Positions 1 through 64,000 of a DNA stretch of 64,000 nucleotides are shown here, piece by piece. The stretch lies in contig CAVTRY010000018.1 in assembly GCA_963737265.1 (NCBI GenBank), positions 32,001 to 96,000 of the forward strand, given 5' to 3'. The stretch comes from an uncultured delta proteobacterium. GTDB lineage: Bacteria > Myxococcota_A > Polyangia > Fen-1088. The notes below the pieces were generated by a model, which did no database searches, had not been told where the DNA came from, and saw only the letters and a program-made list of their open reading frames with translations. The position numbers and the translations under genes are program-made. The stretch's first letter is position 1, and each line of letters starts with the position of its first letter.

Positions 1-141
1 TTTTTCGTTCCCGCTTTGTTCGTGTTCATCGAACGCATCGGTGGGCACAAGGATGTCGCGCCCGTGGCCGCCGCGCCCGCCGCCGTGTCGGATACGGGGG
101 CCGTGGCAAGCGGGCCGGTTCGCCTCTTGGGGGGCGAGTAA
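1..141 (+). CDS. C-terminal end of probable RND efflux permease (partial)
   Basis: Frame 1 reads FFVPALFVFIERIGG...LLGGE* (TAA 139-141), resembling the last TM helix of RND permeases; directly upstream of a TolC-family gene. Confidence 0.6.
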   Translation, partial: FFVPALFVFIERIGGHKDVAPVAAAPAAVSDTGAVASGPVRLLGGE

Positions 142-143
142 CC

Positions 144-1433
144 GTGGCGGCGCTTTTCCGCCCCAAGATTGGCGTGGCACCGGTTTTGGTATCCCTCTTG
201 GCGCTGGCCTCGACCAATGCTCGTGCCCAGGCCCCGAGGACCATCCGCGTGACTTGGCAGCAGGCGCTCGATCGGGCGGCTGCACGCAATCCATCGGCCT
301 ACGTTGCCCAGCAGGAGATCGCGCGTGCCGACGCCCTGGTTCGGGAAGCACGGGCGGGCTGGCTGCCCATCTTGACCGGAAATGGATCGTATGTCCGCCT
401 CGATTCGGCGCGCTCGTTTGCCGGCACCGTGACGACGCCTATCGCCGAGTGGAACGGGAACATCCAACTGACCGTGCCGCTGGTGGCGCCGTCGGCGTGG
501 GCCAGCGACTGGCACGCTCAAGACAACCGCACGCTGGCCACCGCGAGCGCCGCCGACGTACGCCGCCAACTGGCCACCGCCGTCGGCCGCGTCTATCTGA
601 CCGTTCTGTTACAACACCGTCAATTTGAAGTGGCGGCGCGTGCCCGCGACACTGCGCGCTCGCACTACGACTACGCGCACACGCGCCTGGGACTGGGGCT
701 GGGCAATGGCGTCGACGATGCGCGCGCAGAGCAAGAGCTGCGCACCGACGACGCTCAGCTCAAGGACGCCGAAACCGCGCTGGTGCGGGCGCAGAGCGCA
801 CTCGCGACCCTGCTATCCGAAGAGGATCTGGTGGATGTGGCCGATGCCTTCGATTTGGCCGCCGCTCCCGCGCCGGACACAGCGCTCGACAATGCGCGAA
901 GCCGCAGGGCGGACGTGCGTGTGCTGGAGGCGCGCCGGAACGCCAGCGCGCATCTGCGGCGCGATGATTGGGTCTACTACGCGCCCTCGTTGCTCGCGCA
1001 AGCGCAGGCATTCAGAGAGACCGAATCGGCGCTTCAACCTGGGAGTGGTTGGCAGATAGCGGTGGTGCTCTCCATCCCCTTTTACGACGGAGGAATGCGC
1101 TACGGCGTGCGCAGAGAGCGAGACGCTGTGGACGAGGAAGCACGCGCGCAGCTCGAAGCGGGCCTGCGCCAAGTGAGCGTCGAGGTTCGTACCGCTTTCC
1201 GAGTCGTCGCCAACGCGGACGAGAGTCTGCGCTCCGCTCGCGACGCCGCCGCCGCGGCCACCACCGCGGCGGTGCTGGCCGACAAGTCCTATCGCGGGGG
1301 CGCCAGTACCAACATCGAAGTGGTCGACGCCGAACGCCGCGCCCACGACGCGGATTCGGCCGTGGCCCTGGCCGAGGACGCCGCTCGGCAGGCGCGCCTC
1401 GATTTGTTGGTCGCAACCGGCGTCTTTCCCTGA
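144..1433 (+). CDS. TolC-family outer membrane efflux protein
   Basis: Signal peptide, two OEP-like repeats, 'SIPFYDGG' and 'YRGGASTNIEVVDAER...DLLVATG' C-terminal pattern. Confidence 0.9.
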   Translation: MAALFRPKIGVAPVLVSLLALASTNARAQAPRTIRVTWQQALDRAAARNPSAYVAQQEIARADALVREARAGWLPILTGNGSYVRLDSARSFAGTVTTPIAEWNGNIQLTVPLVAPSAWASDWHAQDNRTLATASAADVRRQLATAVGRVYLTVLLQHRQFEVAARARDTARSHYDYAHTRLGLGLGNGVDDARAEQELRTDDAQLKDAETALVRAQSALATLLSEEDLVDVADAFDLAAAPAPDTALDNARSRRADVRVLEARRNASAHLRRDDWVYYAPSLLAQAQAFRETESALQPGSGWQIAVVLSIPFYDGGMRYGVRRERDAVDEEARAQLEAGLRQVSVEVRTAFRVVANADESLRSARDAAAAATTAAVLADKSYRGGASTNIEVVDAERRAHDADSAVALAEDAARQARLDLLVATGVFP

Positions 1434-2114
1434 GTGCATCAGCGGCAGCCTTTCGGATTTCGATCCAGGGACATCCTGGGCCTGCTGTTCCTCAAGCGGC
1501 TGTCGGATCGCTTCGAGGAGGAATGCGAGGCGCTCCAGGGCAACCGGAACGCCAACCCGGAAGATCCCGACGAGCACGACTTCTTCGTGCCCAAGAAGGC
1601 TCGCTGGGCCGAGCTGCAAAAGACGGCGACCAACATCGGCGAGGCTTTGAACAAGGCGTGCTCGGCCCTGGAAGACGCCAACCCGAAGACCCTGGAAGGG
1701 GTGCTGGCGGGCATCGACTACAACGACGAGCGACGGCTTGGCGACAATCGCAACCGCGACAACGTCCTTTCCCGCCTGGTGCAGCACTTCTCGCGCGTGA
1801 ACCTGCGCAACGCGAACCTGTCCGAGCACGACCTGCTGGGGCGCGCCTACGAGTATCTTATCGAGAAGTTCGCCGCCGACGCCGGCAAAAAGGGCGGGGA
1901 GTTCTACACGCCCAAGAAGGTCGTGGAGCTCATCGTCGCCATCTTGCAGCCCCAGGCGGGCATGCGCATCTGCGACCCCACCGCGGGCTCGGTCGGCATG
2001 CTCATCGCGTGCGCCCACTACATCGAGGACCACGGCGGCAACCCGAAGCTGCACAACCTCCCCGGCGCGCGCATCGAGAAGGGCGACACCTTGTGGCGAA
2101 CATTCAAGACCTGA
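1434..2114 (+). pseudogene. hsdM: Type I RM methyltransferase HsdM remnant (N-terminal half)
   Basis: ILGLLFLKRLSD, LGRAYEYLIEKFA, GEFYTP, ICDPTAGS motifs; NPPF catalytic region and C-terminus absent. Confidence 0.85.
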
Positions 2115-2194
2115 TCCGCCGAGTAGACATCGTGGGCGGGATCCTGGGACCGGTCGCCGCATTCAAGATGGCCCCGCGGTATGCAAGCACAAGC

Positions 2195-3797
2195 AGCAGC
2201 GGCATCGAGCAGCTCTTGCGTTACCAGGAGATCGGCGAGCACTACCGCGAGCTGGGCATACCCCGGCTTTTCGAGACGGTGCAGGTCTTGGTGGCCACGT
2301 GCGGGCAGGCGGCCAGCTTTGGCGCGGTGACCACGCCGCTGCGGTTCTTCGCCGAGTGGAAGAGCGCCTATCCAAGGAGCGAACGCGATGTGGAGAGACT
2401 GGTCAAGCGACCGCCCACGCCCCAGGACACGCAGCTCGCGGGCCTGCTTGCCCCTGAGGTACTGCTCGAACGTGTTCCGCAACTTCACCGTCTTCGAGCG
2501 CGACAACAAGACTGGGAAGACCATCCGAAAGATCCCGCGCTACCAACAGTACGGTGCCGTCTCGAAGGCCATCGCGCGTGCGGGAAATGCCAAACGCCCG
2601 ACAGGCCGGGGCGGCATCGTTTGGCATACCCAGGGCTCGGGCAAGAGCCTAACCATGCTTTGGCTGGCCATCAAGCTACGGCGGGACGAGGCGCACGAGA
2701 ACCCCACGCTGGTGCTGGTCACGGATCGCGTGGATCTCGACGAACAGATCGCCAAGACCTTCCAGGCCTGCGGCTTTCCCAACCCCCGGCGGGCCGAGTC
2801 GGTGCGCGAGTTGCGCGACCTTTTGCGCGGGCACCAACGACGACGAAGCCGACCTGGTCAAACACCACACCGACAAGGAGCAGCGCAAACGGCTGGTCGA
2901 GCGGTTCCTCAAGGCGACCGATCCGCTCTCCAGCCTGATTGTCTGCTGCGCGTGAAGGACAGAGACGACCTCAATGGCTGCGTAAACGTGCTTCTGCCCG
3001 AGGACGTGCGCGCCGAGTTCGCCGAGGCGTTCCGCCAATTCGCGCAGAGTCTGGACATGATCCTCCCCGATCCAAAGGGGCTGCCCTATGTCCGGGACTT
3101 CCGCTGGCTGGGCAAGATTCGCAAGGCGGCCTCGGCCAGGTTCCAGGATCCAAGCCTCGACATCTCGGATTGCGCGCCCAAGGTGCGGAAGCTCATCGAG
3201 GACGCGATCGTGGCCGAGGGCATCCAAATCCTGGTGCAGAGGGTGAGCCTGTTCACGCCCGAGTTCGACGAGAAGCTGAAGGCGCTCAAGAGCGACGATG
3301 CGAAGGCGTCGGAAATGGAGCACGCGATCAAGAACGAGATCCACGTCAAGCTCAACGAGGATCCGGCGTACTACCTGTCACTTCGCCAACGCCTGGAAGA
3401 GATCATCGAGTCGCGCAAGGCCCGGCGAATCGACTCGGCCAAGCAGCTCGAACTCTTGCAAGCCATCGTCAAAGACCTGAAGGGACCAACCGAGCAAGCC
3501 GGAAAGCTCGGGCTTTCTTCGACGGGGTTCGCCCTGTACGGCCTGCTTCACGAGGGCAAGGCGTCGCTGGCGTCCGTTGGGGCTGCGCCGAGCTACGGTG
3601 ACAAGCCGGACGAATCGAAGGTGGCGCTTGCGACAATCTTGGAAGAGGCGGTGGCCCCCCACGTCGGCATTGTGGATTGGGTGAGCCGCGAGGACGTGCA
3701 GAAGGATATGCGGCGCCTGGTGAAGCGGCAGCTCCGCGCTGCCCACACGCCCGAGGACAAGCTCAACGGCTTGGCCGAGCAGTTGGTGGACCTTTTG
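2195..3797 (+). pseudogene. hsdR: Type I RM restriction subunit HsdR remnant with frameshifts and internal deletions
   Basis: QLLRYQ, PRYQQY, GIVWHTQGSGKSLTM, LVLVTDRVDLDEQI motifs split over frames; central helicase motifs missing; C-terminal region (VDWVSREDVQKDMRR) retained. Confidence 0.85.
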
Positions 3798-4172
3798 AGA
3801 CCGCGCACTTGGGAAGACGAAGCGGCCGGTTTCCGTCACCGGCTGCAAGTCGCGAAGAATGGCCACCGCCTGCGTGGACAGGGGAACGATGTGTGGCGTC
3901 TTGGTCTTGCTGGTGGTGAAGCGCCATTCCGCCGTATCTAGGTCGATGCTGGCCCACTCGGCCGAGCGCAGCTCACCAGGACGCACGAAAACCAGCGGCG
4001 CCAGTCGGACCGCGGCCATGACAACCGGCGTACCTTTGTAGCCGTCGAGGATGCGCAGGAGTTCGGCAACCCGCGCGGGTTCGGTGACGGCGGCGAAGTG
4101 ACTCCCGGTCACGGGCGCCAGCGCGCCACGCAGGTTAGCAGAAGGATCGCGCTCGGCGCGGCCGGTGGCTGG
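3795..4172 (-). pseudogene. P4-like tyrosine integrase fragment
   Basis: ERDPSANLRGAL...LAPLVFVRPGELRSAEW...KTKTPHIVPLSTQAVAIL...FVFPSAR; lacks N-terminus and HxxR/Tyr C-terminus; abuts tRNA 3' end. Confidence 0.85.
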
Positions 4173-4184
4173 AAGATATAACTG

Positions 4185-4256
4185 TAGGCGGGACAGGGAT
4201 TGAACCTGCGACCCGGCGCGTGTAAGGCGCCTGCTCTGCCGCTGAGCTACCCGCCT
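4185..4256 (-). tRNA. tRNA-Val (anticodon TAC), CCA not encoded
   Basis: Minus strand AGGCGGG-TA-GCTCAGCGGCAGAGC-A-GGCGC-CTTACAC-GCGCC-GGGTC-GCAGG-TTCAATC-CCTGT-CCCGCCT-A folds as a complete cloverleaf. Confidence 0.95.
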
Positions 4257-4286
4257 GCGGGGGCGGTAAGTGTACACAAGCGCGGG

Positions 4287-5153
4287 CTAGAAGGTAAGTC
4301 CAAGACCGCCGCCGCCGGGGAAGAAAAACAGCGAGACTGGCGCCTTGCTTTCATCGATGGGCCTGCTGTATCCAACCAGACCGTCGATGACGCCGTAGAC
4401 ATAGGTTGCCGTGAAAACGCCCACGGCAATCCAGTTCGTCGTCTTCAGTCCCATCGCGACGTCGTAACCGTGGCGATACAAATCGCCGTGCTGATGCCAG
4501 GACCGCAGCAGCAGCAACGACGTGGAGGAGGTGGCGAGCGAGACGACGCCCACGCTGAGGATCCCCCAGCCTTTGACGTTGTCGTCGTTCTTGAATTGTC
4601 CGACCGGAGGCAAGAAATTCCAGTAGGGATGCCGATCGGAGCGCTGGCGCACCAGATGTTGGTGGCGCAGGCTTTCGAAGAACTCGACCAGCTCGGGTCG
4701 AGTGGTGGTTGGGTCGAGTCGCGCTTTGGGATCCTTGCGCAGAAGCTCGGTGAAGGCCGTTTCTGCTCCCAGCGGACGGTTGGTCAGGTATAGGCCGATG
4801 CCCAGCAGGCGGAAGGCCTGTGTCTGTTCTTCGGGAGAAGCAGGCAGAAGGCCCTCGGCCACGGGACGGGCTGCTTCGACGACCTGGTTCATGTCGCCAT
4901 ATTCGTAAGCGGCAACTGCCCGAACCAGGGCAGCGGAAGCGTCCTTGGGCAGGCTATTCGGCGTTTGCGTCGACGGAGCCTTTTGCGCTGCTGGCTCGCC
5001 GTCGTCGGTGTCGAGCGAAATCTCGGGATGCAAGGAATTTCCGGTTGCCGGTGTTCCCCTGGGCGCCGGGGTTTCCTTGGCCAGCAGTGGGGCCGGGTAG
5101 GCGAGGCACACCAGGGCAGCTAGGACCACGGCCGTATGGGATGCTCCTCTCAT
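4287..5153 (-). CDS. Secreted/membrane TPR-like protein
   Basis: Signal peptide, helical TPR-like segment, C-terminal hydrophobic helices ending GGGGLGLTF. Confidence 0.65.
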   Translation of the reverse strand: MRGASHTAVVLAALVCLAYPAPLLAKETPAPRGTPATGNSLHPEISLDTDDGEPAAQKAPSTQTPNSLPKDASAALVRAVAAYEYGDMNQVVEAARPVAEGLLPASPEEQTQAFRLLGIGLYLTNRPLGAETAFTELLRKDPKARLDPTTTRPELVEFFESLRHQHLVRQRSDRHPYWNFLPPVGQFKNDDNVKGWGILSVGVVSLATSSTSLLLLRSWHQHGDLYRHGYDVAMGLKTTNWIAVGVFTATYVYGVIDGLVGYSRPIDESKAPVSLFFFPGGGGLGLTF

Positions 5154-5218
5154 CGATCTGCACGGCAATTGGCGCAGACCTTGCGCCTCTAGTCAATCGC
5201 TGGATTGTCGATTCGCAT

Positions 5219-6955
5219 TCATTTCGGGCGCGCGACGGCGAGCCGGCCGTCTTGTTCCGTCACCGTTCGTTCGATTCTCCCGCCCGGGGGCAGCTCGACC
5301 TCGCCGACAAATTCCCTCGGGCTCTGCTTGCCGCGGGAGCAATAGACCTTGTGCTTGCCTGGCGGGATGTCGTGGAAGACCGGCATCAGATCGCGCGCAG
5401 GATGCTCGTCGAGGCTTGGATAGCAGAAGCCACCCTTGGCGAAGAGCGCAATGGTTCCCGCGCGCGGCTGCGGCTTTTCTTGGGCTGGCGTGGGCTCTGG
5501 CTCGGGGACCGGCGCCTCCGGTGGCGGAAGGGCGCGCGTGGCACTCGCGGTCCGCGTAATTGCGGAGCCCGGCCCCGCTTCGCGTCGCTGGCGCCATCCA
5601 CGAATTTTTTCCACGGCCGGAACGACCGGTGTCGAGGCTAGGCTGGATCGGGCGGGTTGTGCGGCGACGGGTGGCGGCGTGGGCACTGCCGGCGATGTGA
5701 CAGGTGTCGGGGGCGGCTTGCGCGCAAGCCGCGGCTTGGCGAGCCACACGATTCCGAGCGCGACCAGTAGCCCCACCAGGACCACAGCCAACTTGATGAT
5801 CAGTCGACCTGCGGAAAGCCGCTTGAGTAGTCTCTCGGCGCCGGCGTGATTGGGGACGTAGGCCGTGGCGTGGCCGATCTCTGTCAGGGCTCGGGCAAGC
5901 TGGCCGTGTCGCACGTGCTGTCGTGCGCGAGCGAGCGCGGCATCGGCGACGCGAGGACGAAGCTCGGCAAGAGCGGCCTCGGGATCGGCGAGAAATCGCC
6001 GCAAAGCTTGCGGTTCGGGCGCCAGTCCGGCGGCGCTGGTGAAGGCGCGCAAGTCGGAGGCCAGGACCGTTGCGCCGGGGTAGCGGTCCGCAGGGTCGGC
6101 CTTTAAGCAGCGCATGATCAGCGGCTCGAAATCCGGCCCTACTGTCGCGACCACTTGCGACGGTCGGCGGAAAGTCCCGCGCAGGATCGCGGCAATCATG
6201 GTGAAGGGATCCTTGCCGGCAAAGGGCGGAATGCCGGTGACCATCTCGTACAACATGGCGCCCAGCGACCAGATGTCGGATGCCGGCGAGACGTCGTGGC
6301 CGCGCGACTGTTCGGGCGACATATAGGCGGGCGAACCCACCAGCGCGCCGGTGGCGGTCATGGTTTCCATGCCGGTGATGTGGGCCACGCCAAAATCCGT
6401 CAGCACCACGCGGCTGCTATCGCCGCTTGATTCGATCATCACGTTGTCCGGTTTCACGTCCCGGTGAACCACGCCGCGCTCGTGCGCCACCGCCAACGCC
6501 TCGGCCAACGGCAGGGCAATCATGGCGGCGCTCTCGGGCAAAAGGCGACCGCAGTGGTCTTCAAGAACCTTGCGCAGGGTGGGGCCTTGGATCAGCTCGG
6601 CGACGATGTAGCTCGGCTCGTCGTCGGTGGCGCTGACGAAGTCGTAGATCTCGAGGATCCCGGGATGTTTGAGCGCGGCCACGGCATGGGCTTCGCGCCG
6701 GAAGCGCTCGCCCGCTCCTCCGCGCGCCGCATGGGCCATGGTCATCACTTTGAGCGCGACGTCGCGCCCAAGCTGGGTGTCACGCGCGCGGAAAACCGTC
6801 GCCATGGCACCGTGTCCAAGGGTCGAGATTATCTGGTAGCGGCTGGGGGTAGCGCCAACTTTGGCCAAGACCGGAGCGGTCGCAAACGCACGGTCAGGCG
6901 ACAGCGATCCAGCATCCAAATTCCCTTCGCCCGGGCCCTTGGATGCCGCGGTCAT
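5219..6955 (-). CDS. Membrane Ser/Thr protein kinase
   Basis: LGHGAMATV, VALK, HRDVKPDN, DFG, YMSPE; TM helix and Pro-rich tail. Confidence 0.95.
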   Translation of the reverse strand: MTAASKGPGEGNLDAGSLSPDRAFATAPVLAKVGATPSRYQIISTLGHGAMATVFRARDTQLGRDVALKVMTMAHAARGGAGERFRREAHAVAALKHPGILEIYDFVSATDDEPSYIVAELIQGPTLRKVLEDHCGRLLPESAAMIALPLAEALAVAHERGVVHRDVKPDNVMIESSGDSSRVVLTDFGVAHITGMETMTATGALVGSPAYMSPEQSRGHDVSPASDIWSLGAMLYEMVTGIPPFAGKDPFTMIAAILRGTFRRPSQVVATVGPDFEPLIMRCLKADPADRYPGATVLASDLRAFTSAAGLAPEPQALRRFLADPEAALAELRPRVADAALARARQHVRHGQLARALTEIGHATAYVPNHAGAERLLKRLSAGRLIIKLAVVLVGLLVALGIVWLAKPRLARKPPPTPVTSPAVPTPPPVAAQPARSSLASTPVVPAVEKIRGWRQRREAGPGSAITRTASATRALPPPEAPVPEPEPTPAQEKPQPRAGTIALFAKGGFCYPSLDEHPARDLMPVFHDIPPGKHKVYCSRGKQSPREFVGEVELPPGGRIERTVTEQDGRLAVARPK

Positions 6956-7500
6956 GGCGACTTAACCCCCGGTCCGCCAGGCTTGCCCAGCGCGGCCTGG
7001 GCCTCGCCGAGTTTTTGGTTGATGATGGCCGTGTTGGGCTCGAAAGACCGCGCGAAGTTGAAATTCATCGTCGCGCCTTTGAAATCCTTACGGCCGAGGG
7101 AAATCATGCCCAACCGAAAGAACTTCTTGGCTTCCTCGTGCTTGATGGTGTCTTCGGGATTTTGCGGCGCGCGCGATTCTCTGTCCGTGCTGGTCAGTCT
7201 CATTTTTCCGTCGGCCAGGGCGCGTGCGTAGGCCACGCGTTTTTCGGGCGTCGTCAGGATGCGATAGCCCTCGCAAATGCGGGCGTAAATGGTCTCCAGG
7301 CGCTCCTTCAAATCGCGGTTGTCGAGCGCGTGGTAGCGGTCCGGATGCAGGTCATTCGATACGCGGTAGAACGCCGCGCGAATCTCCGACTGCGACGTCC
7401 CGGGCGAAACGGCAAGCAAGTCATAGTAGGAAAGGCGATCGAGCTTTCTGAACGTCTGCTCGACGAAGGCTGCAAGTTGATCGGGTGTTAGAGCGGGCAT
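6952..7500 (-). CDS. J-domain protein with C-terminal TPR
   Basis: YYDLLAV...IRAAFYR...LHPD J-domain signature. Confidence 0.9.
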   Translation of the reverse strand: MPALTPDQLAAFVEQTFRKLDRLSYYDLLAVSPGTSQSEIRAAFYRVSNDLHPDRYHALDNRDLKERLETIYARICEGYRILTTPEKRVAYARALADGKMRLTSTDRESRAPQNPEDTIKHEEAKKFFRLGMISLGRKDFKGATMNFNFARSFEPNTAIINQKLGEAQAALGKPGGPGVKSP

Positions 7501-7510
7501 GGACGGCTAC

Positions 7511-9121
7511 CTATTCCAATACCTCGGGATCGAGGATCTCCGGCAACCCAGAACCTTCCTCGGATTTATGGCGTTCCAGTGCTTCTGCCACTTCCACGTC
7601 GGTCATGCCACCGCGGACGTTGACGGCGGCCTCGCGAGCGACTCCGGTTGTGGCGTCGCGCGCACGCACGCGCAGGATGCCGTCGGTGTCCACGCGGAAG
7701 GTGACCTCGATGGCGACTTCGCCTCGTCGGGCGGGCGGAATTCCGCTCAGCTCTAGCTCGCCGAGCGGGACGTTTCCGTCGAAGCGGCGCGATTCGCCCT
7801 GGCACACCTGGATGCGCACTGAGCTTTGCTGATCGGCCGAGGTGGTGAAGATGCGCGTTTGCTCGACCGGAACAGGGACGTTGCGGTCGACAATGCGCTC
7901 GGCGAAGCCGCCGGTGACGGCGATGCCGAGCGCCCGAGGCGTGACGTCGAGAAGCACGGCGCGACTGGCCAGGTTGTCGCCGGCGTGGGCAAGGTTTTCG
8001 GCTTGAATCGCGGCGCCCCAGGCCACGACTTCGTCGGGGTTCAGATCGGTGCGCGGCGGGCGACCGAAGTGGCGCTCGACTTCGGCGCGTACCATGGGCA
8101 CCCGCGTTGTGCCGCCGACCAAGATGACCTCGTCGATTTGCGAGGCCGCGAGTCCAACCGATGCTAGGACTTCTTGGCTGGTCTGGATGGTGCGCATGAC
8201 CAGGCCACGGACGGCGGTCTCGAATACGTTGCGGGCGATGTGAAAGCGCAAGGCGAGCTGCTCGCCCCGGCTTCCGACGGCGATGTTCTTGAGCTCGCCG
8301 CGCGCCTCGGTGAAGTCGGACAGATGGCGTTTCACCTGCTCGGCGGCGATGAGCAGGCGCGCACAGGCGGCCTGGTCGGTGCGCGGGTCGAGACCGTGCT
8401 CGGCGCGAAACAGCTCGGCCAGGATGTTGAGCAAGGCGGTGTCCATGTCGTCGCCGCCGAGGAAGGTGTCGCCGCCGGTCGCCAGCACTTCGAAGACGTC
8501 GCCTTCGACTTGCAAGACGGTGATGTCGAAGGTGCCGCCGCCGAAGTCGTAAACCGCGATCCGTTGCGACATGTTCTGGCCGAGGCCGTAGGCCAGCGCG
8601 GCGGCGGTCGGTTCGTTGAGCACGCGCAAAACGTCGAGACCGGCGATGCGGCCGGCATCGATGGTGGCTCGGCGTTGGGCATCGTTGAAATTCGCCGGCA
8701 CCGTGATCACGGCGCCGGTCACAGTATCGCTGAGGAAGAGCTCGGCGCACTGGCGCAGGTAGCCGAGCAGAAGTCCGGAAACTTCGGGAATTGTGTAGGT
8801 TCGATCGGGCCCGACAAACACGGCCTGTTCGTTGTTGCCCTCGCGCAGCTCATAGGGCAGGCGTGTGATGGCCTTCTGAACTTCGTCGGAGCGAAACGGG
8901 AGGCCCATCAGGCGCTTGCCGGAATAGACGGTGTTCTTGGGATCGACGATCCGGCGCGCCACCGCCTCGCGCGAGAAGTATTTCAGGCCGTCCGACGAGA
9001 ACGAAACCACCGAAGGATGCAAGTAGCCGCCGTGGGTGGCCGGAACGACCACCACCTGGGCGTCGCGCACGGTCGCAATCACGGAGTTCGTCGTGCCGAG
9101 GTCGATTCCAACTACTGACAT
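7511..9121 (-). CDS. Hsp70/DnaK-family protein (short paralog)
   Basis: GIDLGTTNS, TVPANFNDAQR, NEPTAAALAYG, YDFGGGTFD, LVGGTTRVP; 536 aa, little of the lid region. Confidence 0.95.
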   Translation of the reverse strand: MSVVGIDLGTTNSVIATVRDAQVVVVPATHGGYLHPSVVSFSSDGLKYFSREAVARRIVDPKNTVYSGKRLMGLPFRSDEVQKAITRLPYELREGNNEQAVFVGPDRTYTIPEVSGLLLGYLRQCAELFLSDTVTGAVITVPANFNDAQRRATIDAGRIAGLDVLRVLNEPTAAALAYGLGQNMSQRIAVYDFGGGTFDITVLQVEGDVFEVLATGGDTFLGGDDMDTALLNILAELFRAEHGLDPRTDQAACARLLIAAEQVKRHLSDFTEARGELKNIAVGSRGEQLALRFHIARNVFETAVRGLVMRTIQTSQEVLASVGLAASQIDEVILVGGTTRVPMVRAEVERHFGRPPRTDLNPDEVVAWGAAIQAENLAHAGDNLASRAVLLDVTPRALGIAVTGGFAERIVDRNVPVPVEQTRIFTTSADQQSSVRIQVCQGESRRFDGNVPLGELELSGIPPARRGEVAIEVTFRVDTDGILRVRARDATTGVAREAAVNVRGGMTDVEVAEALERHKSEEGSGLPEILDPEVLE

Positions 9122-9205
9122 GGTCTGTTTGCTGCCGTGGGGGCGAATTTGGCCTCGTGCGATGATACCTCATCGCCACCCGAGAGCGAGAAAGGGAAGT
9201 GCGAG

Positions 9206-10810
9206 CTAGTGCGGGCCGTGTGGGTGTTCGGGGTCGTAGCGGCCGTTGCCATTCACGTCGAAAAAGATGGGGTTGGTCAGGGCCAGCGGGTACACGCCGA
9301 AGATCCGGTTGTCGCCCACGACCGGCGCCATGATCTTGTTACCGTCGACGCGAATCACGGCGTAGCCGTCGGCTGCCAGGGCGATCTCCTCGGTCACGCG
9401 AAAGCGTTTGACGTCTTGGCTTTCCGGAACCGGCCAGCGCTTGGCCTCCTTGCCCGACACGTACAGGATTACGCGATTCACCGAGATCCACGGCGCGGCA
9501 TCCACTTCGATGTCCAAGACGGCCTTGCCGCCGAGGGCGGGCACGAGATCGCCGATGTCGCCCCGGCCGGACCTCACGCGCACGAAGGGGCCGGTGGTGA
9601 AAAAGGCGTGGTGGTTCTTGACGGCGGTGGCGACTTCTTGGGGCGTGACGTGATCCGGCCGATCGTCGCGCACGCGCACGTAATTGCGCGGGTAGCCGCC
9701 CATGTTGTACGTCAGATGATGAGTGTCTGAATTGCCCGTGGCCGTGGCCAGGTGGCCGTGGTTGAGCAGGCCGAGCCAGTCGTCGATGGTGCGGTCCACG
9801 CTCTTGCGCGCCGGATCCTGGTAGCCGTTGAGGACCTCGATGGCGTCGAAGTCGAAGGAAAATCCGGGGCGGCCGGCTCGATCCGAGTGTGGGTCGAATT
9901 CGCCGACGATAAAGTAGCCCACCTCGGAGTCGAGGCGCGGGTGATGCACGTCGATCAACGCCGCGGGCGCATTCTCCCGGACGTTGGCAAATATCTCTTT
10001 GGCGTTGTGGCCGCGAACCAAGATCGCGCCCTGTCCCGCGCGCGCTCGATCTTGCGGAAGGGGAAACGCGCCGAAATGGCCCCAGCCGTTGGTGGTGAGC
10101 TCGTCGCCGAGGGCGCTGGTGATAAGCGCTTCCAACCCAAGCTGGCGGATGGAGGGTGCGTAGCTGGTCACGGCGTTGTGGTCGGTGGACACGATCATGT
10201 CGATACCGTCGGCCACGAACTCGATGATCCGATGGGTGAGCGGCACGATCGAGTCCGGCGACGGCGCCGCGTGGACATGAAAGTCGGCGGACAGCCAACC
10301 GGTCGTGTCCACCACGTGGCGTAGCCGGGCGGTAAGCGTCGCGCCTTGCTGGCCAATTTGAACCTTGCGGTTCACCGACACGTCCCATTCCGGACCGCGG
10401 CTGACGTAGATGTCGTAGCTGCCGAAGGGAACGCGGATCGTCTCGCTGCCGACGGCGGAAAAAACGCGCTCGAATGCCGCGATAGCCAGCTCGCCCTCGG
10501 GGCGGCCGATGTCGTTGTGGGTGAAGGTCGGCTTGGGGGTGCCCTCGACGCCGACGAAGGTCAGCTTGCACGGGATCGGCTGTCCGCTATCCGCATCGCG
10601 AACGTCATAGGTCAGAAGGCCGCCGGCGTGGCAGTTCACCGGCGCGTGCTCTTGGTCGATGGCTGGTGCGGCTTCCTCTGGGTGCTTGCAACCTGGCACC
10701 GCGGCCTCGTCGGGATGAGGCCATGCCTGGGATACGAGGCCGAACGACGCGAGTGCGGCGCCGACCGCCGCCAGGAAAAGATGCGAGCGCCAAGAAGATG
10801 GAGGATGCAT
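9206..10810 (-). CDS. Secreted PHP-like (CehA/McbA-type) metallohydrolase
   Basis: Signal peptide; ADFHVH, STDHN, HFGAFP, HHPR, IEVLNG, GNSDTH, TNPIF motifs. Confidence 0.85.
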   Translation of the reverse strand: MHPPSSWRSHLFLAAVGAALASFGLVSQAWPHPDEAAVPGCKHPEEAAPAIDQEHAPVNCHAGGLLTYDVRDADSGQPIPCKLTFVGVEGTPKPTFTHNDIGRPEGELAIAAFERVFSAVGSETIRVPFGSYDIYVSRGPEWDVSVNRKVQIGQQGATLTARLRHVVDTTGWLSADFHVHAAPSPDSIVPLTHRIIEFVADGIDMIVSTDHNAVTSYAPSIRQLGLEALITSALGDELTTNGWGHFGAFPLPQDRARAGQGAILVRGHNAKEIFANVRENAPAALIDVHHPRLDSEVGYFIVGEFDPHSDRAGRPGFSFDFDAIEVLNGYQDPARKSVDRTIDDWLGLLNHGHLATATGNSDTHHLTYNMGGYPRNYVRVRDDRPDHVTPQEVATAVKNHHAFFTTGPFVRVRSGRGDIGDLVPALGGKAVLDIEVDAAPWISVNRVILYVSGKEAKRWPVPESQDVKRFRVTEEIALAADGYAVIRVDGNKIMAPVVGDNRIFGVYPLALTNPIFFDVNGNGRYDPEHPHGPH

Positions 10811-10850
10811 TGGCCGATGATAGGCCAAGACCGCGCGTCTGCGCCGCGAC

Positions 10851-12002
<1,152 letters not shown>

Positions 12003-12079
12003 GACGATGGGCTCCTTTCCGTTGGGGGATGGTACGAAACTAGCGCTTGGGCTTCGATTTGGCGAATTTATTGTGATCG

Positions 12080-12125
12080 TATTGTCTATTTACAGGTTTT
12101 ATAATATAAATATCGTTAATACATT
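12080..12125. promoter_or_regulatory. AT-rich divergent promoter with LysR T-N11-A box
   Basis: ATAA-ATATCGT-TAAT at 12106-12120 between divergent leuA and LysR genes. Confidence 0.55.
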
Positions 12126-12141
12126 CTGACACGGGATTCCC

Positions 12142-13008
12142 ATCGACCTTTCTACCCTCGAAGTCTTTCGGATCGTCGCCGCTGAAAAAAGCTTTTCGCG
12201 GGCGGCCGTCAAATTGGCACGCACGCAGCCTGCCATCTCGCTCGCCGTGCAGCGGCTCGAACAGGACCTGGGCGAATCCCTCATCGACCGCAGCGGGCGC
12301 CAGGTTCGCCTCACCGATGCCGGCCAAGTCGTTCTCGATCACGCCCGGCGCTTCGAGAATTTGCGCTCCGAGCTCACGTCGGCGCTGGCCGAGCTGCGCG
12401 ACAACGCCACCGGGCGCTTGCTTATCGGGGCCAACGAATCGGCCATCCTCTACCTGCTTCCGCTCATCAGCCGCTACCGTCGCCAGTATCCGCGGGTGAA
12501 GGTACAGGTGCGGCGCAGCCAATCGAGCAAGATACCGACGGAAATTCTCGAGGGAGATCTGGAGCTCGGTGTGGTGAGCTACGATCCCAACGACGACCGC
12601 CTCACCTCGCGCATCATCTACACCGACCACCTGGCCTGTGTCGTCTCGCCCCAACATCGACTGGCGCGACGCCGGTCGGTTTCCATTGCCGACCTGGGCA
12701 TGGAAACCTTCATCGGTCACATCGTGGTGTCCCCGTATAAAGAGGTCGTGGTGCGCGAATTCGAACGGCTGAAGGTTCCCCTCAACCGCGATTTGGAAAT
12801 GCCGACGGTCGAAGCCATCCGCAAGATGGTCCAGCGTAACGAAGGTGTGTCGTTCCTGCCGCGCATGTGCGTCGAGGACGAGATCGCCCAAGGGACGTTA
12901 CGCGAGATTCATGTCAAGGGTCTGATGGCCGAGCGCAAGATTCGCCTCGTGCATCCGGCCGGCCGGACGCTGTCGCACGCCGCGCGCGCCTTTCTGGCGC
13001 TGCTTTGA
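12142..13008 (+). CDS. LysR-family transcriptional regulator (apparent ATC start)
   Basis: In-frame (I)DLSTLEVFRIVAAEKSFSRAAVKLARTQPAIS HTH extends upstream of the TTG at 12214; LysR substrate-binding domain follows. Confidence 0.9.
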   Translation: MDLSTLEVFRIVAAEKSFSRAAVKLARTQPAISLAVQRLEQDLGESLIDRSGRQVRLTDAGQVVLDHARRFENLRSELTSALAELRDNATGRLLIGANESAILYLLPLISRYRRQYPRVKVQVRRSQSSKIPTEILEGDLELGVVSYDPNDDRLTSRIIYTDHLACVVSPQHRLARRRSVSIADLGMETFIGHIVVSPYKEVVVREFERLKVPLNRDLEMPTVEAIRKMVQRNEGVSFLPRMCVEDEIAQGTLREIHVKGLMAERKIRLVHPAGRTLSHAARAFLALL

Positions 13009-13026
13009 TGTGCTCTCGTTTCTAGT

Positions 13027-14400
13027 CTAGGGTTCGTCGCTTTCGTCGTCCGGGTCGGGCGCCTCGCCGGAACGCTCGATGGCGCGGTAGAGCGTCCGGC
13101 GGTCGATGCCGAGCTTGGCGGCTGCTTTTTTCTTGTTGCCGCCGCTCTCGGTGAGCACGAGGGCGATGTAGCGCTTCTCGAGCTCGCCCAGGGTGGGGCG
13201 GTCGTCGATGATTCCCGCCGGCGATGCCGGCGATCCGCCGTAGACCTCGACGGGCAGGTCCGACGGCAGGACCACGTTGCCTTTGGCCACTGCCACCGCG
13301 CGTTCGATGGCATTCTCCAGCTCGCGAACGTTGCCGGGCCAACCATAGCGGCAGAGAACATCGAGGGTCTCAGGCGACACGCTGGCCTCCGCGCGGCCTT
13401 CGCGCTTGGCGACCTTGTTGAGGAAGTGGCGCACGAGAATCGGGATGTCTCCGGCTCGGTCGCGCAGCGGCGGCATGCGGACGGTGACTACGTTGATGCG
13501 AAAATAGAGGTCTTCGCGGAAGCGGCCAGCTCTCACTTCGGCCTCGAGATCGCGATTGGTGGCGCACACCAGGCGCACATCCACACGGATGGCCTCGGTG
13601 CCTCCCACTGGGCGCATTTCCCCGTCTTGCAGGACGCGCAGGATTTGCGCTTGCATCTTCGGCCCCATGTCGCCGATTTCGTCGAGGAACAAGGTGCCGC
13701 CGTTGGCGGTTTCGAATAGACCGCGCTTGGCCGCGATGGCACCCGTGAAGGCGCCGCGCGCGTGACCGAAGAGCTCCGATTCGAGCAATGACTCGGAAAG
13801 CGCAGTGCAATTGACGGGCACGAAAGGCTTGGTGGTGCGTGGCGAACGGTTATGGATGGCGCGCGCGACTAGCTCCTTGCCCGTTCCCGATTCGCCCACG
13901 ACGAGCACGGTGGCAGTCGACGGAGCGACCCTGGCGACCAGCTTGTAGACGTCGAGCATGCGCTGGCTCTTGCCCTCGATGTCGGCGACTTGGTTCTTGG
14001 GGCCATGTGCCGGGGCGGCGCCCGCCTCGGCCGACAAACGCCGCCGTTCGAGCGCGCGGGCCACGGTCAGCCGGAGCTCTTCGATGTTGAACGGCTTCGA
14101 GACGTAGTCGTAGGCGCCATGTCCGATGGCTTCCATGGCGCCGGTCACGTCCCCGAACGCGGTGATGAGGATGACCGGCGTCGCGGGCGTTCGTTCGGTA
14201 AAGGCGCGTAATACATCCAGGCCGCCCACGCGTTCCATGCGCACGTCCGACAGAACCAGGTCGTAGCGTCCGTCGGCGGCGCGCGCCACCGCGGGAGCGC
14301 CGTCGTCCACGGCCTCGACCTCGAAGCCGTCGCTGCGCAAAATCTCGCAAAGCAGGTCGCGCGCCACCGCGTCGTCTTCAACTACGAGTACCCGGGTCAT
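13027..14400 (-). CDS. Sigma54-dependent response regulator (NtrC family)
   Basis: [27 protein letters not shown], Fis-type HTH. Confidence 0.95.
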
Positions 14401-15965
14401 GCTGTTCCTCCCGTGGACAGTTTGCGCGCGCCAGACTCGCCATCGCTGGCAGCGTGCAAGGGCAGGTGGACGGTAAAGGTCGAGCCCTTGCCGGGCGTGC
14501 TTTCGACTTCGATGGATCCACCTAAGGCTTTGGCGAGCTCACGGCAGATGGCGAGGCCGAGCCCGGTGCCCTTTCCCCGCCCTTTGGTCGTGTAAAAAGG
14601 CTCGAAAATACTGCGCAGATCCTCGGGCGAAATGCCCGCGCCGGTATCGGCGACGGCGATGCTGACCCTCTCGTTTTTCACCTGCGCCGAGACCGCGACG
14701 TGGCCGTCGCGGGCGATGGCGTCGAATGCGTTGGACAGAAGATTGATGATGATCTGGCGCAGCAGTCCGGGATCGGTGACAAAGCCGGAAGGCTCGTCGG
14801 CAATTTCGATGGCCACGACGCGTTTGGAGGCCGATTCACCGCCGCCCGTGACCTCGATGGCTTCTTGCAGAAGCTGGCGCAACGAAGTAGGCTTACGATC
14901 GGGTTCAAGCCCTCGCGTCGAATCGAGATAGTCGCGCACGATGCGGCCGATGCGGGCGATTTCCCGCGTGGCTACGTCCAGGCGCTCGCGCAGGGCCGGT
15001 TGCAAATCGCGCTGCAGGAGCGCGAGCTGCAAGTGGCCCGAGACCGACGAGAGTGGGGTGCCAATTTCGTGCGCGAGTTGGGCGGCAAGCTGGCCGAGAG
15101 TGGCGAGACGGACCTTGGACGCGTTTTCCTGGCGCAGGTCATTGAGCAAGCGGTTGAGCTGGGCCAACGCCATGTTCTTGCGCGACAGATCCAGCGTCGC
15201 CAGGTCGATTTCCTGCGCCAGGCGCAGATTGAATTCGCGGATTTCGCGATTGGCGTTTGAAAGCTGGTCCAGCATCTGGTTGAAACCCAGCGAAAGCCGT
15301 CCCACCTCGTCCGGTGCCCCCATGGCAACTCGGCGGTCGAGGTCGCCACCTTCTACGTCGCGCATCGCCGTTGCCAGCGTTTCGAGCCGGCGCAAGACGA
15401 CGCGATTGATGAGAAAGCCCGTGAGCAGAACCAGGGAGATGAGGTGCGCGCTCCCCAGGATCAGCGACCAACGCTCGGTGACTTTGATAATGGATTCGAC
15501 CGGGCCTAGACTCCAGTGCATCAGCAGGTTGCCCTGCCACGGACCCTTTAAGTCTACGACTCGCTGCAAAATGTAAACGTCGCCTTCGGTAGCCTTGCGC
15601 GAATACACGATTGGCTCGCGGGGAAGCGACGACAGACGCGTGATTTCGGTGGCCTCGCCGCGCGGGGCGACGATGCGCACCGACGGCGAACTCGGAACGT
15701 CGTGCTCGACCACCAGTTGTAGCCGCTGGATGCGCGGGTGCCGGTTGATGAAGTTCGACAGGGCGATCGCGTAGTCGCGTTCCTCGGCGTCGGGCTCGAA
15801 TCGCTCCAAGTTCTGTTTGATGTCGTCCGCGATCTCGTCGGCTGACGCCTGCGCCTGCCGAGTGAGTTCGCGGCGCATAGCATAAATGCGCACCCACAGC
15901 GTGGCGCCAGCCGTCACCGCCGCGCTGGCGGCGACCAGAATCCACACTTTGCCTCGGATCGTCAC
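14397..15965 (-). CDS. Sensor histidine kinase (periplasmic domain, HAMP)
   Basis: Two TM segments, HAMP, LAHEIGTPL, NAFDA, GTGLGL; 4-bp overlap with the regulator. Confidence 0.95.
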   Translation of the reverse strand: MTIRGKVWILVAASAAVTAGATLWVRIYAMRRELTRQAQASADEIADDIKQNLERFEPDAEERDYAIALSNFINRHPRIQRLQLVVEHDVPSSPSVRIVAPRGEATEITRLSSLPREPIVYSRKATEGDVYILQRVVDLKGPWQGNLLMHWSLGPVESIIKVTERWSLILGSAHLISLVLLTGFLINRVVLRRLETLATAMRDVEGGDLDRRVAMGAPDEVGRLSLGFNQMLDQLSNANREIREFNLRLAQEIDLATLDLSRKNMALAQLNRLLNDLRQENASKVRLATLGQLAAQLAHEIGTPLSSVSGHLQLALLQRDLQPALRERLDVATREIARIGRIVRDYLDSTRGLEPDRKPTSLRQLLQEAIEVTGGGESASKRVVAIEIADEPSGFVTDPGLLRQIIINLLSNAFDAIARDGHVAVSAQVKNERVSIAVADTGAGISPEDLRSIFEPFYTTKGRGKGTGLGLAICRELAKALGGSIEVESTPGKGSTFTVHLPLHAASDGESGARKLSTGGTA

Positions 15966-16053
15966 GGCGCAATCCTATCCGCAATCGCTCCTGCTGCTTC
16001 GATCAGTTTCCAGGCTCACGCTCGGTGCCGGGAGCGCGCCGCAGAGCTTGGCG

Positions 16054-16092
16054 GAAAAAGAAAAGCCCCCGGAACGGTCATCCCGGGGGCTC
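16054..16092 (-). terminator. Rho-independent terminator
   Basis: Minus strand AGCCCCCGGGA-TGACCG-TTCCGGGGGCT followed by TTTCTTTTT. Confidence 0.85.
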
Positions 16093-16158
16093 TTCGGGAA
16101 GAGCCAGGACGTCCGGGAAAAACCCGTCGTCCTGAGCGCTTCAAGGCGTGGAAGTCGA

Positions 16159-16341
16159 TTACTTCGCGGCCTCGCCGTCGGTCTTCTTCTCATCGGCCTT
16201 CTTGGCCTTCTTGCCCTTCTTCTTGGCCGGCTTCTCACCTTCGGCAGCAGCGGCCTTTTCTTCGCCAGCGGAGGCCAGCGAGGTGCTGGCCAACGGGATC
16301 GCGAAGGCAAGAGCGAGGAGGATAACGCGAGTGAGCTTCAT
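16159..16341 (-). CDS. Small secreted Lys/Ala/Glu-rich protein
   Basis: AAGGAG RBS, signal peptide ending ASA, charged low-complexity mature part, own promoter and terminator. Confidence 0.85.
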   Translation of the reverse strand: MKLTRVILLALAFAIPLASTSLASAGEEKAAAAEGEKPAKKKGKKAKKADEKKTDGEAAK

Positions 16342-16400
16342 TGGGGTCTCCTTGTTGTCTGTTTCCGTGAACCTTGCGGTCCGGTTGTTCCTCCTTCCCT

Positions 16401-16416
16401 TGCAGCGAGTGTGCCA
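16401..16416 (-). promoter_or_regulatory. Sigma54 -24/-12 promoter
   Basis: Minus strand TGGCAC-ACTCG-CTGCA (GG-N10-GC) 60 bp upstream of the small gene. Confidence 0.8.
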
Positions 16417-16523
16417 CGACAGGGAAGATTCATCTTATCAATGATCTTAGCAACTTACGCTGATCTTGTGGAAATCAGCAAGATGGGGTGTGTGGCGGTT
16501 CTGTCACCTGGCCGAGAGCGTTG

Positions 16524-16540
16524 TGAGGCAAAATGCCTCA
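16524..16540. promoter_or_regulatory. Perfect palindrome, candidate enhancer (UAS)
   Basis: TGAGGCA-AAA-TGCCTCA about 110 bp upstream of the sigma54 site. Confidence 0.55.
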
Positions 16541-17014
16541 TTGCTTTTGCTCTGACTGGGTAAGAATGGCGATGTTCTTCGCTCCCGCCTTTTTGGCGAT
16601 AGCCATGAGGTCGACCGCCGCGCCGAGGAAGACGCTCTTGTCGCCACGCAGGAGTAGCGTTTCCGAATCCACCTCGACCAATGCCTTGTGAATTTCTTCC
16701 TCAAGGCGCGCGGGATCGATCTTGCGCGACAGAAGATAGAGCTCGTTGTTTTTGGTAACGGTGAGGACCGGGTCGGTGCGCCGCTTGGTCACCGCGCCCG
16801 CGGCATTGGCCTTCGGCAAGGCAACCTTCACGCCGGTTCGCGACGACACCTCGGATTCCACGATGGCCGTGGAAGTCACCATGAAGATAATGAGGAGCAC
16901 GAGGAAGACGTCGGTAAGCGGAGTGATGTTGATCTCCGCGACGATGGATTCTCGCGCTTCGCCCTCGGCCTCCGCGTCTGCGCTCGGGTCGTCGATTTGC
17001 ACGCTCATCGACAT
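16538..17014 (-). CDS. exbD: ExbD/TolR biopolymer transport protein
   Basis: EINITPLTDVFLVLLIIFMVT. Confidence 0.9.
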   Translation of the reverse strand: MSMSVQIDDPSADAEAEGEARESIVAEINITPLTDVFLVLLIIFMVTSTAIVESEVSSRTGVKVALPKANAAGAVTKRRTDPVLTVTKNNELYLLSRKIDPARLEEEIHKALVEVDSETLLLRGDKSVFLGAAVDLMAIAKKAGAKNIAILTQSEQKQ

Positions 17015-17027
17015 GGCATGAACCTAG

Positions 17028-17711
17028 CTAGGACGGCGGCGGACTGCCGGGCGCCTGCGCTGGCACGGCGGAGACGACACTGCCGCGGGACTTGGCGAAT
17101 TCGCCCAGGGCCAGCAGGAACTCTTCGCAGAAGACCTTATATTGAATCGCGATGGCGCCGACTTTGGCCACGAAATAGTTGTAGGCGATGATGGCGTAGA
17201 TAGCGACCAGGAGTCCGGCCGCGGTCGCGACCAAGGCGGCAGCGATCCCTTGTGAAACCACCTTGAAACCGCCCGTGCCGGCCATGGACATGGACTGGAA
17301 CGCCTTGAGGATGCCGACCACGGTGCCGAAAAGTCCAACGAAGGGCGCCGACGAGCCGACGGTGCCAAGCGCCCACAGGAATCGCCTGAAGCCAGCCAGC
17401 GCGACGACACGCTGGGAATTTACTGCCTCGGTGGTTTTGTGCGGGGTTTTGCCGAACACGCGCAGGCCGCGGCCGAACACCTCGCCCAAGGGATCAGTCC
17501 CGGTTTCGCACAGGGCGGAAGCTTTGGCTAAGTCGCCTTTCTCCACCGCCTCGACGACACGATTCTTGAACGCCTCGGATCTGGGAAGAACCTTCCACAA
17601 GGCGTAGATGCGCTCGCAGATGACTGCCATTCCGGCCACCGACCACAACAACAGCAGCAAGAGAATGGCCCACTCGTCGTGGATGAGGTTGCGTATGGTT
17701 TCCCAGGTCAT
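17028..17711 (-). CDS. exbB: MotA/TolQ/ExbB proton channel protein
   Basis: APFVGLFGTVVGI, GIAAALVATAAGL. Confidence 0.9.
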   Translation of the reverse strand: MTWETIRNLIHDEWAILLLLLLWSVAGMAVICERIYALWKVLPRSEAFKNRVVEAVEKGDLAKASALCETGTDPLGEVFGRGLRVFGKTPHKTTEAVNSQRVVALAGFRRFLWALGTVGSSAPFVGLFGTVVGILKAFQSMSMAGTGGFKVVSQGIAAALVATAAGLLVAIYAIIAYNYFVAKVGAIAIQYKVFCEEFLLALGEFAKSRGSVVSAVPAQAPGSPPPS

Positions 17712-17777
17712 TGAGTTGGCTCAGTAGGGTGCTAGCTCGGCGACGCTTTGTCCAGCTTCTCCGCTACAATGGCAACC

Positions 17778-20024
17778 ATGTCACAGCGTGGACCAGGCGC
17801 AAGGTTGCCAAGGCTGGGTCGCCAGTTGCTGGCCGCCGGCTTGATTCTCGACGCTGCCGAGCTGGTTTGCTGCGGACTTCCCCTGGTGTTGTGGATGCGG
17901 AACTTGCCGTGGGGAATGCTTTGGTTGAAGGTTGCGCTGCCCCTGACGGTGACCGCGTGGGCGGCGGCGGCGCTGCGCATGGCCTATCTGCTGCGGCCTC
18001 TTCTCGATCTTGTGACGGCGATTCGCCAGGGCGGCAAGCCCAGGCCGCCCGAGGCCGAGGTGGCCCGCCTCGCGCTTTCGCGTGCCCCGCGCGAGGTGGC
18101 GGTGGTGCACCTATTGGTGTGGGCGGCGGTCGCTGCCTCGCTTCCCCTTCACGCGGTTTTCAGGGGTGAGCGCGATCCGCTGGGCGCGGCGGCGCTGATT
18201 CAGCTTGTCCTGCTTACCTCGGCTGGGTTGGCGGCGATTCGCACCTTGGCACTCGAAATCATCATGGGACCCACGCGTCCCATTCTACTTCCGAACCTGC
18301 AGGGGATCCGGGTCTTCGCCGATCGCTACCGGGGCGCCCTGTTGGCCGTTGGGGTTGCGCTGCTTGGGCTGTGGCAGACGGTGCTGGCGTTTTTCGCTAT
18401 CACCTTGGGACAGATACCAGGTGTCGCTTTGACCTCGGGCATGTTCGCGCTGTGGCCGGTCCTGATTTTGTCGGCGTATGCCTGGTGGCGCTTGCTGCTG
18501 GCGCGTACCCGGCCTGTCGAAGAGTACTTCGATCTGGCGTTGCGAACCAAGGCGAGCAAGGGTCCGCCGCGCGACGATCCCACGGCCGTGGCCGCCTTCG
18601 TCGCCGCACAACGCACGCCCTATTCCCTGGCCATGATCCAGTCGCTCGCGTTTCTGTCCGCCGGTCTGTTTGCGGTCGTCTACTTGCGCGCCAGCCGGGA
18701 CATGCCGCTGGCGACGGCGGGTAGGCTGTTTCTCATCGTTCTTCTCGTCTCGCTGATTGCCGCCATCTACCAGACGCTGCTACTTCAGCAGATTCTTCGA
18801 CCTCTCATCCGCCATCTTGGCTCTCGGCATTCCCTTCCGCTCGAACAGGTCCGCGCGCCCTACGGGCTGCGTGCCAAGTTGGGCACGACGATGGCGTCGG
18901 CGTTGGTCGCTTCTTGCGCTTTTTTGTGGCTGCAAGGTTCCGGGCAGGTTCATTCATCTTGGGGAGTCGCACCTCTCGTCGTTGCGGCGGCGCTGATTGC
19001 CGGCATCCTGCTCCTGATCATTCGAGACGTGGTGGCGCCGCTGCGCACCCTCGAAGATCGATCCGGCGAGATGGCGAAAGGGCAGCTGGCACGGCCGGTA
19101 CCGCCGTGGGGAGAGGCGGATGAAATCGGCCGTCTGGCTGTGATTTTCGAGGAGATGCGGCGGTCATTGCGCGATCGCCTGCGCTCGACGGAATCCATCA
19201 ACGTGGATCTGGAGCGCGAGGTGCAGCGGCGAACCCTAGCCCTCGAACAGCGCAACGCCGAGCTGCACGAAGCTTTGGACAAGTTGCGGCGCGCGCAGGA
19301 CAACCTCGTGCGCAGCGAGAAGCTCGCTTCCATGGGCCGCCTGGTGGCCGGCATCGCCCACGAGATTAACAATCCCGTCAATGCCGTCATCAATTCTCTC
19401 GGACCCCTCGAAGAAATCGTGAAGCAGATTGCGACAGGCGAGGGCGGCGCCGCGGCCACGCTGGCCCAAGAGGCCGAGGAAGTCTTGGCCGTGGTGCAAC
19501 GGGGAGCCGCTCGCACCAAGGCCATCGTTCAGGCGCTGCACGGCTACGCGCGCGGCGACGATTCGGTCCAGCGCGAAGTCTGTCTGGCGCGCAGTGTGGA
19601 GGACACGCTCGGGTTGCTCCAGCATCGCTTGCGCAAGGTGAAGGTTGTGAAAGCCGTCGGCCCCGACGTGCGCATCATGGGTTTTCCGGGGCAGGTCGAT
19701 CAGGTGCTCATGAACTTGCTCACCAACGCCGCGCAGGCCATGGGCGACCGGGGCGGAACTATCGAGATCGCTGCCAGCAACCGCGACGATAGCGTGTTGC
19801 TGACCGTCGCGGACGAAGGGCCGGGAATTCCGCAAGAAATTCTGCCGCGCATTTTCGATCCGTTCTTCACCACCAAGGATGTCGGCGAAGGATCCGGTCT
19901 AGGGCTTTCCATCGTTCACGGCATCGTCGAGCGCCACGGTGGCCACATCGACGTCGACAGCCAGCTGGGCCAGGGGACCAAATTCTCGATTTCGTTCCCC
20001 CTTCCACCGTCGGGCCCGCCCTAA
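17778..20024 (+). CDS. Multi-TM sensor histidine kinase with HAMP
   Basis: Many TM helices, [32 protein letters not shown]; start approximate. Confidence 0.9.
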
Positions 20025-20048
20025 GCCGTCGGTTGCGGTCGTTGAGTT

Positions 20049-20744
20049 CTAAGTTGGCATCGCGTGGTCGGCCGGCCTCTTGCTGATGAAGCTGAGAACC
20101 AGCACCCAAAAACAGAGCGCGAGATTGAAAAGCGGAATTTGCAGCGGCGCTGGCAGGCAGTAGATGATGGCCACGGCCGGAAACCAAACCGCCCAAGTCG
20201 ACATGAGCGTTACCGGCACGGAGAAGGTCAGGAAGTCGACACCCAACCTCGACCGTATCGCGCTTAACGAGAAGGAACTTTCCTTCCACATGAAGGCCAG
20301 TGCCGATATCGGGGCCGACCAAAACGGATTGTAGATGAGCTGATCCACCAGCACCTTGCGCACGATCGTCCCCGGGGACGCGTGATGACCAAACATGTGC
20401 GACTGCAAGCGATAGAACAGATCGACCTCGACGCCCTTGTAGGCCCAGAAAAGCGTGTAGAAAGCGAGCTCGGCCACCCATCGATTGCGACGAATCCTTC
20501 CTTTGACCATGAGAAAGAGAAAGGGCACACAGCCGCCAAAGAGCGCCGTGGTTGTCGCCGAGAAGGCAAGACCGTAGCGGCTCTTCCATTGTCCGACGCC
20601 GTCGAAGACGGCATGGGCAGAGGGGGAGATCCGGTCCACGCAGACAAGCACGAGGGCAAGAGTCCATAACGCGAGCCCTGGCAGAGCATTTTGCTTCATA
20701 CCGGCCATTCCCGAGGCAAGGAGCTTTTTCCCGTCGAGTTTCAT
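20049..20744 (-). CDS. Mpv17/PMP22-like membrane protein
   Basis: KVLVDQLIYNPFW and WAVWFPAVAIIYCLP...FWVLVLS patterns; start 20744 or 20828. Confidence 0.7.
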   Translation of the reverse strand: MKLDGKKLLASGMAGMKQNALPGLALWTLALVLVCVDRISPSAHAVFDGVGQWKSRYGLAFSATTTALFGGCVPFLFLMVKGRIRRNRWVAELAFYTLFWAYKGVEVDLFYRLQSHMFGHHASPGTIVRKVLVDQLIYNPFWSAPISALAFMWKESSFSLSAIRSRLGVDFLTFSVPVTLMSTWAVWFPAVAIIYCLPAPLQIPLFNLALCFWVLVLSFISKRPADHAMPT

Positions 20745-20827
20745 TTGCGTCCGCGCAAGAGTAACAGAGTGGTAATGATCGGTGTGCCGCCGGTGGCGAG
20801 GCTCTAACCCTCGCCGCTCGGACTGCA

Positions 20828-21334
20828 CTACCGCCGTCGCCGATACGTCTCATACGTGAAGCGCACCGGTTGGTGACTCACGCTGTCGACCCCTTCGTGG
20901 GTTTCCTCGAACAAGCGTTCCCAGTCGTTCGCATCGTAATCTGGGAAGCGCACATCACCCTCGAAATTGCGATGGACACGCGTCAAGTCGAGGACATCGG
21001 CTACCTTCATGGCGAGACGGTAGATGGTTGCGCCCCCGGTGATGAACGCCTTCCCTTCGCCCTTAGAGTGCACGTAGGCGATAGCTTCGTCGAAGTCGTG
21101 AAACAACGTGACCCCCGGCTGGTAGTCGCGATTCGACGTGAGCACGATGTTCTCGCGCCCCGGCAGCGGACGGGATGGCAGGGATTCGTAAGTTGCGCGT
21201 CCCATGATACAGGGGTGCCCGAAGGTCAAGCGCTTGAAGCGCCTGAAATCCTCGCTGATGCGCCAAGGGATGTCGTTCTTGCTGCCGATCACGCCGTTTT
21301 CGGCTACGGCGGCAATGATAATGATCTGGGTCAT
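20828..21334 (-). CDS. folA: Dihydrofolate reductase
   Basis: VIGSKNDIPW, IMGRATYES, LPGRENIVL, ITGGATIY. Confidence 0.95.
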   Translation of the reverse strand: MTQIIIIAAVAENGVIGSKNDIPWRISEDFRRFKRLTFGHPCIMGRATYESLPSRPLPGRENIVLTSNRDYQPGVTLFHDFDEAIAYVHSKGEGKAFITGGATIYRLAMKVADVLDLTRVHRNFEGDVRFPDYDANDWERLFEETHEGVDSVSHQPVRFTYETYRRRR

Positions 21335-21349
21335 GGGGATGGCACTCGT

Positions 21350-22216
21350 CTAGACGGCGATCGCGAAGGCAATCTTGGGATGGTGCCGGTACCCTTCCAC
21401 GCGCGTTTGCTCGTAGCTCCAGGAGAAGATGTCGCGCGCCCCTCCCGTGACGATGATGGGCAGCGGGTAGGGATCGCGTTGCAGCTGAAGTTGCATGCCC
21501 TCGACGTGGTTGACGTAGACGTGCGTGTCGGCCAGAAAGCCCACCAGGCGCCCTTCCGCAAGCCCCGATTCGCGGGCAAGCAGGTGAAGCAGCAAGGCGT
21601 AGCTCGCGATGTTGAAGGGCAAGCCTAGCGCGACGTCGACGCTGCGTTGGTTCCACATCAAGTTCACCTTGCCGTCGAGAACGGTCACCTGGAACCCGTA
21701 GTGGCAGGGCGGAAGCGCCATGCGGTGAAAATCGACTGGGTTCCACGCCGAGACCAGCATCCGCCGATCCTCCGGATTGGATTTGAGCCTTTCGACGAGG
21801 TTCCGCAGTTGATCGATTCCCTGCCCGCGCGGAGGCTGGTCGTGCGCAACGTACTCGGCACCGAAGTGGCGCCACTGCCAACCGTAGATCGGCCCAAGCT
21901 CGCGCTCTGCCATCATTTTGGCGCGGGTTTCGTCGTCGTGCCCGTAGGGCACGCGCTCGGGACTGCACCACTCGTCCCAGATGTGGTTGTTTCGAGAACG
22001 CAGCCACTCCTTGTCGGTGATCCCTCTGATGAAGAACTCCAGCTCCGAAGCGACCAGGCGAAACGGCACCGACTTGGTCGTCAGCAGGGGAAAGCCGGCC
22101 CCGAGATCGTGCTCGAAGATGGCCCCGGGCAGCGTCAGCGCCTCGACGCCGGTGCGGTTTGGCTTCTTGACCCCCTGATCGAGGATTCGGCGGGCGATGT
22201 CCAGGTAGGCTTGCAT
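21350..22216 (-). CDS. thyA: Thymidylate synthase
   Basis: FPLLTTK, LGPIYGWQWR, ALPPCH, QRSVDVALGLPFNIASY, HVYVNH. Confidence 0.97.
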   Translation of the reverse strand: MQAYLDIARRILDQGVKKPNRTGVEALTLPGAIFEHDLGAGFPLLTTKSVPFRLVASELEFFIRGITDKEWLRSRNNHIWDEWCSPERVPYGHDDETRAKMMAERELGPIYGWQWRHFGAEYVAHDQPPRGQGIDQLRNLVERLKSNPEDRRMLVSAWNPVDFHRMALPPCHYGFQVTVLDGKVNLMWNQRSVDVALGLPFNIASYALLLHLLARESGLAEGRLVGFLADTHVYVNHVEGMQLQLQRDPYPLPIIVTGGARDIFSWSYEQTRVEGYRHHPKIAFAIAV

Positions 22217-22235
22217 GAGCGTTTCCTGCCCCTTC

Positions 22236-22808
22236 CTAGCGCCGGGGGCGGACATCGTCTACCCCAACTCGTCGCCACGCGTAGTCTCGGCGATGTAGAA
22301 GCGATGTCGACGGGTGCTTCCCTGAAATGGGGGCTGGGGCTTCACCTCGCCCCGCGCAGGTGGGATCGGAGGGAAAAACAGGGAGGAACGGAGGACCAGA
22401 GGAATCACGGGTTGGGTTGACGAGGCGGCGGAGACCCTCGCGAAGTACGGGGACGTGGAAATTGACGAGCAGGCCCACCGGCAGTCGTAGGAGCTTGAGA
22501 TAGGTAATGACCTGTGCCAAGTGGACAGGAAGCAACTGCTCTACCGCCTTGACTTCGACGACCAAACGGCCTTCCACCATGAGGTCGAGGCGATAGCCGC
22601 AGTCGAGGTCAATGCCTTTGTACTGCAGAGGAATCGCGACCTGACGTTGCGTGCGAAATCCACGCAGGCCTAGCTCGCGCGCCAGGCAGTGCTCGTAGGC
22701 CGACTCAAGCAGCCCGGGACCGAGGTGACGGTGGACTTCGATGCAGGCGGCGATAATTTGCCCAGTAAAGTCATCCTGTCTCTGTTTCTCCGTTCCTCGC
22801 TGTTCCAT
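22236..22808 (-). CDS. GxxExxY protein (PD-(D/E)XK-like nuclease family)
   Basis: EVHRHLGPGLLESAYE, YRLDLMVEGRLVVEVKAVE, HLAQVITYLK, GLLVNF; reading frame continues past the conserved end. Confidence 0.93.
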   Translation of the reverse strand: MEQRGTEKQRQDDFTGQIIAACIEVHRHLGPGLLESAYEHCLARELGLRGFRTQRQVAIPLQYKGIDLDCGYRLDLMVEGRLVVEVKAVEQLLPVHLAQVITYLKLLRLPVGLLVNFHVPVLREGLRRLVNPTRDSSGPPFLPVFPSDPTCAGRGEAPAPISGKHPSTSLLHRRDYAWRRVGVDDVRPRR

Positions 22809-22890
22809 ATCTGCGTTTTCGGCGGCACTCCGCCAGAAGTTGCTACCTCACCGAGCCCCCGGCTGGGGCCCCCGTTTCAGGGAGGCACCC
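22312..22890. mobile_element. 579-bp TIR-bounded element with 9-bp target-site duplication carrying a GxxExxY gene
   Basis: Left TIR GGGTGCTTCCCTGAAATGGGGGC (22312-22334) matches the reverse complement of 22868-22890 at 21/23; GATGTCGAC at 22303-22311 and 22891-22899. Confidence 0.85.
22377..22804. repeat. Inner 25-bp inverted repeat pair bracketing the GxxExxY domain
   Basis: AACAGGGAGGAACGGAGGACCAGAG (22377-22401) versus reverse complement of 22780-22804 AACAGCGAGGAACGGAGAAACAGAG, 22/25. Confidence 0.85.
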
Positions 22891-23056
22891 GATGTCGACG
22901 GCAAGCTTGACGACGCAGCGATAAGAAGCATAGCTTCTGCGCCTAGAGACCAAGAATGACTGCGGGAAATGGCTAAATAGCCGGTTGTCGTGTCCGGCTT
23001 CTGGTTGACGGTTCCCCTCCTTTTTGATGGCTCCCAAGAGAAAGGAAACAAACGTG

Positions 23057-23893
23057 ATGACTAGAGCGCTTACAGGTACTGCCCTTGCCCTATTTCTCGT
23101 GGCCTGCGGCAGCAGTGGCAGCAGCACAAGCAACGGCAAGGACGGCGGCGGCACGAGCAGAATGGATGGCGACAGCACGAGCAGCATAGACAGCACCACC
23201 GACACGATCGACAGCGCCACCAGCAGCATCGACGGCGCCACCGGCAGCATCGACAGCGCCACCGGCAGCATCGACAGCGCCACCGGCAGTATCGACGGCG
23301 CCACCGGCAGCATCGACGGCGCCACCGGCAGCATCGACAGCGCCACGGGTGGCATCGACAGCGCGAGCAGCATCGACAGCGCCATGAGCAGCATCGACAG
23401 CGGCGTCGGCAGCACCGACAGCGCCATCGGCAGCACCGACAGCGCCAACGGCAGCACCGACAGCGGCAGCACGCTACTCGGAGGCTGCCCTGACCTCTCT
23501 GGCGTGTACAATGTAACAACGGAGATTGTAAGCACGACCTGCCCCCTGGGATTGCACGTCATCACGCAGCCAATAACCTGGACGTTCGTACAGACTGCAC
23601 CGAGCTGTAATTTCACCATGACCAATTCCCTGTACCCAACCTCGCTTTATGCGGGACAATTCAGCATGGTCGGGACCCAGGCTAGGGTGACTTGGACCTC
23701 GGCGACCCCTGCTCCCATCGTTAGCGGCTACGCCCTGACGTACACGGCAGAGAGTCTCACGATCACGCGCGCGGTGGCGCCAGCGACGGCGACGCTTTCA
23801 GGCAGCTTTGATTGGAACAGTGCCTATCCTTGCTCCGGCACTACGAACGTCTGCAGCGGCAGCGTTGCCTCGGGTTGCCTCACGCCCAACTAG
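23057..23893 (+). CDS. Lipoprotein with heptapeptide repeat linker and Cys-containing C-terminal domain
   Basis: AAGGA RBS, lipobox LVAC, about 14 SIDSATG-like units. Confidence 0.8.
   Translation: MTRALTGTALALFLVACGSSGSSTSNGKDGGGTSRMDGDSTSSIDSTTDTIDSATSSIDGATGSIDSATGSIDSATGSIDGATGSIDGATGSIDSATGGIDSASSIDSAMSSIDSGVGSTDSAIGSTDSANGSTDSGSTLLGGCPDLSGVYNVTTEIVSTTCPLGLHVITQPITWTFVQTAPSCNFTMTNSLYPTSLYAGQFSMVGTQARVTWTSATPAPIVSGYALTYTAESLTITRAVAPATATLSGSFDWNSAYPCSGTTNVCSGSVASGCLTPN
23183..23470 (+). repeat. Coding 21-bp tandem repeat, about 14 units
   Basis: Consensus AGCATCGACAGCGCCACCGGC. Confidence 0.95.
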
Positions 23894-23988
23894 CGCTATC
23901 TCGGCTGGCGGTAGCACGAGCGGCCAGGCTGGCGCGAGGGTGCCCGTGGCCGATGACTCCACTTGGACCTTGCTCTACGACTGCGTGG

Positions 23989-25698
23989 CTACCTCGCCGC
24001 CGCGTCGATCATGCGCACCAGGGCGTCGTGGTAGGCCGTGAATGGGCACGGCTCCTCGACTATCTTGCCCGCGCTGTCGTCACGGTTGGGTTCGCGCAGG
24101 AAAAGTGGCACGAATCGATCGTAGCCGTAAGGGCTGCCGTGGCTGGTGCCGCCCTGCTTGACTAGGCCGGTGTCGAAAAACGAGCCCGGGGCCAGAACGA
24201 CGAAGTAGTCGCCACCAATGCCCGGATGGATCGACCGGCACACCAGCGCCTCGATGGAGACTTCCTGGCTCTCCGGGCAAACGGCCGGAAAGGTGGCGAC
24301 GTCGAGCGCCTTTTCCACGCCGGGAATTTGCCTCGCGAGCGCGCGTTCGAGCGCGCGCCCGAAGCGCGTTCGCAGCCTCGCGTCGAGTGAACGTCCGGTC
24401 GGGCTCAAATACACATAGGGATCGACGACTCCAGCGACGGCCTTGTCATCCATGAGGACGCTCTTGGCCACGGCCCGCGCGACCTCCGCGACTTTTTCCG
24501 GGAAGATGCGATGGCCAGGGCCGCAGGGCTTCTTCGCCGCCAGCGCGTCCTTGCCGCAGGCCGGGCGCTCTTGCTCGGGCAGCGGGGCGATGCCGTGATC
24601 GCCGGTGAGCGCGATCGACCAACTGGTGGGACCGAAGCGACGATCGAGCTCGCCGAAGAACCAGGCGAGCGCGGCATCGAGGCGCAGCAGCTCGTCCCAG
24701 GCCTCCCAGGAATCCGGACCAAAAACATGGCCGATGTAATCGTTGGCGGAAAGCGAGAGCGCGAGAAATGTCGGACGCCCTCGGGCTTCGTCGTCAAGAA
24801 GCTTGAGCGCGATTTGCAAGAGCAAGCGATCCGAGCGCGGTTCGGTCCGGAACGCGCCACCGGGCTTCCGCGACTTGCTCGCCAGGTGCGGAAATTCGGT
24901 GCCGAATCCGTCTAAATCGCCTTCCCCCGGACCTGCGTCGGACTGCGCGTGCCGCTTGAGCCAAGCCTCGTCGAGCGGTTGCCAAGGCTCGGCTTCGAGG
25001 GCGGCGATCGCCGCGGGCTCGATGAGCGGCCCGAGCGACGGCGGAACGCCCGTGCCCAAGCCCTCCGACGCGACGAACGTCCCAAGGTCCGGGTCGAACC
25101 ACAGTGCGACGTCGGGCGACCTGCCCGCGCCGAACGCGGCGCCGCGGTCCTTGAGCGACAGCGCCGCGACGAACCCGGCCTGTCCGTGGCGGGCGCGGAA
25201 ATAGTCGGCAAGGACGGGCGGAAAACCCTCTGGCAGCGAGATGCCCACCCCCTTGCCGGCCGGACCCTCGACGGTCAAGCGCTTCTTCTTTGCGTCGAGA
25301 AGGATGCTTTGCGATCTTCCCTCCGGCCCCCACACCTCGTTGGCGACGATGCCGTGCTGGCGCGGAACCAGGCCGGTGAAAAGGGATGCGTGGCCAGGCG
25401 CGGTCTCGGTGATGGCGTGGGCGAATGCCATTTCTTGGAAGTAGGTTCCTTCGCGTCGCAGGCGCGCGAACCCACCAGAAGCCGGCAGCGTTGCCAGACG
25501 CTCGCGGGCGACCCAGGCGCCCAGTTGGTCGATGACCAGCGCGAGGACGAGCGGAGCGCGTGGCTGGTTCGCAACCGGCCGTTCAATTTCCGCACGCGGG
25601 GAAGTGACCTGCGCCGAATTCCGCGCCGACGCCTGGGTGGCGGTCGCCCCGCAGCTCGCGGTGAGGAGCAGCCATGCGGCCATCGGTCGCGGTTTCAT
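23989..25698 (-). CDS. Alkaline phosphatase superfamily protein (PafA-like)
   Basis: VIDQL, TETAPGHA, SLKDRGA, DYIGH, TGDHG, HGSPYGYD. Confidence 0.88.
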   Translation of the reverse strand: MKPRPMAAWLLLTASCGATATQASARNSAQVTSPRAEIERPVANQPRAPLVLALVIDQLGAWVARERLATLPASGGFARLRREGTYFQEMAFAHAITETAPGHASLFTGLVPRQHGIVANEVWGPEGRSQSILLDAKKKRLTVEGPAGKGVGISLPEGFPPVLADYFRARHGQAGFVAALSLKDRGAAFGAGRSPDVALWFDPDLGTFVASEGLGTGVPPSLGPLIEPAAIAALEAEPWQPLDEAWLKRHAQSDAGPGEGDLDGFGTEFPHLASKSRKPGGAFRTEPRSDRLLLQIALKLLDDEARGRPTFLALSLSANDYIGHVFGPDSWEAWDELLRLDAALAWFFGELDRRFGPTSWSIALTGDHGIAPLPEQERPACGKDALAAKKPCGPGHRIFPEKVAEVARAVAKSVLMDDKAVAGVVDPYVYLSPTGRSLDARLRTRFGRALERALARQIPGVEKALDVATFPAVCPESQEVSIEALVCRSIHPGIGGDYFVVLAPGSFFDTGLVKQGGTSHGSPYGYDRFVPLFLREPNRDDSAGKIVEEPCPFTAYHDALVRMIDAAAR

Positions 25699-25907
25699 TC
25701 GGCTATTGTAGGCGCGCCGGGACGCGGGGTGCACCATCGGAATGCGCAAGTCGCGAATTTGTCGCGCGACTGACACCATTTCCGCTTTCCGGGGGATCTG
25801 AAGCATGTAGGGAATGCGACCGCGGCGCTACAAAGAGACGGCGATCACGCCTCTATCGCCCGAAGACCTATTCCCTTAGTATGTCGCGCGCGATGCAGGC
25901 AATTTCG

Positions 25908-27758
25908 ATGACAAACAACGCTCGTTCTTCCAAAGCTCCGGCTACGATCTTCCTCGTCGTGCTTTTCGCGGCGATCTCATTCGGCGGCATCGGTTGTCTC
26001 AACATGCAGACACGTTCGGAGGAGCCGCTCGTTCCGGCCGCCACGCGCGCAGCGGGGGTGCCGGCTCCCGATATCGAACAGCTGCTCGGCCAGATGACCC
26101 TGGAGGAGAAGGTTGGCCAGATGGCCCAGGCATCGCGCGTCGCGCTTCAAGGCGCCGAAGTGCGCCAGGTGTATTTGGGATCGGTGCTGAACGGCGCCCA
26201 GGATTTGGTCAATCCCAACACGGCCGAAGCTTGGGCGGACGCCATCGATCGCCTACAGATGCAGGCCTTGGGAACGCGACTGGGGATTCCGCTCATCTAC
26301 GGCGTGGATGCCGTGCACGGCCACGGCGAGCTGAAGGGCGCGGTGGTTTTTCCGCACAATATCGGTCTCGGGGCCACGCGCAATCCGGACATCGCCGAGA
26401 AGGCCGGCAAGATCACGGCCGAGGAAGTGGCGGCCACAGGAATTCGTTGGACCTTCGCCCCGTGCATCGCTGTGCCCCGCGACGAGCGCTGGGGGCGCAC
26501 GTATGAAGGGTTCGGTGAAACGCCAGAGCTGGCCAGCATGTTCGCGCCGGCGGTCGTGCGTGGCCTGCAGGGGGAAAGGCTGGGCGCGCCGGAATCGGTC
26601 GTGGCGTGCGCCAAGCACTTCGTCGCCGACGGTGGGACGCAAAATGGCGTGAACGAAGGCGACGCGCGCATTTCCGAGCAGGAGTTGCGCGCGATTCACT
26701 TGCCGGGCTACGCGGCCGCGGTCAAGGCGGGCGTGGGCAGCATCATGGCCTCGTTCAGCAGTTGGAACGGCCAGCGCATGCACGGCCAGAAGTACCTCAT
26801 CACCGACGTGCTCAAGGGCGAGCTCGGCTTCCAAGGATTCGTGGTGTCCGACTGGGAAGCCATCAAAACGATGGGGACCAGCTACAAGGAAAATGTCGCG
26901 AATGCCATCAACGCCGGCGTCGACATGGCCATGGAGCCAAACGACTTTCGTCAGTTCATTCGCACCGTGAAATCGCTGGTGAGCTCCAATCGCATTCCCA
27001 TGTCCCGCATCGACGATGCGGTTCGCCGCATCCTGCGCGTCAAGGCGGCCGCCGGGCTATGGGAGCACCCGATGACCAACCGCCACCTGGCGACGCAGAT
27101 CGGATCGGCGGAACACCGGGCCGCGGCGCGCGAGGCGGTCCGGCAGAGCCTGGTGCTGCTCAAGAACGACAAGCAGGTGCTGCCGCTGAAAAAGTCGGCG
27201 AGCGTGCACGTGGCGGGCGCCAAGGCCAACGATATGGGCGCGCAATGCGGTGGCTGGACGGTGGGCTGGCAGGGCAGCCTTGGGCCCGTGACACCCGGAA
27301 CGACCATTCTACGTGCCATCGAGCGCGCGGTCGCGCCCCACACGCGGGTGACCTCGTCTCGCGACGGTAGCGGGGCCGGGCAGGGCGATGCAGTGGTCGT
27401 TGTGGTTGGTGAAACCCCGTACGCCGAAAGCAATGGGGATCGAAAGGAGCTCGCGCTGTCGTCCGCCGATCGCGCCGTCATTGCGAACGCGCGCAAGTCG
27501 GGCAAGCCGGTCGTCACCGTTCTGTTCACCGGCCGGCCCATCATCGTCGAGGACTGGCTGCCGCTGACCGATGCGTTGGTCGTGGCTTGGCTGCCGGGCA
27601 CCGAGGGGGCTGGCGTGGCGGATGTTCTCTTCGGCGACTACAAGCCAACCGGCAAGCTGCCGCACACATGGCCCCGCTCGATGCAGCAGATCCCCATCAA
27701 CTTCGGCGATGCGAAATACGATCCGCTGTTTCCGTACGGGTTCGGATTGAGCTACTAG
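25908..27758 (+). CDS. GH3 beta-glucosidase/exoglucanase
   Basis: MTLEEKVGQM, DAVHG, RWGRTYEG, KHFVADG, VVSDWE, PLFPYGFGLSY; start approximate. Confidence 0.93.
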   Translation: MTNNARSSKAPATIFLVVLFAAISFGGIGCLNMQTRSEEPLVPAATRAAGVPAPDIEQLLGQMTLEEKVGQMAQASRVALQGAEVRQVYLGSVLNGAQDLVNPNTAEAWADAIDRLQMQALGTRLGIPLIYGVDAVHGHGELKGAVVFPHNIGLGATRNPDIAEKAGKITAEEVAATGIRWTFAPCIAVPRDERWGRTYEGFGETPELASMFAPAVVRGLQGERLGAPESVVACAKHFVADGGTQNGVNEGDARISEQELRAIHLPGYAAAVKAGVGSIMASFSSWNGQRMHGQKYLITDVLKGELGFQGFVVSDWEAIKTMGTSYKENVANAINAGVDMAMEPNDFRQFIRTVKSLVSSNRIPMSRIDDAVRRILRVKAAAGLWEHPMTNRHLATQIGSAEHRAAAREAVRQSLVLLKNDKQVLPLKKSASVHVAGAKANDMGAQCGGWTVGWQGSLGPVTPGTTILRAIERAVAPHTRVTSSRDGSGAGQGDAVVVVVGETPYAESNGDRKELALSSADRAVIANARKSGKPVVTVLFTGRPIIVEDWLPLTDALVVAWLPGTEGAGVADVLFGDYKPTGKLPHTWPRSMQQIPINFGDAKYDPLFPYGFGLSY

Positions 27759-27791
27759 CGGCTACCTGAACATTCGGATAGTCTCGGCGGA

Positions 27792-29264
27792 ATGTCGGGA
27801 CTCGAAATGGTCGTCGTCGCTGTGGTCGCCTTGGCGCTGGGCGCGGTCGTGGCTTGGACCTGGTCCGCGGCGCGCGAACGAAGGCGTGGCGAGGGAAAGG
27901 TACGCGAGGTGGAAGCCCGCCTGCGCGAGAGCGAGGCCAGGATGCTCCATGCCGACGGCGGGGCGCGGGCCGCGCAGGCCACGGCCGAGGAGTTGCGGCG
28001 CACGCTCGGCGTGGCCGAGGACCGCGCGCAACGGCTCGGCGACGAGCTTGGCGAGACGCACAAGGCGCGGGCCATCGCTGAAACCCGATGCGCGGAGTTG
28101 CGCCGCAATCTCGACGAGCAGAAGGACCTGCTGGGTAGCGCCCAGGAAAAGCTGGGCGACGCATTCCGCGCGCTGGCCGCGAAGGCGCTGGCGGCGAACA
28201 ACGAGGGCTTTCTGACCTTGGCGGCCGAGAAGCTTACCGCGGCTCGCAAGGAAGCCGACACCGCACTCGAGGCGCGCCAAGTCGCCATCGACGGCCTGCT
28301 CAAACCGGTCAAGGAATCGCTGGAGCGCGTGGATGCGAAGATCCAGGACATGGAGAAGGAGCGCGGACAGGCCTACGGCCGTTTGACCGAGCTCGTGCGC
28401 AGTCTTACCGAAACGCAGAGCAAGCTCTCGACGGAAACCGGCAATCTTGTGCGCGCGTTGCGGGCACCGGCGGTGCGTGGGCGCTGGGGCGAAATCCAGC
28501 TTCGCCGCGTGGTCGAGCTTGCCGGTATGGTCGAGCACTGCGACTTTTTTCAGCAGGAAACCCTCGACGGCGAGGACGGCCGCTTGCGTCCGGACATGAT
28601 CGTGCGGCTGCCGGGCGGGCGCAACGTGGTCGTCGACGCCAAGGTGCCGCTCGAGGCGTACCTCGATGCGCTCGATGCCACCACGGAGGATGCGCGCGTT
28701 CTGCACATGGGTCGGCACGCCACGCAGATTCGCAACCACGTGCTCAAGCTCTCGGCCAAGAATTATTGGTCCGAGCTGCCGTGCACGCCGGAGTTTGTCG
28801 TGATGTTTCTGCCGAGCGAGGCGATGTACAGCGCAGCCTTGCAGGAAATGCCGTCGCTGCTCGAGGAAGGTGTCGGCAAGCGCGTGCTCATCGCCACGCC
28901 CACGACGCTCATCGCGCTGCTGCAGGCGGTGCACTTCGGCTGGCGCCAGGAATTGCTGGCGGAAAACGCGCAGGCCATCAGCAACCAAGGGCGCGTTCTG
29001 CACGAACGCATGTCCACCATGGTCGAGCACTGGAGCAAGGTCGGCGCGGCGCTCGAACGCGCAACGGAGAACTTCAACAGCGCCGTGGCGTCGTTCGAAG
29101 GGCGCGTGCGCCCGGCCGTGCGTAAGCTGGAAGAATTGGGCGCCGCGGGAAAAAAACAAATCGACGAGGTCAGCCCGGTCGAGTCTCGGCCGCGTGTGCT
29201 GGTCGCCGATGAAGACGGCAAGCGCGGGCTTAGCGCCGAACCTCGGGATCCGCCGTCAATCTAG
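27792..29264 (+). CDS. rmuC: DNA recombination protein RmuC
   Basis: RGRWGEIQLRR, LRPDMIV, VDAKVP, FVVMFLP, ATPTTLIALL. Confidence 0.95.
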   Translation: MSGLEMVVVAVVALALGAVVAWTWSAARERRRGEGKVREVEARLRESEARMLHADGGARAAQATAEELRRTLGVAEDRAQRLGDELGETHKARAIAETRCAELRRNLDEQKDLLGSAQEKLGDAFRALAAKALAANNEGFLTLAAEKLTAARKEADTALEARQVAIDGLLKPVKESLERVDAKIQDMEKERGQAYGRLTELVRSLTETQSKLSTETGNLVRALRAPAVRGRWGEIQLRRVVELAGMVEHCDFFQQETLDGEDGRLRPDMIVRLPGGRNVVVDAKVPLEAYLDALDATTEDARVLHMGRHATQIRNHVLKLSAKNYWSELPCTPEFVVMFLPSEAMYSAALQEMPSLLEEGVGKRVLIATPTTLIALLQAVHFGWRQELLAENAQAISNQGRVLHERMSTMVEHWSKVGAALERATENFNSAVASFEGRVRPAVRKLEELGAAGKKQIDEVSPVESRPRVLVADEDGKRGLSAEPRDPPSI

Positions 29265-29272
29265 ACCGGCTG

Positions 29273-29713
29273 CTAGCGCCGGGCCAAGCCCTGGGCGGTC
29301 CAGACAACGTATTCACCTGGCCGGAAGGGCAACTGGTCCTGGTAGACGAAGTTCTGCAAGCTGCCGTCGTCGAAGCGGACGAAGACCTCGAAGGTACGGC
29401 CGACGTAGCCGCCGCGGCTGGCATCCGCGCCGATCATCGCGCCCTCCGCGGCGCCGAAGAAGGTTCCGAAGCCGCGACCGCCAAGAGCGGTACCGAGGAC
29501 GCCGCCGATGACAGCGCCGGCCACGGCCCCGCTTCCCGGGTCGCCCTGCTGGTGTTGAACGGATTCGCGAATGGATTCAACTCGCCCGTAGCGCGCCCAA
29601 TTGCCCTGAGCGTTAGGAGGGCCCCACGTCGCGGTCGATGCCGTGGTCGTGGCGCATGCCGGAGCCAGCAGCGCGAAGACAAGGACTGGAAACAGAGCAA
29701 CGTTTGGTTTCAT
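29273..29713 (-). CDS. Glycine-zipper lipoprotein (SlyB-like)
   Basis: Lipobox-like APAC, GAVAGAVIGGVLG, VRFDDG. Confidence 0.8.
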   Translation of the reverse strand: MKPNVALFPVLVFALLAPACATTTASTATWGPPNAQGNWARYGRVESIRESVQHQQGDPGSGAVAGAVIGGVLGTALGGRGFGTFFGAAEGAMIGADASRGGYVGRTFEVFVRFDDGSLQNFVYQDQLPFRPGEYVVWTAQGLARR

Positions 29714-29742
29714 GGGCCACCTTCGCATTCCAATCATGGCGT

Positions 29743-29758
29743 TGCATTTCGTGTGCCC
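29743..29758 (-). promoter_or_regulatory. Sigma54 -24/-12 promoter
   Basis: Minus strand GGGCAC-ACGAA-ATGCA (GG-N10-GC) 30 bp upstream of the lipoprotein ATG. Confidence 0.6.
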
Positions 29759-29959
29759 GCCAGCGATTTCATACCGAAGCAGCGCAGACAGGCGCGCCCG
29801 CCTCGTGTGCCACGTCGCGCGTGTGCCGCGGGTTCACTCTGTGCGGAGGCCGCAACATGAGAGGGAATTGCGAACAGCAGCGTCGGCGTCCCGCATGATT
29901 TGGACGCGAAACCACATCGTCCTAGCAAGGGAGAGGCCGAGACGGGTAGACTGCCGCGC

Positions 29960-31429
29960 ATGGATTTAGGTTCCCATCACCGGGCTGACTTGCAACGGGT
30001 CGCGCGCCAAGCGCTGCGCGACCGTGGTCTGCTGCCCGATTTCGACAGCGGCGTCGTTCGCCAGCTTGGCGACATTCATGGACCCGCGACGGAAAGCGGG
30101 GGCGACATTCGCGATCTGCGCGGTTTGCTCTGGTGTTCGATCGATAACGACGACTCGAAAGACCTGGACCAGCTTTCGGTGGCGCAAGACCTGGGCGGAG
30201 GCGACGTCAGGATCCTCGTGGCCATCGCCGATGTCGACGTCTTGGCCGCCCGGGGAACGCCCATCGACGCGCACGCGGGCCAGAACTCGGCCTCGGTGTA
30301 CGTCGCCGGCCACGTGTATCCGATGCTGCCGGAAATGCTGTCCACCGATTTCACGTCGCTCGGTCCAGATGTCGATCGGCTGAGCCTGGTTGTCGAGTAC
30401 GTCGTACGCAAGGAGGGGACCCTGGGCGAGAGCGCGGTCGTGCGCGCGATCGTGCGCAATCGAGCCAAGCTCGCCTACAATGCCGTCGCCGCATGGCTCG
30501 ACGGTCAAGGGGCGCTGCCCGATGCCGCGGCGGCTGTGCAGGGAATGGACAACCAGCTTCGCACGCAGGACGAAGTGGCGGCGCGGCTGCGCCGTCTGCG
30601 TCACCAAAAGGGTGCGCTCGATTTGGAATCGCTGGAAGCGCGGCCGATTTTTCACGGAGACACCGTGGTGGGCTTGCACGCGGAGCTGCCCAACCGAGCC
30701 AAGTGGTTGATCGAGGAATTCATGATCGCGGCCAACGGCGTGGTGGCGCGCTTTCTCGAAGCCAAGTCCCGTCCGTCCTTGCGTCGCGTGGTCCGCTCGC
30801 CCGAACGTTGGGCCAAGATCGCCGAGGTTGCCGCCCATCTGGGCGAGTCGCTGCCAGGGCAACCTTCGGCGCGTGCCCTCGAGGCGTTCTTGGTGCGACG
30901 GCGGGCGGCGGATCCGCTGCGTTTCCCCGACCTGTCGCTGGTCATCGTCAAGCTGATGGGCGCGGGCGAGTACGTCGCCGAGCTGCCGGGTGCGACGCCC
31001 ATCGGACACTTCGGGCTGTCCGTCAAGGACTACGCCCACGCGACGGCGCCCAATCGTCGTTTCCCCGATCTCGTCACGCAGCGCCTGCTCAAGGCTGCGC
31101 TTGAGGACCATCCGTCGCCGTACGGCATCGCGGAGCTCGGCGCGATTGCCCAGCACTGCACGTTGCAAGAGGGGAACATCGCCAAGGTTGAGCGCCAGGT
31201 AAACAAGTCCGCGGCGGTGCTGCTGCTGGAAGAACGGGTGGGCGAGAGCTTCGACGGCATCGTCACGGGCGCGGCGGACAAGGGCACCTGGGTCCGCGTC
31301 TTCGATCCGCCGGTGGAAGGCCGTATCATGCGCGGCCTAACGGGGCTGCGCGTGGGCGATAAGGTTCGCGTGACCTTGGTAGCGACGGACTTCGAGCGCG
31401 GACACCTCGACTTCGCTCGAACGCAGTGA
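29960..31429 (+). CDS. RNB-domain exoribonuclease (RNase II/R family) with S1 domain
   Basis: SIDNDDSKDLDQ, LIEEFMIAAN, HATAPNRRFPDL. Confidence 0.92.
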   Translation: MDLGSHHRADLQRVARQALRDRGLLPDFDSGVVRQLGDIHGPATESGGDIRDLRGLLWCSIDNDDSKDLDQLSVAQDLGGGDVRILVAIADVDVLAARGTPIDAHAGQNSASVYVAGHVYPMLPEMLSTDFTSLGPDVDRLSLVVEYVVRKEGTLGESAVVRAIVRNRAKLAYNAVAAWLDGQGALPDAAAAVQGMDNQLRTQDEVAARLRRLRHQKGALDLESLEARPIFHGDTVVGLHAELPNRAKWLIEEFMIAANGVVARFLEAKSRPSLRRVVRSPERWAKIAEVAAHLGESLPGQPSARALEAFLVRRRAADPLRFPDLSLVIVKLMGAGEYVAELPGATPIGHFGLSVKDYAHATAPNRRFPDLVTQRLLKAALEDHPSPYGIAELGAIAQHCTLQEGNIAKVERQVNKSAAVLLLEERVGESFDGIVTGAADKGTWVRVFDPPVEGRIMRGLTGLRVGDKVRVTLVATDFERGHLDFARTQ

Positions 31430-31448
31430 GGCGAATGACTGGAGCCCC

Positions 31449-32084
31449 CTACGCGAAGCGCGCCACGCTCGATACCATGTGGCCGGTCTTCCAAATATCT
31501 TCGATCATCGCTTGCTTTTCTTGGTCCAGGCGCACGACGGCGATGCGTTGCTTGTCTTGTTCGAAGGCTGTCACGCTGACCACGCGCACGGAATGCTTCT
31601 TGGCGAGATTCGTGACGAAGGCGAAAACATCTTCGTCGTCGTTCACGTCGAACGAGATGCGCACCCCTGGCGAACCAGCGCCGAGCGCCGCCAACAGCGC
31701 GCGTGAAATATCGGAACCGGTGATGATGCCCGACAGCCGGGCACCGGACACGACAGGGAGCGCGTTCAATCGTTTTTCGACGAGAAGGCGGGCCGCGCCT
31801 TCGATGGGCTCGTCGGGTACGACTGTGATCGGCGTGCTGGTCATGATTTGACGAATAGGTCGCGCCAGCTCTTCCGCGACGGCGCCCATCAGCGAAAAAG
31901 GATTGAGATCCGGTGGACAGGCGCGCAGCAGGTCGCTCTTGGTCACCAGCCCGACCAATCTGTCATCCTCGACGACCGGCACCTGGCGGATGCGCCGGTG
32001 AGCCATCAGCGACGCGGCCTCGGAGCTCTTGTCGCTCGGCCCAACCGAAACAACGGCGCGGGTCATCCACTCGGAAACCAACAT
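31449..32084 (-). CDS. CBS-pair protein (AcuB-like)
   Basis: Two CBS repeats and an ACT-like tail. Confidence 0.85.
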   Translation of the reverse strand: MLVSEWMTRAVVSVGPSDKSSEAASLMAHRRIRQVPVVEDDRLVGLVTKSDLLRACPPDLNPFSLMGAVAEELARPIRQIMTSTPITVVPDEPIEGAARLLVEKRLNALPVVSGARLSGIITGSDISRALLAALGAGSPGVRISFDVNDDEDVFAFVTNLAKKHSVRVVSVTAFEQDKQRIAVVRLDQEKQAMIEDIWKTGHMVSSVARFA

Positions 32085-32132
32085 TCAGTCCATGATGCGG
32101 GTTTCCGCGCGGACTGCAAGCGGCGCTTTCGC

Positions 32133-33515
32133 TTACGCGCGGGGCGCCGGAATTTCCTGTGCTGGATGCCTGGGCTGGGCGGCGGCAAGCAAGCTCTGGC
32201 GCACCATGCCCACGTGGTCGCGCAGTAGGTAGAGTTGATCGGCGAAGGACGGGGGTGTCTTGAGCTGATTGACCGAATGCTCGATGGCGGCGATCCGCTT
32301 AAGGAGCCTGTCCTGGTCTTCGGGCGTTGGCCGCGCCAGCATTTCGCGTTCGATGGTCATGAGGGCGCCATACCAGCGATAGATGCGCGAACGCATCCGC
32401 CACCGGTACAAGGTGGGCACGATCCGGGTGGCGGGGACGAGAATCACCAAGAGCGGAACGATGACGATGATCAGCCGGTCGATCAGACTTGCCATCCAAA
32501 AGGGCAGTTTCTTATACAGGAATTGAGCGCCCGACTTATAATAGCGTTCGGCATCGCTGCTGATGGGGAAGTCGCGTGCGAGTGGCGCTGGGTATTCGCC
32601 GGCGTTGCGGAACAGACCCGGCCCGCCGTGCACCTCGCGGGCGGCGCCAATGAGCAAGTCCGACAGCGCGGGGTGCAAATCTTGGCGGGCAACCAGCTCG
32701 ACGGTGGGCCCCACCAAGGTCAACGATCGCGGTGGTTCATTCTTGCCCAAGTCGTAGGCTCCTTCCGGCAAGGTCAATTTGGAAAGAAAACGGAACTTGC
32801 GCAGGTAACCGTCGGCCTGGCGGAAATTCGCGATTTCGATGTCGGGGTTGTCGCGAAGTTTGCGCATGATCACGGGGGTGGCCGAATCGCCCATCAAGAA
32901 GGCTGCGTCGATCTTGCCAGCGATGAGCTCGTTCGCGGCTTCCTCACCGGCCAGCTCCAGCAACACCGTGGGCCCGGTGTCCATTTCATTGGCTTTCAGC
33001 AGGTTCAAGGCCAAGGCGCGCGCGCCGCTGCCCTCGGGGCCGATGGCCAGCCGCTTGCCTTTGAGCTGCGCGAGCCGCTCGACCGGCTCGGCGGACCGGT
33101 AATAAACCATCAGGGGTTGCGCGAAAACAGAGCCCAGCGAAACCAGGCGGCTGATGTCCACGCCGTCGGTCAGTCCGCCCTGCACGAAGGCCACGTCGGC
33201 TTTTACTTTCGGATTGGCCAGTTGATGGAGATTGTCGAGCGCCCCATGCGACGGTAGGACAACCACCTTGACGCCGTAATGCTCGATGATCTTCTTGTAC
33301 TTCTCGGCGTTCAGTCGATAGCTGCTGCCGTCGGGTCCGCTGAGAATGCGGATCGTGGTGGGCGCGGGGTGGACCAGCTTTTGCGTCACCAGGATGCCTG
33401 CGCTCAATAGGGCCAGCAGCGGCAGCCCGAGGTAGAGGGTGCCACGCCACGACAGCAGGGAGGACCTCCAGTGCGCTTCGGTGGGATCGTACCTGCTTGA
33501 TTTGCGCATTCTCAT
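32133..33515 (-). CDS. TAXI-family TRAP solute-binding protein, membrane-anchored
   Basis: VAFVQGG, IGPEGSG, C-terminal YRWR...IYRWYG. Confidence 0.85.
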   Translation of the reverse strand: MRMRKSSRYDPTEAHWRSSLLSWRGTLYLGLPLLALLSAGILVTQKLVHPAPTTIRILSGPDGSSYRLNAEKYKKIIEHYGVKVVVLPSHGALDNLHQLANPKVKADVAFVQGGLTDGVDISRLVSLGSVFAQPLMVYYRSAEPVERLAQLKGKRLAIGPEGSGARALALNLLKANEMDTGPTVLLELAGEEAANELIAGKIDAAFLMGDSATPVIMRKLRDNPDIEIANFRQADGYLRKFRFLSKLTLPEGAYDLGKNEPPRSLTLVGPTVELVARQDLHPALSDLLIGAAREVHGGPGLFRNAGEYPAPLARDFPISSDAERYYKSGAQFLYKKLPFWMASLIDRLIIVIVPLLVILVPATRIVPTLYRWRMRSRIYRWYGALMTIEREMLARPTPEDQDRLLKRIAAIEHSVNQLKTPPSFADQLYLLRDHVGMVRQSLLAAAQPRHPAQEIPAPRA

Positions 33516-35044
33516 GGATGGTCCGATTCTAGCCTGACTCGCGCAGTCCACACGTCGAGCGTGTCCTTGGAGCCTCGGGCACGAATGCCGTTGTCGGTGA
33601 GGATCTCCTCGGTTGCCGCCAGGGCCTGCTTGCGGTCGAATACCAGATCTTCACTGCCCTGTCCGGCGAGCTCGACGACGACGTAGGCGTCGTGACTATC
33701 GCGCAGCACCTGCACCAGGTGGCGCAGGTTCTTGATGGCGATGCGGTTGACGGCGGCGACCACGTGTCCGGCTGGGCTGCCATAGCCGGTGGACATTTTA
33801 TCGGGGAAGAGCGGCGAGGCCACCACGACGATCTCTTCGCCCGGGAACGCTGGCGGCTCGAACAGCCGCGAGGCCAGCGCGGTGCCGATCGAGCCCGACC
33901 CGCCGTAGCTGCGTAGCCCTTGCAGCGACGCCGCCGAAAACACCAGCGGGCCGTAGATGAAGTACGACGGGTAGGTGCCCGGCAGGTCGGGAACCACCAT
34001 GGGTCGGCTGGAGGCGAGCGGCACCTCGATGGTCATCGGTTTGCCACCGCGGACGATGGTCAGGGAAACCTTGCCATTCTTCGCCAGCTTTTGAATCAGG
34101 TAGGCGAAGCGTACGCGCAGGTTGTTGCCCAGGTTCACCATCCCTTGGTCATCGATGTTGGTGTCCCCGATGCGCGTGATGAGGTCCCACTTCTTGAGCG
34201 GATAGTTTGCCGTCGCGGCGACCGGCTTGTGCACCACGATGCCCTCCACGGATTTGTCGAGCTTGAGGAAGGCGCGCAGGGCCGGGTTCTCCAGAGTCTG
34301 CAGCTCGTCGTACATGCTGGGCTTGCCGTCGAATTTGCCGTCGGCCACGTCGCGCAGGTAGAGCTCGATCTCCTCGCACGGGATGATGTAGCCGATGTTC
34401 TGCGCGTTGCCGAGCTGGCCGAACGCGAGCCCGATCATCTTGTCGTCGGCGATGACGGGACCGCCGCTGTTGCCGTGGTTGATGGCCGCATCCACTTGAA
34501 TGCGCAGCCCGGACTGATTGGTGCTGTACGGGGTGAATTCGATGCGCGAAACGATGCCCTTGGTGACCGACAGGCTCGACCCGCCGGTGGGATATCCGTA
34601 GACCATCACGGTGTCCTTCACCGCGGGCAGGCGATCGGCGCGGGGGACCGCCGGTCGCGTGTCGAAGAAGGTCTCGTCGTCCAGCTTCAGCACCGCCAGG
34701 TCCATGTCAGGCGAGATGGACAGCACCTGGGCCGCGACCTTGTCGCCAGCGTGGTTGGCTTGGACCTGAATCTGGCTGGCGAAGGTGACCACGTGGGCGT
34801 TGGTCAGGATGCGCTTGCCGTCGATGATGACCCCGCTGCCGGTCAGCTCGTGAGGGGCCTGCTTGGTCCACGGCTTGCCGAAGTCGGGGTCGCGGCGGGT
34901 GGCAAAGACCTGTACGGTGGAATTCCCGATGACGTCCGCGCCCGGGGCGGCCAATACCGGCTTGGCCGTCTCGGCCGCCACCACGGCAGAGGCGGTGGTA
35001 ACTAGATAGGCGAGGAGGAGAGGCGCGGGGGCGGTGATTTTCAT
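33512..35044 (-). CDS. Deg/HtrA-type serine protease with PDZ domains
   Basis: ILTNAHVV, DLAVL, AAINHGNSGGP. Confidence 0.92.
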   Translation of the reverse strand: MKITAPAPLLLAYLVTTASAVVAAETAKPVLAAPGADVIGNSTVQVFATRRDPDFGKPWTKQAPHELTGSGVIIDGKRILTNAHVVTFASQIQVQANHAGDKVAAQVLSISPDMDLAVLKLDDETFFDTRPAVPRADRLPAVKDTVMVYGYPTGGSSLSVTKGIVSRIEFTPYSTNQSGLRIQVDAAINHGNSGGPVIADDKMIGLAFGQLGNAQNIGYIIPCEEIELYLRDVADGKFDGKPSMYDELQTLENPALRAFLKLDKSVEGIVVHKPVAATANYPLKKWDLITRIGDTNIDDQGMVNLGNNLRVRFAYLIQKLAKNGKVSLTIVRGGKPMTIEVPLASSRPMVVPDLPGTYPSYFIYGPLVFSAASLQGLRSYGGSGSIGTALASRLFEPPAFPGEEIVVVASPLFPDKMSTGYGSPAGHVVAAVNRIAIKNLRHLVQVLRDSHDAYVVVELAGQGSEDLVFDRKQALAATEEILTDNGIRARGSKDTLDVWTARVRLESDHP

Positions 35045-35157
35045 ACCGGGCATTATAGACGATGTCCCTGCTGCACGGCGGCTCGGGCCGCTGGATGCGT
35101 AGCGCCAGCTAGCACCGACTCTTTTTTTTCGTAGCACAGCCCGCGAAAAGAGGAGCC

Positions 35158-36231
35158 TTATCTACCCCTGCCTTCGCGCCGAGCCTCGGCTCGAAGAGTG
35201 GCCGGACTTGCTGGCGGATTGTCCTCGTCGGGGAAGTTGAGAGGCGCTTTCCCCGGCTTGAGGTGGCGGACGGCCCGGTCGTACCCCCTTGCTGCGACAG
35301 CTTCACTTTTCCACTGGCCCATGTGGTACCTCTCGCCAGCGCAAGTGAGCGTCACCTGCCAAGGACGACGCCAACTACGCCGGTTATAGGAAACCCCGAG
35401 ATAGCGACTGGTATAGCTGACTTGGCTGCGTCTCTTTACGTCCTGACGAGCCTCCACTCGAAGATCCGATGGGCTTGTTGGCGTAAGAGTACGGAACGGG
35501 AAGTTGAGCTTCTCGGTTGGCCCACCTAAGAAGAGCATGGCCCGATCGCGCGCCTCGGCTGCCTTATCCTCGCTCCACCAAGTTCCGAGAAAGTAAGGTC
35601 CAACCGTCGCTATCCAGCCACGAGGTGCATGGGTAACGCCATGGTGTTGGCTGCTGGTACGGGCCTTGTACGCTCGATGAGCTTCGGCCCGGAGCTGGGC
35701 GGCGTCGGCCGGACGCAATCGTCGTCTGGGGAAGTTCCTCTGGCCCTGCTCGCCATGATACAGGAGCACGGCTCGATCGTGGGCTTCGGCTGCTCCTTTG
35801 GCGCTAGCCCAAACCCCCAGCCGCTCGTACTTGCCGTTGGCACGAACGACAGCCGTCCAAGACTTGTTCGCCGTCCCCGAGTGAAAGACTCCGAAGTACC
35901 CGCTTTGGGCACGCACCCCTCTCGCTTGGCCAGCCTCGACCTGTAGTTGCTTGAAATCCGCGGGCTTGAGTCGCCGCTCGGGAAAGTTCCGCCGAGCCGT
36001 CGTGCCGCGGTACTGGAGAACCGCTCGATCGAAGGCGATGGCCGCCCCTTCCTCAGTTGGCCAGGTTCCCAGATGTTTCAGCACGCGCCCGATCCACACT
36101 TTGGCCATCCAGCGCTTCTCGTCGACTCTTTTCACGCCTCTATAGGGGATCTCCCGCTTCCGCACGTGCAATCGCCCAGGCTTGGCGCGCAATTTGGTCT
36201 TTGTGCTCACAGGCGGCTTGTCCATGGTCAT
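35158..36231 (-). CDS. Protein with four tandem AP2/ERF-like DNA-binding domains
   Basis: Four copies of xxGV...W...(L/M)GxWx(S/T)..AA..xDRA...NFP. Confidence 0.85.
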   Translation of the reverse strand: MTMDKPPVSTKTKLRAKPGRLHVRKREIPYRGVKRVDEKRWMAKVWIGRVLKHLGTWPTEEGAAIAFDRAVLQYRGTTARRNFPERRLKPADFKQLQVEAGQARGVRAQSGYFGVFHSGTANKSWTAVVRANGKYERLGVWASAKGAAEAHDRAVLLYHGEQGQRNFPRRRLRPADAAQLRAEAHRAYKARTSSQHHGVTHAPRGWIATVGPYFLGTWWSEDKAAEARDRAMLFLGGPTEKLNFPFRTLTPTSPSDLRVEARQDVKRRSQVSYTSRYLGVSYNRRSWRRPWQVTLTCAGERYHMGQWKSEAVAARGYDRAVRHLKPGKAPLNFPDEDNPPASPATLRAEARREGRGR

Positions 36232-36574
36232 GGAAAAATTTGAAGGAATTTACCAGGAACCGGCGGCCCGCAGGGGGCGCGTAGCCGCCCTATCGAAACG
36301 ATCCACGGCCGTCGAATGCTTCCTCGCTTACTTCAACCTGCGCGATGTGCTTGACGAGATCGAGGTGATGCGTCTTCCCATTTCGCTCGCGACTATAGCG
36401 AAAGCGGCGCTTTCTGACTATTGTCTATGCGAGCCAGGCGAAAACAGTGCAAACAGGGGTTGGGTCGAGACAAAGCCCTGATCGCTGCGCCCACTGGATT
36501 GTCCAAGGTCCCAAGCACACTCGGTTTCGGGGGCGCCACCGCTGGCTTCTTGGCATACAATGCTCCCCGCCCCC

Positions 36575-37174
36575 CAGGTTCGAACAAGCCTTCCGCAACA
36601 TCGACGAGGTCCTTCGCAAGGCCAGAACTTCCCCATCCGCACGGGAGAGACCGCGTTCCTGTTCCTGCAACACTTCATCCGCATGCTCAAGGCCCCTGGC
36701 CGTGGCGCCGTGGTCATCAAGAACACCTTCCTGTCCAACACCGACAACGCATCCGTCAGCCTGCGCAAGCACCTGCTCGAAAGCTGCAACCTACACGCCG
36801 TCCTCGACTGCCCCGGCGGCACCTTCCAGGGCGCCGGCGTGAAGACCGTGGTGCTCTTCTTCGACAAAGGCTCGGCCACGCGCAAGACCTGGTTCTACCA
36901 GCTCGACCCCGGCCGCAACCTGGGCAAGACCAATCCCCTCAACGACGACGACCTGGCCGAGTTCGTGAAGCTGCAAAAGACCAAGGCCGACTCGCCCAAG
37001 AGCTGGACTATCGACGCCAAGACCATCGACCAAACCACCTTCGACCTGTCGGTGAAGAACCCCAACGGCAACGAGGAAATCACCCACCGCAGCCCCAAGA
37101 AGATCATGGACGAGATCGCCGCGCTCGAGGCGGAGAGCGCGAAGGTGCTGAAGAAGATTAGGGAGCTGGTGTGA
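36575..37174 (+). pseudogene. hsdM: Type I RM HsdM remnant 1 (internal deletion)
   Basis: N-terminal FEQAFRNIDEVLRK joined out of frame to C-terminal QNFPIRTGETAFLFLQHFI...DLSVKNPN. Confidence 0.85.
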
Positions 37175-37217
37175 GCTTGCCCGGGACACCCAGCGGCGTG
37201 GCCGAGATCGCCGCGTC

Positions 37218-37865
37218 TCAGCGTTTGCGATGGCGTGGCCGCCAAGTCGGCAGCAAGGACACAAGTGCCCACGGTGCCGGAGCATCGAGCGCGAACCAGA
37301 CCTCGCTGCCGCGGCGTTCGGCCATCAAGAAGGGCTCTCCTACGGAAGAGCCATTGAAATAGACCAGCGCTCTCGTCGCGTGCTGCCAGAACCAGGGGAG
37401 ATTCTCAAGCGAGCGCGGCCACCTCTTTCGAATTTTGCCCACTGGCACGTCGTGCCCATTACGCGCCACGCGCGCAGCCACACGCGCTATGGCTTCTTCG
37501 ACCGAGCCGAGAACCACGTACACGAACAGGACCTGAAAGCCCTTCCTCAGCGCAGCGCGGACGATGGGCTTGTACTTGTCGGTGCTGAGAACGGTTTCGA
37601 TGACAAACGACCGATCGGCGCGCTTGACCAGATCCCGCACCCTGCGCGCGCATTCGTTGGCGGCTCTGACGTTTGCCTCTTCCAGGGGTAGCCGCGGCTC
37701 GAAGCGCCGGATCTCTTGGGTGATGAGATCCGGGTTGATGACCTCTATCTCAGGGCCCTGGGCCTCGATCAGCACGCGCAGGGTCGCATGGTTCTGGGCG
37801 AAGGTGGACTTGCCAGCACCGTTGATGCCCGCGACTAGCACGAACCATGGGGCGCTGGCTCTCAT
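37218..37865 (-). CDS. Zeta-toxin-like P-loop ATPase/kinase
   Basis: AGINGAGKST, INPD, FVIETVLS, RVARNGHDVP. Confidence 0.85.
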   Translation of the reverse strand: MRASAPWFVLVAGINGAGKSTFAQNHATLRVLIEAQGPEIEVINPDLITQEIRRFEPRLPLEEANVRAANECARRVRDLVKRADRSFVIETVLSTDKYKPIVRAALRKGFQVLFVYVVLGSVEEAIARVAARVARNGHDVPVGKIRKRWPRSLENLPWFWQHATRALVYFNGSSVGEPFLMAERRGSEVWFALDAPAPWALVSLLPTWRPRHRKR

Positions 37866-38119
37866 ACTCGGTTGGCGTTGCGCCCGTTGGCCCGCTTCAC
37901 CTGCCGTACAGCGGTGCGAAATGCCGTGGTCAGGTGCATGGCTAGTTCCGGACTATCGAGCCGTGCGCGGACGCCAGACCTGGTTCGTCCCCCTCGGCCC
38001 TGTTCCAAATCCTGGACCGCCACCTTCTTCATTGCCAGACCGCCGCGACCGGCCGCCTTGCGGGCGACGAAGGTCCATCGTGTCTTTGCTGGGGTGGCCG
38101 CCGCAGCCGAGCGTTTCAT
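37862..38119 (-). CDS. Small basic protein, putative partner of the zeta-like ATPase
   Basis: ATGA overlap with the ATPase start; Arg/Ala-rich. Confidence 0.55.
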   Translation of the reverse strand: MKRSAAAATPAKTRWTFVARKAAGRGGLAMKKVAVQDLEQGRGGRTRSGVRARLDSPELAMHLTTAFRTAVRQVKRANGRNANRV

Positions 38120-38226
38120 GGCGTCAGTCTAGCATGTCAGCTATCGCATGGTTCGATCGTTCCCTGTGGAGTCCTCGCCCAGGTGGATCCGGGTGTTCGA
38201 GGCTTCCTTTCTGGTAGCCTTTGACC

Positions 38227-38439
38227 ATGCATGCGCACAAGACAACTGTCACCGCCCACGCCGACCACGAGGTGGTCGTGCGCCTGCCAGACGATTTTCC
38301 CCCAGGAGAGGACGACGTCATCGTGATGCCACGCGCGCCCGCGCCATCGGAGCGCGAACCCGGGGCCGCCTTCGATCGTTTTCTCTCCTCCCTGCCCGCC
38401 GCCCCCCGTGGTGACACTCGAATCGTTCGATCGCGGTGA
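38227..38439 (+). CDS. Small antitoxin-like protein or remnant
   Basis: VVVRLPDDFPPGEDDVIV pattern resembling small antitoxins; no toxin gene follows. Confidence 0.45.
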   Translation: MHAHKTTVTAHADHEVVVRLPDDFPPGEDDVIVMPRAPAPSEREPGAAFDRFLSSLPAAPRGDTRIVRSR

Positions 38440-38524
38440 CCTCCACCGGTGACCACCTCGTCGGCGTGGTCCCACGGACGTTGCCCGCGCGCGTGGCAGC
38501 CGGCTGGCGTACAATGCGGCCATC

Positions 38525-38731
38525 TAGGTTCGAGCAGTGCTTCCCTGACATCGAGGACGACCGCGGCCGGTGGAGCTCGTCCGGCGTGAAGACCGTCGTG
38601 CTCTTCTTCGACAAAGGCTTGGCGACGCGCAAGACCTGGTTCTACCAGCTCGACCCCGGCCGCAACCTGGGCAAGACCAATCCCTTGAGCGACGACGACC
38701 TGGCCGAGCTCGTGAAGCTGCAAAAGACCAA
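38525..38731 (+). pseudogene. hsdM: HsdM remnant 2
   Basis: 38581-38731 repeats 36834-36984 (151 bp, 7 mismatches by eye); preceded by degenerate FEQCFPDIED. Confidence 0.85.
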
Positions 38732-38848
38732 TGTTCCCTGGTCCTGGGCAAAATCCAGGGAGCAGATCGAGGATGATGCGCTCCGTGAGCTTGGAGCCGT
38801 GGTGAAGAAGGTCCCGCAGCCAAGAAAGCCCGGAAAGCAGCCGCGCAA

Positions 38849-38890
38849 GCCATGAACGAGGCCGAAACCCGCGCCGAGCACATCGACCTA
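38849..38890 (+). repeat. Duplicated hsdR 5' end
   Basis: GCCATGAACGAGGCCGAAACCCGCGCCGAGCACATCGA recurs at 39682 ([12 protein letters not shown]). Confidence 0.85.
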
Positions 38891-38937
38891 GTTCCTACCA
38901 AGGCCCACCCCTTGGCATACAATGTGATGGGTCAGCC

Positions 38938-39469
38938 ATGGTCGAAACTGCTTCCCGCAAGATCCTGATTCTCGCCGGCCCAAACGGTGCCGGAGAGACG
39001 ACCTTTGCACGTGAATATCTTCCCCTGGAGGCAGGGTGCCCGGTTTTCATCAACGCGGACTTGATCGCCTCGGGCTTGTCGCCATTCGATCCCACCCAGG
39101 GTCGCGATTCGTTCCGGACGCATCATGCTGCAAATGATTCGCGAGCGCGCGGAGCGCGGCGATAGCTTCGCCTTCGAGACCACGCTCGCTGGCCGCAACT
39201 ACGCCCGCTCCATCCCGCGATGGCGGGAAGCTGGCTACAGGGTCACACTATTCTTCTTGTCCCTGCCCACGCCAGAAGCCGCCATCATCCGAGTCGCACA
39301 ACGTGTGCGTCAGGGTGGCCGCCACGTGGATGACGACGTGGTCAAGCGTCGCTTCTTCGCGGGGAAAGAGAATTTCGAGATACTCTACAAGCCCCTGGTT
39401 GACGAATGGTTTCACTACGACAACGCGGGTGCGCAGCCCGTTTTGGTGGATAAGGGGAAGAACTCGTGA
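38938..39469 (+). pseudogene. Second zeta-toxin-like ATPase, frameshifted
   Basis: [10 protein letters not shown] (Walker A K to E), FINADLIA; frame break near 39100; FAFETTL, RVRQGG. Confidence 0.85.
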
Positions 39470-39666
39470 GCAGCGCGCAGAATCGCCCAAGCACTGACGA
39501 AGTTGGAGCCATGGCCGCCCTTCGCCGCGCCCGACTGCGCGCAGAACGTGAAGCTTCGCGGACCGGAACCAGCTTGGTCGTGGTGGTGGATGGCAAGACG
39601 GTTCTGGTTCCGCCGCGCTCCGAAGCTGCCATCGACGCGGAAGAAGCCGCGAGCCGTGCCGGATAG
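39466..39666 (+). CDS. Small protein coupled to the zeta-like ATPase
   Basis: GTGA overlap; AALRRARLRAEREA...LVVVVDGKTV. Confidence 0.65.
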   Translation: MSSAQNRPSTDEVGAMAALRRARLRAEREASRTGTSLVVVVDGKTVLVPPRSEAAIDAEEAASRAG

Positions 39667-39684
39667 CCGCAACGGACGCACGCC

Positions 39685-42029
39685 ATGAACGAAGCCGAAA
39701 CCCGCGCAGAGCACATCGATCCTGCCCTCGCGGCGGCCGGCTGGGGCGTGGTCGAGGGCAGCCGCGTTCGGCGCGAGTATCCCATCACGCTGGGCCGGCT
39801 GGAGGGGCACGGGCGACGGGGCAAGCCGCTCACGGCCGACTACGTGCTCGTCTATCGCAACACCAACCTGGCCGTGGTCGAGGCCAAGGCTTGGGATCAG
39901 GCGCTGACTGAAGGCGTGGGCCAGTCCAAGAATTACGCCGACAAGCTGGCTATCCGCTTCGCCTACTCAAGCAACGGCCAGGGAGTGTACGGCATCGACA
40001 TGCAGACCGGACGCGAGGGCGAGATCCCCACCTTCCCCACGCCCGACGAGCTCTGGAACCGCACCTTTGCCAAGCAGAACGATTGGCGAGACCGCTTCGC
40101 CGCGGTGCCGTTCCCAGACAAGTCCGGTTCGTGGGATCCGCTTCTACCAAGAGATTGCTCTCAACCGCGTGCTGGAGAAGATCGCCGCGGGCAAAGATCG
40201 CATCCTGCTGACCCTGGCCACGGGCACCGGCAAGACCTCGATCGCCTTTCAGACCGCGTGGAAGCTCTTCCAAGCGCGCTGGAGCCTGGGCGGCGAGCCC
40301 ACCCGCCGGCCGCGCATCCTGTTTCTGGCCGACCGCAATACTCTGGCCAATCAGGCGTTCAACGATTTCACGTCGTTCAACGCCTTTGCCGACGACGCCA
40401 TGGTGCGGGTCAAGCCCGACGACATCCGCAAGAAGGGCAAGGTGCCCAAGAACGCCAACCTGTTCTTCACCATCTTCCAGACCTTCATGAGCGGGCCTGA
40501 AAAGGACGGCAAGCCCTCGCCCTACTTCGGCGACTACCCGCCCGACTTCTTCGACTTCATCGTCATCGACGAGTGCTACCGCGGCGGCGCCAACGACGAG
40601 AGCACCTGGCGCGGCATCCTGGAATACTTCGCCCCGGCCGTGCATCTGGGCCTGACCGCCACGCCCAAACGCAAAGACAACATCGACACCTACAAGTACT
40701 TCGGCGAGCCGGTCTTCATCTACTCGCTCAAGGACGGCATCAACGACGGCTTCCTGACGCCGTTCCGGGTAAAGCAGATCTCCACCACGCTCGACGAATA
40801 CGTCTACACGCCCGACGACAGCCTGATCGAGGGCGACATCGAGGTCGGCAAGCGCTACGTGGAAAAGGACTTCAACAAGGTCATCGAGATCAAAGAGCGC
40901 GAGGCGCACCGGGTGAGGCTGTTCATGGACCAGATCAGCCAGCACGACAAGACCCTGGTCTTCTGCGCCTCGCAGGCTCACGCGTTGGCCGCGCGCGATC
41001 TGGTCAACCAGATGAAGATCAGCAAGGATCCAGGCTACTGCCCACGCGTGACCGCGAACGACGGCGAGCTGGGCGAGGAGAACCTGCGCGCCTTTCAGGA
41101 CAACGAGAAGACCGTCCCGACCATTCTCACCACCTCGCAAAAACTGTCGACCGGTGTGGACGCGCGCAACATCCGCAACATCGTGCTCATGCGCCCCATC
41201 AACTCGATGATCGAGTTCAAGCAGATCATCGGCCGCGGTACGCGCCTGTGCGACGGCAAGGACTACTTCACCATCTACGACTTCGTGAAGGCCCACCACC
41301 ACTTCAGCGACCCCGAGTGGGACGGCGAACCGGTGGAGCCGGAGCCCAGCGAGCCAAAGGCGCCCAAGCCCTATCCGCCCGACGAGCCTGCGCCCAATCC
41401 CCAAATGGCTGACGGCACCGAGGCCAAACCTCGCCCGGCCAGGATCAAGGTCAAGCTCGCCGACGGCAAGGCGCGCACCATCCAGCACATGATGTGCACC
41501 ACCTTCTGGCACCCCGACGGCACGCCCATGTCGGCCCAACAGTTCATGGACCTGCTCTTCGGCAAGCTGCCCCGACTTCTTCAAGAACGAAGCGGAGCTG
41601 CGCGCCCTGTGGAGCGCCCCCGACACCCGCAAGCGCCTGCTCGACGGCCTGGCCGACAAAGGCTTCGGCAAGCTCCAGCTCCGCGAGATGCAGAAGATCA
41701 TCGACGCCGAAAAGAGCGACCTCTTCGACGTGCTGGCCCACGTGGCCTACGCCCTGGCGCCGCTCACCCGCGCAGAGCGCGCCCAGCACGCCAAGGTGGC
41801 CATCAACCACCGTTTCAACAGCAAGCAACATACCTTCCTCGACTTCGTGCTCTCGCACTACGTGGCCGTGGGCGTGGACGAGCTGGACCAAGACAAGCTG
41901 ACCCCGCTCCTGCGCCTGCAATGCCACGACAGCATCGCCGACGCCGTCGCCGACCTAGGCCGCGCCGACGAGATCGGCCGCGTCTTCAGCGGCTTCCAGA
42001 AGCACCTGTACGAACAGGCGGCGGCGTAG
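39685..42029 (+). pseudogene. hsdR: EcoAI/EcoEI-type HsdR with two frameshifts
   Basis: ADYVL, VVEAK, LATGTGKT, DECYRGG, GLTATP, QIIGRGTR; frame breaks near 40135 and 41570. Confidence 0.9.
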
Positions 42030-42247
42030 TAACCGCAATGGTTGAGTTCTCGGCCCCTGTCGCATAGCATTCTGGCAGCGGAGACCAGCTATGAACCATG
42101 ATCGCATCACCCAGCTACGGATCGACCGCCAGGCAGCCAAGCCGGTCAGTTTCATCACCGACGTTCTTTACCGCAGGCACGGCGGCCTGCAGGGTTTGCT
42201 CAGACGTGGGTCGAAGGAGCTCAGTCTGGGAATTGGGCGTGGCCGAT

Positions 42248-42760
42248 CTACAACGACTCGCGCAGCGCCTGGCGGAGACTGGCCTCGACTGCCGGGCTGA
42301 ACGCGACCAGGAGAGCTTGGCCGATGGTCGAACACGCGGGCAGGGTTCGGCGAAGGGTTCGGACGGCGATGCGCGCGGCGCGCTCGACCGGGAAGCAATA
42401 CACGCCGCAACTGATGGCAGGAAATGCGATGGCCTTGATGCCGTTTTGCTCGGCCAGCTTGAGAGCGGTCTCGTAGCACGAGGCAAGCAGCGCATCTTCG
42501 CAGTTCTTACCTCCGTGCCAAACCGGACCCACGGCGTGAATCACATGACGTGCGGGCAGGCGATAGCCTCGCGTGATCTTGGCGCTTCCGGTTTCACATC
42601 CACCCAGCGTGCGGCACTCGGCCAGAAGCTCGGGCCCGGCGGCCTGGTGAATGGCGCCGTCCACGCCGCCGCCGCCCAAGAGCGACGTGTTCGCGGCGTT
42701 GACGATGGCGTCCACATCCAGCTTGGTGATGTCCGCGTTGACGACGGTGATGGAATTCAT
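42248..42760 (-). CDS. Macrodomain O-acetyl-ADP-ribose deacetylase (YmdB-like)
   Basis: [41 protein letters not shown]. Confidence 0.95.
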
Positions 42761-42777
42761 GGACGCTGCGACGTCTG

Positions 42778-44406
42778 TCAGAAGTCGTTGGGCGACAGAA
42801 CGCCGGCGCGTGGAACGAACGGCTTTGCGGCACCCGCGGGCGAACGCGTCGCGGGTGGGCGTTTCTGTGGGCTCGCGCCATCGAGGTGCGCGGATTTCGC
42901 GGACACGACCTTGCGTGCCGGCTTGGCAACCGGCATTGCACTGGCTGTCGTCGTGGTGGTTGCGCTCGGCACCTCGCGGGCTGGCTGCCAATCGCTGTTG
43001 TCGGGCGGGAACACAGTGCCAACGGGCGGCGCGGAAACGCTGGCTGGCAAAGCAGCCGGGGTATTCGCACGTTCCATTCCGGCGGGCCGGACGGGAGCGG
43101 CGTTTATGTTTCTGATGCGAGCCCGGCTCGGGTTGGACAGCGCGATCCACGCCACCAGAATGAGAGCGAGGGCGCCTCCGATGGCACGGATGCCCCGCTT
43201 GCGCAAACTGCGTCCGGCGCGAAGGTACCCCGGGTCTTCTGGCTGCGCCTGTCCCTGATCTCGTGCCGTCGGACCGCGGACCGTGACCGCCTCTTCCGCG
43301 TGGGTTCTGATGACCACGACGTCGCGCACCGGCGCCGGCGTCGCCACCGCGGCGGCGGATTTGTAATCTGTCTCGCCCGGTTTTTCGCCGGCTTGCTCGC
43401 TGGCCTGTTCGTCGGCAGCGTCGTCGCTTTGCTCCTCGATCTGGCAACGCACGCCGAGACGATCCAGATCGCCATCGAGGCAGGTCAGGGATTCGGGGCA
43501 GGCGCGCCGGAACAGAAGGGTGGCTTCGGGCGTGGCGAACAGGGCTACGCCGATGGCCCCACCGCCCGCGCCGGTCGGCTTGGCGATTCCCCCCAGCGCC
43601 CGCGCCAGCTCGGACGCGAGCGAGAAGTCATCGGTCATGATGGGGCACCCTGCCTGCGCGGCCACCTTCGCCAGTCGGTCACCATAGCGCCCTGCCGCGA
43701 TCAGTGCGCCAGTGGCGGAGCCCGCAGTCACCTCCTCGACAAAGCGCTGCGCAATATCGCGCAGATTGTCCATGGCCTGTTCGTAGGCAATGGGGTCGCG
43801 AGCGGCGTACTGCTTGACACCTTCAAGCACCTGCCCAGTTGGGATGGAATGGCTGGCCGAGAACAGCACCAGGTGCAGCCCCGTCGGCGCGGCCAGCGGC
43901 TCGATTTGGGGTGAGGCGTCCTTCCGGCGGGCGATCCTAATCAGCCCACCATGGGTTGCCGCGGCCAGATCCGCCCCCGAACCCGCGTTGCCTTGTGCCG
44001 CCCTGCGCGCGCCGTCGGCGATGCCGAGAATCTGGGACTTGCGATCGCGCATGGCGAGGCCGAGCGATTCGAACACGGCACCGATCGTTGCCACGGCGAT
44101 CGCCGCGCTCGTGCCGAAGCCGCTGCGCTCGCTGCCTTGCTGAAAGTCGTCCGTGTTCACCAGCACCGACCCAGCGGGAAGCGCTGCCGCGACATCGCCA
44201 AGCTCGGCCTTGGTTCGCCTGACTATCTCAGCCACCATCGGCGACATGGGATCGGTGCGGGTGGTGAATTGGGCTTTTGCGTGGCGTGTGACCGCCGCCA
44301 ACACGGTACTGCCTTCTTCCAGCACGGCATATTCACCAACCAGGGGAACCTTTCCTGGCGCGATTACCACCGGTGTCCCGAGTGGAGTGTTGTGTTCACC
44401 GTTCAT
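42778..44406 (-). CDS. GHMP kinase (mevalonate/phosphomevalonate kinase-like) fused to a TM helix and Pro/Ala-rich tail
   Basis: [38 protein letters not shown]. Confidence 0.8.
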
Positions 44407-44767
44407 GAAGGGTCTTGGGCCGTACTTTCGGAAGGGCCACAGCGTGAACTGCGGACGCTGGCGGAAAGTTGGGTCTTGCCGCCGGTTCGACAGAATCGGC
44501 GGACAGCTGCAATTAGGAGCCGCGAAAAGATAACTTGAGCAAAGAGCGTGGCCGAGGCGTCCGGATGGCGAGGAGCGAGGAGCGAGCATACCCGTCGATA
44601 TGTAAGCTACCAGCGACGCAGCCAGCCGGGATGGATCGGCCGCGCACCTGCGAAAGTTATCTTCGAGCGGCGACTTAGTTGGTTGCCGCGAATTGCGCAG
44701 CTCGCTGCGTTTCAGGGGTGCCAGTCAGCGTGATGCTCAATTCGTCCCGGTAGTGTAGCACAAACCG

Positions 44768-46390
44768 TCACGCGCGTAAGCCAGGGGCTTCGTGGCCGCT
44801 GCGGGCGACGTATTCGAGGTAGCCGCCACCGTAGGGAATGACGCCTTCGGGAACCAGCTCGAGCACGCGGTTGGAAAGCCCGGCCAAGAAGCGGCGGTCG
44901 TGTGACACGAACAGCATGGTCGCTTCGAAATCGTGCAGGGCGCCGAGCAGCATTTCCTTGGTGGCGAGATCCAGGTGGTTAGTGGGCTCGTCGAGCACGA
45001 GCAGGTTGGGGCGGTCGTAGAGCAGGCGCGCCATCACCACACGTGCCTTTTCCCCGCCCGACAGAACGCGGCAGACCTTGTCGATGTCGCTGCCGGAAAA
45101 GCCGAAGCAGCCGCCCAGCGACTTGAGCGTTCCCACCGAAGCGAGCGGGAAGGCTTCTTCGAGGGTCTCGTACACCGTCTGGTCGGGATCGAGCAATTCC
45201 ATCGCGTGTTGGGCGAAGTAGCCGAGGCGCACGCCCGCGCCCAACGTGACCCATCCCGCGTCGGGCGAGGTTTCGCCCGCGACCAACTTGAGCAGCGTCG
45301 ACTTGCCCGCGCCGTTGACACCCATCACGCTCCAGCGCTCTTTGCGCCGGATCATCAGGTCCAGGCCGTCGTAGATGATCTTGCTGCCGTAACCCTTGTG
45401 CAGTCCTTCAATCTTGATCACGTCTTCGCCCGAGCGCGGCGCCTCGGGAAATTCGAAGGTGAGCGATCGCCGGCGTCGCGGCGGCTCGACCTTTTCGATC
45501 TTGTCGAGCTTCTTCACTCGCGATTGCACCTGCGCAGCCTTGGCGGCCTGGGCTTTGAAGCGCTCAATGAAACGGATTTCCTTGGCCAGCATGGCCTGCT
45601 GGCGCGCGTACGCGGCTTCGGCCTGCGATTCGTTGAGCGCGCGCTGCTTTTCGTAGAAATCGTAGTCGCCGGAGTACGTGGTGAGAACGCCACCGTCGAT
45701 TTCGATTACCTTGCCGACCACGCGATTCATGAACTCGCGGTCGTGCGTGGTCATCAGCAACGCGCCGTCGTAGCCTTTGAGAAAGCCTTCCAGCCAGATG
45801 ATGGATTCGATGTCGAGGTGGTTGGAGGGCTCGTCGAGCAGCATGACGTTGGGCCGCATGAGCAGAATGCGCGCCAGCGCCACGCGCATCTTCCAGCCGC
45901 CAGACAGATTGCCTACGTCGCCATCCATCATCTCTTGCGAAAAATTGAGGCCCGCCATGATTTCGCGCGCCCGAGCTTCCAGCGCATAGCCGCCGAGCTC
46001 GTCGAAGCGCGCCTGCACGTGACCGAAGCGGTCCACCAGAGCGTCAAGCTCGTCGGCACGCGCGGGATCCGCCATGGCGTGTTCGAGATCGTGCATCTCC
46101 TTGGCCATGGCGGAGACGGGCCCGGCGCCGGCCATGGTCGCGTCGATGGCGGACATGCCCCGCATTTCGCCCACGTCCTGACTGAAGTGGCCGATGGTGA
46201 CGTTGCGGTCGATGGAAATCTGCCCGTCGTCGACGGACTCTTCCCCCATGATGAGCCGGAAGATGGTCGACTTGCCGGCGCCGTTGGGCCCGACGAGACC
46301 AACCTTTTCGCCCCGCAGAAGCACGGCGCTGGCCTCGATGAAGAGGATCTGCGGACCATGCTGCTTGCTGATGTTGTCGAGGCGAATCAC
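44768..46390 (-). CDS. ABC-F family ATPase
   Basis: Two ABC domains (LSGGWKMR, LSGGEKAR), no TM segments. Confidence 0.95.
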   Translation of the reverse strand: MIRLDNISKQHGPQILFIEASAVLLRGEKVGLVGPNGAGKSTIFRLIMGEESVDDGQISIDRNVTIGHFSQDVGEMRGMSAIDATMAGAGPVSAMAKEMHDLEHAMADPARADELDALVDRFGHVQARFDELGGYALEARAREIMAGLNFSQEMMDGDVGNLSGGWKMRVALARILLMRPNVMLLDEPSNHLDIESIIWLEGFLKGYDGALLMTTHDREFMNRVVGKVIEIDGGVLTTYSGDYDFYEKQRALNESQAEAAYARQQAMLAKEIRFIERFKAQAAKAAQVQSRVKKLDKIEKVEPPRRRRSLTFEFPEAPRSGEDVIKIEGLHKGYGSKIIYDGLDLMIRRKERWSVMGVNGAGKSTLLKLVAGETSPDAGWVTLGAGVRLGYFAQHAMELLDPDQTVYETLEEAFPLASVGTLKSLGGCFGFSGSDIDKVCRVLSGGEKARVVMARLLYDRPNLLVLDEPTNHLDLATKEMLLGALHDFEATMLFVSHDRRFLAGLSNRVLELVPEGVIPYGGGYLEYVARSGHEAPGLRA

Positions 46391-46405
46391 GGTGGCGGGG
46401 ATGTA

Positions 46406-49300
<2,895 letters not shown>

Positions 49301-49338
49301 GGTACTTCCCTACGTTTGTCGGCAGTTTGTGCGGGATC

Positions 49339-50526
49339 TCAAGGCCGTAACAAGTCCAGCCGATGGAGTTGCTCCATCAGCTTGGCGCGTTCGATCGGCT
49401 TGACGATGTAGGCGTCGCATTGCTCGCGAAAGGCATCCATGATGTGGCGGCTGTCCTTCATGGATGTCGTCATGATCACCTTGGTCCCCTTGCCGACGGG
49501 AAAGCCGTGCGCTTCTTCGATCTGTCGCAAGGCGTGCAGCGCGGCTTGTCCATCGAGCCGCGGCATCAGGATGTCCAGGCAAATGAGCTGATAGGGATCG
49601 TTCGCCTCCAGCGCCATCTTCACGGCGGCCACCGCTTCCTCGCCGTCGACGGCGACGTGCGACTCGCCGAGGGGGGCCAGGAATTTTTGCAGCATCAGGC
49701 GAGAGGTAAAGTCATCCTCGACGACCAAGGACTTGATCGCGCGCGTCTCGGGGCGGGATGCGGGCGGCGGAGCGTCGAGATAGGTTTTCCTATCCTCGTC
49801 GGAAAGTTCGACGGGCAGGGTAGGATCAAAGATTTGGTCTGCCAGCGCCTGCGCAGCCATCGGCGACGCCACCAGCAGGAGCAGCACCGTTTCCCGCTGT
49901 TTGCGATCGATGTCCGCGAAGACGGGCCGGCGTGCCACCAGGAGGCCGACGGCAGCGATGTCCTCCATAATCGGCAGGGTGTCATACTGATCCCGGGTGA
50001 TTTCGCTGACAACAGACTTCTCGACGAGGTACAGGCGATGGCGGGAGGCGACAGCCCCGCGAAGCGTTTCGGCCTCGCTGCCCGAGAGGCGAAAGGGAAG
50101 CTTGGCGTGGCCGTGCGCCGCCTCGTTGCTCGCCGCCCCTTGGACGGCGTCCCACTTGGAGGTGAGGCGGCCGAGGGCCGCTTCGTCCTCGCCCCGGTGG
50201 GCACCGACGCGAGAAAGTTGGTCCAAGGACGCGAAGGCGAGGTCGAAGAATTCGCCCGCGACGACGAGCTTTCCTTCGCGTATCGAGATGAAGGCTGCTT
50301 CCATGGCATGCACGAAGTGAGCCGCAACCGGCTGGTCGGCCATTCCCAGAGATCCCTTGAGCGAATGGGCCTGCCGCAATATGAGGTGCACTGCCTCAAT
50401 GGGCGCTTTGCCTTCGCGCACGGCCTGTTCCAAGGCGAGGAACAGTTGTTCGAGCTCCGCGACCCGGTCTTTCAGCTCAGAACGCAGAACTTCCAGGTCC
50501 GAGTCGTCGGTGGGAATGTCGGCCAC
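49339..50526 (-). CDS. Hpt domain plus C-terminal receiver protein
   Basis: AHSLKG at the N-terminus; VVEDD, CLDILMP, IVKP. Confidence 0.85.
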   Translation of the reverse strand: MADIPTDDSDLEVLRSELKDRVAELEQLFLALEQAVREGKAPIEAVHLILRQAHSLKGSLGMADQPVAAHFVHAMEAAFISIREGKLVVAGEFFDLAFASLDQLSRVGAHRGEDEAALGRLTSKWDAVQGAASNEAAHGHAKLPFRLSGSEAETLRGAVASRHRLYLVEKSVVSEITRDQYDTLPIMEDIAAVGLLVARRPVFADIDRKQRETVLLLLVASPMAAQALADQIFDPTLPVELSDEDRKTYLDAPPPASRPETRAIKSLVVEDDFTSRLMLQKFLAPLGESHVAVDGEEAVAAVKMALEANDPYQLICLDILMPRLDGQAALHALRQIEEAHGFPVGKGTKVIMTTSMKDSRHIMDAFREQCDAYIVKPIERAKLMEQLHRLDLLRP

Positions 50527-50529
50527 GCT

Positions 50530-50907
50530 TTACCCCAGGTGCGCTGCATTGAGGGCCTTGTGCAGCTCATCGACGCCAAAGGGCTTCAACATGTAGTAGG
50601 TACAGCCCAGCCGCTGTCCCATGGCGAGATCCTCCTGTCGGTGCTCGGAGGTCAGCATGATGACCGGGAGATCCTTGAACCTCGCCTGCCGCTTGACCCG
50701 CTTGAGCAACTCGAAGCCATTCATGTTGGGCATACTCACGTCGGAGAAGACGACATCGTAGTGACGGCCGGCGTTTTCGATCAGCTTGAGGGCATCCGCG
50801 CCATTGGTGGCTTCCTCGATGGCGAAACCGCGTAGCCCGAGCATGATCTTGATCAGCCGCCGGTGTTCGGGCGAATCGTCCACCACCAGCGCGTTTCTTT
50901 TGTCCAT
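50530..50907 (-). CDS. Single-domain response regulator (CheY-like)
   Basis: VVDD, SDVSMPNMNG, MLTS, LKPF. Confidence 0.92.
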   Translation of the reverse strand: MDKRNALVVDDSPEHRRLIKIMLGLRGFAIEEATNGADALKLIENAGRHYDVVFSDVSMPNMNGFELLKRVKRQARFKDLPVIMLTSEHRQEDLAMGQRLGCTYYMLKPFGVDELHKALNAAHLG

Positions 50908-50917
50908 GGCCACGCAA

Positions 50918-51532
50918 CTATCGACCATTGTCGGGCAGAGCTTGAGGCTGGATGTCGCGGGGCGAGCGCACGAGGAGGACGACGAGGTATGCCACCACGA
51001 CCACGTTCACGGCCAGTGAGCCGGCGCGTAGCCAGGTCGCCTTCTTGCAAAGCTCGATAACCTCGAGGGGCACGTAGACCATCCCGCTGGCGGCACCGAG
51101 CCAGGCGGCCCAGCGCCGGCCGCACCACAGCCCGTAGGCCTCGAGAAAGCGCAAGGACGAGTAGACCACACAGAACGCGGCCAGGCCCCACAGCCAGCGG
51201 TCGGTGACCTTGGCGGCAAGATTGAGGAAGAGGCGGGCGTAGTGCGCGGACGGATTGAAGCGTAGATGGTAGACGAGCTCTTCGCATGCCCCCTCCACAT
51301 TGCGATGGACAAGGCCAAGCAAGCCCATGGCCGCCAGCAGAAGCAGCAAGCCCTTCGCCGCCTCGTAGGCGGCGATGGTGCGCAGGCCCGCGGCCTTGAT
51401 GGGGCGGCGTGCTCGGGGAACGTCGCGTGCGAGCTCTACCAAGCGAGCGCGAGCTTTCCGTGCACGGGTGAGACGGGAACGACCATCCGGGCAGTCTACC
51501 TCATGGTTCAGGCTCCGGGCTCCAGGCTTCAA
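50918..51532 (-). CDS. DUF2127-like membrane protein
   Basis: LRTIAAYEAAKG, RFLEAYGLW, YVPLEV; true start probably further downstream. Confidence 0.8.
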   Translation of the reverse strand: MKPGARSLNHEVDCPDGRSRLTRARKARARLVELARDVPRARRPIKAAGLRTIAAYEAAKGLLLLLAAMGLLGLVHRNVEGACEELVYHLRFNPSAHYARLFLNLAAKVTDRWLWGLAAFCVVYSSLRFLEAYGLWCGRRWAAWLGAASGMVYVPLEVIELCKKATWLRAGSLAVNVVVVAYLVVLLVRSPRDIQPQALPDNGR

Positions 51533-51579
51533 GTTGCGCGGTCGGCAGCGGGGGGATCGCCGTATCGAGCAGCGTCGAC

Positions 51580-51939
51580 CTACGGCGCGCGGGTCTCACC
51601 GCGTAGCCATGCAAGGTATGGGGCGTTTCCCTCGACGAGCGGGAGGGCGATGATTTCGGGGACTTGGTAGGGATGGATGGATGTCACGCGGTTGCGGACG
51701 GCGGGGTAAAGGGCACGCCGGGTTTTAAGCACGCACAGAGCTTCCGCTTCGTCGCACAACTTACCTTCCCAAGCGTATATGGAACGTAGGCCGGGCAGGA
51801 TGTTGACACAGGCGACGAGCTTTTCGGCGACGAGCGTCTTGGCCAAAGTGGAGGCCACGTCTTGATTGGGGACGGTGACGAATACGACGACGAAATCGCC
51901 GGGCGAGTCGGCAGCGCTGGGAGATTGACCGGAAGACAT
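51580..51939 (-). CDS. cutA: Divalent-cation tolerance protein CutA
   Basis: LVACVNI, SIYAWEG, HPYQVPEI. Confidence 0.93.
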   Translation of the reverse strand: MSSGQSPSAADSPGDFVVVFVTVPNQDVASTLAKTLVAEKLVACVNILPGLRSIYAWEGKLCDEAEALCVLKTRRALYPAVRNRVTSIHPYQVPEIIALPLVEGNAPYLAWLRGETRAP

Positions 51940-52002
51940 GGGCGCAATGCTACCTCGAAACCGACCGGGCAAAGCTTCCGGCATCGGGTTAACATCGGCG
52001 CC

Positions 52003-52362
52003 ATGCATGAGCTGTCGATTGCCTCCGCAATCCTCGATCGCGTGACGGCCGCTGCCGAGCAAAATGCGGGGGCCCGCGTGACCAAGGTCGGACTGCGCGT
52101 GGGCGAGCTTTCGAGCGTGGATCCTGGTGCTCTCGCCTTCGGCTTTGAAGCCCTGGCCAAAGGCACGAGGCTGGTGGCGGGCGCAGTTCTGGAGATTGAG
52201 TACCGCAAACGCAGGCAGCGTTGCGCGGCCTGCAATCTAGAATTCGAACCCGGCGAAATATCCAGCAACTGCCCCGCCTGCAATGAGGCGGACAGCGTCT
52301 GCATCGCCGGAAACGAGCTCGATATTTCCTTCATCGAAGTAGAGGATCCCCCATGCGCGTAG
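52003..52362 (+). CDS. hypA: Nickel metallochaperone HypA
   Basis: MHELSIA, two CxxC motifs. Confidence 0.95.
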   Translation: MHELSIASAILDRVTAAAEQNAGARVTKVGLRVGELSSVDPGALAFGFEALAKGTRLVAGAVLEIEYRKRRQRCAACNLEFEPGEISSNCPACNEADSVCIAGNELDISFIEVEDPPCA

Positions 52363-53036
52363 AGATCGAAGAAAAAGTGCTGGGCGAAAACGACCGACTG
52401 GCTCGACAACTGCGCGAGCGTTTTCGCACGCACAAGGTTTTCTGCGTGAACCTCATCAGCTCGCCAGGGTCGGGCAAGACGGCGCTGCTCGAACGCACGC
52501 TCGAAGCGCTGCCGCGAACGGCGAGGGTCGCGGTGCTGACCGGCGACATCCAGACCGAGAACGACGCGCGCCGCCTGGCCCGCGCCGGATTCCCCGTCAA
52601 GCAGATCACCACCGGCGGCACCTGCCATCTCGACGCCAGCATGATCATCAAGGCGCTCGACGACTGGGCTCTCGACGTCATTGATGTTCTCTTCATCGAG
52701 AACGTGGGTAACCTGGTTTGCCCCACCAGCTACGATCTGGGCGAACACGCCAAGATCGTGCTCCTCAGCGTCACCGAGGGTGAAGACAAACCACTCAAGT
52801 ACCCATCGATCTTCGCCGCGGCCGAGCTGTGCGTCATCAACAAGGTCGACCTTCTGCCCTACGTCCCTTTCAGTCTGTCCCAAGCCATCGCCAACGCGCG
52901 CCGCATTCATCCCGGCATAGAGATCGTCGAAACCAGCTGCACCAAGCTGCAAGGGTTGACCGAGTGGCTGGCGTGGATCGAGCGCAGGAAGACGCGGGCC
53001 ATGGAGGAGCGCGCGAAGCTTCTGGGTGCGCTGTGA
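52353..53036 (+). CDS. hypB: Nickel-insertion GTPase HypB
   Basis: SSPGSGKT, CHLDA, ENVGNLVCP, NKVD. Confidence 0.95.
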   Translation: MRVEIEEKVLGENDRLARQLRERFRTHKVFCVNLISSPGSGKTALLERTLEALPRTARVAVLTGDIQTENDARRLARAGFPVKQITTGGTCHLDASMIIKALDDWALDVIDVLFIENVGNLVCPTSYDLGEHAKIVLLSVTEGEDKPLKYPSIFAAAELCVINKVDLLPYVPFSLSQAIANARRIHPGIEIVETSCTKLQGLTEWLAWIERRKTRAMEERAKLLGAL

Positions 53037-53056
53037 CTCTGTGACTCTGTGGTGAA
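53031..53056 (+). repeat. Short 9-bp-period repeat
   Basis: CTGTGACTCTGTGACTCTGTGGTGAA between convergent genes. Confidence 0.6.
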
Positions 53057-53075
53057 GACCCGCTGGTCGAAGTCT

Positions 53076-54326
53076 TCAGCTCTCGATCCCCGCTTTGTCT
53101 TCCTCTTTCTCTTCCGCCCTTTCTTCGGCGACGGCAGCCTTGCGGCGCAGTTTCTCGACCAGCGTGGTTCGCCCCATGCCGAGCAGGCGCGCGGCTTCCT
53201 TCTTGTTGCCGCCCGATTGCGAAAGGGCCAGGCGAATATAGGTCTCCTCGGTCTCGCGCAGAAGACCCGGTAAATCAATCGGTAGGCGCAGATCGGCCAC
53301 CGGCGACGGCGACGGAGTCATGGTAATCGGCAGCGTGATTTCTGCCACGTCGGATGCGGACGCACAGGGGACGGCGTCAAGCTCGTCGGCGCCCATCGGA
53401 CCGATGGCAATCTCCCCGCTTTCGACCCGGCGCGACGCATCGGCAAGATCGACGAGCGCGCCGGCGCTGTCGACGCAATCGACGCCGGTCGTGTGCGCCG
53501 ACCGACGCGTTTTGGGAATATTGGCGGCGTCGAGGAACGACGGCGGAAGGTCAACCAGGGCGATGGTGCTGCTCTCCGCGCACACCGAAAGGCGCTCGGC
53601 GAGATTTTCCAGCTCGCGGACGTTCCCAGGCCACGGATAGTTCTCAAGCTGGCGAATGACGGCGGGCGCGACGGGCCGGGTCTCGCCGTGCTTGTGCCAG
53701 AAATGGAAGAAGAGTGGGCCGATATCGGTGGTGCGTTCGCGCAGCGGGGGCAACACCAGCGGGCAAACGTGGAGGCGATAGTAGAGGTCGCGGCGGAATC
53801 GGCCCGAACGTACATCCTCGGACAGATCGCGATTGGTGGCGGCGACCAGGCGGAAATCTCCCGTCACGGATTCCGAGCTGCCGACGGGCTCGTAGGTGCG
53901 ATTCTGCAGCAGGCGCAGCAGCTTCACTTGCAGCGCCAAAGGCAGGTCGCCAACCTCGTCGAGAAACAAGGTTCCGCCTTCGGCCATGGCCACGCGGCCG
54001 CGACGCGAGGCCACCGCGCCGGTGAAGGCGCCGCGCACATAGCCGAATAGCTCGCTTTCAAGAAGAGCGTCGGGAATGGCCGCGCAATTGACGGGAACGA
54101 ACGGGCGCTTCGAGCGAACGCTGTGGGTGTGGACCAGGCGCGCGAATACTTCCTTTCCCGTCCCCGTCTCGCCGGTCAGCAGCACGGTGGCGTCGCTTGC
54201 GGCGATACGCGTACAGGCGCGAATCACGTCAACCAGCGGCGAGCTCGGCGCGCAGACGATGCCGCTTGCGGCGGACACCGGCATGGGCGTGACGGTTGAT
54301 TCAGTCTTGAGCACGGTCATCTGCAT
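53076..54326 (-). CDS. Sigma54-dependent activator without receiver domain
   Basis: [27 protein letters not shown] ending RTTLVEKLR. Confidence 0.92.
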   Translation of the reverse strand: MQMTVLKTESTVTPMPVSAASGIVCAPSSPLVDVIRACTRIAASDATVLLTGETGTGKEVFARLVHTHSVRSKRPFVPVNCAAIPDALLESELFGYVRGAFTGAVASRRGRVAMAEGGTLFLDEVGDLPLALQVKLLRLLQNRTYEPVGSSESVTGDFRLVAATNRDLSEDVRSGRFRRDLYYRLHVCPLVLPPLRERTTDIGPLFFHFWHKHGETRPVAPAVIRQLENYPWPGNVRELENLAERLSVCAESSTIALVDLPPSFLDAANIPKTRRSAHTTGVDCVDSAGALVDLADASRRVESGEIAIGPMGADELDAVPCASASDVAEITLPITMTPSPSPVADLRLPIDLPGLLRETEETYIRLALSQSGGNKKEAARLLGMGRTTLVEKLRRKAAVAEERAEEKEEDKAGIES

Positions 54327-54538
54327 CGATACATCCTCTGCAGTTGGCGGGTGCTGCGAACGCGCCAGCACCCCGTCTCGAACTTGTAAAACACGCGCAC
54401 GGGCAATCGATCGCGTCGGTCGATGTCTAATCCTTCAAGCAGCCAGGTCAGCATGCGGAAAAGTGGGCCGTATTCGACTCGCGTTGGCGGATGGGCAGGT
54501 TGGTAGGTCATGGATTTCGCGATGAGGATGCGATTCCT

Positions 54539-56641
54539 CTAAAGCCTCCGTAAGACAATGTCTTTCACTCCCTCGAGAACACGATGGCAGGTCTCTTCAT
54601 CGAAGCCCGCCGCGCGCCGAGCATCGTCGACCAGCAGGCGCGCGCGGTCGAGCTCGTCGCGGCGCGTGTGAAACCCGCCTTTGTATGCCAAAGCATTGGC
54701 CAAGCGAACCACCGCGCCTAGGCTGAAATGGGGATGTTCGGGGTGCATCGCCTCGTCGATGGCGTTCGCCGCTTCTGGCGTCAAGCCCCAAGCGCGTCCA
54801 AGGCGCGCTCCGGCGCTGGCGTGGGTGCGGTCCACGCAAGTCACCAACATGTCGTCGGTGATGACCCGCCGGCCTTTGACGTTCGTCATCTGCTTCTCGA
54901 TCTCGAGCAGCAATGCGACGACGATCGGCTTACCGCAATCGTGGAACAGGCCGCTGCGATAGGCGTCCAGCACAACCCTTTCGTTGGCGCCGTGGGCCTG
55001 CATGAGACGCTGGGAAAGTATCGCGACCGCGAGCGCATGCGGCCAGGGTTGCTTGCAGATAGCCTGTAAGCGCGGGGACGCAGTGTCGAGGACCGGGCGC
55101 AGGGCAATCTCAAACAGGCCCGTGCGAGCGCCCTCGGCGCCCAGGCGCGCAATGGCTTGTTCGGTCGAGCGTGCGGGGGCGCGCGTGGGGCCGCTGGTGC
55201 TTGCGACCTGGACGAGCTGACCGGCGAGGCGGGCGTCGGTGGAGAGGAGCGCAGCCATGCCGCCGAAGGAAAAATCTGGAGCCTCGAGGAGATCCAGGCA
55301 GCGCAAGATCGAACGGGGCAGAAGGGGCAGATCGAGCTCGGCGTCGGGCGCCGTATGCGACCTGACGATTTCGATCAGCCGGTCGGTAAGAGCGCTCTTA
55401 CCCGAGGTCGTGCTGGGGGAGATAGGGGAGAAGCTTGGCGAGGTCGGATTTTGCAGTGGCGGCGCCGTGGTGACGGCGGCCGGCGACGGGGTCGCGACGG
55501 CCGGCAAAGGTGCGCTCTGGAAAAGTGAGGTGCCTGGCGTAGCTGTGGGTCTTGGCGGGGCAGACGGCTTCAAGCTTGGGCTCAAGCTCGTCGGTGCCGT
55601 CGCGAGCATCGTCGCAACGATGGGCGTTTCCGTCGCCGGGACCGGGGGCGGTGTCAGCCATTGCGAAAGGTCGTCGCGGGGTGCTTGACTGGCGGTTGCA
55701 CTTATCGCTGTCGGCGCGGTTAGAAGAATGGCGTCGCGGAATTCGCGCATCGAGGTGAAGCGCTGTTCGGGTTTCTTGGCCATTGCGCGCAGAATGATCG
55801 CGCTCGTGGCGAGCGAGATCGTCGGGTTGATGCTTTGGGGCGGCGGGGGCGTCTCTTGCACGTGGCTCATGATGAGCCGGCCTGCGGTCTCGGCGGTGAA
55901 TGGCAAACGGCCGGTCGCCATTTGATACAGCACGACGCCGAGCGAATAGATGTCGCTGCGATAGTCGAGGTGCGTGTCGCCCAGGCACTGCTCGGGCGAC
56001 ATATACGCGGGCGTGCCGATGATCGCGCCCATCTCGGTGTGGTGCTGGACGTTGCGATCGCGCGCCACGAGCTTGGCGATGCCGAAATCCAGAACCTTGA
56101 CGAAGTCCGGGTAGTCGGGGTGGTCGCGCAAGAAGATGTTGGCGGGCTTGAGATCGCGGTGGACCATGTCGTGATCGTGACCGGCGCCCACGGCGGCCGC
56201 GACCTGTGCCACCACGCGTACGGTCGCCGCCGGATCGAGCGTGGTCACGCGCAGCAGGCGCTGTTCAAGCGTTTCACCGTCGAGCAGTTCCATCACGATG
56301 TAGGGCTGGCTGCCGAACATTCCGAAGTCGGTGACCTCGACGATGTTGGGATGGCGAATGTCGTTTACGGCGCGGGCCTCGGTGAAGAAGCGCGAAACTA
56401 GATCTTCCTTGGCTGCGATATCGGCGGCGAGAACCTTGATGGCGGCGCGCCGGCCGATGAGCACGTGCTCGGCGAGATACACGCGGCCCATGCCACCTTC
56501 GCCGAGAAGCGACAGCACCCGAAACGAGCCAAGAGTCTGACCGAGGACGGCGTCCAATGGGGCGGGAAGGGTCGCCTTACCGCCCCGCGAGGACAGGCAC
56601 TTCGTTGAGCCCTTGCTTTGGGTAAGGTCTGAAGCCGCCAT
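54539..56641 (-). CDS. Ser/Thr kinase fused to a C-terminal HDOD domain
   Basis: LGEGGMGRV, HRDLKPAN, DFG; LPLLP...DARLAG...GLFHDCGK...H...GARLGRAWGL. Confidence 0.9.
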   Translation of the reverse strand: MAASDLTQSKGSTKCLSSRGGKATLPAPLDAVLGQTLGSFRVLSLLGEGGMGRVYLAEHVLIGRRAAIKVLAADIAAKEDLVSRFFTEARAVNDIRHPNIVEVTDFGMFGSQPYIVMELLDGETLEQRLLRVTTLDPAATVRVVAQVAAAVGAGHDHDMVHRDLKPANIFLRDHPDYPDFVKVLDFGIAKLVARDRNVQHHTEMGAIIGTPAYMSPEQCLGDTHLDYRSDIYSLGVVLYQMATGRLPFTAETAGRLIMSHVQETPPPPQSINPTISLATSAIILRAMAKKPEQRFTSMREFRDAILLTAPTAISATASQAPRDDLSQWLTPPPVPATETPIVATMLATAPTSLSPSLKPSAPPRPTATPGTSLFQSAPLPAVATPSPAAVTTAPPLQNPTSPSFSPISPSTTSGKSALTDRLIEIVRSHTAPDAELDLPLLPRSILRCLDLLEAPDFSFGGMAALLSTDARLAGQLVQVASTSGPTRAPARSTEQAIARLGAEGARTGLFEIALRPVLDTASPRLQAICKQPWPHALAVAILSQRLMQAHGANERVVLDAYRSGLFHDCGKPIVVALLLEIEKQMTNVKGRRVITDDMLVTCVDRTHASAGARLGRAWGLTPEAANAIDEAMHPEHPHFSLGAVVRLANALAYKGGFHTRRDELDRARLLVDDARRAAGFDEETCHRVLEGVKDIVLRRL

Positions 56642-56771
56642 TTGTCGAGTACAAGCATCGGTGGCCAGGACCCCATCTTGAGACGCTCGCGGAAAGAAAG
56701 ATCACATTTCTGACGGCAGCCGAGGTGTCGTTTTTCCGACGGTGACGAAACGTCAATCCGGTGACGAGTCG

Positions 56772-58355
56772 TCACCGACGTGACGGTAAAACGAACTCGA
56801 AAACCGCGCCTTTGTTGACCTGGGCGGACGCCGTCACCCGGCCCCCATGGCGCCCGATGATGCGCTGGACGGTGGCAAGTCCTATGCCGGTGCCTGCGTA
56901 TTCCTGGGCCGAGTGCAAGCGCTGGAATGGCGCGAACAATTTGCCGGCCGCTGCCATGTCGAAGCCCGCGCCGTTGTCGCGCACGAAAAATACCTGCCGG
57001 TTGTTTTCCCATCGCGCACCGACCTCGATGTCGGCGTCGTTGGTTTTGTTGGTGTATTTCCAGGCGTTGTCGAGCAGGTTCTCGAGCAAGATACGCAGAA
57101 GGCCCACGTCCCCGCGCGCGCGCAGGCCGGCCTGAACGTGGGTGCGGACCCGCCGCGCGGGCTCGCGTTCGTGCAGAAGAGCGAGGATGTCCGTGGCCAT
57201 GGCGGAGAGGTCGACATCTTCAAGGCGCATCTCCGCGCGCGTGATTCGCGACAAGACGAGCAAGTCGTCGATGAGGTGCCCCATGCGCCCGGCCGCCTTG
57301 CGCACGCGCTGGCAGTAATCGAGCGCGCGCTCGTCGAGCTTGTCGCCGTAGTCCTCGACCAGCGCTTGGGTAAAGCCGTCAATCCCGCGCAGCGGCGCGC
57401 GCAGGTCGTGCGAGACCGAATAGGCGAAACTCTCCAGCTCACGGTTGGCGGCGCCGAGCTCGGCGGTGCGCTCTTCCACGCGCAGCTCAAGCTGCTCGTT
57501 GATCGTGCGCAAGGCTTCTTCCATGCGGCGCCGCGCGGTGATATCCACGCCGAAGGAAATGGTTCCGGCGGTCTGGCCGTTTTCGACGATGGGATTGTTC
57601 TGCCAAACGATGTAGCGCTCGTCTCCCGTGGCGGTCAGCAATGGCATCTCGAATGTGCTTGGTTCGCCGCCAGCGAGCAGCCGTTGGAACTCATCGTGGA
57701 CGTATGGAAACCGTTGCCGGGGTGCCATGACCTCGAACCAGTTCCGCCGCTCGACATCCGCGCGCGAGTATCCCGTGATATTTTCGGCGGTCTTATTGAA
57801 GGCGCGAACCTGACCCTCTTTGTCGAGGCCCACCACCATGATGCTGGCCAGCTCGATGAGACGCTCGGCATAGTCTTTCGCTTCTTGGAGCGCCTCTTGG
57901 GTCCTCACCAGATCGGTGACGTCGCGCTTGACGCCCCAGAGGCGCAAAAGCCGGCCGTCTTCAACGTCGCCCGATAGGTTGTTGAGCGAGCGAAAGGCAC
58001 TGCCGTCGCGCCGGCGCTCGGCCAGCAGCAGATTGTCGAGGCGATAGCCCGACATGATGAAGGCGACCACGAAGCCAAGCTGCTCTTCGCGCGAGCTCGA
58101 CAGAAGGTCGCCGAAGGCAACACCGCGCATGTCTTCCGGCTTGTTGTAGCCGAACTGTCGTGCGAAGGTTTCGTTGCACAGGCCGACGCGGGCATCGCGC
58201 ACGATGGCTAGGGCTTGCTCGTGTACCGTCAGGTTGGTCGGAAGAGGCGTGGCCATGTCGAAACGCCACAGGCCTTCGGACGCAAGTTCGAGGAAATGCC
58301 GGTACTCGCCTTCGATGGAATCGCGCGATGGCTCGTTGGCGGGGTTGTCTTTCAT
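56772..58355 (-). CDS. PAS-PAS histidine kinase
   Basis: FAYSVSHDLRAPLR, NAWKY, GTGIGL. Confidence 0.93.
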   Translation of the reverse strand: MKDNPANEPSRDSIEGEYRHFLELASEGLWRFDMATPLPTNLTVHEQALAIVRDARVGLCNETFARQFGYNKPEDMRGVAFGDLLSSSREEQLGFVVAFIMSGYRLDNLLLAERRRDGSAFRSLNNLSGDVEDGRLLRLWGVKRDVTDLVRTQEALQEAKDYAERLIELASIMVVGLDKEGQVRAFNKTAENITGYSRADVERRNWFEVMAPRQRFPYVHDEFQRLLAGGEPSTFEMPLLTATGDERYIVWQNNPIVENGQTAGTISFGVDITARRRMEEALRTINEQLELRVEERTAELGAANRELESFAYSVSHDLRAPLRGIDGFTQALVEDYGDKLDERALDYCQRVRKAAGRMGHLIDDLLVLSRITRAEMRLEDVDLSAMATDILALLHEREPARRVRTHVQAGLRARGDVGLLRILLENLLDNAWKYTNKTNDADIEVGARWENNRQVFFVRDNGAGFDMAAAGKLFAPFQRLHSAQEYAGTGIGLATVQRIIGRHGGRVTASAQVNKGAVFEFVLPSRR

Positions 58356-58435
58356 GGGATAGGCGGGCTCGCAAGCGGTGAGCGGGCGGCGGCGCTCGCA
58401 AGACCATGATAAAAGAATAGTGGCCGATGCGCTCC

Positions 58436-59623
58436 ATGGGAAATCCATCTTCCGCTGCGGATCGCTCTGGTGACGGCGAATCTGCGCGCGTTCTCGTCGC
58501 GGACGGCGAGGGTGGCGACATCGCCGATTCCTTGGCCCTGCTCGGCGACGCAGGCTACGCCTTGGACTTGGCCAGCGATGGACCGGCGGCCCTGGCCCTG
58601 CTCAAGGCCAACCACTATGCCGCGATCGTGGCCGACGTCGCTCTGCCGGGCGTCGATGCCCTCGGTGTCCTGCGCGCCGCTCGTCAAGGCGACTTGGACG
58701 TCCCCCTCGTGGTGACCACGGAACCCGCCAGCGTCGGGCTGTCCGCGGTTGCGGTTCAGCAAGGCGCGCTTTGCTATCTGGAAAAGCCGATAGCAGCCGA
58801 CCTGCTTCTCAAGACCGTCTCGTACGCAATCAAACTGCACCAGCTCGCCACGTTGCGCCGCCGTGCCCTCGACACCCTTGGCGGCCAGTGGAGCCAGATG
58901 GGCGATAGGATCGCGCTCGAGCTGGTCTTTGAACGCACGTTTGCCGGGCTGTCCATCGCCTTCCAGCCCATCATCTCCTGGTCGAGCCGCCGGGTTATCG
59001 GCCACGAGGCGTTGCTGCGCAGCTCGCATCCCAGCCTGCCCGATCCGGCCTCGGTGCTGGCCGTAGCCGAACGGCTTGGACGCGTCGACCAAGTAGGTCG
59101 GCTCGTGCGCGAGCGGGTGGCGCGTTCCATGGCCAAGGCGCCGGCCGAGTTCGTGTTCGTGAATCTGCACGCGCACGAGCTCCTGGACGGCGACCTGTTC
59201 TCGCCTTCCGCTCCGCTGTCGCAGTTTGGGAAACGGATCGTGCTCGAAATTTCCGAGCACGCCCTGCTCGACGACGTTTCGCACCTGGAAGCGCGTGCGG
59301 CGGCCTTGCGCAAATTGGGATTTCAGCTGGCCATGGACAACCTCGGTCCCGGCTATCCCGGCCTGTCGTCGTTCGCGCGCCTGGTGCCGGAATACGTGAA
59401 GTACGACCAGTCGTTGGTACGCGGCGCGGATCGCAGTCCGGCGCAGGCCGAGGTCGTGGCGGGGATGACCGCTCTTTTCAAGTCGATGAGCACGAAGGTG
59501 ATCGCCGCCGGGATCGAAACCCTCGCCGAACGCGATGCCATGATCACGGCAGGCGTGGATCTTTTACAAGGATTTGCGTTTTCACGCCCGGACACGGCAT
59601 ACCGGCAGCCCGACATCGGATGA
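58436..59623 (+). CDS. REC-EAL protein with degenerate EAL domain
   Basis: FQPI, HEALLR, FVNL, LEISE, QGF; DDFG altered to DNLG and AEG altered to AAG. Confidence 0.88.
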   Translation: MGNPSSAADRSGDGESARVLVADGEGGDIADSLALLGDAGYALDLASDGPAALALLKANHYAAIVADVALPGVDALGVLRAARQGDLDVPLVVTTEPASVGLSAVAVQQGALCYLEKPIAADLLLKTVSYAIKLHQLATLRRRALDTLGGQWSQMGDRIALELVFERTFAGLSIAFQPIISWSSRRVIGHEALLRSSHPSLPDPASVLAVAERLGRVDQVGRLVRERVARSMAKAPAEFVFVNLHAHELLDGDLFSPSAPLSQFGKRIVLEISEHALLDDVSHLEARAAALRKLGFQLAMDNLGPGYPGLSSFARLVPEYVKYDQSLVRGADRSPAQAEVVAGMTALFKSMSTKVIAAGIETLAERDAMITAGVDLLQGFAFSRPDTAYRQPDIG

Positions 59624-59638
59624 TCGTGGCCGATTGTT

Positions 59639-60358
59639 TCACGCCGAAGTCGTCTTTGCGGGTTCGACGCTTTCCTTGGTGATTGAAAGCCAGGCTCCCG
59701 CCGCCAACTCCGCCGGCAGGCTGAGCGCCCCAAACGAAACGCGACACAGGGAGAGTACGTGGCTGCCGAGTGCGGCGAAGATTCGACGGACTTCGTGGTA
59801 GGCGCCGCCCGCGATGGTCACGCTGGCAAACGTGGTCGCCTGTGCGGAACGCACAAGACTGGGGTGCATTTCGCCCTCTTCTTGCTGGCGAAGGTCGAGC
59901 ACCTTCGGGCGGTGTCCGTCGCGCAGGACGAGATCGCTCGGTAGTGGTTGAAATGGGCGCGCCAACGCCACGTGGTAACAGCGTGGAATGGCCGAGCGTG
60001 GATGCGTGAGGTGGTGCAGCCAGGTTCCGTCGGTGGTCCACAGGAGAAGCCCGGTGGTGTCGAGATCTAGGCGGCCCACTGGCCGCAGCTCGGCCACGAG
60101 CGGCGCTTCTTCGACGAACGTTGCTACCGTTGCGTGAAGCGGATCCGATAGCGCGGTCACGCAGCCGGCCGGCTTGTTCAGCATCAGATCATAGGAATCG
60201 CGCAGGCAGACGGTGGTGCCGCCAATTTCCGCGTTGAACGGAAGCGACTCGGGTGCGACCTTGCTGGGAAGCTTCCCAGGCTCGCTTGCAATCAGACGGT
60301 GCGCTTCGGCGCGTGAACAGCCGAGGTTTCTTGCCAGAAGTCTTTCGAGGTTGTGCAT
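59639..60358 (-). CDS. rRNA pseudouridine synthase (RsuA family)
   Basis: LNKPAG, VGRLDLDTTGLLL, YHEVRRIF. Confidence 0.9.
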   Translation of the reverse strand: MHNLERLLARNLGCSRAEAHRLIASEPGKLPSKVAPESLPFNAEIGGTTVCLRDSYDLMLNKPAGCVTALSDPLHATVATFVEEAPLVAELRPVGRLDLDTTGLLLWTTDGTWLHHLTHPRSAIPRCYHVALARPFQPLPSDLVLRDGHRPKVLDLRQQEEGEMHPSLVRSAQATTFASVTIAGGAYHEVRRIFAALGSHVLSLCRVSFGALSLPAELAAGAWLSITKESVEPAKTTSA

Positions 60359-60409
60359 GAGAATGAGGTTGTTGCGGGCGCAAGAGTGTGGTTTTTCTCA
60401 GTCGGAGTC

Positions 60410-60880
60410 GTGTCTTCCCTTCACGTTATCCTGGTCGAGCCCGAGATCCACTGGAATACGGGCAACATCGGTCGCACCACGCTTGCGACGGGCGCGGAGC
60501 TGCATCTCGTGGAACCGCTGGGCTTCTCGCTCGAGGATCGGTACCTCCGCCGGGCGGGGCTCGATTACTGGCCGCGCGTGCGCCTACACGTGTGGCCGAG
60601 CTGGGACGAGATCGAACGCCACCTGCCCGAGCTGGGCGAGCCATTCTTCTTTTCGTCGCAGGCGACGCGCCACTACTGGGACGTGAAATACCCCGACGAC
60701 GTTGCGTTGGTGTTCGGGCGCGAAAGCGTGGGCCTGGCCAAGTCGATTTTGACTCGGTACTCCGATCGCACCGTGCGCATTCCCATGGTCGAACCGGCCC
60801 TTCGCTCGGTCAACCTGTCGACCTCGGCCGGTGTGGCGATGTTCGAGGTCGCGCGGCAGCGTGCCTTAGTCGGTCGCTAA
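60410..60880 (+). CDS. trmL: tRNA (cytidine34-2'-O)-methyltransferase
   Basis: PEIHWNTGNIGR, RRAGLDYW, FGRESVGL, RSVNLS. Confidence 0.93.
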   Translation: MSSLHVILVEPEIHWNTGNIGRTTLATGAELHLVEPLGFSLEDRYLRRAGLDYWPRVRLHVWPSWDEIERHLPELGEPFFFSSQATRHYWDVKYPDDVALVFGRESVGLAKSILTRYSDRTVRIPMVEPALRSVNLSTSAGVAMFEVARQRALVGR

Positions 60881-60944
60881 CGCGAACGAGCTCCAAGAAA
60901 ATCCACGGTCCGTCGATGTTGTCGTTGATGAGGATTCCCAACGC

Positions 60945-62693
60945 ATGACCACGGACTACGCGCGTCTTGGGCGCTATCAGCCCGAGGCATTGCTCGGGCA
61001 AGGACGTGTCACGGAAACCTTTCTGGCACGGACGGTTGATCCCCTGCCTGCCGTTTACGGGCAAACCTTTGCATTGAAGGTGTTGCGCCAGGAGCCCGAC
61101 GGCGGCCGTGCGCTGGCGACCCGCTTCATCGCCGCCGCGCGGATGCTTCAATGGATGTCGCTGCCAGGCACGGCCAGCGTTGTTGAAATTGGCGAAGGAC
61201 CCGGGCCGGCTTTCGCGGCTTTTGAATTCAAAGACGGCGTGGACTTATGTCAATTGCGTTCCCAGGCCGTGCCCGCGGGTGGACGGATGGACGCTCGCCT
61301 CGTTGGTTTGATTGGCCGGAAGCTTGCCGAACGGCTCGGGCCGCTGCACGCCCAGCCGGACGGGCCGCGCGTGCATGGAGGGCTGTCTCCCGGCAATGTC
61401 TTGGTGAGGCCGAGTGGCGAGGTGCTGCTGCTCGACTGCGGCCTCGCCGAGGCGCTGCGCTCGAAGCAAGCGATGACCGAACACTGGCATTACTTGGCTC
61501 CCGAACAGCTGCGCGGCGAGGCGGCGGGGCGTGCAGCTGACCTGTATGCGCTGGGCGCACTGATGTATTTCCTGTGCTACGGCCGGCCGCCTTTCGCGGC
61601 CGACACACCCGAGCAGCTGGAGGCGCGCGTCGCCGAAGGTCCGCCAGCCTTCGATGGACTTCATCCCGCCGTGGCAAGTAGCGTGGCTCGTATGCTGGCC
61701 TACACGGCCGCGGCGCGGCCCAAGTCGGCGTCCGAGGTGGCGCGCCAGATTTCGGTGGCGCTGCTTTCGGCCAACGCAGGGGGCGCCTTTGCCACAACAA
61801 CTCCGGCTACGGCGCCGCAAGATCCGCCACCCGGATTCGATATTCGACCGTTCGTTCTTGTTCCGCCGGAAGACGCGCCCGTTTCGCCCCAAGGCACGAG
61901 GATGGCTCAGGATCGCGTTGGCATCTCGGCCGACGATCCTGACGTGGGCGTGGTCTACGACGATGACGACGAAGAAGACGAAATCGAAGTGCTGCCCGAC
62001 GGCACCGTCAAGCGCCGGCGTCGCCGCCGTGCCATTCGGCTGCTCGCGTGGACGAAGAGCGCCTTTGCCCGCAAGATCTTCCGCTATGCGTGGGTGCCAG
62101 GTGCGGTGTTCCTCTTGGCCGTCGTTGTCGAAGGCTTCTTCTTCGCGCAAAGCTGGCGCGCGGTTCGCGCCGAAGGTCAGCGAAGGGACCAAGCGCGGGC
62201 CGCCCTGCAAGCCAGGCTGGAGGCAGCGAAGCCGAAGCTTTCGCCAGCCCCGGTCGTGCCATCGGGCCACCTCGTGCTCAAGGTTGCGCCCAGTGGGGCC
62301 GTGGTGTGGCTCGACGGGATTGAGAAGGGGACCGCGCCATCCACCATCTTGACCACGCCGGGCGCGCATCGCCTCGTGGTCACCGCGCCCGGCTATCGCA
62401 TGCTGCGCGACGTGGTCGAAACCACCCACGGTTTATTGTTCGAGCGCGAAATGGTCCCCGCTGTCTTTCCACTTACGGGCAGCGTGGGGTTGAATGTTGC
62501 GTGCACCACCGAGGGCAAGTACCCTGTGTTCGTCGACGGCAAGGAAATCGGTGCCCTGTGCCCAATTGCCGGAGTTCGGCTAGATCCGGGCAAGCACATG
62601 GTTGGCGTTTTCGTGATTCCCGAGAACCGGATTTGGACCCTCGATCGCGAAATCGTCGCCGATCGGCCACATCGCGTGCAATTCAACTACTGA
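60945..62693 (+). CDS. Membrane pseudokinase with PEGA domains
   Basis: Kinase fold with HGGLSPGN and DCG, YLAPE; acidic linker, TM helix, PEGA-like repeats. Confidence 0.85.
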   Translation: MTTDYARLGRYQPEALLGQGRVTETFLARTVDPLPAVYGQTFALKVLRQEPDGGRALATRFIAAARMLQWMSLPGTASVVEIGEGPGPAFAAFEFKDGVDLCQLRSQAVPAGGRMDARLVGLIGRKLAERLGPLHAQPDGPRVHGGLSPGNVLVRPSGEVLLLDCGLAEALRSKQAMTEHWHYLAPEQLRGEAAGRAADLYALGALMYFLCYGRPPFAADTPEQLEARVAEGPPAFDGLHPAVASSVARMLAYTAAARPKSASEVARQISVALLSANAGGAFATTTPATAPQDPPPGFDIRPFVLVPPEDAPVSPQGTRMAQDRVGISADDPDVGVVYDDDDEEDEIEVLPDGTVKRRRRRRAIRLLAWTKSAFARKIFRYAWVPGAVFLLAVVVEGFFFAQSWRAVRAEGQRRDQARAALQARLEAAKPKLSPAPVVPSGHLVLKVAPSGAVVWLDGIEKGTAPSTILTTPGAHRLVVTAPGYRMLRDVVETTHGLLFEREMVPAVFPLTGSVGLNVACTTEGKYPVFVDGKEIGALCPIAGVRLDPGKHMVGVFVIPENRIWTLDREIVADRPHRVQFNY

Positions 62694-64000
62694 AGGTCCT
62701 CGGCGGCGGCGGCACGGGCGCGCTCCTTGCCCTTGCGAGCCACGGGATTGCCGGGTTCGATTGCCAGAGCCCGGTCGAACGATCGTTCGGCGTCAGCGAA
62801 TTGCTCGGAGGCGAGCTCAATTTTTCCCATCACGATGTGTGCCCGCACCTTGAGGTCGGCCGACGCACCCTTCGTCGCCTCGATAGCCTCGGTGGCCGCG
62901 ATTCGCGAGGCAGCCAGGCGGCCGCCGCTGAAGGTGGCCTCGGCCTTGGCGATGATTTTGGCCGCGGCTTCGTCGCCCGCCGCGGATTCCTGCACGCCGG
63001 CCCGATCCGAGGCGCCGCGCTCGCTAGCACTCGCCGCCAGCGTCCGGGCGGAGGACGGTTTGGTGGAAACGGGGAGCGGTGGCGATAGCGATGTCATCGA
63101 TCGATTTGGCGGCGCCAGCGGCGTCGCGGATTTGGCCGTAGGGAGCCTTGCCGTAGATGCCGTCGCCTGCGCCGGCGGAGGGGGCGTCGCTGGCAGCAAG
63201 ACAGGCTGCGCGGACGGTGGCGCCGGCATTTCATTTGGGCTTGGCCGGCCCGGCGCCTGGGCCGTCGGTGGCGGCGGCGAGACGGGTGCGGCGGTGACCA
63301 GGGCGGAGGACGGAGCGGCTGAGCTGGGCGATCCGTGGCGGACGAGGTACATGCCGGATCCCGCGATAAGAATCGTGGTCAAGGCGCCCAAGGAGAGGCC
63401 AACCTGCTTGCGCCGCCGCCGCGTGCGCTCGCTAAGCAGCTCGGTCTGCGAGGGCGATTTCATGCCGAGGATGCTGTTGCTCATGCTGCGGACGGCCTCA
63501 AGGTGGGCCAGAAGCTGCTTCTTGAGCTCCTCGGCCGAGGCTGGGCGCTTCGCCGGATCGCGGGCCACGCAGCGGAGAACCAGTTCCTCGAGGTCGGACG
63601 ACAAGTCGGAACGAAAATCCGACAACGCACGTGGATCGCGCGTGAGCTTGCGCTGCCAGACCTCGTCGACGGTTGTGCCGTCGACGGGCAGGTGGCCACC
63701 GGCCAACATGGCGTACAGAATTGCTCCCAGCGCGTAGATATCCGAGCGGAAATCGACCTTGCTGCCATTCCGGATCTGCTCGGGCGCCATGTATTTGGGC
63801 GTGCCGATGGTCGCGTCGGTCAGGGTCAGGTTGGCGCCATCGCCGGTTTCGTGCAGGAACTTGGCCACGCCGAAGTCGAGCACCTTCACCTGATCTTCGT
63901 CGTCCTGCGAGCGAACCAGCATCACGTTCGATGGCTTGAGATCGCGGTGAATGATGCCGGCGCGGTGGGCGGCCTCAAGCGCGCGGCAGACCTGGCCGGC
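62687..64000 (-). CDS. Ser/Thr kinase with TM helix and C-terminal TPR (5' partial)
   Basis: HRDLKPSN near the window end, DFG, YMAPE. Confidence 0.93.
   Translation of the reverse strand, partial: AGQVCRALEAAHRAGIIHRDLKPSNVMLVRSQDDEDQVKVLDFGVAKFLHETGDGANLTLTDATIGTPKYMAPEQIRNGSKVDFRSDIYALGAILYAMLAGGHLPVDGTTVDEVWQRKLTRDPRALSDFRSDLSSDLEELVLRCVARDPAKRPASAEELKKQLLAHLEAVRSMSNSILGMKSPSQTELLSERTRRRRKQVGLSLGALTTILIAGSGMYLVRHGSPSSAAPSSALVTAAPVSPPPPTAQAPGRPSPNEMPAPPSAQPVLLPATPPPPAQATASTARLPTAKSATPLAPPNRSMTSLSPPLPVSTKPSSARTLAASASERGASDRAGVQESAAGDEAAAKIIAKAEATFSGGRLAASRIAATEAIEATKGASADLKVRAHIVMGKIELASEQFADAERSFDRALAIEPGNPVARKGKERARAAAAEDLQ

Follow-up and report, generated by a model that had tools for sequence, protein, structure and literature searches.

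A multicopy 579-bp insertion cassette with a GxxExxY nuclease gene as cargo, probably moved in trans by an ISKra4-family insertion sequence

Mobile insertion cassettes, of which MIC231 of Bacillus cereus is one, and MITEs are the described elements that come closest to the one reported here. As defined by the ISfinder group, they carry the terminal repeats of an insertion sequence (IS), a target duplication of the length produced by that IS and no transposase, and these features are all found in our element. Both also have a single passenger gene, occur in many copies and share their genome with a related intact IS. The differences lie in the partner, which belongs to the ISKra4 family, in the cargo, a PD-(D/E)XK nuclease gene with an inverted-repeat bracket of its own, and in the numbers, 39 copies where the IS has just one. 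Within the limited literature listings on ISKra4 and on mobile insertion cassettes, no report of such a cassette for the ISKra4 family was found. Concerning the ISs themselves, the available part of one source places ISKra4 in the same Mutator-like superfamily as IS256, gives p-MULT elements 18-39-bp repeats with a terminal C and 8-9-bp duplications, and describes several ISKra4-group members whose insertions share one orientation and lie 13-17 bp upstream of sigmaA promoters (PMC3942029).

In the window, that is the whole stretch of 64,000 nucleotides that was analysed (C18:32001-96000), comparison of copies across the genome delimits the mobile insertion cassette at positions 22312 to 22890. 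It is bordered on both sides by the 9-bp target-site duplication GATGTCGAC (22303-22311 and 22891-22899), and the direct repeat reaches 12 nt when the bases shared with the element ends are included (22302-22313 / 22890-22901). The left terminal inverted repeat, GGGTGCTTCCCTGAAATGGGGGC (22312-22334, plus strand), is the end facing the targeted promoter; the right one reads inward as GGGTGCCTCCCTGAAACGGGGGC (22868-22890, minus strand). They are identical at 21 of 23 positions and can be extended to 24 nt at 92%. The element ends are GGG...CCC, with a repeat of 23-24 nt and a terminal C. Outside the element, thyA (thymidylate synthase; 21350-22255, minus strand; TIGR03284 with 282.6 bits, cut-off 108) is found downstream of the left end, in the same orientation as the GxxExxY gene. 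The latter, a GxxExxY / PDDEXK_3 coding region for amino acids 1-129 (22422-22808, minus strand), is the sole family-matched ORF of the 579 bp in profile searches, and no transposase domain (DDE, serine, tyrosine or HUH) was detected within the element by ORF and profile searches. Neither a multicopy IS nor an ISKra4 homologue was found inside the window. The initial annotation had described a TIR element with a 9-bp duplication at 22303-22899 and GxxExxY as its only gene; its coordinates, its 21/23 repeats and the gene content are confirmed, and with 39 copies the case goes far beyond chance and is stronger than had been claimed. The description as transposase-free holds for the element itself and fails for the genome, where contig C20 holds an ISKra4-family IS.

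The 6.55-Mb genome (a bin of 25 contigs, with a completeness of 99.5% and an estimated contamination of 7.6%) contains ~ 39 copies of the element, 31 full-length and eight partial, which are 93-100% identical. The homology of the 31 full-length copies stops precisely at 22312 and 22890. Four of them, including the one in the window, are at 100% identity, 26 at 98% or more, one at 97% and four below 95%; the four 100% identical copies indicate recent activity. A perfect 9-bp target duplication is present at 30 of the 31, with a different sequence at every one, and the lone copy without it is an old one (93% identical) in which the repeat has decayed. Thirty different targets, each with a 9-bp duplication, are not what characterises a homing endonuclease gene, namely one specific site and no duplication. 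The copies are spread over 12 contigs, C20 among them, and their flanks are unrelated in nearly all cases. Two copies, C14:364642 and C14:367410, have 250 bp of identical left flank, one copy being located within a segmental duplication. Furthermore, the filled site C14:364642-365220 has three paralogous empty counterparts with one target copy (C14:444914-444984, 449596-449666 and 441327-441397). Other copies and an empty allele had been named earlier as a test of mobility; both additional copies and empty paralogous sites exist, and the 579-bp element is mobile in this genome. The orthologous empty site that had been suggested upstream of thyA did not appear: the 412-bp left flank gave just one 35-nt match in 12 genomes of the genus. 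These relatives are therefore too diverged, and the paralogous empty sites were used.

Outside this genome, contigs from four soil-metagenome runs of one study cover the element only (22312-22890), and their loose ends match other insertion sites of this same genome; the runs may be the source sample. No RNA run appeared among the sequencing runs listed for this DNA. No end-to-end match to the element DNA was obtained in the 60 relatives searched; this form was seen only in the genome that holds the C20 IS (60 relatives, with the transposase searched in the 12 other genomes of the genus). Among 185,579 species genomes scanned, the repeat pattern turned up a single time, as a solitary copy (L050, in G018) with no second end and no transposase within 1.5 kb.

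The right repeat was searched in the whole genome with up to 4 mismatches. Out of 75 matches, 73 fall in element copies and the other two are exactly both ends of one IS on C20, each matching at 19 of 23 positions. This resident IS (2,120 bp, single copy, G000:C20:66979-69098, equal to L049:501-2620) has a 9-bp duplication, GGAAAGCGG, and an ORF of 466 aa (L049:648-2048) that matches the ISKra4 family transposase profile NF033572 with 256.9 bits (cut-off 205). Compared with the left end of the element, its ends match at 17 of 23 positions, and between themselves they show 5 differences in 23; beyond the terminal repeats, BLAST within the genome showed no similarity between IS and element. The left repeat, searched with up to 5 mismatches, gave no partner and one unrelated match, the partner having surfaced through shorter motifs and the right repeat. 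Of the 12 further genomes in the genus, 11 gave no match to the C20-type transposase at E ≤ 1e-20, and the twelfth (G010) has a distant homologue at ~ 30% identity. A second ISKra4-like IS of 1,782 bp is present in 11 copies, with 9-bp duplications at five of seven full copies. Its ends begin with GGGTG and its 576-aa protein matches NF033572 at E 3e-52; with the element repeat it has only the first 5 nt in common, and its transposase is 33% identical to that of C20.

ISs with exactly fitting ends were found in metagenomes and not in this assembly. Eleven metagenome contigs fit the repeat pattern of the element, and on four of them two inverted repeat copies placed 2.0-2.15 kb apart flank a transposase gene that is 73-74% identical to the one of C20 (in three of them as a 463-aa ORF, in L113 as two pieces). 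On a fifth contig a fragment of this gene is present, and GxxExxY is found on none of the eleven. The match to the element reaches past the terminal repeat, as L109 matches element positions 1-54 at 92.7% while L107 and L112 match 1-54 and 1-48 respectively. Judged from these alignments, homology to an ISKra4-family IS end extends over the initial ~ 54 nt of the element. At the metagenome IS copies with both flanks visible (L106 and L111) a clean 9-bp duplication is absent, which may be due to assembly across repeats.

The insertion sites were compared from the element outward. On the left side, positions 17-21 have the consensus TTGAC, placed 16 bp from the end; TTGACA is matched at four or more of six positions in 11 of 30 copies at this exact place, compared to 2.9% of random sites, and the observed mean match was not reached in any of 20,000 random draws, each of 30 sites. 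The right flank displays no -35-like signal. The hexamer at this 16-bp spacing is TCGACA for the C20 IS, and TTGACT and TTGACG for two metagenome IS ends. Only about a third of the insertions have a clear -35 box at 16 bp. At the window copy the usual place holds no TTGACA-like hexamer (0 of 6 positions match), and a promoter scan of 22100-23100 returned no sigma-70-like site. In its 9-bp duplication, its 23-bp repeats with a terminal C and its oriented 16-bp insertion, the element matches the ISKra4/p-MULT features given in the available part of the literature (PMC3942029). Compared with the ISKra4-group ISs (p-MULT 4, Mutator-like DDE) and the promoter-targeting TnGBS/ISLre2 elements, as far as that source presents them (PMC3942029), the element also shares the unequal left and right repeats and the insertion in one orientation 16 bp upstream of -35 boxes. 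Unlike the ISKra4-group ISs, it has no transposase gene and only the ends in common with them, and the ends of the resident IS are diverged (19/23). The earlier proposal of an IS256, IS4 or IS1 origin was hence close, given the superfamily that ISKra4 shares with IS256 according to the same partial source (PMC3942029).

The cargo protein matches PF13366 at E 7e-41 (139.7 bits, cut-off 22) and TIGR04256 with 141.5 bits (cut-off 35). Its ORF runs on the minus strand from 22808 to 22236 (190 aa) and exits the element through the left repeat; since no stop codon is present inside the element, the open frame continues to 22236. The initial annotation had missed this feature, as well as the second, inner inverted repeat. 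The motifs of the window protein are G32xxE35xxY38, D75 and E85-x-K87; across an alignment of 19 sequences G32, Y38, D75 and E85 do not vary and E35 hardly does, K87 being present in the window protein. The AlphaFold2 model (pLDDT 94.7) folds as a restriction-endonuclease-like domain. A PDB sequence search gave no match at E up to 1, PADLOC and PHROGs gave none, and Foldseek gave none at E ≤ 0.001, its best being at 0.038 (Cas4, Hjc, splicing endonuclease). With VIA-align the best Z is 7.4 (R.SwaI and other restriction-fold proteins), which corresponds to a generic PD-(D/E)XK fold with no specific relative. TnsA is not among the Foldseek and VIA-align matches listed, an absence that proves nothing either way. 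Rfam matches, looked for as a sign of rRNA intervening-sequence context, occur at none of 20 loci. In the accessible portions of the literature on GxxExxY / PDDEXK_3 (PF13366/TIGR04256), no report on function or mobility was found. The window protein thus shares with its family the profile match, the motifs and the fold; its setting inside IS ends in ~ 39 copies differs from the 19 other genomes of the phylum that were sampled, which have 1-9 matches each and, in most, dissimilar copies and no burst.

Between species the gene is under purifying selection, with dN/dS of 0.13-0.39. Within the genome, only 13 of the 31 copies have the uninterrupted domain of the reference type and 14 are broken. 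Eight copies at eight different sites share a 1-nt deletion at element position 200, five copies share a deletion at position 110 and three an insertion at 211. Frameshifted copies have therefore spread to new sites, and the GxxExxY ORF is not needed in cis. We propose that this cargo, neither a transposase nor needed in cis, has its own function and is retained by selection for it.

Inside the terminal repeats, a second inverted repeat brackets the GxxExxY coding region. One arm (22377-22401; 25 nt, 88%) is downstream of the GxxExxY domain and the other (22780-22804) lies over the first codons of the gene (MEQRGTEKQR); in the predicted RNA fold both arms pair. This inner repeat is kept in the relatives G005, G009, G003 and G004, with no visible covariation, the arms being too conserved in this lineage. 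In a phylum-wide sample of 19 GxxExxY genes, 13 had long bracket repeats of 21-55 nt, with differing sequences. Three of 20 genomes in the family have a bracketed cassette, with TTCACCACAGAG/CTCTGTGGTGAA as its terminal repeats, exactly between comM and recA; it is absent from the other 17, one of the same genus among them. In G003 and G004 the same GxxExxY core lies within a different outer repeat, and in G069 it adjoins an apparent transposase relic in a multicopy unit. The flanks of GxxExxY homologues had been suggested as a place to look for the TIRs and duplication of the element; the genes of G005 and G009 and a second paralogue in the genome itself lack them. It is conceivable, though we think it unlikely, that a GxxExxY gene with its own bracket is a selfish insertion module needing no transposase, whose nuclease would act on a hairpin or cruciform of the bracket and which was captured here between ISKra4 ends, gaining a second and much faster way to spread. 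The inner bracket is the more novel lead.

Taken together, the 579-bp unit is very probably a non-autonomous mobile insertion cassette, MITE-like with a passenger gene, of an ISKra4-family (Mutator-like, p-MULT 4) IS and moved in trans. IS ends would make up ~ 50 bp at its left margin and ~ 25-40 bp at its right, enclosing a ~ 490-bp GxxExxY gene cassette with its inner inverted repeat. An ISKra4-family DDE transposase made elsewhere would bind the 23-bp terminal repeats and insert the element by a 9-bp staggered cut, preferably 16 bp upstream of sigma-70-type -35 boxes, leaving the left end to face the promoter. Between the two possibilities left by the initial annotation, a MITE moved in trans with a GxxExxY cassette is retained and spread driven by GxxExxY is not, since TIRs of the same type are found on an autonomous ISKra4-family DDE IS. 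That the copies arose with no transposon, through segmental duplication, gene conversion or assembly artefact, has next to no probability: one copy does lie in a segmental duplication and the genome is a bin with some estimated contamination, but 30 different 9-bp duplications adjoin sharp identical ends, the flanks are unrelated at nearly all copies, paralogous empty sites exist and the copies are found on 12 contigs. TnsA of Tn7 is a PD-(D/E)XK nuclease that forms part of the transposase, and it resembles GxxExxY as a restriction-endonuclease-fold nuclease encoded within a transposon. This likeness would apply only if GxxExxY were itself the transposase or an essential subunit, making the element a new class of minimal transposon, which we regard as very improbable. 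GxxExxY is indeed the sole gene inside, its catalytic-type residues are intact, at least 13 intact copies could serve the broken ones in trans and the accessible literature holds no function for the family. Moreover, the purifying selection between species, which counts against the preferred reading, leaves room for a role in helping the element. However, its repeats, the length of its duplication and its oriented insertion close to promoters are traits of ISKra4-family DDE elements, and the autonomous relatives with exact ends have a transposase and, unlike the Tn7 case, no GxxExxY (0 of 11 contigs). GxxExxY genes in G005, G009 and the second paralogue are also found apart from these repeats and duplications, and most genomes with the family hold few and dissimilar copies instead of a burst. 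PD-(D/E)XK nucleases cleave DNA but have no known strand-transfer activity.

As regards the source of the transposase for the cassette moved in trans, the C20 IS (G000:C20:66979-69098), rather than a lost closer relative, is the most likely one. What counts against it is that its ends are similar to those of the element and not identical (19/23 right, 17/23 left). Such a deviation at 4-6 of 23 positions would fit another driver, either an exact-end IS that was lost or is missing from the assembly, or the 11-copy 1,782-bp IS; we give this a minor but appreciable probability. Exact-end ISs do exist in metagenome contigs, the assembly is in 25 contigs, and the 1,782-bp IS matches NF033572 and makes 9-bp duplications (5/7 full copies). 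On the other hand, neither an exact nor a partial end was found outside element copies or at contig ends, in a genome 99.5% complete. The 1,782-bp IS shares just the first 5 nt of the repeat and has a transposase 33% identical to that of C20, and, with four copies at 100% identity, a working transposase should still be present or have been lost very recently.

The element hence belongs to an established type of hitchhiker, and the nuclease gene that it carries is an unusual cargo. It offers a clear natural case in which one rare IS has probably driven a burst of ~ 39 cargo-bearing hitchhikers, and with it the promoter targeting seen in the ISKra4 group now includes an element that is non-autonomous. 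Copies land just upstream of promoters with an open frame pointing outward, and may rewire the expression of many genes in a soil bacterium. For the GxxExxY family, which is large and widespread, three handles are gained: selection maintains the gene even when a transposon carries it, it has a conserved inverted-repeat bracket, and it is present or absent at a fixed intergenic site. With these, the substrate of the nuclease becomes a directly testable question.

The 579-bp element lies at 22312-22890 of the window and, on inspection of the sequence, has the same 9 bp, GATGTCGAC, on both sides (22303-22311 and 22891-22899), with 23-nt terminal inverted repeats that agree at 21 of 23 positions. 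Its GxxExxY/PDDEXK_3 gene is a minus-strand ORF running from 22808 to 22236 (190 aa, domain at residues 13-129), recognized by PF13366 (E 7e-41) and by TIGR04256 (141.5 bits for a cut-off of 35). Repeats, target duplication and cargo are as the initial annotation had described them from the sequence. Two further features had gone unnoticed there: the GxxExxY frame meets no stop inside the element and exits through the left terminal repeat, and a 25-nt inner inverted repeat of 88% agreement (22377-22401 and 22780-22804) brackets the coding region, one arm overlapping the first codons of the gene. Downstream of the element come thyA and then a gene for dihydrofolate reductase. Also in the window, at 23024-23893, is an ORF whose start resembles that of a lipoprotein and which contains a run of 21-nt tandem repeats encoding (S/G)IDSATG-type units.

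BLAST of the 579 bp against the source genome (6.55 Mb, 25 contigs, completeness 99.5%, contamination 7.6%) gave 44 pieces, which represent 31 full-length and 8 partial copies spread over 12 contigs. The identity of the full-length copies is 100% in 4, at least 98% in 26, 97% in 1 and 93-94.5% in 4, and homology ends exactly at the boundaries 22312 and 22890 in all 31. Perfect 9-bp direct repeats, all different, surround 30 of them, the exception being an old copy. Moreover, one copy sits in a repeated sequence of which three other paralogues are uninterrupted and hold the 9 bp once each, as expected for empty sites. The mobility suspected earlier is borne out by these copies, duplications and paralogous sites: the element is a real mobile unit that was active recently. 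A head-to-tail pair of copies at C17:62354-63520 has a single 9-bp target, CCGTGGCGC, between its members and the same 9 bp on both outer sides. Among the partial copies, two are interrupted by an IS4-like IS of 1,429 bp with an 11-bp duplication (C23:162554-164571 and C20:14118-16133); at C13:547670-548445 and C20:7328-8008, one copy is split by a 188-bp insert, with ends similar to an ISAs1-like IS of the genome, and one by a 117-bp insert. Element copies thus act as insertion targets themselves. The remaining partial copies comprise three that are truncated and one with an internal deletion.

Element DNA was matched in 11 of 60 relatives and end-to-end in none, hence the form with terminal repeats and duplications is seen only in the IS-bearing source genome. 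Two relatives, G005 (91% identity) and G009 (81-82%), retain only positions ~57-539 of the element, that is, the gene and the inner repeat; one G009 copy also retains 11 nt of the right end. In two others, G003 and G004, derivatives of ~190 bp with an internal deletion, which joins positions 44-125 to 400-513, are numerous (L023, L024, L034, L038, L039, L043 and L044). These are enclosed by a different outer inverted repeat of ~30 nt, of the GGGAACCCTGAGAGGGCACCCCTTTCAAGGT type, and show no obvious target duplication.

The repeat inventory of the source genome displays IS21-like, IS4-like, ISAs1-like and other IS families. Its sole multicopy IS with 9-bp duplications is a 1,782-bp unit encoding a 576-aa ISKra4-like protein (NF033572 E 3e-52, below the family cut-off), which has only GGGTG in common with the element ends. 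This IS lies at C2:48037-49818 (L048) and in about 10 further copies, with GGGTGGGTTGCACGGG as its ends and 9-bp duplications in five of seven full copies. Shortening the end motifs used as queries revealed another IS, 2,120 bp long and present once, at C20:66979-69098, with the ends GGGTGCCTAACCGAAACGGGGGA and GGGTGCCTACCTAAACCGGGGGT and the 9-bp duplication GGAAAGCGG in its flanks. It encodes a 466-aa transposase of the ISKra4 family (256.9 bits with NF033572 for a cut-off of 205, profile positions 24-422 of 422). A further, 141-aa ORF (L049:2058-2483, in the extracted IS locus) matched nothing in Pfam, NCBIfam, PADLOC or PHROGs. At up to four mismatches the right repeat of the element hits the genome 75 times, 73 of them in element copies and two at the ends of the C20 IS. 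These two ends differ from each other (5/23 mismatches) more than either does from the right end of the element (4/23). Contig C20 bears element copies too, hence IS and element share one bin. Of the 60 relatives, three have a C20-type transposase (E 1e-20 or better), and only that of G058, from another family of the class, is close (60-72% over parts).

Scanning a metagenome collection with the repeat pattern of the element matched 11 contigs, none of which contains GxxExxY. Four of them have the pattern twice, in inverted orientation and at a distance of 1,999-2,148 bp, and between the two copies a transposase gene that shares 73-74% identity with that of C20 (a 463-aa ORF in three contigs, two pieces in L113); on a fifth contig, part of this gene is left. 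L109 is similar to the element over positions 1-54 (92.7%), L107 over 1-54 and L112 over 1-48. Since ends that agree exactly with the element's pattern occur on relatives of the IS, with similarity reaching position 54, the outer parts of the element are IS ends. No clean 9-bp duplication was seen on L106 and L111, where both flanks are visible, which is either real or an effect of assembly across repeats. In another genus, genome G018 has a lone exact 23-nt copy of the left repeat at a gene end (L031; L050 position 4563-4585), and within 1.5 kb of it there is neither a second end nor a transposase nor GxxExxY.

The initial annotation had left two readings: GxxExxY takes part in its own spread, or the unit is a MITE mobilised in trans with a passenger gene, as the same repeats on an autonomous DDE IS would indicate. 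The metagenome ISs carry those repeats, in favour of the second. The state of the cargo gene bears on the first. Among the 31 copies the domain is uninterrupted and of reference type in 13, open but altered in 3, broken in 14 and unresolved in 1. A 1-nt deletion at position 200, in a CC pair and not a long run, is common to eight copies at eight different sites, a deletion at 110 to five and an insertion at 211 to three; frameshifts common to copies at different sites imply that broken lineages went on transposing, a pattern to which gene conversion among copies could add. The GxxExxY gene is dispensable in cis, and it is very unlikely to encode the transposase of the element. We class the element as a mobile insertion cassette belonging to an IS of the ISKra4 family.

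The cargo gene is nevertheless not junk. Between species it is under purifying selection, with dN/dS of 0.13-0.22 in pairs of G000 (the source genome), G005 and G009 (dS about 0.55-0.66) and 0.39 in the closest pair. Across a 19-sequence alignment, G32, Y38, D75 and E85 never change and E35 is nearly invariant, and the AlphaFold2 model based on it (pLDDT 94.7) shows a restriction-endonuclease-like fold. Neither Foldseek (best E 0.038) nor VIA-align (best Z 7.4) pointed to a specific relative among solved structures.

Bracketed GxxExxY genes are found elsewhere as well. The only other paralogue of the source genome (C22:198320-198770, 60% identical) is likewise bracketed, by a 33-nt repeat of its own, and in other genomes of the phylum (L076-L102) a repeat of 21-55 nt encloses the gene in 13 of 19 testable cases. 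These repeats are well above shuffled controls, vary in sequence from gene to gene, often consist of short tandem units and place one arm at, or shortly upstream of, the start codon. The paralogue is located between a comM-like gene and recA, as a cassette with its own terminal repeats at the boundary, TTCACCACAGAG/CTCTGTGGTGAA, which precisely fills the gap from the comM-like stop codon to the recA ribosome-binding site. Of the family's 20 genomes, three have a bracketed cassette at this spot (L127 in G000, L128 in G216, L129 in G005), the three proteins being just 62-72% identical, and it is absent in 17 (L135 in G012 and 16 others), one of the same genus as the source genome. In G069, a ~697-bp multicopy unit (L083, L099, L117-L120; 95-99% identity among three copies, one tandem occurrence) has GxxExxY directly behind the putative C-terminal end of a candidate transposase ORF. 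Furthermore, the sense-strand RNA of the element is predicted to fold with its two ends paired (z = -4.4), and 0 of 100 shuffles fold equally well. Together, these observations hint that the bracketed cassette may form an independent module, but not at how such a module would move. Our literature searches turned up no paper on the function or mobility of GxxExxY, PDDEXK_3 or PF13366/TIGR04256, and neither a paper on nor an explanation for the bracket.

According to PMC3942029, ISKra4 is one of three lineages of the p-MULT 4 Mutator-like DDE transposases, p-MULT elements have 18-39 bp repeats with a terminal C and duplications of 8 or 9 bp, and several ISKra4-group members land 13-17 bp upstream of sigmaA promoters, oriented by repeat asymmetry. 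On independent, mechanistic grounds too, the element resembles that group in its 23-nt repeats, its 9-bp duplication and a promoter-proximal signal in its left flank. When the 30 left flanks that could be used are read outward along the complementary strand, they show a TTGAC consensus at positions 17-21 (15, 14, 21, 11 and 15 of 30) and an A/T-rich -10-like signal ~17 bp beyond it; the right flanks show nothing comparable. At that exact place 11/30 copies share at least 4 of the 6 bases of TTGACA, against 2.9% of random genomic hexamers, and TTGAC is exact in 6/30; when 30 sites were drawn at random 20,000 times, the observed mean of 2.77 matches was never reached. The same distance holds TCGACA at the C20 IS and TTGACT and TTGACG at two metagenome IS ends. 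The window copy has 0/6 matches there, and a simple promoter scan of its region was likewise empty. Over the copies, the preference of the element for insertion near promoters is well documented.

The element belongs with the mobile insertion cassettes, as the concept is described in PMC3129680; its GxxExxY cargo is unusual, and its preference for promoter-proximal insertion is well documented.
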